Shown here in pieces: positions 1 to 64,000 of a stretch of DNA of 64,000 bases. Below the pieces are notes generated by a model that had not been told where the DNA came from, searched no databases, and saw nothing but the letters and a program-made list of their open reading frames with translations. A program made the translations under genes and the position numbers. Where the stretch lies: positions 87,582,782 through 87,646,781 of the forward strand of contig NC_085842.1 in the NCBI RefSeq assembly GCF_035594765.1, in the 5' to 3' direction. The DNA is from Anolis carolinensis (Eukaryota). Positions within the stretch are counted from its first letter, which is position 1, and each line of letters starts with the position of its first letter.

Positions 1-13259: not shown

Positions 13260-13772
13260 TGTGACAGAAGCTGAGATGTTTGAAAGAACAACAACCCGTT
13301 TATTCAGGCACAAAGCTTAATGGTTACAATAACTTTCTCTTTAGAGGCACTTTAGTTAACAGTTGCAAAGCTAGAATGAGGGGTTTCAAATTCCTTAAAA
13401 TGTCAATTCATTCTCTACTGCTCTAAACTGCAGTCACCCTGTGAATTACAATCACAGATTATCTGTTCCTTATCAGGAGACAGACTACCTTAAAATAAGT
13501 CACCAAGCTTATTTTAAACTGACTCAAAAATAAGCAATTGAGTCTCCCTGATTCCTTCAAGTGAGGATCAGTCTTCACTGTACCTCATCAGGGCACAGAC
13601 TAACTGCTTCTTTTTTTAAACCTGCACTTCTCCACAAAACCGGCAGTTGGCTCCACCCACTTCTCCATGGCAACCAACTCTTGAGTGCAGAGATGCAATA
13701 ACTGAAATATTGACCCTTTTAAAACACAATTAAACATGACATCTGTAAACCAAAAAATTCACACTTTATTAC
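13260..13772 (-). mobile_element. Possible LTR
   Basis: TG..CA termini; minus-strand AATAAA near ~13300; purine tract GGTGGGAGAG just before the minus-strand TG. No TSD seen. Confidence 0.4.
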
Positions 13773-16221
13773 ACTCTCCCACCGGAACCTGTAGCGTAAT
13801 GTCTTTTTATTTCAGTGGATTTTCCTCCACTCACATGGAAAACCATCTGAACATTAGGGACTTCCCAGAGAGGGAGGGGTCAGAGAACAGGGAGTAACTT
13901 CTATTCTGCATAGAACTCACCTACTCTTCTAATACATCTCCAAGATTATAGACAAGATTAAAATCTAATTTTTGAATGTTGTTCTTCTGACATTTGAACT
14001 GATGTAAAGTAGCCTTCTTCTGACATTTGAATTAATTTAAAACAGCTATGAGTTTGTATAGGTTTGTGTGGCAGCCCCCAACTACATTTTTGGGAGATGC
14101 GGAGAAAACAGGACAAAAAGGTGTTGTGCAATCCATTTTTTTATCCATTCACATTTTTATATTCTGAACAGTGAGTCTAACAAATAGTAAACTCATACTT
14201 GGTTCTGTGAAACACCAGATAAAGGACAGAAGAAAAGAATTAAATTAGCTATGTTATGCTGCAAATACACATATGAAGCTATGACGGCATTCTGCAATGT
14301 ATTTGAAAAATGCTATATCTATCGGCTGTTGTGTGCCTTCAAATTGTTCTGGAACTTTGCCAACACTGTCACAGGATTTTCTTGACAAGAATAAGACTTG
14401 ATTTATGTCCCACCCTAGCTCCCTGAGGGGACTCAGGATGGTTAACAACAAATATCGGCAGACATTTAATGCTGCAAAAAATAGACCAGGACAAAATAAT
14501 CCAACTCACCCAGACCCAAAACAGAGGTTTGCTCTTGTCTATAACTGCATCTATATCTATAGTATCTATGTTTGTATTTGTTAATAAACTTATCAATTTT
14601 TCCTATAAACAATAAATAACAAAAGGAATCTGCCTGGATCTATTTTTAATGTTTCTACAACTTTAGACCTAGTTCTTTGTCCATCCTCCTCCTTGTACTA
14701 TATTGTAATCTGTGTCAGTTCTGGTGTGTTTAAAATTAGGTCAGAAGGGTTTCTAGCAGATAAAGGCGAACTAGTATGAAGCACAAATTTCAGTTTTGAG
14801 GAGCTTGATGAAAGAGCAGAAAACACCAATTTCCTAAATATTCATTTGAGTATCAGATCTGTTGAATAGTCTTATCCAGGAATTGTTATGGAGAGAAGAA
14901 TCTCCTGTATCTGACAACAGAAAAGCCTTGAGAAAGTCCCATTTCAAATGATAGCACAGATTTTTGTAGCTAAGAGAGAGCTTTTTAAATGCCTCCCATA
15001 GAATTGCTAATAAGACAGCCTACTAGTAACAAATGTGTTGTCTTATTATAAATAGAGATGGTTTGCTGGGATACCGATAGAGACTAACACTTGTTAGACA
15101 GGGAAGGTGAAGTCCTAGGATGGACATGTTCTTGAGGCCATCGATATGGTAGAGCTGATACAGACATACAAATCAAAAAGGAAAAAATATGCCAGATTGT
15201 CTACCAGAAGTGGGCAGGTATGTTCCAGTAGCTGCAAGAACCATAGATTCAAACTGGTGAAAGAAGAAACATTACCCACTAACACAAGAAGTCACTAGAA
15301 CTGCGAGGGCTTATTGTCCATCACTTGAAGTGACAAGGAGCCACTTGGGGTTAGACCAGGCATGGGCAAACTTTTTTGCCTTGGGGCCGCATTGTGGGCC
15401 CAACTGAGACGGCCAGGTTGGAAGGGAGAGGGCCTGTGACAGGGTGGGGCCAGGCAGGGAAGGGGCAGGGCCTGGGTCATCCTCAGGTTGTCCTGGTATG
15501 AGGATGGGCGATACTTGCCCCATCTTTATGCCAGGAGGAAAATGAGACATGTGGCAACTGCCCCAATCCTCCTCCCCCGATCTTTGGACTGTGCTCTGGG
15601 CATTATGCCAGGAGGAGGGCGAGAGAGGGGACAGCTGAGAGTGCTCTAGAGGGCTTTTAGCTATTGCGCACCTTCCTCGAGCCATCCTCTCAGCATAAGG
15701 ATGGGGCTGCTCACACTGCCGGGAGAAGGGTGAGACATGCTGTGGCTGAGAGCCCTCCAGAGGGCGCTTGCCTCAGGCCCTCCTAATTTTGCCTGTCTGC
15801 CCAGAAAGAACAAGAGAGGAAGGCATGCAGCAGCTGAGAGCCCTCCGGAGTGGAGTGCTCTCAGTCACAGCATGTCTAACCCAGGCATGGGCAAACTAAG
15901 GCATGCTTTCCTCTCTTGTCCTTTCTGCATAAGGATGTGGCGGACCATCGTGTCCTTATGCTGAGAGGACAGGAAAAATTAGGAGGGCCTGAGTTAGACA
16001 CTCTAAACCTGTAGTGAAAGATCAGCCACCATCTGCATTCTGGATTTTGATTTTTGGTAGTCTTGATGGCAGCTATGATTTTATTTTTTTAACTAGTAAC
16101 TTTTGCCCTTCCCCAGGCAAGCACCTCTTTGCTGTGGAAGCTGATGACAGTCAGACTATTTCTATTAAATAAGGGGGAAAGTCCTCAAGGTGTGTTGTTC
16201 TAGGCCCAAAAAATGCTATTA

Positions 16222-16632
16222 CCATGTTTCCCCGAAAATAAGACAGTGTCTTATATTAATTTTTGCTCCCAAAGATGTGCTAGGTCTTATTTTAAGGGGA
16301 TGTCTTATTTTTCCATGAAGAAGAATTCACATTTATTGTCGAACAAAAAAATGATCATTTATTATATACTGTACAGTAGTTGTCATCACAAACCAGCATA
16401 ACCAGACAAATTGTGAATCCTATCAAGAATTTCTTATTACTACCATTATTTCCATGTATATGGTACATACATTTATCGATCCTGCATGCTCTGGTGTTCT
16501 GTTCGATGGGCATGCTTCCAAACAAAAACTTTGCTAGGTCTTACTTTTGGGGGAGGCCTTATATTTAGCAATTCATCAAAACCTCAACTAGGTCTTATTT
16601 TCTGGGGATGTCTTATTTTAGGGGAAACAGGG
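16222..16632. mobile_element. Tc1/mariner-superfamily MITE
   Basis: TIR CC.TGTTTCCCC.AAAATAAGAC with TA on both flanks. Confidence 0.8.
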
Positions 16633-16973
16633 TATGATGTTGAAATGAAGTGTGCTTATCACCTCCAGGGGAATGTGATTCTTTGCAAAGAATAAGCCCA
16701 TTAACCTTTCTGTAGCTACCTGAAACTAGTTAATATTCCTGTCATTCTAGTACTTGAGGCATTTTGACCAGTAGTTATTTGTCATCCTGTCTTCTCACTA
16801 TTTTATGACATGCAATCCTGTACGGTTTGATGTGCCAAAGGGTAGGTCAGTAGGCTTTCTGGGTAAATAAGGGAAAACAAGCACTAATCTTTAGTCTTGA
16901 TGAGCTTGATGAAAGCGCAAAAAATAGAAATTCTTGTAATTAAGAATTACGATAGCATGAAATATGTCAAGTA

Positions 16974-17296
16974 CAGTAGAGTCTCACTAATCCAAGCCTC
17001 GCTTATCCAAGCCTCTGGATAATCCAAGCCATTTTTGTAGTCAATGTTTTCAATATATCGTGATATTTTGGTGCTAAATTCGTAAATACAGTAATTACAA
17101 CATAACATTACTGCGTATTGAACTACTTTTTCTGTCAAATTTGTCGTATAACATGAAGTTTTGGTGCTTCATTTGTAAAATCATAACCTAATTTGATGTT
17201 TAATAGTCTTTTCCTTAATCTCTCCTTATTATCCAAGATATTTGCTTATCCAAGCTTCTGCCGGCCCGTTTAGCTTGGATAAGTGAGACTCTACTG
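16974..17296. mobile_element. Tc1/mariner MITE (CAGTAGAGTCTCAC family)
   Basis: TIRs plus TA TSD; same family as 1750-2090. Confidence 0.85.
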
Positions 17297-17859
17297 TAGC
17301 CCTAACCAGACATTTGTTAGGAAGTTGAGTACCAATTGTAAACCTCTCTGTTATATATCTTGAGTGCTGCCTGATTGCCTTTTGTTTTACTTTAGTCTCT
17401 AAGTGCATACAGTCTGATGGATAAGTCCCAGATTTTATTCTTGTTTTTGTTCATAGTGGTTAAAATAAGCCAACCTGGGGAGCAGTATAAAATTTCTGGT
17501 TGTACCAGGTGCTGACAGAATATATTCTGGGTGGAACAAAACATATTGAGATCTTTTCAATCTGTTTGAATGCATCCTCAGAAGGAAATTCAAACAACTC
17601 AGCATTCTCCCCCCCCCCCCCTTGCAAATAGCTAAAGGGGACTGGTTCTTTACTGAATTAGTCTCCATCCTTCCCAAAAGGATGTTAATACCCCAGGGCA
17701 CTACTCTGTAACAAAAAGAGGGGCTGTTTATCTTGCTCTGCATCAGAAGATCTCGGGATACAATAAAACCTACACAATACATTTAAAATCATGTAAACAA
17801 TACATCAATTTTGTAAAGTTGAAAGTTTCTTAATTCTTAAGTTAAATGAGGACTGATTT

Positions 17860-18152
17860 CACTAGGTAACACATTTTTTGTTCCTAATTGGGTCTTTAGT
17901 AAAAAAAAAACATGGAAAAAGTTTATTAAACTACAAAAACTTTGTTTTTGTGGGACATCCTGCAGCACATTTTGCTATAATTTTTCAATATACATCTGAT
18001 AGAGTCTCAACCAATTCAACGTAGTTTGTGGTAGCCACAAAAATGAAGTTTCTGGACGATAGAAACTACTTTCAAAGTAAGTAGCGCACAACAGGAAACA
18101 GGAAATAACACTTCCAAACTAGGAACAGAACATTTTTAAAATAGTTATAGTG
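17860..18152. mobile_element. Chapaev3-like MITE, compact copy
   Basis: CACTAGGTAAC..GTTATAGTG; reverse-complement match to the arms of 1628-3005. Confidence 0.6.
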
Positions 18153-18965
18153 TTATAATTAGAATAATTTTAAACAATTCTAAGGCATGCACATATGTGG
18201 ATCTGTATAAAACCAGTTGGGTCCCAAAGAGTTTTGGAAACAACCATGTTTTCATTTGGCACCAGAATGTCAGCAATGCAGGTGCCAATCAGGCCTCAGA
18301 GAAGAGGGTGTCCTGACATGTGGGTGCCGCAGGGCTGCCCTTCCCTGAGTCCTCCAACAGCATGTTGCCCCGAGTGATGGGACATGGGAGTTAACGCCAG
18401 CAGACCTCATATCCCTTGGGTAGACGTGTGACACTCCTTCAATGCTGTTTAGTTTTACATGCCATTACCAGAACCTTAAATTCAGAATGGAAACATCTTG
18501 ACAGCCAGCTGGACTGCAAGGATGTCCCTTCTTTCCAGTTTTATGTGCATTTCTGATGAGAAAACATGCCTTCTACTGATGGGATATTAAAAAGAGCACC
18601 TGTTCATAGTGGACATTGTCTCCTTAGTCATGCATGCCACCAGAAACCATTATTTCTAGGGTATTGGAAATATTACCAGAATTTGGTGCAGTTTCCAAGT
18701 TCACGATTAAAGACAAAGTTGTTCACATCTCTCACGCTAATTGAATCAGTCATTCACATTTGCTGTTCAATGGGGTTCCCATGATGACCAGAGTCTCTCC
18801 TCTCCATGGACTGTTTTTTTGGACTAGATCACACTACCATATATTCTCATGTAAAGGTTTAAAAGGGATGCCAAATCTTTCCCCAAATTCTGGATTGATT
18901 TGCACAGGCAGCCCTCAAGTTACAAACATCCAATTTACAAACCATTCCTAGTTAAAGAGGGAGGG

Positions 18966-19230
18966 TTTTTTTCGTGTCAGGAGCAACCAGAGTTGCTTCT
19001 GGGGTGAGAGAATTGGCCGTCTGCAAGGACGTTGCCCAGGGGACACTCAGATGTTTTGATGTTTTACCATCCTTGTGGGAGGCTTCTCTCATGTCCCCGC
19101 ATGGAGCTGGAGCTGATAGAGGGAGCTCATCCGCACTCTCCCCGGGTGGGATTCGAACCTGGCAGCCTTCAGGTCAGCAACCCAACCTTCAAGTCGCAAG
19201 GCTTTTATCCCCTTGGCCACCGGGAGCTCC
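18966..19230 (-). mobile_element. tRNA-derived SINE with 9-bp TSD
   Basis: AGAGGGAGG at 18956-18964 and 19232-19240; T-tract tail; GGTTCGAATCC B-box on the minus strand. Confidence 0.85.
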
Positions 19231-19258
19231 CAGAGGGAGGTGAGACAACAGGAAGCCA

Positions 19259-19398
19259 GGGCCCTTCCACACAGCTAAATAAAACCCCATATGACCTGCT
19301 TTGAACTGGAATGCGGACTCGGATAACCCAGTTCAAAGCAGGTATTGTGGGGTTTTCCGTCTTGATATTCTGGGTTGTATGGCTGTGTGGAAGGGCCC
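19259..19398. mobile_element. Palindromic MITE (GGGCCCTTCCACACAGC TIR, PIF/Harbinger-like)
   Basis: Clear terminal inverted repeats; relatives at 33203-33350, 34320-34466 and 57834-58386. Confidence 0.7.
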
Positions 19399-19659
19399 TG
19401 AGAGAAATCTACCCCTCAGAAGAGAAATTCACCCTTTTGCTGTCTGTTCAGATTTCACCTCATTTTCTCTCCTTAGGATATTTGGACTTTGAAAAACTTG
19501 GCTTGTTATGGAAACAAGGATTGGCGATAAAGCACCAGTGGAGACCCCTTTTCCCCATGATAAGCCTTTCAAGGGTGAATGTCCTTTCCTCTTGAAAAGT
19601 CATGCAAGCACATGGTTTGCGTGAGTTAGTGTTATGGACGCAAAGACTAACATTCCCAC

Positions 19660-19862
19660 GGTCAGAATTGGAACTGCGTTTGCCCTCCCTTGATCGTCGG
19701 GGGAAGAACCAATGACACCGCCGCTCCGTACTGGCTGGCCAGCAAGAAACGAGGCTTCGGCAAAGGGGGCGGGGTTATTTCTGGCCCCGCCCACACGATT
19801 GTCTCCCGAAGAACCAACCACGTTCTGGAAAGGATACCATTGATGTCTGGGTGTTGAGTAGC
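19660..19862 (+). promoter_or_regulatory. Small CpG-rich promoter of the C2-domain gene
   Basis: Local CpG cluster with CCAAT (~19710), GGGGCGGGG and CCCCGCCC boxes just upstream of the ATG at 19863; 4-codon uORF at 19843-19857. Confidence 0.6.
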
Positions 19863-22800
19863 ATGGAGAGGAAGGTTGACCAGGGGGTTACGAGATCCGT
19901 GTCAGCAGTCGGGTAAACAGCTGCCTGGAATCCAAGATGTATTGCCTACTAGCCTGCCTCAAGGAGAGCCACAACACCTCTTCCTCCAAGGACTTTTGGA
20001 TAGCAAAAATGGGCTACCCTTTCAATAATTTTAGTGGCTGCTTGCTGAATCTCGTAGTCGTGGTTCCCAACTTTTGGTTCTACAGCTGCTTTGGACTTCA
20101 GCTCCCAGAAGTCATGACAGTTGGCTAAGTTGGCTTGAAAGATCCCAGGTTGGGAACCATTGCAGAATTCAAGAAGTTTGACACCACTTTTATCTGACAT
20201 GGCTCAGTGCTCTAGTACAGGCATGGGCAAACTTCGGCCCTCCAGGTGTTTTGGACTTCAACTCCCACAATTCCTAACAGCCGGTAGGCTGTTAAGAATT
20301 GTGGAAGTTGGAGTTCAAAACACCCGGAGGGCCGAAGTTTGCCCATGCCTGCTCTAGTATCATGAGAGTTGTAGTTTGGTGAGGCACCAGCAGTCTTTGA
20401 GAGCGAAGGCTAAAGGGCTAGTAAAACTGCAACCCTCAGGGGTCCATAACTTGGAGCCATGACAATTAATGTGGTGTCAAACTACATTGATTCCACCATG
20501 TTGATGCGCCCTTAGTTGATTAGGAATCTGAATGCTGGTCTTTCGAAATCCAACATGACACTAATAATAACAATAATAATAATACTTTGTTTTGTCAAAG
20601 GCTTTCATGGCCAGTATCACTGGGCTGCTGTGAGTTTTCTGGGCTGTATGGCCATGTTCCAGAAGCATTCTCTCCTGACTGATGCCTGCCATAAATGTGG
20701 GGGAAATGTCAGTAGAGAATGCTTCTGGAACATGGCCATACAGCCCGGAAAACTTACAGCAACCAAATAATAATACTTTATTTATAGCCTGCCCTATCTC
20801 TCCTAGGGGACTAAGTGCAGCTTCCAACATAATAGAGGCAAGCAAACATTCAATGCCTGTATAGAACAAAGTAAAAATTAAAAATAAACAAAACAATACA
20901 TTACACATTAAAACATGTAATGTAAAGAATCATCAGTTAAATAATTAACATATAAGCCATTAAAAGCCAGCTAAGGTAGAACATAACATCAGTTTCCTTG
21001 AAACTAGAAGTTCAATGAAGTCACTGCAACTGCTCTTGAACTGGGTAAATATACTTCTGGCTCTACTTTTATTTCATATCAGTATGTTATTGAATCCAAC
21101 AGAACTGCTGATCATTGGGCCTGCTTCTGGGAGTTACAGCAATCCTACTGACAAATGTTGAAAATGTTCCTCTTGTTGTAATACCACTTCTATCTTGCTT
21201 GAATTCTGCTTTGGTTCATTCAGTGAACTCAGTCTATTTTCCATATTTTGACTGAACACAGAATCAAAAGTTCCCAACTTCTCATATAATGAACTACAGA
21301 GCTGTGCCATTCCTAATGTAGAACTCCAAATCTCCAGACAGTCTTACACAGTGGGGTAAGAATATCCAGTTGTTAGCGTATAATCTCCAGATCAGTTTTT
21401 GCTTTGTTTAGTAGTGTTTCAATTTCTGTTGAAACATTTGTTTTCTCTGAAAGCATATTTTATTCTTCTGATGGCATACACTAGCTCATGGTCTAAGGCT
21501 AATTTACTTTTTCAGGGCAATGAGAAGTTTGAAAGAAGGAAGACACAGGTGGTGTCTTTGCTGTAATAAGAGCTAATATTACCAAGGCTGTAGCCAAGGT
21601 TGGGGGGGGGGAGCGGGGTTAGGGGTTCAACCCCTTTCTGGAAATTTTTCAGGTTTTAAAAAAAATCTGGTTTACTCATGAATTTTAACTGGTTTACCAA
21701 ATCCCCATGAGTGTCCATGGAAGTTTATCGATGGAGCCTGATTTCTAAATTATTTTGCGTTATGGAACTACTGTCCATAATTCGCTAAAAAAAGTTTCAA
21801 CCCCCCCCCCCCCCCGAATTTTTTTTCTGGCTATGGCCCTGAACATTACTATAGGCTTTTGGAACTTAAGTTAAATAGTGACCATTTATGCACATTGGGT
21901 CTCCTTGACTTTGTTTTGTTACAAACATGTTAAAAGTGCATTGAAAATGCTAGCTGTTGGTCTTTCAGCCAATTTATGTCCGTACATAGCTGTTCCTCCT
22001 CTCCTACAAAATACTAGTCCAGCTGTCAGCTTCCATCACATGTTAGACATCAGCCACTCCCTCCTTTTCTCAACACAATAGTAATACTACCATTTGCTTG
22101 TCTTTGCAGGCCGGAAGAGGACTCTGAGAAGAGGCAGGCCTGGCACCCTACCCACCTGCGCCTGATCGTCATGCGGGCCTGCAACCTGCGCCCCAAGGGC
22201 ACCACTGGCACCAGCAACCCCTACGTTGTGATTCAGCTAGAGAAGCAAAAATTTCGAACCTCTGTGTTACACCACACCCTAAAACCCGAATGGCATGAGG
22301 AGTGTCTATTACAGCTGCCTGCTGTGCTGGATGATGCCGAAGAGCATGGCCTCGTTCTCACTGTCATGCACCAGTCCTTGCACCATTTCAACCAGTTCCT
22401 GGGCAGAGTCTTCTTGCCTCTTGCCCAGCTCTTTCAGGATAAAACGAAGAGGAAAAATGAGTAAGCATAGGCAACTAGCCCCATAGCAAGGCATTTGGGA
22501 GGACGCATCTTAGAAGTGAAGGCCCTGGGATTCCCTTGCTTTGGTAAAGTAGATCATGCCACAAGCAGCAAAACAGTAAATAGACAGGTGCATTGTTGTA
22601 CAATCCAGGGCCACAGCGGAAATATTACGCTTACATTGTAAGATCATCTAACAAAAGAAAACCATTTCTAAACAAAAGGCTAATATCAATGCAATTGTTC
22701 CCTTAAACATGGCAATCCTTTAAGGGATGGATAAACATGTCTACTTTGTGACAGGGACTAGAAAACTGGTAGGTATCAAAAGGAAAAGGCGTAAGTGGCC

Positions 22801-23109
22801 TAGTGAAAGCCAAGTGGAAGGCCTTTTTTAATCTTCTGACTTTGCAGATGAACCCCTCCCTTTTAGATGTCAAGCCTCATTCATTTCTTCTCTTGTTTTG
22901 CTATCCATGCAGGCATGCAAAACTATCACTAAACCAGCAAGAACTTAATCCTATTCTTTTCCAGCTCAAGCTTTATCACACTGCTGCAATCTCAACACTA
23001 AACTGTATTATATTGTGTATTGCTGGGCTTGGTCCCCATGTGAGCTGCCTTGAGTCCCTTCGGGGAGATGGGGCGGGATATAAGGATAAAGTTGTTGTTG
23101 TTGTTGTTG

Positions 23110-23155
<46 letters not shown>

Positions 23156-23949
23156 TTTATTATGACACAGCAAACAAAATAGATATGCTGGATTTCGTAT
23201 CACAAAATCACAAGTCGAACGCTTCCCAAAATTACAAGTCGAACTACATCACTGTGTGATGTATTTTCGGATGATGTGTGCAGATCCCAGTAGGGTGGCC
23301 TTTTGCAGTTGGCAGATTGTGATTTTGTCAATGTCTATTGTTTCCAAATGCCAGCTGAGATCTTTTGGCACGGCACCCAATGTGCCGATCACCACTGGGA
23401 CCACCTGTACTGGTTTCTGCCAGAGTCTTTGAAGTTCAAACTTGAGGTCCTGATAGCGGCTGAGTTTTTCCTGTTGTTTTTCGTCAATGTGACTGTCACC
23501 TGGGATGGCGACATCAATGATCCAAACCTTTTTCTTTTCCACAACTATGATGTCTGGTGTGTTGTGTTCCAGAACTTTGTCAGTCTGGATTCGGAAGTCC
23601 CATAGTATCTTTGCGTGCTCATTTTCCAATACTTTTGCAGGTTTGTGATCCCACCAGTTCTTTACTGCTGGCAGGTGGTACTTGAGGCATAAGTTCCAAT
23701 GAATCATTTGGGCCTCTGTTTGTAGTCTGTCTGTGCGATTTTCTTACAGCAGCTGAGGATATGATCAATGGTTTCGTCGGTTTCCTTGCACAATCTGCAT
23801 TTTGGGTCATCAGCTGATTTTTCAATCTTGGCCTTAATTGCATTTGTTCTGATGGCTTGCTCCTGGGCTGCAAGGATCAGGCCTTCTGTCTCCTTCTTCA
23901 GTGTCCCATTTGTGAGCCAGAGCCAGAGCCAGGTCGTCGTCGTCGTCTT

Positions 23950-24015
<66 letters not shown>

Positions 24016-27000
24016 GGACTTATCGTGTTGCAGTGCTTTCCAGACTCAAAGATCCAGGCACATCATTTTCATCATCTATATAGTAGAGAAGCACATGTCT
24101 CACATTAAGCCATTTATCAAAAAAGCAGAAAGCATACGAACTAAGCAGGTGACTGGTGAGCTCCAAGAGATAGTTCAGTGCTGAAAATCTTAGCAGATAT
24201 AATCAGAAATCTTGGGGAATGACAAAATAATTCTAAGCACAGTATGGTTACATAAATGGAAATTTGAAAATTCACCAACATTATGATATCAGAGGCTGAA
24301 ACAAACTCCTATAAATTTTAGCTGACAAAGCTAGTTATCAGAGGTTATGGACATTGTAGATGAGCAATACTGAGGTATGACAGAAAAGTAATGAGACTGA
24401 TTTTCTTTTAACCATGGATTTTCAAGGTTATCACTTTCAAAGCACTTCCTTTGGGCAGCTACACAGCAACCGAGGCATTATTTCTATTATTTGTATCAGT
24501 GCTGGAAGGCTTCTCTTGCAATGCATTTCAGCCCATTGATTATGCTATTCTGAATATTATCAAAAGTACCAAAATTGTGCGATTTCAGGTGGTTTTTGAG
24601 CTGGGGGAAAAAAACTCACAGAGACTGCTATCCGGTGAACAGAGGGGCTAGGGAACCACAGGATTTTTTTTCTGCCAAAAATTCACTGATAGAGACTGCC
24701 ATGTAACATGGACTGTTGTCATGGTGCAGCATCCAAATGCATGCAATGCCTTGTCTCACATGTGCCATTCTTTTCTTGAGCCTTCCCAATAAAAAGTTTG
24801 ATTGACACTTTGTCTTGGAGGCACAAATGTGTTGTGGACGATCCCGACAGTCAAAAAAACAAACAAATGAACATTGATTTGATTTTCAATTTGCTTGTTC
24901 TTGCTTTCTTGGAAGCAAGACGGTTTGCCACTCCGGACTTTGGTGTTTGGCTTCTGAGCCATACCTGAAAAATCCATGCTTCATTACTTGTGATCATGCG
25001 ACAGAATTCTAGCTCCCCTGTCAAAACAGTTCGGAAGATCAACACACACGTCCCTCTGACTGGCCTTCTGTTCCATCATGAGGTTTGTGGCAGGAGTTAG
25101 TCTTAACTTCCATGTAAAGGGGGAGGTAGTAGTGTTGTTGGTTCATACACAAGGTTGCTAGTTTCAATATTTTTCTGCCGCAGCTTATATATTAGTCAGA
25201 TTTTCTGGCTTTGCCATACACCTGCAAATATTTAGAAATATAGCATGATACTGTTAGGAAAATCAAAGAAAAGGATGAGTCAGACACTCACTGCATTATC
25301 TCTGCAGGTGGTTTGTGCTACAGTCTCGGCCTGGAAAGAAGGAGAAGTTAAGAGGAAAGCTGCAGCTTGACATCCAATTCTTACAAATCTCCTCACCAGC
25401 TAGTGAGACTGCTATCAGTTCTCATAGGCACGGGTCCCTCTTCAACAGATTCTGGGGAAGCAAGAAGGACAAACGGTATAAAGCGTACAAAGAAACTCCA
25501 TCTCAGTCAAGCAGCCTGGTATGTGTTGGGGGCAATTTTTTTTGTCCCACCAGGAGTATTCGGCAACTTCTAAGTCAATTTCCCCAAGGGGTCATTTAGA
25601 TCCATTTGGTTTTTCCTCTATTTATAATTTCATTAGAAAACCTATATTCATTGGAATATATAGTAATCTCTCCACTTTTGAGGTTTTGACTTTTGCAGAT
25701 ATAACTATTCACAGATTTGATTAAAATGTTATCCCTAGGAAATTCTAGGTCCTTCACTGTGACTCTATTATCAACCTCCTCCAGTCATGCCAGGAGACCT
25801 AGAGCTTTCTAGAGATAACACTTCTCTACAAATCATTTGGTCCTTCAATATGATTCTGTGGATAGCTTCCAACAGAAGTTGATCACAGATTTGTGCAGGA
25901 AAACCTAGAAATTTCTAGAGAACTGTTATCTCAGGTTTAAAAAAAAGCAATTTCTTTGCAGTTTTTCATTTTAATTGGGGTTTTGTGTCTCCGACTCCCT
26001 TGAATGTGGAGGGCTGGCTGTACATTCAATTTATGAATAGCTGTCTTCTGATTTCCATCATTCAAAACTGACTGAAAGTGTTGTTAATGTTGCTTGTAAA
26101 AACCCTCAATGGTTTAAATGAGTCAAATACATATGGATTTCAATGCTATGTCTACTCAAGAATTCCAGTGTTCAGATGCAATAGCATGGAGGAAAGCAGA
26201 TTGCTGAACAATGCATGTCCATACTCAATCTTTACAAACAGGAGTTTGGAAAGCAGTTTATATCCCCTTCATCCTTTGCTTCTATTATAAGACAATTTTC
26301 TAACGGACCCCAGAATATTAGGAATGACACAGTCTAGGCAATGTACTACTAATATTAACAGCTTTATAGAGTATCTACTTGTGAGTCCCCATGTTTGTGA
26401 TGAAACAGTGATTCACACTAAGAACTCATAATCCAATAGAAGCATCTTAGGCTCTAAGACTATTTGTTGACCACATCTGTTTCTCTTCTATCCAGGCAAA
26501 CGATGAGGATTCATCATCCTCCAGTGTGAACACAGAGCTGGAGGCCTCGGCAGGGAAGTCTGAACACAGATCTGGCAGCACCTTGCACATGGTAGCAGGT
26601 GACTCATTTAGGGACAGCACAAAGACTGTAAGCTTTACAGGAGGGTACTAGACTGGTCTCATGTCTAACTGGAGAGACTTGAAATTTTCCCTCTCCCTCT
26701 GCATTCACGCAGACTGTATCAGCTAGTTTAATAGCAGTGAGACAAAGATTGACTCCCATCCTTACCCTCAAAGTAGAAACCACTCCATGTAATTAACCTT
26801 TAGCACAGGATTGGGGAATAGGAGCTCCCTGTGACACAGTGGGTGAAACCACTGAGTTGCCGAACTTGCTGACTTAAAGGTCGGTGGTTCGAATCTGGGG
26901 AGCAGAGTAAGCTCCCACTGTCAGCTCTACCTTCTGCCAATCTAGCAGTTTGAAAATGGCAGGAAGGTGATGGCGCTCCATGCAGTCATGCCGGCCACAT

Positions 27001-28969
27001 GACCTTGGAGGTGTCCACAGACAACGCTGGCTCTTCGACTTAGAAATGGAGATGAACACCAATCCCCAGAGTCAGACACAACTAGACTTAATGGCAGGGG
27101 AAAACCTTTACCTTTACCTATCATTCATTACTTGTGAAATAACTCTCACTTTAGGAAGCAAAACCAAAGATTAGTAGATGTCCATTTCTTGACAAAGAGC
27201 AGCACCTGCTGTGCTGCTCCATTCCTGGATTTTTACATTTTTTTAAACATCTTAACATTTAGGAGGTTGTTTCTCTACATTTTGGGCTTTTAGGTGGTTT
27301 AAAGCCCAGGAGGGGTCTAGTTTCTAGGGCAGCGCAAAACAAACCTGCTTCCTCTTCCTTATGACATATTTATGAAGGACTATCATGTATCCTCTCAATC
27401 TTCTGAAGGCTAAACATCCCCAGCTCCTCATAGGGCATGGCACTCCTCATAGGGCACAGTCTTCAGACATTTGATCATTTTAGTTGCCATCCTCTGGACA
27501 CCTTCTGTCAATCTCTCTTTTAAACTGTGGTGCTCAGAATTGGACACAGTATTCCAGGTGAGGTCTAACCAAAGCAGAATAGAGGGGCACCATGAATTCC
27601 CTCAGTCTACACCTTTTGATGCAGTCCAAAATCCATTGGCTTTTTAGCTGCTGTATCACACTGTTGGCTCATGTTTAACTTGTTCACAAAGACTCCAAGA
27701 TCTTTTTCATGTGGACTGTTGTTGAGCCAGGCATCACCCAGGCATCACTTTGCATTTCATTTTTTCTGCCCAAGTGTAATATTTTACATTTGTTCTTGTT
27801 GAAATTCATTTTGTTAGTTTTGGTCCAGCTCTCTAATCTGTTAATGTCATTTTAAATTCTGATCCTGCCCTCTGGAGTATTAGCTATCTTTCCTAATCTG
27901 ATGTCATCTGTAAACTTGATAAGCATGCCCTCTAAACCTTCATTCAAGTCATTGATATTTTTTTCGTGCCAGAGAGACTTGAGAAATGCAAGTTGCTTCT
28001 GGTGTGAGAGAATTGGCCGTCTTCAAGAACGTTGTCCAGGGGACACCCAGATCTTTTGATGTTTTTACCATCTTTGTGGGAGGCTTCTCTCATGTCCCCG
28101 CATGGAGCTGGAGCTGATAGAGGGAGCTCATCCGCATGCTCCCCGGGTTGGATTCGAACCTGGCAGCCTTCAGGTCAGCAACCCAACCTTCAAATCACAA
28201 GGCTTTAACCCACTACGCCACCAGGGGCTCCAAGTAATTGATAAAGATGTTAAAGTACTGGGCCCAGGACCGAACCCTACGGCACACCAGCAGTCACTTC
28301 TTTCCAGGATAAAGTGGAACAATTGGTGAGCACTCTTTGGGTTTGGTCCTCCACAGAGATCAGGGCTGCTTTTTAAACATCCAAGATCTGATATCCTGCA
28401 CTTTGTATAAGGCTTATGTAGTGTAACAGACAGTAAAATATACTCCCCTAGTCACAAATAAAAGATTGAATGAAAGATGCATTTGGAGTCTATGCAACCA
28501 CACCTGTGTAACCCTTGTGGCTCTGCCCCACCCTACAGCAATCTCTGTTGGGAAGAAACCTACCTCCAAAACTCAGCTGCAGAAGTTGATCTCATGTAAC
28601 TACAAGGGACTTCCCTCTGATGCTGTGAATGCCAATCAGTCAGAGCATCCAAGCAGCCTGGAACAGTTCAGCAGTATTTTTTCCCCACACCCCATGAAAA
28701 AATCTAAGCCTCTGAAAGAGGAGAGAAACCCGGAGGCAGCAGGTATCTCCATGGAGGCTTGGCAAGCATCTCTCCCTCCCCTCCATGTTGCAGGGCCCAG
28801 CCACCTCCCTCCACGGGCACGGACCCTCCACCCTTCCACTGTGAGCCTCCAGCAAACCAACACCAGCTCATCCACAACCAGTTTTGTGCCTGGTCATCTC
28901 CACAGATGCCGGATGAGGCTACATAGGAGCTACCAATTTTGTCGTAGGTGTTTTGGCCTTGGTTCCTGA
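19863..28969 (+). CDS. Class I Rab11-FIP-like C2-domain protein lacking the C-terminal Rab11-binding domain, 392 aa; CDS exons 19863-19912, 21516-21548, 22110-22460, 25308-25518, 26496-26598, 28539-28969
   Basis: Exons 3-4 read [60 protein letters not shown]|[25 protein letters not shown], colinear with the RAB11FIP2 N-terminal C2 domain (WFPTHVQVTV..RRKTEWFRLESKQGK..RGEIKVNIQF). Six GT-AG exons join in frame (phases 2,2,2,0,1; 1179 nt). Start in a strong Kozak context (agcATGg). C2 exons are high confidence; the two short 5' exons and the distal exons are predicted. Confidence 0.75.
20218..20351. mobile_element. hAT MITE with perfect 8-bp TSD
   Basis: CTCTAGTA at 20210-20217 and 20352-20359; TIR CAGGCATGGGCAAACTTCGGCCCTCC. 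Confidence 0.9.
20589..20765. mobile_element. Miniature inverted Penelope pLTR pair
   Basis: Two opposed pLTR ends; 14-bp TSD AATAATAATACTTT at 20575-20588 and 20766-20779. Confidence 0.8.
23150..23915 (-). mobile_element. R4-clade (Dong-like) non-LTR element, 3' part with restriction-like endonuclease
   Basis: Zinc knuckle ([18 protein letters not shown], frameshifted); RLE motif [28 protein letters not shown]; (TTA)n microsatellites on both flanks. Confidence 0.85.
23910..24015. repeat. Compound microsatellite (GAGCCA)n-(GTC)n-(TTC)n-(TTA)n
   Basis: Direct inspection. Other microsatellites at 6353-6382 (TTG), 23091-23150 and 35080-35121. Confidence 0.85.
24370..25188 (-). mobile_element. 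Degraded mariner transposon
   Basis: TIR-like GAGGTATGACAGAAAAGTAATGAGAC; transposase remnants [11 protein letters not shown] (cf. ITGDETW), [24 protein letters not shown]. Confidence 0.7.
26820..27118 (+). mobile_element. Sauria SINE with internal deletion
   Basis: tRNA head, conserved 3' half, ACCTTT tail. Confidence 0.85.
27330..28350 (-). mobile_element. CR1 LINE fragment interrupted by a SINE
   Basis: Reverse complement of the CR1 ORF2 region seen at 135-700, extending further into the RT region. Confidence 0.8.
27958..28230 (-). mobile_element. tRNA-derived SINE inserted in CR1
   Basis: 13-bp TSD CAAGT(C/A)ATTGATA at 27945-27957 and 28231-28243. Confidence 0.88.
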
Positions 28970-30904
28970 AGCTGGAGTGTTACATTTCTGTTTCCCTTTG
29001 TGAAAAAGAAGGCTTACTATATAAATGCATTATATTCAGACGATATGTACGTGTACAGCTGTTTTTTGCAGGGAGGCGGTTGGAACTAAGCAAAGCTTAG
29101 TTGTGGCTTTGAAGGATGGGTTTAGATCAGGATTATGGAATCCAGGCTGATAACGTTATGGTTTTAATCCAACACTGCACTAGGAGATCAGCTTTTCTTT
29201 TTCCCAACTCAACCTACTTGGGGGGAGCTGAGGGAGCTGCAGTAGGAGGGGGATTGGCTCTTCCTTGTTCTACTGATGCAAATAGGTCTACCAGGAGAGC
29301 ATGGGTGGATTCTACTTACAGAAACAGGAAAAAGGGGGAACGTATAGTACTGGATAATTTGGTGTTACAGTGGTCCCCCTGTATCCATGCCTCTACATCC
29401 ACAGATTCAACCAACCACAGATTGAGCATATCCGTGGTTGAATCCAACCACAGAAATAAGAAAAATACAGTATTCAAGTGTGTATTTTTTTAAAGTTTAA
29501 AAATATTCAAAAAACAATGTAGGACATCTCAGTTCTCCCCCATTTCTGCTGGCCTTATGAGGCAGGAGCTCTTCTGTGGGATTTCCCTGCTGTGGGAGGC
29601 AGATGTTCTGTCACTATAATTATTTTGGTGCACATGTGGATGGTGGATAGAAGGGATCAGGTGGAAAGGGGGACTGACTGTCAGAGTGGGTAAGGGAGGC
29701 TGACATACACACTTTCACAGCTGGCTTCGGGGTGCGCTCAAGCTCCCTTCTCATCCCTACATATAAGGGATTTGAGCATCCATATTTTGCTTATTTGTGG
29801 GTGTTCTGGAATGAATCCCTCAGGGATAGAGGGTCCACTTGTACTGGTGTGCTTATCTGTGCAGCACAGAAGAGGCATGCTGGATGAGACCAAGGCCCAT
29901 GTAGGGAATCTACCATTCTATTCATACAGCTGCCTGCAGGAGATGTTCATAGGCCCCTCCATCTCAAAATCTCCAGCAGCTGCTATTGAGAGGCATATTG
30001 CCTCAGATACTGAAAGTGATATATAATCATCTTGACTGCTACCTGCTCATGGCCCCAGGAGCCTCCATAAATCAATGCAGTTCCACTTTTAAAGCCATCC
30101 AAATTGACAGCTATTGCTACAACATGTGACAGTGAATTCAACAATGCCATTCATTCCAACTGCAGTATTCCTTCAGCATTCATTCACTTTCTTGGCTTTA
30201 TTGCAATGATCCAACAGCAGTTACAGCTCCAGAAGCCCCAGGAACAAAATTCTTGATCACGATGGGTTTAGATGAGGTGGTTCCAGATAATATTCTTAAA
30301 GACCCAAGTGCAAGATGTTCATTGTCTTAGCAAGACCCCCCTCCCTGCAGAGGAAGAATCGGGGGCACATACGGGCTTCACAGCAGCAGATGCTTATGCA
30401 TATTTATCATGAAATGCAAAGTTCAAAGAAACTAACCAGACACCGAGTCCTGCACGTGCTAGAATGGCAAAAAACTCAGACAGGTCCACAACTCTAGCTC
30501 TTCCATACCATCTGGGTACTGGAGCCTTGGTAGGCAGTGAGAAAAAGCTGATAGACATGATCTTGGCTCTTAAATTATCTTCAATTCTTGAGATGCAGGT
30601 AGTTGAGATACTATTCCTCTGAATGGCAGGCAGGCTGAGCAAAGACTCAGCCCATTTAATCTTGCCAATGCCTCTACATTCATAGTGAAACAGGCAGCAT
30701 TGTGCAAGTGCCTGTCAATGGATGTGGACCCTCAGCCCTCTTCTTTTAACCATCTGTCTCACAGACATCCAATGCTGTGCTCTTGATTCCTGCAGAAGGG
30801 TCTGCCTCCAGATAGTCCAGCTGCAGTGCTGAAGACCTGCTGCTGCTTTTGCTTTTGCTTCTACTCCTGCAGCAATATATTAGGCAGTCTGTGAAGGAAG
30901 TAGT

Positions 30905-33900
30905 TCAGCCAAATGCACACCACGGAGTCTCACTGGAGTCACACTGTAGGAAAATGTTGAGAACAGTGCAGGGAGCGCCTGCCACACTCAGGGAAGTGCG
31001 CGACTCCACTCTGTATTCAAGGTTAGTCAGGCCTCCAGTACGGTCCACCTTGAACTGTTCCTGCATGGAAACAAAGTGCCACATACCATGTAAAAGGATC
31101 CAGAGTAGAAAAATGATGAATGGGAACATGGAAAATGGAATGAATGAAGTCTACATGAAAAGGCTCAGAGAATGCCTGGAATGGAGCAAGCAGGGAGAAG
31201 ATAAAGGAGAGGGTACAGGCTAAGACTACCATCATAGAAGGAAATCTAGATTAATTAAGCACTGGAATACAAAATTACATAGCATCACAATTTTATGGCC
31301 TTTGGAATTCAGACATACACATCACAGTTTTGAGGCTGCAGGCAAGGTAAATTATGCAAGCTTCCATGAACTCACTTATGTAATTCACAATTGCAGGTTT
31401 TTGGAGCATTTTTGTGAATTTAGTAATTTGTAGTTATTAGCACCTTTCAAGCAGCACTCAGAAGGATGCAGTAGATAATCCCATCTTATATTTTATTTTC
31501 AGCAAAACCTACTCTGAAGGCTTTTCTTCACAATAGAGCTCATGCCCTTCCACCTATTCATCCCCAAATGTTTTAAAAAACGGTAGAAAAGGACTTCCAA
31601 GCATTTACTATTCAAATATTTACAAAACAATTTTAGAGCCTGTTATTACTCATAGTCAGTCCTAGACCGAGGGACAAAAAATTCTGCCCTTTCTCTGCTT
31701 CAGTTGCAAAGTTAAGTCAAAGCAAGAGGATCTAAGGAGTAATATGGGGCTCAACTGTGCCATGGGGTCAGCCCTAAACAGGTAAAGCAACATCTCCAAG
31801 TTGCAAAATACACATACATCTTTCATGCACTTCCCATACAAGAAACTCCTACCTGCTTCTGGGAAGCAATACGCTTCTGGTCTCTCTTACGCCAAGCTGG
31901 ATCATGCAAATGTTGGAATGTCTTATATCCACTTGTAATTCCCAAGGGCCGGAAAAGCTGAAAGATTAACAAAAAAGACATGGCTTGCATAAGTCACTCC
32001 TCAGAAGTAAAAAAATATTTCTGAAAAATCACAAAACAAAGGAGAAGATTGCCTAAGTCACACCTATTTCTGGAAAATGTAGGAAAAAGTTTGTGGCCAG
32101 CATCAGAGACTGGAAGTAGATTCATACAATCATATGAATGAGACCACAAGGGCCATCCAGTTCAGTAAAATGCACAGAATTGCCAAAATGGATGCCTGAG
32201 TTAAGAGCTTGGAAATAATGCAGTATAAGTGACATTGTTAGCTGTAATTGATATGTAATAGTATTTTATTATTAAGTAAGGTAATATTATTGAGGTTGTC
32301 ATTTTCTAAGTGTAATGGTACCATTTATTCCTTTTACTTTTTAAAAGGCACTTTGAGCAGACGTTCATGTGTCATGCTCATCTCTTAATTTTTTTAAAGC
32401 CCCAAAACAAACAATGGGCAACCCTTTGGGGCTTTGCTTTGAGATACATAACACACACTTTTTAAAAAAAAAAAAAAACTTTTAACTGAAAGTTCCAAGT
32501 CCACCAAATTCCACAATTAGCCATGCTGAGCCTTCACCTGAAGTCCAACTCCTCTGATACGGCGATAAAATTCATCATCCTCTCGGCCCCAACCCCAAAA
32601 GCGGTTAGACATTCCATTACACTGAAATAACAATAAATAAGTAGTTAATTGAAGAACAAGGCAAAGATTGTGAAAAGTGCTGCTGTCTGTGCTGACGCAC
32701 TGCTGGCACTATTACCTCAAGACATTTACATCTTCAGGATTAAGGAAGTGGAATTTTCTGTATCTGAAGCAAGTAAATACAGAGTAAGAGCTCCAAAGTC
32801 TTAACCAACTAGTCTGTCACAGTATCAAGAACAGCAAGGATTTATTCTTTCTGGGGGGGGGGGACACCTCTCATGAACCCATCTTATAAATAAACAAAAC
32901 TTAGACTTACCATTCGAAAGTGCTGCTTGGTGAGTAGTAAGATACCACCTACATAGGTGCTATAGTGATAAAGAGGATGCAGTTCAGGTGATGCTACATG
33001 AAAAGGGCCAGCAGCTGGGAAGCTATAGTCCAGTTCCTCATTGAGAGGTAGCAAGTCCACATCGTGCATCGCAATATAGTCTGTGTCATTTCCACTTTCC
33101 AAGAAGCCCACATTGATCAGAGATGCTCTGTTAAACCTGTCCAAGAGACCAGGTGTATTTAGGTTGAGCCTTGAGTTACGGAGTTTTATTCAGGCAATCT
33201 TAGGCCCCTTCTACATTGCCATATAATTCAGATTATCAAAGCAGATAATCCATATTATCTTCTTTGAACTGGATTATATGAGTCAACACTACTATATAAT
33301 CCAGTTCAAACCAGATAATATGGATTTTATATGGTAGTGTAGAAGGGGCCTTAGTTACCTCTGTATCAAACCTCTATCCAATGGTAGAGGTAGGAAACAT
33401 GATGTCCTACAGAAAATTTTGGATTGCAACTTCCATCAACCCCAACCAGCATAAGCAATGGTGAGAAATGGTGGAAACTGCTACTGGAAGGCTTTGTGTT
33501 TCCACTACTTATTTTAGGGTTTGTACCAGAGTTGGGCAGAAAATAAAAAAATGCACCTTATTTATGTGTATTTCTGAAAAGGTTTTTTTCCCCTCTGGAA
33601 TTACGAGGGACCAGAGAAGAAAAAGCACAGAGGAATAAACATCTGAGATGTTTAGAATTTATGCAACATGTACTTCACAGAGAAGGGAATTTCAGATATG
33701 ACCAGGTTGAATATCTCTCAGATGCACAAAAAGGTTAGACTTCTATTTCAGAAACAGGGAAGCCTGGTATTTCTGTTCATTCTATACTGAAGCTATACAC
33801 AAAGCCCGAGAAGGGAAAGTACAATATCTAAGACAGAGAATAGGTCAGAATACAGACAAAAAAATAACATGGGGTTTGAAATAACCCATACCTCACAGTA

Positions 33901-36900
33901 CCTGTAATGATCCACCTGGTTAATTATGAAGATATGATGCCGAATTTTCTTCCTATTGAGAAAACGATGCATGTGAGGCACAAAAGTCAGCAGCTCCTCA
34001 AAGCGCTCCCTGAACGGCACCAACACTGCTAGGCGATGTGGCCCCCATGATGGGTCATCGGGAAGCTGAGGTAGAAGGTCAAATGTGCAGAGTTTCTGCT
34101 GCACTGTGGCCTCCACTCTTTGACCTCTCATCATGTCTCCTGAGCAGCTAAGCTGCAGCCACAGCAGGGAGAGAAAACCCAGCAAAAGAACCACAAAGAA
34201 GAGCTGAAAGAGAGAGCATTTTCGGGGTAGGATGCTCAGAAGCCGCCAGAACCTATAGCAAAACCAGAAGAAGGCAATACAATACAATGAGAGATGATAG
34301 AGTAACAAAAGACAAAACAGGCTGGATCTACACTGCCTATATCCCAGGATCGGATCCCAGATTATCTGCTTATTCCAGGTTATCTTGCAGCGTAGACTCA
34401 TATAGTCCAGTTCAAAGCAAATAATCTAGGATCAGATCCTGGAATATAAAGCCGTGTAGATCCAGCCACAGATTTCAGGATGGTCTGCTTTCATAGAGAT
34501 TGCTACTCCAGTTGAAAATGCATTCTGCACATGCCTCCAGAAAAAGCTCAGCATACCACTACTGTTACATTGGAAAAATAAAGTAGGGAAGGACTGGGCA
34601 GCCATTGGAAGATGCTGCCATGCTATATTTATAGGAGAATGAAATGCCCTTGGTGCTCTTGATATTTTGGCTTACATTTCCATAAATCCCATATCACTGC
34701 CAGTCCTGTGGATGGACAAATGGGGAAACTGAAGTTCATAACATTTGAAAGACCAACCATTCCTCCCTGATATGAGTCCTCAAAGTATTTAACATGCTAT
34801 TTTCAGAACCTTTATAAAAAGCTTTGACAGCTAAATCAGCTGTCGCAATTTAAAATACAAGTGAAGACCCATCTCTTTTGGCAGGCCTACCCAGACAGTT
34901 TTAATGACGAATTTTAAACCTGCATCTTTTGTTTAATCTCTGTTTTGTGTATTTTAATATGTCTCTTCTGGGAATATGTTTTAATATGTTTATTTTAAAG
35001 AATGTTTTAGGTGAATGTGTGTTTCATAATGTTATAACCAGCCTCTAGCTGTGAGCACAGGCGGGCAAAAAATAAAATTTATTATTATTATTATTATTTA
35101 TTATTATTATTATTATTATTATACACTGCATGGTAGCTCATAATGCAGATGAAGCAGAAAGATGGTGGCTTAAGTTATCTAGCAACTGAAGGATGACTCT
35201 CTGCAACTCTATGCATGCTTACTTGAAAGTATGTCCAATTAAAAGTGGGATTTGCTCTGACACAGGGTTGACTGTTAGCCTGTCAAGTACATAATCTTAT
35301 TCTCACATATTCTGAAATGAACTATTTACATAGAATGATTTGATCTGCCTCAAAGTTATATCCTTTCACCTAGAAACTGCATCCCCTCCCCCCAAGCTCA
35401 AATATGAGGCAGATAGTTAAATTGCTTGGAAATAATAGGCATTTTCCATTGACTGAGGCTGGATCTACACTGCCATATAATCCCGATTATCAAAGCAAGT
35501 AATTCAAATTCCCCTTTAGTAGGGGTGAAATATCTCTGGCCATCTGTTACAAATTAAGGTTTGCTGATTGAAAAGCTGCACCCGAAATCCTTCTCTCCTA
35601 CATGGCCATCCAAGGTACTGGCACCCACTCCAGGTTCCATTCTGGTAAGCCTAGGGCTCACTGTGCTTTCTATTCACTCCCAGCATTCCACTATAAGGGT
35701 GCATCTATACCACGCATGGGCAAACTTCGGCCCTCCAGGTGTTTTGGACTTCAACTCCCACTGGCTGTTAGGAATTGTGAGAGTTGATGTCCAAAACACC
35801 CGGAGGGCCGAAGTTCACCCATGACTGATCTATACTGTAGAATTAATGCAGTTTGATATCATTTTATCTGCCATGGCAGATCAAGCGGTGTGTCAGACTG
35901 CATGCATTCCAGATCAGGCATGGGTAAACTTTGGCCCTCCAGGTGTTTTGGAATTTAACTCACACAATTCATAATAGCCTAAAGTTTGCCCTTACCTGAT
36001 CTAGATGCACCTTCAGGCAATAATCCCCCAAACTCTAGTGTTACAGGTATTTTGGATTTCAACTCCCAGAAGTCTCAGTGGCCTTGGCCTTCAATGATTG
36101 TGGATGAAGGGAGCTGAAGTCCTAAACACCCGAAAGAGCACAATCTGGGAGACCCCAAGGAAAAGGAAAGGGATGCCCTCGCCACACCCAGTAGAAGGGA
36201 GGAAAGTTTTGGTTGCTGTGAGTTTTCCGGGTTGTATGGCTATGTTTCAGAAGTATTATCTCCTGACGTTTCACCCACATCAATGGCAGGCATCCTCAGA
36301 GGTTGTGAAGTTTGTTGGAAACTAAGCAAGTGGCGTTATATATCTGTGGAATGTCCAGGGTGGGAGAAAAAACTCTTGTCTGCTTGAGGCAGGTGTGAAT
36401 ATAGTGATTCGCATTGAATAGCCTTGTAGCTTCAAAGCTTGGCTGCTTCCTGCCAGGGAGAATCCTTTGTTGAGGTGTTAACTGGCCCTGATTGTTCCTT
36501 GTCTGGAATTCCCTTGTTTTTTTAATGTTGTTCTTTATTTACTGTCCTGATTGTAGAGTGTTTTTAATGCTGGTAGCCAGATTTTGTTCATTTTCATGGT
36601 TTCCTCCTTTCTGTTGAAATTGCCCACGTTTATGGATTTCAATGGCTTCTCTGTGAATTCTGACATGATAGCTGTTAGAGTGGTCCAGCATTTCTGTGTT
36701 CTCCAATAATATGCTGTGTCCAGGTTGGTTCATCAAGTGCTCTGCTATGGCTGACTTCTCTTTTTGGATTAGTCTGCAGTGCCTTTCATGTTCCTTGATT
36801 CGTGTTAGGGCAGTGCTGCATTTGATGGTCCCTATGTAGACTTGTCCACAGCTGCATGGTATACGGCAGACTCCTGCAGAGGTGAGAGGATCCCTCTTGT

Positions 36901-37968
36901 CCTTTGCTGAACACAGCATTCGTTGGATTTTCTTAATGAGTCTGTAGATAGTTTGTAGGTTGTGTTTCTTCATCAGCTTTCCTATGCGGTCAGAAGTTTC
37001 CTAGATGTATGGTAAGAACACTTTTCCTCTTTGTCTTTACTCTCGTGGCTTGTTCTTGGCCTTGCAGCTCTTCTGATTTGGAGTACCCATTGACTTGTAG
37101 AGCCCAGTTTAAATGGTTTAGTTCACCTTGGAAGAAGTGGGGTTCGCAGATTCCTTCTGCACAGTATGTCAGGGCTTTAATTGTGTTCCTTTTTTTTTTT
37201 TTTTTACTTGGGTGATGGTTGGAGTTCTTATGTAGATATCTATCCATGTGTATAGAATTTCTGTAAACTGTGTGGCCAAATTGTTGACCACACAGTTTAC
37301 AGAATCAGTCAGGACCAATCCCAACAAAGGATTCCCCCAGGCAGGAAGCAGGTGAGCTTTGAAGCTGTAAGGCTATTCAATGCTGTCTGTTTATTTTATG
37401 TGTTGTTTTAGGCACCTTGTGCCATATGTAAGCCGCCTCGAGTCCCTTCGGGGAGATGGAGGCGAGGTAAAAAAATAAAGTTATTCTCCCACTCTGGGCC
37501 TTCCACAGATATATAAACCCTACTAGCCTAGTTTCCAACAGACCTTACAACCTCTGAGGATGCCTGCCATAGATGTGGGCGAAACCTGAGTAGAGAATGC
37601 TTCTGGAACATGGCCATACTGCCCGGAAAACTCACAGCAACCCGGTCATGAAAGCCTTCGACAACACGGAGGGAAATGTTTCCCAACCGTTGAGAGCCGA
37701 GCATCCTGTTCTTCCCTGTATGGGAACCGCATCTCAGAGTCTGTTTCCTGGCTGCAGGAGAGACAAGGAAGGACTGAGGGCTGCAGGCACTTCGGAGCGT
37801 GGCTTTGAAAACAACCCGCGGCGGAGCCTTGCTTCTTCCACCCAGAGGGTCGCCCCAGCGTTTCTCCTCTCTCTCCGTCCCTCCCCGAAGCCCTGTCTTT
37901 CTCATTTCCCTCTCGATCGGTCCCTTGCCCGCCAAGACTTACCCCCCTCCGCCCGAGCGCCGATACAT
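30905..37968 (-). CDS. B4GALT7: Beta-1,4-galactosyltransferase 7 (xylosylprotein galactosyltransferase I), 315 aa; CDS exons 37968-37943, 34252-33902, 33136-32911, 32621-32538, 31957-31853, 31060-30905
   Basis: [52 protein letters not shown] (DxD), [32 protein letters not shown] exons give 948 nt in frame. Confidence 0.96.
33203..33350. mobile_element. Harbinger-like palindromic MITE
   Basis: TIR GGCCCCTTCTACA; TTA on both flanks. Confidence 0.75.
35711..35827. mobile_element. hAT MITE with 8-bp TSD
   Basis: ATCTATAC at 35703-35710 and 35828-35835. Confidence 0.85.
36210..37667 (-). mobile_element. Penelope-like element: GIY-YIG/RT remnant with inverted pLTR, in B4GALT7 intron 1
   Basis: [32 protein letters not shown] (GIY-YIG) and [12 protein letters not shown]; opposite-strand pLTR pieces at 37310-37385 and 37490-37667. 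Confidence 0.88.
36262..36302 (-). ncRNA. Minimal type I hammerhead ribozyme motif in a Penelope pLTR
   Basis: Minus strand reads CCU-CUGAGGA-U-GCCUGC-CAUUGAU-GUGGGU-GAAAC-GUC^AGG: complete catalytic core, 6-bp stem II, loopless stem III, CCU/AGG stem I. Confidence 0.7.
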
Positions 37969-38250
37969 GGCTGGTTTGCGCCGCGAGGGAAACATCCCGC
38001 CGCTTGGCCGGCAGGGCTCCCCGCCCGAGACACGCTGGCGAAGGCACACCAGGTCCGCCACCTCAGCGCTCCCCCCAGAAACGCGCGCCTCGCAAAGTGT
38101 TCCGCCCAACTCTTGTTCCCGGGCGAAGGCAGGCGGAGGGGCCGCAGGAAGGAAAGAAGGGCGGCACGGAGAGCTTCAAGACCGTGTTGAAAGGCTGTAA
38201 CGTACTGCATTCCAATCTAGGCGGGGTGAAACTCAAAAGAAGTCGACTAA
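37780..38250 (-). promoter_or_regulatory. CpG island / promoter of B4GALT7
   Basis: High CpG and GC content around exon 1. Confidence 0.7.
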
Positions 38251-38265
38251 GGGTATGTCTACACC

Positions 38266-38449
38266 GGGCATGGGCAAGCTTGGGCCCTCCATGTGTTTTG
38301 GACTTCAACTCCCATCATTCTTAACAGCCCCAGGCCCCTTCTTTTTCCCTCAGGCATGGCTGAGGGGGAAAAGGAAAGGGCCTGAGGCTGTTAGGAACGG
38401 TGGGAGTTGAAGTCCAAAACTCCTGGACGGCCCAAATTTGAGCAGGCCT
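38266..38449. mobile_element. hAT MITE (long variant) upstream of B4GALT7
   Basis: GGCATGGGCAAGCTT..AAATTTGAGCAGGCCTG palindrome. Confidence 0.75.
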
Positions 38450-41381
38450 GATCGAATACCACTTGTATTCCATGGCTCCACGTTATGGAATCCTTGAGTT
38501 TGTAGTTTGTTGAGGCACCAGCACTTTTGGCTAGAGATGGCTCAACAGTACCTTGCAAAACTACAGCTCCCATGATTCCATAGCATGAACCAACAAACTG
38601 AAGCAATGTCAAACCACATTCATTCTCCAGTGGAGAAGCAACCCTAAGTCTGGGCAGCGCATTTTTTAAAAAAAATCAGTCAAGCAAATTGGGTTGCTGT
38701 GAGTTTTCCGGGCTGTATGGCTATGTTCCAGAAGTATTCTCTCCAGAACTTTCACCCACATGGCCACACAGCCTCACAACAATCCAGCATTTCCAGCCCT
38801 GAAAGCCTTCAACAACACAAGTCATGTAAATTCTTGAATGCATTAACTCAAGAAATAATACAGCCGTTTGGATACAGCAATATGGGCCTTTTTGCACTAC
38901 TGTTGAAAGTTGAGGATCTTATGTGTGTGTCCCCCAATTAAGTTGGTTTTGACTTAATGAAAACTAGTACTCATTGTTAGGGGGGAATGCCCATCTTTAA
39001 TCATTTCTCTCATTTTGCAGTAACAGTAGCAACCACAACTAAAACCAGCTCAAAAAATAAACCAAACATGTTCCATGCATTAAATCTGTCCTGTCGCCCA
39101 TGACGTTTTATTCTACCACTTAAGCTTTGAATCCTACTTTTTAAACTTATCACTTTTAAACTTATTAAGCTTTCAGCCATAGATGGTCCCAGCAGCAGTA
39201 ATATTCAGCACCAGCCCAAACACCTGGTATTTGCAAAGTTTAACACGCCACACGCCTTATCTCCCATTCTACTAAGCGGCATTTATTCATCTAGTTCAGA
39301 TTATTCATCAGAACTTGTTTAAAAAGATCCCCTTTGAGGGCAGTATGTAGGAAACACATTGTCTTCAAAAATCATATCATACACTCAAAGGTATTGTTCT
39401 AGACAAGTTGAGGAAGTTTAATGTACTAGATGAATACTCTGTAATTTGATCAACAAAGTCATTTCATTACTCTGCCCTCAAGGAGTTATCATGAATGAAA
39501 TTCTGGCCATTAGATTTCCAATCTCATTGTTTCCAATCTTGTATTAGGCATATTGGGCCATCCCCAACTATCTCAGCAGTACTATCCCACTACTTAATTT
39601 TGTTAATCCAGTTACAAAGTTCACTCATTACAGAAGTGAGTCTTCAGAGTCCTTTTAGAAATTGATGGCTGGTGCCATTTCAGTTGCAGATTTCCACTGC
39701 AATCAATAAATAATTCTGTATTCTGCTAAAACAAAGTTTTCCTTCATATATAAGGAAGTGGATATACAATCATTTTTTTAACCTTCTTGGAGAAAAACTC
39801 CAGAGATGTTTCAGATCTGTTGTACAAAAAAAGAAGACACAAGCAGTGGTATCATGACAGGGTAAGCATGGAAATGCTGTAACTTCAGTGAGTCTTTCTC
39901 TAGAATTAGACAGAAAACATGGGACTGCAGCACACAACCGCCCCCCACAATCTTATTTAGCATTAATATAAACAAGATTTATATATGTATGAAAAAGACA
40001 ATGGAAATTAGGAATAGACCCTTTAATTCAATCCTCAACAAACAAAAGCCGGGTTCAAATGCATTAACTGTTTGGGAATGAGCCACCATACTCGATTCCT
40101 AGTACCATCCCTATGCACACATAGATTTGGTGCTTATATTCTGACTTGCTGAACTCATTTCCCATGACTTTCAAATAGAAAACTAGAACTCATCAGCACA
40201 GCTTGTCAAGATCTAAACTGGAACAATCCAATACATAAGTATACAAGCTGTGTGCTGAAGTGAAGGAGGAAGATAGGACCAGACGGCTCATTCTTTGGCC
40301 AGTAAAAATGGCTTAATGGCTCAATATTGTTGCCTGAAGTGAGCCAAACTTTTCTATCCTTCCCCACTCAAACAACAACTATAAATTTAGATGGTGGAAA
40401 CCACAAATTGGGATGTTTTCATAGTATATTATCTTTCATTGGTGGGGCTTACTTCCAAATAAGGTAAGGTTCGTGAAGCGGCAGGAAATAGTATTATGTC
40501 ATATATTTTTGCTATAAGAGCAGCAGCATTGCAGAACCAAATTTGCAACTGCTTATAAACTCATTTAAAAAACAAAATGGAATTGCTGATTTGCCAGAAT
40601 AGCTGCCATATAAAGGAAAATCTAATTTAATTCTAAAAAGCTACATGAAGAAGATAAGTGGAAAGCCATACAAATCTCAGTACTTACCTATCCCCGATTA
40701 GTGGCTGAGCAATTCTCAATTTACCTGCCCCTCAACAACACACACACACACACACTCTCAAAGTCACTTAGAAATAGTCCCCAGTATTGCTCCTCTAATT
40801 CCACAGCAGAGCATCCCCAAATCATTCTATATTGATATTCACATTATGAATATACAAGAAGAGTAGTAGGCACAGCCTCCCAATTTTTTTATTCACCACT
40901 TGCCTCCTAAGCAATATATTGGTAACATTAACAGGCTGGAACTACACAGCAGGGCACATAACCGGCAGAAGTTCCTTGGCTTTGACATTTGTCATACTGG
41001 GTTAGAGAAAGTGTCCTGAGTGCCCTTCAGAGAAGAGTCTGATTTCAACAAAGAAGACTCAAGGAGGAAAAAGGGCTGAACAGACAGCTCCCAGCCCTGC
41101 ATGTTCCAAGTACATTGTTAGGGATGATCGGAGGCAGCAGGGGCAGGCTGGTTTGGATTCTCTGGAGGGAATGTCTGATGAGGCCAACACACTGCACTCG
41201 AATCACAGCTGGCCAGGATGCTGAGTAGGAAGAAGGAGGGGCAGAGAGAGGTAGATGACCCTGAATGCGGCCAAGAGCCAGTCTGGTGGAAAGAATGACT
41301 GAGGGAACAGTGCAGAGAATCACAAGTACTGGAAACTGCACCTGCAGGAAATGTAGGCCGTTTGCAGAGGCCATCCCTTTC

Positions 41382-44300
41382 TTATACCAACTTCTTCGCC
41401 TCAAAGAAACTTTTGAGATGCCTCATCTGCCAAATTCCAATGGCTACAAGGATGAGAGTCTGGACAATAGACCACCAGAGAACCCGTTGGTTTGTGCTTT
41501 CACTGGTTTGCCGGAAGCGCTCCTCTCGCCACTGGGGAGGGGGGGGGGGAGATAAAAAAACAAAACAATAAGCAAAGACATTTAAGATTCTCTCCTCTTT
41601 CCTGTTCATAATCAAGAGCCAACGAGTCACCTTTTTCACCATAAACAGATTTGGACCAACAAGTCAAAGCTGTTTTCAATGAATTATATAATAGTATGTT
41701 ACATGGACTTTTCCCTCATCTGGGATCTTACGGGAACAGAATAGGCCACCTTGTTAAGTCAGACAATTTGCACATCTAGTGTAGTATTTTTCTGACAGGC
41801 AATATCTGACCAAGGTCTCAGAAAGAAAGACTTTTCCCATTAACTGGGGCTGGACACAGGGAGCGCACACAATTCTACTGTTGCGACAGCTCCATTGACT
41901 GCCAGCTCATTTCTGGACACAATTCAAAGTGCTGGTTGTGACATATAAAGCCCTATATGGCTTGAGTCCAGGTTATTTGAAGTACCACATTTCTCTTAAA
42001 GAGCCAAATATAACTCTATGATCATCTCTAGCCCTGTCAAGCTAGAGACCAGGATGACCCATCCCTGCTTTCCTTTCATAGGCATGTAAACACATTTCTC
42101 AGCCATCAGGCATGTATAAACTGACAAAGATTGGGTTTTAAAGGCCGTGTGATTGGGATTTCATGGTGGGTTTAACATTTTAATATATTTTAATATTTTT
42201 ATGCTTAATGGTTTTGATATCCTCGTTTAATTGTTTTAAAATTGATATTTATATTTTAATGTATTTATATTGTTTTAATAAGCATTGTTTCATATTTACT
42301 GTTAGCTGCCGAGTCTTTATATCAGGAGAAAGGTGGGATAAAAACGAAGCTAAATAAATATCATCTGTCGCCTGGCCTTTTCAAGTGGAGACACCAAAGG
42401 ATGGGCCTAATGTCACCTGCAGGCAAGCTAGATGCTCTGCCACTGGGCTCAGTTTTCTCTTTCTTACCCGCTGGTAGTTCTGCTCTTTCTGGATCTGTTC
42501 AATCTGCTCCAGAAGCTGGCGCACACGCAACTGCAGCTCACTCAGCTTGTCTTTGGCTGCAATCTCAGCATAGTCATTGGCATGTTCCCCAACCTGGATA
42601 TCAAGATGGACTCTCTACAAAGAAATCAGAAACAAAAGTGTTACAATCTCTGGCCTTTTCATATCTACCAAAGGAAGCTGGTTCACCAGCTGGCTTGACA
42701 AGTGAGTCTGAGACCAAGCCCTCCCATCCACTCTCCCATGGATATACTTACCAGCATGCCTCCTGCAAAAAGGGAAAACTTTGTAGAGTTGGAATGCAGG
42801 CAGATCTGATGTTCTCCAGGTGTGTGTGACGTAAAGGTGAACCTGCCCTCTGAGCCATACTGCCGAGACAATACCACCTACAAATGACAGAGATTTGAGA
42901 GCAACTCGTGAGAAAAGTCAGTTCTATACAACCATGTTTATGCTGGAATACCTATCTTATGTAGTCACAGTTCATATAAATTGAGAATTCGCCGCTGAAT
43001 TCATCTGCCATTCCTTCTCATGCATTACACATTAATTTTTCATGGGGTGAGGTGTATTCTGAAGATAGTGGTGTAGCCAATCAACATTCCATCATTACCA
43101 GCCCAAGAACTACAATTTCCCATTATGTCATAAAACTAATATAAGAGGTGGAAGCAGCTGTGAAAGAGCATGTTCAGATCAAAATATTTATGGCTGAAAA
43201 TTATGTGTGCTGTTGTGACCAAAAGCTCTTATCCTTACCAAGATACATAGCATGTATCCACTATAAATGACTATGGAATTATAAATAATTATGGAATATG
43301 GATGCCACTTTAAGTGCCACAGCTCAATTCTAGAAAATTCTGTCTGGTGATGGACTGAAGAATTATCTGCCACAGAGCTTTATTTATTTATTTATTTATT
43401 TATTTATTACTTACAACATTTATATCCCGCCCTTCTCACCCGAGAGGGGACTCAGGGTGGCTTACAATAAACACACATATAAAAATTGTACAATACACTA
43501 TAAATCAGATTAAAAATTATTAGCTTACATCAACATTCATAAAAACCTTCTAAAATACAAATGGGTGTGTTCAAGTTCAAAAGACTGGGTCTGTCAATTG
43601 AGTTCTGGCGTACATAATAATAATTTGTGCTGCTGATTCTTATTTGAAAGCCTGGCCCCACAACCAAGTTTTAACCTTCCTATGGAAGGATAGGAGGGAG
43701 GGCGTTCCATAGGCGGGGAGTCACTACTGAAAAAGCCCTGTCTCTCGTCCCCGCCAGCCGCTCCTGTGAGGCTGACGGGACCGTGAGCAGGGCCTCATCT
43801 GATGATCTTAAGCTTCGAGGTGGGTCACAGCGGGAGACACGTTCGGACAGATAAGCTCTAAATACTGTAAACTTGGAGGAAGTGTACTAGATAGTACTAG
43901 ATACCTTGTTGTTGTGTGCTTTCAAGTTGTTTTGACATGACAATCCTATTATGAGGTTTTCTTGGTAAAAATCTGTTGCCTTCCTCTAAGGCTGAGGGTG
44001 TATGACTTACATAAGGTAACCCAGTGGGTTTACATGATCAAGTAGCAATTCAAACAGAACGATCCCCATACCCTTAGGACTGGTATCCCCAGTTTTACCT
44101 ACTTACATCCAACAAAATATGTCCTCTCTATGAAATTTTAGGGAATTCTATAGTATGCATCTGCCAGAGCTTACCACAGTAATGTATCCCTGTGAGCCTC
44201 TACAGCAGTGGTTCTCAACCTGTGGGTCCCCAGATGTTTTGGCCTTCAACTCCCAGAAATTCTAATAGCTAGTAAGTAAACTGGCTGAGGACTCACAGGT

Positions 44301-47300
44301 TGAGAACCACTGCTCTACAAGAATGTCCAGCACAAGTGGTCCATTTCAACAGGTTTCACAATTATGCATGGTTTCCTGTCTCCACAGGAATTCCAAGGAC
44401 ATATCACCTGCGAATACAGGGGTTGTACTGTAGTATCAATTGTGCAGTGTAGTTGCACATCACGGAAAAATGACAATATACAATTACTACATGTTTATTT
44501 ATTTTCTTTTAAGATTCATATTCTTTAATTAGTTTTTGGAAATAAAGATGGTAGTTTGGACAAAAAAAGGCAGCATGTATCCTCATTCTTGGCATTGCTT
44601 GACAATGTGGCAGGCAAAGCTCCACAGAAAAGGCTTTTGGAACAAAATGCAGATTACCACCTTAAGGTAAAACATTCTGTATCTCAAAATAGTGCTTAAT
44701 TGTTATCCAAGAAACTATTCTGGAAGTATCTTTTGTAATGAGCACAGTATATTGGCCCTATTTCTACAAAATAGAAAATGAAGGGTAACCAGTGCTATTG
44801 CCCTAGCGCAAGAGAGAAGAATTTTGAGTCCCCAGAATTAATTTTGAACACTGAATGAAACTTGCTTCTCTTAAAGTTACAAAAAGAAATGGAAGTATTT
44901 TGTGGTCGCTATTAAACAACTGTGGACCCGTTCACACTAGGTAATTACAGCATTTTTATGCCACTTCAACCACCATGGCTACTGCAAGTCATTTACTTAC
45001 TACAATGCAGCCTGAGCCCTGCCACATGCACAATGGAGGATCTTCTTACAGTGACACCAGAGGCAGTCTAAGTGGCCAGCTTCTGGTCAAAGGAAATTTA
45101 GTATAACGCCTAGTTTTAACTTTGTTTGTAGTTTTCTATACATTACTAGCTGTGCCCGGCCACGCGTTGCTGTGGCGAAGTCTGGTAGTATGGGAAATAA
45201 AGTATTGAGGAATTGGTGGTAGTTAAGGTCAAGGGTAAAGGTTTTCCCCAGACATTAAGTCCAGTCGTGTCTGACTCTGGAGGTTGGTGCTCATCTCCAT
45301 TTCTAAGCCAAAGAGCCGGCGTTGTCCGTAGACTCCTCCAAGGTCATGTGGGATGACTACATGGAGCGGCGTTACCTTTCCGCCGGAGCAGTACCTATTG
45401 ATGCACTCACATTTGCATGTTTTCGAACTTCTGGGTTGGCAGAAGCTGGGGCTAAGAGTGGGGGCTCTCTCCGCTCCCCCAATTCAAACCTGCAGCCTTT
45501 TGGTCCAGAAGTTCAACAGCTCAGCGCTTTAACACGCTGCGCCATCAGGGGATATTATTTCCTAAAGGTTGTGAATATACAATATTTCTGATTGGGTTTT
45601 TTTGTTTGTTGGAGGCAAGTATGAATGCTGCAATTAGGAAAAATGATTAGGATGTAATGGCCTTGCAGCTTTAAAGCCTGGCTGTTTCCTCCCTGAGTGA
45701 ATTTTTTGTTGGGAGGTGTTAGCTGGCCCTGATTGTTTCCTGTCTGGAATTCCCTTGTTTTCAGAGTGGTGGTGTTTGCGATATTTTATGTGCTTGTACT
45801 GTCTGTGGCCCTGAGAAAACAGGATTTGCCAGACTTTGATGATGGAAATACTTTGTTGGGAGGTGTTAGCTGGCTCTGATTGTTTCCTGTGTGGAATTCC
45901 CCTGTTTATTTACTGTCCTGGTTTTAGAGATTATATTGTTCTGCATTATTCTATCCCAGTAATTATTTCATATTAAAGAAGAATCTCACTTATCCAACAT
46001 TCGCTTATACAATGTTCTGGATTATCCAACGCAGTCTGCCTTTTCATAATCAATGTTTTTGTAGTCAGTGTTTTAAATTCATTGTGATATTTTAGTGGTA
46101 AATTTGTAAATACAGTAGAGTCTCACTTATCCAACATAAACAGGCCGGCAGAACGTTGGATAAGCGAATATGTTGGATAATGAGGAATTAAGGATAACCC
46201 TATTAAACATCAAATTAAGTTATGATTTTACAAATTAAGCACCAAAACATCATGTTAGACAACAAATTTGTCAGAAAAAGTAGTTCAGTACACAGTAATG
46301 CTATATAGTAATTACTGTATTTATGAATTTAGCACCAAAATATCACGATATATTGAAAGCATTGACTACAAAAATGTGTTGGATAATCTTTGGATAAGCG
46401 AGTGTTGGATAAGTGAGATTCTACTGTAAATACTACATAGCATTACTGCGCATGGAACTACTTTTTCTGTCAAATTTGTTGTATAATATGATGTTTTGGT
46501 GCTTAATTTGTATAACGATTACCTAATTTGATGTTTAATTGGCTTTTCCTGAATCCCTTCTTATTATCCAACATATTCACTTATCCTGCCGGCCTGTTTA
46601 CGTTGGATAAGTGAGACTCTACTGTATATTGATAATCTTAAATTATCTGCTTAGAACTGGATTATATGAGGCCCCTTCTTCACAGCTGTATAAAATGCCC
46701 CTGAAGTGGATTATATGGCAGTGTGGAGTCAAGATAATCCAGTGCAAAGCAGATAATATAAGATTATAAATGGGTTATATAGCTGTGTTGAAGGGCCTTG
46801 AGTCTACACTGCCATATAATCCAGTGCAAATTAGATAATCTGTGGAAGAAGTCTAAGTGAGGCCTAAATCTCCCTGTCCCCTAACTGAAACCTGGCTGTC
46901 CCTTGGTTGCTAGGCAACCAAGTGGGCCGAGATTAGCCCTCTAAACTGGCAGCAATTGGATAAAAAAAATATTGCTCTCCCTCTAATTAGGACTTTATTT
47001 TTCTTTTCTTTTTGTTGTATCAACATTGAGGCGTGGATGGTGGGTTGTGTTGTCAAATTTTGAGGTTGGGGGGCCTGTACTTTTGTTGTTTTGTGAATTG
47101 CCGTGATGCCATCACTCTTTTATATATATAGATAACTGTATTCTCAATTCCCTTCTGTCACAATAAATAAATAAATAAACACCATGGCTACATCCTTGGG
47201 TTTGTAGTTCAGTCACTGGCTGAGAATTCTATGATGCACCTTCCTAAACTGCCAGTCTCAAGAATCCAAAGGGCCAAACCATGATAATTAAAGTGGAATC

Positions 47301-49157
47301 AAAGTATTACAATCATGTAATGTGTATGGGTCCTAGGAATCGGAACTCCTTGCTAACTTACTAGATATCCCTCAACTATCTGTCAGGACATCTTGAAAAG
47401 TAATTTTTCCAGATCATGTACTTGACCTGCTTGTGTGTGCATTTAAAGAGAAGAGGCTTTCTGGTTTTACTATATATATAGGTTGAATATCTCTTTCTGG
47501 AATTATGAGATCCAAAATTCAAAAATAGCCATGTGATAGTGACACCATGGCTTTCTGATGGTTCAAACTTTGTTTCATGTACAAAATTATTCAAAATATT
47601 TCATATTAAATTACCTTTAGGATAGGTGTGTAAGATGCATATGAAACATAAATGAATTTTGTGGTTCAAAATCCTAGAAAAACTGAGATACTGAACACTT
47701 TGGTGTTCGGCTAGGGGACACTCAACCTGTCTATGTGAGGTTGGATTAGCCTCCCTTGGATTGAGACACAAACAAGCACAACAAACCGCCGGCAGCAGCC
47801 CTCCATACCTTTTCATCGGGGTCTTTCACTTCCACAAACATGCCCAGACCAGGAGTGGCAGGAAGGTACTCTTCCCGCTGCTTGTCAAACAGCTGTGTCC
47901 GGTAGTTCCCTGCGATGCAGAAAGGAGCAGAGGGGGGGGGGGGGTCACCCAACAGCCAATGACACACGTTCTTAAGCGCACAACTAGTCACACCTTGTAC
48001 AATTGTACTTTCTTCTTTCTTTTGTACAGCACCTCAGCTTTAATGCCCATTCTCCTTTAGCCTCCATATTCCATTTATTCAATTTAATGTCCCGTGGGTC
48101 CTTCGGAAATCTGTTGGGAGTTTGTATCCAAGACTGATGATGATCAAGGCCCAACTATATACAGTGGCCTAGTAAAATGGCATCCCTTATATCAGTATTT
48201 TGCAACCTGTGAGTTCCCCAGGTGTTTTGGACTTCAACTACCAGAAATCCCTGATGTTAGGATTTCTGGGAGTTGAACCCCAAAACATTTGGGGACCTAC
48301 TGGTTGAGAACCACTGCTTTATATAAGATGACAAAAATCAAGATCTGTTCTAGGGAGTTTAAAGCCGTGGCTGGTTGAACCTGTGGATACTGTATTCGTT
48401 TATTTATGACAAAACAGAATAAACAAATGAATATATTCCCTTGGACATATCAGCCTCCTCCCAAGGGCCTATCCCAGGCATGGGCCAACTTGGGCCTTCC
48501 CTCCAGGTATTTTGGGCTCCAACTCCCAACATTCCTCACAGCCTCAGGCCCCTTCCTTTTCCCCCTCAACCGCTTAAGCGAGGAGGAGGAGGAGGAGACG
48601 CCTAAGCGGCCGAGGGGGAAAAGGAAGGGGCCTGAGGCTGTGAGGAATGGTGGGAGTTGGAGTCCAAAACCTCTGGAGGGAAGGCCCAAGTTGGCCATGC
48701 CTGATCTATATTTAAGACTCCTTAAGTCAATCAACGCTGTCTCCTGGCCCTAACCTCAAATTCTGAAATTTGTTAAAATTTTCTAGGTGTAGCTATTTCT
48801 AGCTATTTAAAATATCTATATTCCAGATTTTCGGAGTCAATCAACGCTTTCCGAGGCCCGCCCCCAAAATTTTTGATTTTCTAATTGCGATTTGAATATA
48901 GTTTCCGAATGTTGTGCCTGCCTGTCCTCCAGAAGCCCACCCCTTCCCGCCTGAATCCGGCTCCTGGAGGCGAATCCGCCTGACCCCGGCTCCTCACCGA
49001 TGACCATGGTCTCGTCGGGGATCTCCTCGATGAAGCACTTGCGCTCAGTCTCGCCCAAGTGGAAGTACAGCGTCCCTCCGGGGGAGACCAGCCCGGCCAC
49101 CAGCAGCAGCAGCACTTCTTTCCAGACCGCCCGCCCGCGACACCCGGGAGCCGCCAT
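41382..49157 (-). CDS. TMED9: Transmembrane p24 trafficking protein 9 (p24alpha2), 227 aa; CDS exons 49157-48998, 47909-47809, 42877-42752, 42614-42468, 41531-41382
   Basis: Signal peptide, [31 protein letters not shown] domain [30 protein letters not shown], coiled coil, TM, C-terminal FFEAKKLV. Adjacent to B4GALT7 in the same orientation, as in human. Confidence 0.95.
43380..43855 (-). mobile_element. L2-type LINE 3' end
   Basis: (TTTA)n tail and ATCCCGCCCTTCTCACC..GGGGACTCAG terminus; similar tails at ~5190, 7130, 8900 and 56450. Confidence 0.65.
44206..44312. mobile_element. SPIN-type hAT MITE
   Basis: TIR CAGTGGTTCTCAACCT; TSD CTCTACAG/CTCTACAA; degenerate copy at 48193-48316. Confidence 0.8.
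45226..45550 (-). mobile_element. Sauria SINE inside the Helitron
   Basis: Near full-length reverse-complement match to 58030-58352. Confidence 0.85.
45978..46624. mobile_element. Tc1/mariner MITE with a second copy (46113-46426) nested inside
   Basis: Two pairs of GAGTCTCACTTATCCAA TIRs; inner copy flanked by TA. Confidence 0.8.
48475..48703. mobile_element. hAT MITE (long variant) in TMED9 intron 1
   Basis: CAGGCATGGGCCAACTT..AAGTTGGCCATGCCTG; long palindrome with a GAG-rich loop. Confidence 0.85.
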
Positions 49158-49420
49158 CGCGCCGCGCGCTCTCAGGCCACGTAATCGCTCCCGCTGGCCC
49201 TGGTCTCAGCAGCGCGGCGCGGCGGAAGTAGCGCCGGAAGAGGAGGCCGCTTCCAACTCCCAGCCAGGCTTCGGGAGGAAGTGGAGCCTGGTCGTTGGGC
49301 CGCAAAGAAGATCCCGCCCTTTCCCCTGCGAGCAGGGAGCCGGCGCTATGCTATTGGCTACGAGGAGCAGGGGGCGTGGCCTCCGTAGTTCCCTCTCCTT
49401 TGGTCCTACAGGCACGTTCT
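48930..49420 (-). promoter_or_regulatory. CpG island / promoter of TMED9
   Basis: CpG-dense; ETS-type GGAAG motifs, CCAAT (~49353-49357), GC box, ACGTGGC at 49176-49182. Confidence 0.7.
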
Positions 49421-49459
49421 GACTTCAACTCCCAGAATTCACACGCACTGACTTTACTG

Positions 49460-50367
49460 GGTAGCTATGAGTTTTTCGGGCTGACGTTTCACCTACATCC
49501 ATGGCACGCATCCTCAAAGACTGTGAGGCCTGTTGGAAACTAGTCAAGTGGGTGGAATGTCCAGGGTGGGAGAAAGAACTCTTGTTAGTTGGAGGCAAGT
49601 GTGAATGTTGCAATTGATCACCTTAATTAGCATAGAAAAGCTTTGCAGCTTCAAGGCTTGGCTGCTTCCTGCCTGGGGGAATCCTTTGTTGGAAGGTGTT
49701 AGCTGACCCTGATTGTTTCCTATATGGAATTTCTCTTTTCTGAGTGTCGTTCTTTATTTACTGTCCTGATTTTAGAGTTTTTAAATACTGATTGCGAGAT
49801 TTTGTTCATTTTCAAGGTTTCCTCCTTTCTGTTGAAATTGTCCATATGCTTGTGGATTTCAGCGGCTTCTCTGAGTAGTCTGACATGGTGGTTGTTAGAG
49901 TGGTCCAGCATTTCTGTGCTCTCCAATAATATGCTGTGTCTAGGTTGGTTCATCCAGTGATCTCCTATGGCTGAATTCTCTGGTTGAGTCACTCTGCAGT
50001 GCCTTTCATGTTCCTTGCTTCGTGTTTGGGCAAGGCTGCATTTAGTGGTCCCTATGTAGACTTGTCCACAGCTGCATGGTATATGGTAGACTCCTGCAGG
50101 TGTGAGAGGATTCTTCTTGTCCTTTGCTGAACGTAGCATTTGTTGGATTTTCATTTTTGTTGGATCCAACAAGAGTTCCTTCTCCCACCCTGGACATTTC
50201 ACAGATATAAACCCCACTTGCCTAGTTTCCGACAGACCTCAGAGCCTCTGAGGATATCTGCCATGGATGTGGGCAAAACGTCAGGAGAATGCTTTTGGAA
50301 CATGGCCATATAGCCCGGGAAACTCACAGCAACCCAGTGATTCCAGCCATGAAAGGCTTGGACAACA
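49460..50367 (-). mobile_element. Penelope-like element with inverted pLTR, directly upstream of TMED9
   Basis: GIY-YIG ORF remnant 49720-50140 ([40 protein letters not shown]); plus-strand pLTR 50165-50367; 14-bp TSD CACTGACTTTACTG at 49446-49459 and 50368-50381. Confidence 0.9.
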
Positions 50368-52860
50368 CACTGACTTTACTGACTGAGGCTTCTGGGTGAT
50401 GGAAGTCCAAAATGCGAGGAAGCTGACCCAAGTTGAGAAAGCCAGCTCCCCGACAAGTCCAGTTGCCTTTTCTACAAGCAGGTAAGCAGGGATGGACCTG
50501 CGACAGGCAGCATACACCGGCACAATTGGGGGAGCAGCTACATTTCAGATTAATGCAGTTTACTACTTTAACACTATGGAATTATGGCATCTGTAGTTTG
50601 ATGAGCCACCAGCACTCTTTGGCAGCGAAGACGAAAGACCTTGTAAAATCACAACTCCTATGATTCCAAAGCATCCAGCTCTGGCAGTTCAAGTAACATC
50701 AGTGCCATTCATTCTACAGTGTAGATGCATTCTTAGATAATTAGAACTGTCACAATCCCATCCCAGCTTGGAGCTCTAGGCCAAAAACACGAGGAAAACC
50801 AAAATTCTCTTTCCCTAATGAGCTACTTTATCCATTTGTGGGAAGCAGGGACTGCAATTAGAAAGCATACTGGAGAGAATTGAGTGGTAAGAAGTTGGAG
50901 GAAGCTGGTATTAAGAGTGGATTTGGCATTAGTTAGGTGATTTTCTACACACTTCCTAGGATCCAGAGAGGCCTTCCTTACACTACACTATCTTACTTTT
51001 CATGGGGGAAATTAGGATCTTGCTGGAGGGAATTTATAGAAGCATATGTATTTCGTCTGTTTTCTGGTCTTGAGCTCTGGAGCCATCTCGAGAAATTTTC
51101 TGTTCTGTTAGGTCTCTCTTAAATGGCTACTCACCAGTGACTATATTCCATTCTGAGAATTAGTTTAGCATTTGATAAAGGTTAAAAAGAAGCACCTGCT
51201 AATTTTATGGGCAAAATGCAAATAGTTCATGTGCCACTGTGAGATAAGCCGCTTGAGAGAAACAAGAGAGGAACAGGTGCAGAGCCTGGCATGAATGTGC
51301 TAGCAGGATTAGCCACTCCTTTCTGTGGTATGAAAGGTGCCCTGTTTGACATGTTGCTACCAGCATTGTATAGACTAGCCTGCCAACTCCACTATATTCA
51401 GTATCTTTTACAACAGAGAAGTTGACTCTTTATCTTAAGAATTACCCTATTCATTATTATAATCAAAGCTCTGGGGATCCTTTTCCAACAGTAAAATTTG
51501 AACAGCTAACTCACTGATTGGGCTATTATAGGGAAATCAACTGCTGAATCTTTTTGTGCATTAAAATGTGATAGCCAGACTGGTTTTTTTTAATCAAGTT
51601 GCTTAAATACATTTTAAACAATGAGTTCTATGTCACAGGGCTGTGGAATTCTATTTTCCTTTTATTTCCCAACTAATCAGGTGAGTGCTGGTAAACATAA
51701 TGCTGTACTAGTCCTGTATTTGCTAATTTTGTTTAGAAGACGTTGGGGCAGGGAAAATGAAGACTTTAACTTTGGTTCTCACTGTGATCTTGGAGGAGTC
51801 AGGCTTCGACCTTAGCCACGATTCTGATTTTAGAATGTACTAAAGAGAAAGCTAACCCTTCAACTTGTACACCTAGAAAGCTCGTTCTCTGCACTTTTGA
51901 GTCCCAGATTTCAGAAAAAGGTGGGTGATAAATAAACCAAAACAACTGGGAATGTACGTATCCTAGCCATCCTCCCCTGACTCTTATGTGACCCGCCCAA
52001 AGGATATTCCAGCCACGTTTGAAGACTTGTATTAAAATAAAAAAGTTCCCCAGGAAAAGTGTGTTCTGATCATCAGACTGTTTAATATGAAAGGTCTCAG
52101 AGCAAATTGTGTTAGATCATTCTCATCCGAAAATTAAAACAAAATACCATATCAAGATCATTTTTCCATTTTATTTCACATGTTCTCTCGTCTGGCAAAC
52201 ACAAAGAGCTATGTGGTTATGACAAAGTATAATCCTGTCACCAGAATGATGTATTACAGATGCTCCAGGAGATGAGGCATCTGATTTCAAGTAGTGGCGC
52301 ACACACCACAGTGACTGGAAAAAAATCAAGCTCCTGCCCTTTCAAACCAATACAGTGGAAACGTACTTTCCATCACCAAAGGGGGGGAATGTGATCACCA
52401 CTAGTTATTTTGGGGAAGCTTAATCTCACTTCCAACAATGCTTTAAAAAGTTCAACAACCAAGTGGGTTTATGTGCCATACCAAACAAACTGTCCCCAGC
52501 AAGGCTATGGGAAGACTGTCCTGTTGTTGGAAGCATCAGCAGATTCTAGTTGGCAAGTAGTCATGCCCCATGGAAGAAGGATACTTACCATTTGTAAGCT
52601 CCAACCAATTTTATTTGCTTTTTTGTCTTTAAAAGGGTTGATAGCTCTGAAGAGCATTCAAAAGAGAGGAAAAAAACCAAGGCTCCCAAGTAGGATCGTA
52701 CCCTACATTCTGGATTGTTTGCAACAGGTTGCCTGGTTAATATATCCAGGACAAAAAAGATATGAAAATATTCCATATATTTCTCTGAAAGCCTTTTAGA
52801 AACCAGTCTATACAATTCTCCCTCCCCCCAACCCTGTAAAAAACTTGGCCCACTCCCTTG

Positions 52861-55800
52861 CTAGTAAAATCGCTTGTTCCGCTCCTGGCGTTTCTGGAAG
52901 ACCACAGCGCCCACCACGGCACACACAATGATGCCAAGCAATGAGCACAGCAGCAGCAGGAACACCTTCCAGCCTGTCAGGGGCCCACTACGGAAGTTTC
53001 CTGTTGGATCATCCACATTGTCTAGAGAAATAGAAAAGCATTAGAAAGTAAGAGTGCACACACCACATAGTCATGCTATATAAAGAAAAAATCAACAAAG
53101 ATTAGCAAAGCTGAACCACAGAGGAGTTTTCAGTTGGCAGTATAGGATTACATCCAACATATCAATGATAGTCATTTTGCACACACATTCTGAGATAGGC
53201 CCACTTGGGTTAATACGAAATTCAGCGGGTTTTACTTACTGGATTACACACACACAGTATTGCTCTTATAATTTCAAAATCCTACAAAGTACACTCCGGA
53301 GGAGGACAAGTGTCTTGTTTCAACCAAAGAAACAAGTATTGCTTAGTGAACATGCATACTTTCACAGCAGTCACACTAGCAACTCACCTTTGGGTGATTT
53401 CAGAAGGCTCACACTAGGCTCAATCTTTGTCCAATCAATGTTTTCTTCCTCTGGTGTATGCTCCACCATCAGCTGGAATAACTTCATTGAGATGATATCA
53501 TGGTTGTCTGAGAAATAGAATCAAGATGTCATAGCAGCCAAATATCTTTCTCTACACGTTTCTAAACAAAAACAGCATTATCAATTCAGGAACTAACATT
53601 CCACTAGTACTAAAGTAAGGGGAATTAAACAGGAACACTCAATGGCTTTGTTATCAAGACCTGCATTTCCGGGCAGCACAGTCAATTCCAACTCAGAGGA
53701 AAACGCTTCTCACCAGATAGATCTCCAGTACCAGCAGAAGCCCCAAAGAAGTAACCTGTGGGTAATCGAACTCCTGCAACATCAAAGCAGTTTTTCCATT
53801 CATTTTTATCCTCTACATCAGTCATCACCTGTAAAATAAGTTTAGATATTAAGGAGTTTTTAGCATTCAACTCCCAGCCGTCTGGAATCTAAAAGCAGTT
53901 TCATTCCTGAGAAAAATGAAACTGGCTAAACCATAATAAAGTGCCTGGATCTTTACTGCTACGTTTTGCATTTCAGTGATGACAGGAAACTAGTGGTGAC
54001 TCTGGCCTTTAATTCCAGATAACTATGGAACAGTCATGCATCAGGAGATGGCTCTACATGGACACTGGGACCGATGCGAGGTGGTGAATGCCAGATCTAC
54101 CCCAGGATGGTTTTTACCACCAGCCTCTTGGCCACTGTGGAGGCAGGAGGGAGTTCTGACTGTCCAGCAGCAGCGAAGCAAAACCCTTCCCTTGACAACC
54201 CATGAGCAAGTTATTCAATGCAGTGCCACAGATGAACTTACTGTGAGACGCCCCCGAGAATAGCGGATGGCCAAAAATGTGTCATGGTTCTGGTTACGAA
54301 TGTCAGCTGTGCAGCCTGCCAGTTCTGTCCAGCGTCCGTCCTTGCCATGGTCGTAGTTCAAGGATCCATTATTTACCATGGCAGAGATATAGGGAAATAC
54401 ACGCTGCAGAATTAAAATATTTGGAATCGAAATCTTGCACATAGTGCTTATCCTGAATATTTTTACCAGCTCCCAAAATTGCACACTATGTGCAGTATCA
54501 CTCCTTTTACATCAGGGGTTCACAAACTAAGTTCTGTGGGTCAGATGCAGCCCTCTAAGGCCATTTACCCGCATCCTGCCCTAAGTCTGAAACGACTTGA
54601 AGACACACAAGAACAACAATCCTAATTAACTTGACTATCTCATCAGCCAAAAGCAGGCACACTTCTCACTGAAATACTAGTAAGTTTATGTTGGTTAAAC
54701 ATTTTCATTTTAAATACTGTATTGTTTCTGCACTACAAATGCAGTGTTTGTAGGAATTCGTTACTGTTTTTTCAAACTAGAATCCATCCATCCAACAGTC
54801 TGAAGGACCGTAAACTAGCCCTTTGTCTAAAAGGTTTGAGGGTCATTCTAGATCATTCTAAACTCCAGATATATCTTGGCAGTGGAAATAGCCTCCAAAG
54901 CATACACTAGTTACCACTGACCTCAGTAGCTTCATCATTTGGATAAGTGTCCAAGAAAATAGCCAATCCATGAAAGTTATCTTTGCTGCCAAAGACAGGG
55001 CCTGTGGAAAGCAAAGCACGCCAGAATGAATAGGGAAATCAGTTTTGATCAACTAAATCTATGTACCCAGCAAGCAAAGCACTGAAGACGAATCTAAACA
55101 TGATTGCTGATATAAAAAGTGAAAGCAAGATCAGCCATTCGGAAGCACTTGAAAGTTGACAGACAGCATTCCACAAAAGGAATTTTATTATTTTCAAATA
55201 TTCTCCTCAAAGGATATTAAAGGTATAGAAGAAACTACTCCACTTCAAAGACCTAAGACATTGGAGATTGGTATGTATATAACCTCCTAAAGTACCTGCT
55301 GTAAGGCGCTCTCGAGTGTACCACAAGGCAAAGCCATCCCCATGCAGATTCTTTTTTCCTGCTCCGTGGATCTTGAACTGAACATGAAGCTCCCAATCTT
55401 TTAAGAAACAGGGCTAGAAAAGAGAATATAGCAGCACAGAACACCTTTGAATACACTTCCTAAATTCACATAGAGATAATGAACACACACACTGGGTAAC
55501 TGTGGGCGACACTGCGGTTATTTGCATCCCAACACTCCTTTCAATGAAGAAAGGACACTCACCACTCGGTTCCAGATGGAACCCTCTTTGCTGCGCTCAT
55601 CAGGGGTCAGTCGAACGTATTGACTGGTCAGCATTGTGCTCCCTTGAAAATCCCAGAGGGGCATTGAACTGGAGCCAACCCCTACAACACAGGATGCAGA
55701 ATGAAGTAGCTTTATTATGGAAAAGCTTGATTTTGTTACTTAGATATATAGCTTTGATTTACAAACCACAGCATAGAAAGTGAAGCTGCATATTTAAACT

Positions 55801-57479
55801 AGGACAAAACAAACTGCATCAAAAAATAAAAATGGCAGAGGCTGTTGTTTTGTTCTACATCAATCTGTACTGTGATGAATTTGGAGTTAACCAGTAGCAC
55901 TCATAGAGACATTTCTGGTGGGAAATGACTCAATGGTTAAAGTACCATATATACAGTTGGCTCTCCAAAAGGAGGGTGACAAAAATGATCAAGGGTCTGG
56001 AGAACAAGCCCTATGAGGAGCTGGGCATGTTTAGCCTGCAGAAGAGAAGGCTGAGAGAAGACATGATGAGGGACATGTTGGGGGTGCTTTGAATGCAATT
56101 TTCCTGCTTCTTGGCAGGGGGTTGGACTGGATGGCCCATGAGGTCTCTTCCAACTGTATGATTCTTCGTATCCACAGATTCAATCATCTACTGCTTGAAA
56201 ATTCCCCCCGCCCTCCAAAAAGCAAACTTAAAATTACCATTTTGTATAAGGGACATTTTACTGCACCATTGATTTCAGCACCCACAGATTTAGTATCCAT
56301 GAGGATCCTGAAACCAAACCCCAGCAGATTTGAAGGGTCTACGGTACCAAGTATCTGGAGGCCCATCTGCACTGGAATTAATGCAGTCTGAACCCACTTT
56401 AACTGATATGGCTCAGTGCTGTGAAATCCTAGAATGTCTATTTATTTATTTACAGTATTTATACACCACCCTTCTCACCCTGAGGGGACTCAGAGTGGCT
56501 TACAGAGCACACATATGGCAAAGATTCAATGTTGATTATACATTTAACAAGGACAGACAACACAAACAGAGGTAAAGGCAGTTTTTCCCCATCTTATTTC
56601 CAGCATCTTGGAGGCTGTGCTTGGTGTGTGGAGCGGGTGGTGTTGTTGCTCTATCTTCCATGCCAAGGAGCTTTCCTTTGATCAATGTCCTTAAGGGCAC
56701 TGTTATTACCTCCCTGCTAAAAGTGGTACCTATTTATCTACTAGCATTTCTGCTTTCGACCTACTAGGTGGGCAAGTGAGCTGGGGCTGACTGCAGGTGC
56801 TCATCAGCTCGAACTGCCGACCTTTTGGTCGGCAGGGTTTTTCTGCATCACAGTGGTTTAGCTCACTGTGCTAGGCCCAGAAGTTGATGAGATAATTTGG
56901 TGAGATAGCATTCTCTGGCAGAGAAGCTAAAGGCCTTGCAAAACTACAGCCCCCATGATTCCATGGCAACTAAAGTGCATTAATTCCACAGTGTAAATGA
57001 ACCCTGGGTTTTCCCTGTGAATCCAGTAAGAGCGGCTTCTACTGCAAGGCAGGATCTCCTCTCAAATATGGAATTATGGTAGAGCAGGCCTAGGCAAACT
57101 TGGGTCCGCTGAGGGGGGAAAGGAAGGGGCCTGAGACTGTTAGGAATGGTGAGAGTTGAAGTCCAAAACACCTGGAAGACCCAAGTTTGCCCATGCTGAG
57201 GCAAAAGGTTTGTCTTGAGTACAGGCAAATTTCCTGAATTTTATTCCCTAAGCTCCGAAGAAGGAAAGGGCCCCGCGACCCACCCTGGTAAGGCTTGATG
57301 AGGGAGTGCTCCCGCTTGAGGTGCTCGTTGTTGCCGTCCGTGAGCTCCGCAGCCCCTCTTGGCGGCGCCGTCAGGGCCAGGAGCAGCGCGGGGAGGACGA
57401 GCAGCGTGGGCGCCCGCGCCATCCCGGCCCACCGCGCCGATCCCCCACGGCCGCCGCCACCTCCCGGGTCTGCTACCAT
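52861..57479 (-). CDS. LMAN2: VIP36 L-type lectin (lectin, mannose-binding 2), 356 aa; CDS exons 57479-57284, 55681-55563, 55413-55296, 55001-54922, 54403-54242, 53828-53714, 53507-53388, 53021-52861
   Basis: TDGNNEHLKREHSLIKPYQGVGSSSMPLWDFQGST, LHGDGFALWY, FLDTYPNDE, GYFFGASAGTGDLSDNHD, TM, C-terminal RNKRFY. Eight GT-AG exons give 1071 nt in frame. Confidence 0.96.
54513..54848. mobile_element. hAT (Charlie-like) MITE
   Basis: CAGGGGTTCACAAACT..AGGTTTGAGGGTC degenerate TIRs. Confidence 0.6.
55972..56165 (+). mobile_element. Internally deleted CR1 3' fragment
   Basis: Matches 445-550 and 780-872. Confidence 0.8.
57086..57198. mobile_element. hAT MITE (partial) in LMAN2 intron 1
   Basis: One arm of the CAGGCATGGGCAAACTT family plus a degenerate left TIR. 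Confidence 0.7.
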
Positions 57480-57810
57480 CCTACGCCCCCTTGTCCCGCT
57501 TCTTCCTGCTTCCGGTCGGCCTCCCCAGACCGGAAGCACACGTCTGGGAAAAGCCAAGTCTGGGCCGGAAGCCGCTCTGTTTTCTAACCGGTCTCTATGG
57601 CCGAAACCCAGCCCTGACGGCTGAGGGAGATTGGAGGAAAACGTCACAATGGCCGGCGCTCCCTGCTGTCCCTGGGAGGCGGAGGGTTAAAGGAGCGCCA
57701 CGTGTCTCCACCTGAGTGGAGGGAGGGAGGGAGGGAGGGGCAGGGGAAGGAGCCCGCTCTCAGTTGCCTCCCCGCCATTACATGAATGACGAAGGGTGGG
57801 GCGGAGTAGA
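57270..57810 (-). promoter_or_regulatory. CpG island / promoter of LMAN2
   Basis: CpG-dense; repeated CCGGAAG, CACGTG/ACGTGGC at 57697-57704, GC boxes. Confidence 0.7.
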
Positions 57811-57833
57811 AAGCCGCTTTGAGTCTGGCATTG

Positions 57834-58386
57834 GGGCCCCTTCCACACAGCTGAATACAATCTCACGTTATCTGCTTTGAACTGGGATATATGGCAGTGT
57901 GGACTCGAGGCCTCTCCACACAGTCCTATATATCAAGGCAGAAAATCCCACATTATCTGAATGTGGACTCAGGTAACCCAGTTCAAAGCAGATATTGTGG
58001 GATTTTCTGCCTTGATGTGCTGGGATATGCTGGTGGCACAGTGTGCTAAAGCGCAGAGCTGCTGAACTTGAGGACCAAAAGGTCCCAGGTTCAAATCCCG
58101 GGAGTGGAATTGGGCGCCCGCTGTTAGCCCCAGCTCCTGCCAACCTAGCAGTCTGAAAACATGCAAATGTGAGTAGATCAATAGGTACCGCTCGGCAGGA
58201 AGGTAAGGGCGCTCCATGCAGTCATGCCGGCCACATGACCTTGGAGGTGTCTACGGACAACGCCGGCTCTTCGGCTTAGAAATGGAGATGAGCACCAACC
58301 CCCAGAGTCGGACACGACTGGACTTAACGTCAGGGGAAACCTTTACCTTTACTTATGCTGGGATAAAAGGCTGTGTGGAAGGGTCC
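57834..58386. mobile_element. Harbinger-like MITE interrupted by a Sauria SINE (58030-58352, + strand)
   Basis: TIR GGGCCC(C)TTCCACACAG; SINE with ACCTTT tail and approximate TSD T(G/A)TGCTGGGATA. Confidence 0.8.
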
Positions 58387-60725
58387 TGAACCTCATGTAT
58401 GATACCTTTTGCTCAACCCTGGGTGTGATGCATATCCACTTCCTTAACTTTGGGCGTCATGAAGGAAACGTAGTTTTAAAAGGGAATTTTCAGGGATGTT
58501 TCCAACAACTATACATCCTGATTTACTGCCATTTGACCTAATCTGCAAAGGCTCTTGTAAGGCCCATTGTAACAAAATGCCTAGTTATAATATAGATTTT
58601 AAATATGTTTGTTGATGTTGGGATTTGACCTACCTTATAGGGCTGGCGTGTGAGTAGCCATTTTGTGGTTCTCAGGGAGCAGCAGCACCAGGAGAGGAAC
58701 TATTTTGCATAGGAGTGGTTGCCAAGATTTGAAAGTCAAGGATGACAGTTAAAGAAAAAAAGGAAAACCCAACTGAACATTCTAGGAGAGTTGAAGTTAT
58801 TAAGTGCGGGAGTTAGCTGGAGGGTCGTGACAGTTTGTTAGTAAGAGTCAGGGAGGACGTTAATGAAAGGTGGTTGGAGAAGTATTCAGAAGAATAAGTT
58901 AAAGATAATAAAAAAAATCTGTTTTTACGTAGTAATACAGCAGTCCTTTTTATGAAAAAGAAAAAGATTGGAGGAAAGCTGTACTGAAATGTTGTTTCTT
59001 AACTACTAAACATTTATACTTTTGTAACCATTACATTTTTGCCACAAGAACACTATAAATAAACTAAGTTACTGTTTCTCTTTAAATAAAAGACTCTTTC
59101 TCAATATCCTGAATATAATTCAAGAAGTCACAAAAGGTGTAAGAAGAATTAAACAGTCATGCTACCGAATGGCACTTGTTAGTGTGGTCTTAAATTATTC
59201 ATATCAATTGAGCAATGCTTCTACCCTTCATTAAAATATTAATATAGCTTCAGCTAAAAATTAACTTTGTTTAGGAAATACCCTTTTTCCTCTGCAACTG
59301 TGTCTGTAATTGATGTCTTCTTCCATGTCAGTTCCTTGTAAAAAATGTTAATTAGTTGCTTTGCTGCTTGAATGGGCCCTAATAGAAAACAAGACTAGTT
59401 AACAGACTTTTCAGAAAAATTGCAGCTATGAATGAAGGAAGGTAACTAGCCGTTTTCAAACACAGACATTTTCTAATTAAAAAGACAACATCCTTGAAAA
59501 CAAACAATAGCCACAGATCACGTGTTGTAGCTAGGTGGGCACACTTGGTTTGTGGTTAACATTGAATTTATGGAAAACGTTGGAGCACCCTCAGCTGGCA
59601 ATTTTTTTTTGAAACCTCTGTACAAACTGAGTTAACAAATTATGCCAATTAAAACAAGTTGACTTGCATAGAAGCAATCTTGGACATGGACCTCTTTCGA
59701 ATCTTGGTTAGTGTTGAAATCCAGTTGATCATACACATGATAAGAATGACCTGGATAACCCACGTTTTGATCAACCAACTCAGAAACTGACAACAATCCT
59801 TAGGCTACAGGCCATTTTATTGAACCAAGTATGCTCCACCTTAGAACAGGAATAGAAGAGTATATTAAGTTTTAGGAGGTGCAGTCTCTCTTCCTGATTT
59901 TTTTCCCCCACGGGTCCTCATGAGTAGAAAAGGTTTAGAAAGTGGAACTTCTGTTTTCTGGTCCTGAAAAGTGATCCATCTGAAGCTTTTCTGTCACTTG
60001 CAAGAGATTGTATGTGTATTTACATCCCATATTTTTAAAATTCTTGAATTTTCTGCAGCATTTTCAAAGCAGAGGGTAATGAGCACCAGATGAAATGACT
60101 TTCCTAGAGATTTTATTTGTAGGCTTCTTTCTTGTTGATTTTCTATTCCATTTAGGAATGAAGGAAATCCTACACAATTTAGCTTGAGATAACGTCTTCT
60201 GTTATTAGTTTAATATGCCATCAGTAAATTGTGAATTGAGTAAATGAAGGCTGTTACGACTGGAAATATTATAACTGCACCCTTGGAGCTGCTTTGAAAA
60301 TACAAATGCATCAAAAGCATACATATAAGCAGCAAACATCCTCTCTTAATATGTTGATAGATGAGATCATTATGTTAAGCTTGTTATAGAGTGAACTGCA
60401 TATCTACAGTAACAATATTAATTTTATGCTTGGAGTTCTTATTGTGATTTTTTAAAATTGCTTCATGTGTGGACTCTGTCACAGGGATGGCTGTTAGATA
60501 AATCCTGGAATTCTGGCTTGATTTTCCAGTTTAGGGTTTTTCTTAGACAAAATAAATCTTTTGATGTTGTTGATCAGGTCAGGTCTCTCATGGAAATGTT
60601 AGGGTAACGCCTTTTCTCACTTTGGATTTTTGGGTAATTTTGTGATTACACCTTTTGTTGTGCGCCTTTTGTATGCCTCCAGGAATTTGGTAGAGGAAAT
60701 TCAATTTCTGTGCTCACCAGCACTG

Positions 60726-62367
60726 TCATTTCTTCCGGCTTGTGATTTGGCTGCAAATCCAGTTCATCCCATCCTAGAAAAATCAGAGGCAAAGTCAGTG
60801 GTTTCTACTACCAGGTCCTACTTCCAGCATTGACTAGTGTCAGCTCTAACTAGCCATACATCCATATACTGATCTTAGTGATGTTCTATTGTTTTATTCT
60901 CTAGAACCTTTTTTATCTCTCCCAAGCTCTGTCCAAAAGGAAAAGTTTATTTCTGGATAACAGCTGCCCAACCTCCCCAGCCAAGCATGTTTATTGACAT
61001 GCGGGTTGGGGAATTCTGGCAACTGGAATCCAAACCATTTCCAACCTCTGATTCCCTTGATACCTGAACTCCTTCACCAGACAGGGCAGAGCAGGCTTGA
61101 ATTTGCCATGGTCGGTCTCGATAAGTGTGCAGGTTCAGCCCTTCAGCAATGTCCGCTGCGGAGGATGCTGTTGCTAGATCCTGCTTGTTAGCAAATACTA
61201 GTAAAGGAACACTAGTAAGATTCTCATCTTCCACCAGTTCTGACAATTCCTGTAACATAGAACACAATAGATTCTTAACAAGTTCATCTGAAAAACAGAA
61301 TCAGGATCCATTGCAAGTGGTTTGAGGTAATATTGTCGAGGCTTACAAATGCTTTCTTTGTTGTCACTGTTACCTATAATCAACCTCTGAAAATCTGATG
61401 ACAAACCTCCAGCTTCATAGCACAATTGCCACAGTTAAACTGGAGAGCCAATATAGTATAGTGGTTAAGGCAATGGGTTAGGACTTGAAAGAGCTGGGTT
61501 CTAATTCCCAAGGCGCCATACATTTACTGGGTGAGCATGGGGCAGTTGCTTTACCTCAGACTGACTCACTTCATAGGATTATTCTGAGGATGAGAGCTAA
61601 GTATCTTGCCTTGAGTTTTTTAGTTGAGACAGAAATGTAAATATGACAGTTTTAATATCAAATAAACCCCGAAGTGGGGAGTTGTGAGGTGAAGACATCA
61701 GGCAGGCTTTGGGCACCTGGTTCTAGTTTGAAACTGTTAATGACAATGATTTCAATTTTTCAGAGAATCCATTGCCAGATGTAGAGTGCAGTGCTGTCCA
61801 AACTGCTGAATGAACAGACTGCATGTGTTTGTTCTGTAGGGTGGGATTACGGTACAAAGGGGTGGGAGGTCTGTCCTACCTGCCCAGTCTCCTCAAAGCG
61901 TTTCTGGTCGGCACTGTCAATAACATAAATCTGTAAAAAAAATAGCAACAAAGAAAGAAGGCTTGTTACCAGCTGTAATACTATTAGAGCTAAAGCTCTT
62001 TTGGTTCTCTTTACATATAGTTCCTTAAAACATATCTGAGACAGACAATCAAATGCACCCATCCATCCATGTAGAAATAAAAGAAACTAAGTAACTGGAA
62101 AATTCAGTTTATAATGGTCGCCTTATGTCTACCATTAGATTACATTGCCTGATAATACTGTTGGTCGTCCTTTAGATTTTAATTTAGCCCACTTGTTCCT
62201 ACAGACAGGGTATTGCAGAAGGAATTTGGTCTGCTGGTCTCAATGCTCACCAGCATGTCTGTGCTGCCCAGATACTTCTTCCAATAGGTCCGGATGGCCC
62301 GTTGTCCTCCGATGTCCCACACATTAAGTTTGAACCCATGTGAGTGGACACTTTTAATGTTGAATCC
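60726..62367 (-). CDS. ARL3-like small GTPase, 3' part (5' exons not found in the window); exons 62367-62251, 61930-61880, 61249-61064, 60773-60726
   Basis: [19 protein letters not shown] (G3), [26 protein letters not shown] (G4), [18 protein letters not shown] (G5), [15 protein letters not shown]. Exon sizes 117/51/186/48. Too divergent from canonical ARL3 to assign that symbol. Confidence 0.9.
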
Positions 62368-62917
62368 CTGTGGATAGGAAGCAAAAAAAACTGCTAAGAA
62401 AGTAAATTGCTAGCCACTGCATAGTCAATTGCAGGCTGAATTTATGATGAGTTGTCATTTCTAATGTGGAGACCTTGTGAAGGAGAGAGGTGGAGCACAT
62501 ACGGATTATGCCATGTGTGGAGAACTTATATTTATTCATGTGTTTGGATTTCAATTGCCAGAATACCCTGCCAATATTTCCAGTGGTGTGAGAATGTGGG
62601 AATTTTAATATCACATTTTGAAGATCCTAACCCTCCCTTAGTCCACGGGAAAGCTTGAAATCTTATACGTAGGTACCAGCAGCATTTATGGAGGAAACAC
62701 CTTCTAACAAATGAGTAGTGAAATTTTCAGGTTATATGGCATTTCCATATCTATGGATGTATCTTCAATCAATGTCAGAGTCTTACTTTTAGTGTGAGAT
62801 CCTAAACACCTTTCTAATGATTTTCAGAAAGAAATCTGTAACAGCTACACTCATATCACATAAGAGCAATATAGAAGGGGATATGCATCATAATGTATAT
62901 TTGTGTAGAAATGCACC

Positions 62918-63173
62918 CCAAAGATGAAGTATTTTGGCCACATCATGAGAAGACAGGAAAGCTTGGAAAAGATCATGTTGCTGGGGAAAATGGAAGGAAA
63001 AAGGAAGAGAGGCCGACCAAGGGCAAGATGGATGGACGGCATCCTTGAAGTGACTGGCTTGACGTTGAAGGAACTGGGGGCGGCGACGGCCAACAGGGAC
63101 CTCTGGCGTGGACTGATCCATGAGGTCACGAAGAGTCGGAAACGACTGTGTGAATGAATGAAGAAGAAGAAGA
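62918..63173 (+). mobile_element. RTE/BovB-like LINE 3' end
   Basis: KYFGHIMRRQESLEK..LGKMEGKRKRGRPRARWMD..DLWRGLIHEVTKSRKRL followed by a (GAA)n tail. Confidence 0.85.
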
Positions 63174-64000
63174 ACCCCACTGATTTCTGCAGGCCTGGAT
63201 GTCCAAATGTATGCATCCCAATTCAGATGGAAGTTTTAGTGAGTTCCATGGGACTTTTCCTCAGTTACCGGTAAATCTGGATGGGACTGCATATAAATGA
63301 CTTAGGACCAAATTATGTGATGGCATGGAAACTAATAGTAAACAAAAACTACCAAAAGCTTTATGACACCTTTAAAATGAATAGATTTATGATAGCACGA
63401 GCTATTGCAGAGTAGAATCCACTCCCTGAGATACATATAAGTAAACTGTAGTTACAAAAGCATTTGCTATAAGCTATCTGTTGCTTTTAAAGGTGCTTGT
63501 AGATCTTTGTTGTTTTACTGCATTAGAGAATTATCACTAACCTGGAATTGTTCTAACAATAGGCAAATTTAATTGCTTCTAATGGAGACAATGGAAAGAA
63601 AATGTGTGTTGCAAGGTAGCAAGGTAATAAAGGTTGGGAGTCTCTTATCTACAATTCTTGAGATCAGAAGTGTTTTGGATTTCAGGTTCTTTTGGAAACC
63701 TGTATGTGCATATATGTACACAATAGTCTATCTTGGAGATGGGAGCCAAATATAAAATTCATTTATGTTTCATACATCTTACATAGCCTGAAGATTTTAT
63801 ATATATAATTTTAAATATTTTGTGAATGAAGCAAAGTTTTTTTAAAGAATATTCTTATTTTTTATTAGAACACACAATTGATGTATAAAACTACAAATAC
63901 CTACATCTATATAGTGTTCAAAGTTTTAAGAATATTGAATCATCAGAAAGCAAGTGTATGACTTGCTACTCATATGGGCAATTTGGGAGTATTTTGGAAT

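Follow-up and report, generated by a model that had tools for sequence, protein, structure and literature searches.

A Rab11-FIP-like gene with a C2 domain and a cysteine-bearing tail next to B4GALT7 in Anolis carolinensis, a candidate fourth class I FIP ohnolog

Within a 64,000-nt stretch of Anolis carolinensis DNA (referred to as the window), a Rab11-FIP-like gene was located on the forward strand, with coding exons lying between positions 19863 and 28969. The CpG-rich small promoter region (19601..19900, + strand) showed GC contents of 0.56-0.57 and CpG observed/expected ratios of 0.75-0.89 in 200-nt windows, reaching 0.85-0.89 at 19601-19850. It contains an inverted pair of GC boxes (19767..19808, no strand assigned), a 42-nt element found with 79% identity upstream of the Komodo dragon orthologue (E 9e-7). 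The small CpG promoter proposed in a previous interpretation of the letters alone (the sequence-only reading) is thus borne out by the CpG ratios and by the double GC box common to the Komodo dragon. Downstream, the 3' part of a B4GALT7-type gene (30908..34425, - strand; PF13733 and PF02709 at 32887-33189) lies in convergent orientation and serves as a synteny marker outside the gene. As had been claimed, B4GALT7 is the convergent downstream neighbour, and the same arrangement was observed in four other amniotes, namely Komodo dragon, turtle, echidna and wombat. In the window and in these four species the gene sits among 5q35-type genes, which is what we take B4GALT7, TMED9 and LMAN2 to be in human.

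Six exons with GT-AG boundaries were joined into a 392-aa frame with zero internal stops and the C-terminus that had first been reported. The sequence-only reading was correct regarding splice sites and open frame, but the form supported by RefSeq and orthologues comprises five exons and 381 aa. The corresponding model, XP_062826229.1 ('FIP2-like'), is identical in sequence and lacks only the 33-nt exon. This in-frame candidate exon (21516..21548, +, GT-AG ends) is missing from RefSeq isoforms X1 and X2 and from orthologue proteins, has no match in Komodo dragon intron DNA, and would represent a minor alternative exon at most. Coding exon 1 (19863..19912, +) consists of 16 codons plus 2 nt and ends in a phase-2 donor, exon and donor being equal in Komodo. 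The main C2 exon (22110..22460, +; dN/dS 0.18 vs Komodo) encodes strands 1-6 and the start of strand 7. It is followed by the C2-end exon (25308..25518, +; dN/dS 0.18 vs Komodo), encoding the final pair of C2 strands (up to about 25383; AlphaFold strands at residues 130-139 and 148-159) and a basic segment (about 25435-25482). A short Ser/acid-rich exon (26496..26598, +) runs from phase 0 to phase 1, with equal phases in sharks and other tetrapods. The last coding exon (28539..28969, +; dN/dS 0.14 vs Komodo) encodes a disordered Ser/Pro-rich linker and the Cys tail; its alternative acceptor at 28794 yields RefSeq isoform X2 (296 aa), in which the Cys tail is retained. The encoded protein accordingly reads as C2 domain, basic segment, disordered linker and C-terminal helix with CxxC. 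In two runs presumed to be RNA (X13 and X14), a share of 0.21 corresponded to the exon-only value of 0.157 plus a background of about 0.05, which is taken as a hint only.

The N-terminal domain starts with W-x-P-T-H, as do the FIP-type C2 domains of the class I Rab11-FIPs RAB11FIP1 (RCP), RAB11FIP2 and RAB11FIP5 (Rip11). It was recognized as a C2 domain by Pfam (PF00168, E 1e-19), by its match to newt FIP2 (E 8e-38) and by an eight-stranded C2 fold in the predicted structure, and PDB searches by sequence and by fold returned generic C2 domains only. Identity to FIP2 within the C2 domain amounts to 42-47%. The lizard protein is colinear with FIP1/2/5 only to residue 166, with 42% identity to newt FIP2; colinearity of the C2 domain and the following basic segment, as originally described, therefore holds up to that residue, but the later segment has diverged in tetrapods. 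This post-C2 segment is almost intact in sharks and clearly conserved there only; along with the long disordered middle, it constitutes a further likeness to class I proteins. A FIP-motif-like PxxPMKP stretch of the sawshark was dismissed since other sharks do not keep it. The C2 region carries a net charge of +6 to +12 in the family vs +3 to +7 in full-length FIPs, and another residue stands in place of the loop-1 Asp of FIP1/2/5 in each of the eight aligned family members. The basic C2 domain is probably calcium-independent and may bind phospholipid.

In contrast to class I FIPs, proteins of this family measure about 380 aa, feature an extra 5' coding exon in amniotes, and end in a Cys-bearing tail instead of the C-terminal coiled coil that forms the Rab11-binding domain (RBD). 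RBD-FIP (PF09457) was not matched by the window exons or the RefSeq protein, and a local RBD HMM, run on 22461-29390 and 29427-30908 in all three forward frames, had no match. Consequently, the original statement that neither a FIP-RBD nor an RBD exon precedes the B4GALT7 3' end was confirmed in these intervals. Likewise, no RBD was found in the downstream DNA of nine other loci, and Pfam and the local HMM showed the domain to be missing from all full-length family members. An internal donor at 28742 was rejected as a route to an RBD, there being no RBD exon downstream to splice to; the tail was rejected as an eroded RBD because profile comparison classed the two as unrelated (probability 0.04%); and two proteins considered as shark orthologues with an RBD (P0045 and P0139) both group with FIP5. 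The middle Ser-rich motif of FIP1/2/5 was likewise without a family match (best E 0.5) when searched with a local HMM that recovers FIPs held out of its construction with E values between 1e-17 and 1e-20. The RBD of Rab11-FIPs doubles as their dimerisation coil (PMC6356010); since this coiled coil is absent, neither Rab11 binding nor RBD dimerisation is expected.

The C-terminal tail was predicted by AlphaFold to form a basic amphipathic helix (28892..28966, +; residues 357-376 with C362, C373 and C376) of moderate confidence (pLDDT about 70), representing a putative palmitoylated anchor. Its hydrophobic moment is the highest among 198 windows, and a ranking of amphipathic windows put the tail first or second in 14 of 17 proteins. 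All 17 proteins checked hold two to four cysteines in their last 34 residues, and C376 is invariant from shark to marsupial. A C-terminal amphipathic helix with adjacent Cys was found in the family, in weaker form in sharks and marsupials. The shark tail shows CCxxC after prolines and a weak helix, and the tail net charge is -1 to 0, i.e., not basic, in monotremes, opossum and axolotl. An ESM Atlas search with the last exon gave no match. This conserved Cys-bearing helix, overlooked in the sequence-only reading, is the best clue to a mechanism.

The RBD-less protein was found from chimaera to marsupials, namely in sharks and rays, salamanders, squamates, turtles, monotremes and marsupials; about 40 species, annotated independently of one another, have the stop codon at one and the same place behind the Cys tail. 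Three intron positions, with phases 2, 0 and 1, and a 68-72-codon exon following the C2 exon are common to four cartilaginous fishes and four amniotes. Furthermore, this gene and a full-length FIP coexist in sawshark, white shark, newt and rattlesnake. Loss of the gene in mammals, as initially supposed, was contradicted by intact copies in echidna, platypus and many marsupials; within mammals the loss seems confined to placentals, and common model vertebrates apparently do not possess it either. A lone C2 exon was found in the tamandua, a placental. Comparison of Anolis and Komodo yielded an overall dN/dS of 0.17, with 0.14-0.24 in every exon tested, indicating purifying selection on an intact gene.

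Phylogenetically, the 17-18 family proteins form one group outside FIP1, FIP2 and FIP5, with support of 93/96 and 94/97 in two trees, just under the starred level of the tree tool. Family members do not nest inside any of the three FIP clades, which supports a separate, old class I paralog, as the sequence-only reading had it, rather than a recent FIP1/2/5 copy. The unrooted four-group split (FIP1,FIP2)|(FIP5, this gene) was obtained at 98/94, the topology expected for a fourth ohnolog. FIP5 presumably belongs to a 4-type paralogon arm. The split of the paralogon into 8/10 vs 4/5 (PMC2655272) agrees with the observed grouping; counting against it, 2p is placed with 8p in one arm by the same paper. 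Lamprey, hagfish and invertebrate rows did not settle the root: pairing this gene with FIP5 was only 0.2 log units worse, and pairing it with FIP2 was not rejected (p 0.138), so that an older or non-genome-wide duplication is conceivable. Chimaera, shark and ray members with equal introns place the origin before the shark-tetrapod split. Based on these results, the gene is quite probably a fourth class I Rab11-FIP copy derived from the early vertebrate genome duplications, which lost its RBD before the shark-tetrapod split and has been kept since.

Such an origin could nevertheless differ while the function stayed the same: a segmental or older duplication, or separate RBD losses in shark and tetrapod genes, is a minor alternative. 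It draws on the unsettled root, on an alternative tree with tetrapod members beside FIP2 that was not rejected (AU p 0.088), and on four shark loci at which no neighbour gene was seen within 10 kb. Intron positions, phases and the Cys tail common to both lineages speak against it, as do the single group in 96% of bootstrap trees and the agreement of topology and amniote synteny with the paralogon. Far less credible are a full-length FIP whose model is incomplete and a pseudogene in decay. Between 28500 and 31500 no canonical polyadenylation hexamer was found on the + strand, and the local RBD scan covered the DNA on either side of 29391-29426; but the recurrent stop after the Cys tail, downstream DNA free of an RBD, and low dN/dS in each tested exon argue for a complete, maintained gene.

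For the function, a monomeric peripheral membrane adaptor with two anchors, independent of Rab11, is proposed. The first anchor would be the basic C2 domain together with the basic segment behind it, presumably binding phospholipid; the second would be the C-terminal amphipathic helix, its cysteines putatively S-palmitoylated. In GRK6, an amphipathic helix and palmitoylated C-terminal cysteines direct the protein to the plasma membrane (PMC4072583). The likeness to GRK6 lies in the basic helix and C-terminal cysteines and is meant as analogy, homology not being claimed. Because the RBD is absent and a short Cys tail is present from sharks to marsupials, membranes are probably reached without Rab11; as the putatively acylated tail occupies the RBD position of FIP1/2/5, lipid anchoring would take the place of Rab11-GTP as second recruitment signal. 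The roughly 195 disordered residues between the anchors could allow one membrane to be marked or two to be tethered. We consider the chances of this Rab11-independent adaptor, with C2 domain and palmitoylated tail, to be about even; localisation and partners of the protein are likewise ones that we infer. Fourth ohnolog and two-anchor adaptor taken together are the best explanation, with a probability of roughly 0.55.

Two other functions were weighed against this adaptor. The protein might act as a decoy occupying the lipids or partners of the C2 domain and post-C2 segment of FIP1/2/5, thereby damping Rab11-dependent recycling; the sequence-only reading had suggested a competitor of full-length FIPs beside Rab11-independent membrane binding. 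The similarity of the C2 domain to FIP2 and the almost intact shark post-C2 segment fit a decoy. The competitor idea is weakened because dimerisation coil (the RBD) and middle motif are both missing; heterodimerisation via the RBD coil is impossible (PMC6356010, PMC6328864). Divergence of the tetrapod post-C2 segment and a tail exon under constraint, left unexplained by a pure decoy, further render it improbable. Slightly less probable still is a tail that binds zinc or forms disulphides, within one chain or between two, as a dimer or protein site instead of a lipid anchor. Most members show CxxC spacing with His or Cys nearby, but only a single Cys is invariant; the first CxxC position is Phe in Varanus, Lacerta and Rhineura, and salamanders have CC. 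This hydrophobic swap favours a membrane-facing helix over a metal site.

In an evolutionary scenario that extends the two-anchor adaptor, an undescribed fourth class I FIP ohnolog may have given up its small-GTPase-binding domain at the base of the jawed vertebrates and gained a lipid-modified tail instead, becoming a Rab-independent, acylation-switched adaptor or tether that was kept in sharks, salamanders, reptiles, monotremes and marsupials and lost in placentals and, apparently, common model vertebrates. This scenario is tentative, its odds being somewhat below even.

According to a review that calls lipid choice by FIP C2 domains unknown, the Rab11-FIP family has five members, and all of them carry the RBD (PMC6356010). 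A C2-type member kept without an RBD from sharks to marsupials points to a Rab11-free job of the FIP C2 module and offers a natural construct for the question of lipid choice. As a probable ohnolog whose architecture changed early and which placentals seem to have lost later, the gene also makes a clean example. Its reach is limited by prior automatic annotation and by seeming absence from the usual model animals. A literature search returned no paper describing the gene or treating its models as one family. The family is already present in RefSeq under scattered FIP1-, FIP2- and FIP5-like names; 'rab11 family-interacting protein 1-like / 2-like' models, such as the Anolis entry given above, XP_007474216.1 (opossum), XP_038627231.1 (echidna) and XP_069507646.1 (axolotl), correspond to this gene and its orthologues.

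The gene at 19863-28969 (+) encodes a class I Rab11-FIP paralog in which no Rab11-binding domain (RBD; RBD-FIP, PF09457) was detected. The Pfam model matched full-length FIP controls and none of the members of the paralog's family, and a local RBD HMM, recovering its control at E 7e-27, gave a best E of 4.8 among 4,495 forward-frame segments 3' of the C2 exon (22461-29390 and 29427-30908 of the window, and nine other loci). Within this range, the lack of an RBD noted in the sequence-only reading was thus borne out. The tail was also considered as an eroded RBD and this was rejected, its alignment failing to match that of the domain. The paralog descends from class I FIPs yet lacks their defining domain and is therefore not to be filed as a Rab11 effector.

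Compared to RAB11FIP1, RAB11FIP2 and RAB11FIP5 (FIP1, FIP2 and FIP5), the paralog is devoid not only of the RBD but also of their conserved middle Ser motif, whose region is the kinase and myosin Vb site, and of the loop-1 Asp, in whose place every one of the eight aligned members has another residue. AlphaFold predicts an eight-stranded C2 domain at approximately residues 32-159, mostly disordered residues from 164 to 354 and one helix at 357-376. The basic C2 region together with the lost loop-1 Asp suggests calcium-independent lipid binding. Phospholipid binding has been described for the C2 domains of FIPs, and their RBD mediates dimerisation as well as the contact with Rab11 (PMC6356010, PMC6328864). 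A role of the paralog as a decoy of full-length FIPs is regarded as unlikely. A Cys cluster is the one feature common to all tails, with a single Cys invariant and patterns of CxxC-F/L in amniotes, CC in salamanders and CCxxCF in sharks; a metal- or disulphide-based tail appears slightly less probable still. Furthermore, when amphipathic windows beyond the C2 domain are ranked, the tail comes first or second in 14 of 17 proteins. The membrane anchor of GRK6 likewise combines an amphipathic helix with C-terminal cysteines, which are palmitoylated (PMC4072583), and palmitoylation of the paralog is proposed by analogy. Based on the Cys cluster, the amphipathic window and this precedent, a membrane adaptor with two anchors is proposed (probability about 0.5), which would not need Rab11 since acylation would substitute for recruitment by it.

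An incomplete gene model or a pseudogene is highly improbable. In agreement with the intact gene originally described, dN/dS between Anolis and Komodo dragon was 0.17 overall (361 codons) and 0.18, 0.18, 0.24 and 0.14 per exon; purifying selection acts on the gene, tail exon included. An origin other than as a genome-duplication copy of the 4/5/8/10 paralogon is considered doubtful. In a tree of the C2 domain and following segment, the members occupied one side of a branch (93/96) and FIP1, FIP2, FIP5, cyclostome and invertebrate FIPs the other; a second tree, from which lamprey, hagfish, invertebrates, tamandua, a fragment and a long row lacking a name were omitted, recovered the group at 94/97 (several FIP rows are labelled by grouping, not by name). 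Accordingly, the members stand apart from FIP1, FIP2 and FIP5 and are not recent copies of these. The second tree, which does not fix the root, also split jawed-vertebrate proteins into (FIP1, FIP2) and (FIP5, paralog) at 98/94, the pattern predicted for a first genome duplication that set the 8/10 paralogons apart from those of 4/5 (PMC2655272). None of the alternative topologies tried was rejected by AU tests. The paralogon to which each of FIP1, FIP2 and FIP5 belongs, and the locus in human, are assumed as in the sequence-only reading and general background, the DNA analysed being non-human throughout. Independently of the tree, three introns of phases 2, 0 and 1, an exon of 68-72 codons after the C2 exon and a stop directly after the Cys motif are common to four cartilaginous fishes and four amniotes.

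Regarding gene structure, the initially proposed six exons are all joined by GT-AG junctions and give 392 codons without a stop, but the 33-nt exon at 21516-21548 is taken as unsupported, because it is present in neither RefSeq isoform nor any orthologue and finds no match within the Komodo dragon intron. Without it, five exons yield 381 aa identical to XP_062826229.1 (P0168, RefSeq, Anolis carolinensis), and the alternative acceptor at 28794 leads exactly to RefSeq isoform X2 (296 aa, tail retained). Searches were run exon by exon from the window. The C2 domain was confirmed in exon 22110-22460 (PF00168, E 1e-19), and the small CpG promoter corresponds to a patch rich in CpG, whose double GC box also occurs in Komodo dragon. 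AATAAA/ATTAAA signals were absent on the + strand of 28500-31500, and the 3' end beyond the last coding exon (interval 28969-30907) may overlap with the convergent B4GALT7 transcript. The stretch at 12420-12761 (+) matches the N-terminus of Anolis sagrei XP_060615854.1 (P0184; pairwise E 3e-18); this model thus links exons lying about 7 kb upstream to the C2 exon, and its 5' end is either an alternative one or the product of a mis-join. A non-LTR endonuclease-like retroelement piece (23252-23876 (-), by eye) sits in the intron that follows the C2 exon.

The C2 exon was searched against all cluster representatives and then against database proteins. RBD-less proteins of approximately 340-420 aa were found in squamates, turtles, axolotl, newt, echidna, platypus, many marsupials, sharks and rays, and as a fragment only in chimaera. 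Their automatic names in RefSeq are inconsistent, and paper searches yielded no treatment of them as a family. Among birds, crocodilians, frogs and bony fishes no member was recognised, an absence that is tentative because searches were limited by words, length and rank. One placental match, tamandua XP_076994108.1, falls on a long branch and consists of a single C2 exon with an open frame (locus L009, 10001-10459), having a plausible donor and annotated as a 152-aa single-exon gene, with no downstream exon, other exon or neighbour gene within 10 kb. It may be a relic; its pairwise dN/dS values (0.18-0.40) do not prove decay. Putative short isoforms, annotated in some marsupials and sharks/rays (database proteins P0178, P0156, P0019, P0180 and P0057), would stop before the Cys tail.

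The adjacency to B4GALT7 recurred in other genomes: a convergent B4GALT7-type gene lies downstream in Komodo dragon, echidna, turtle and wombat as in the window, followed in turtle by TMED- and LMAN2-type genes, and no neighbour was found within 10 kb in sharks. In wombat, a homeodomain gene, presumably PROP1-like by position, lies in between (locus L004, 21415-25041 (-)); no trace of it was seen in the corresponding gap of Anolis, Komodo dragon, echidna or turtle. Upstream of the paralog, a SCAN (PF02023, E 8e-36), KRAB-like, C2H2 zinc-finger gene was observed at 5900-12163 (+), and two Penelope-like retroelement pieces were recognised by eye at 36542-37000 (-) and 49723-50238 (-). Past LMAN2, exons of an ARL3-like small GTPase (60950-62409 (-); PF00025, E 1e-17) possibly represent a further paralogon copy on the arm carrying the paralog.
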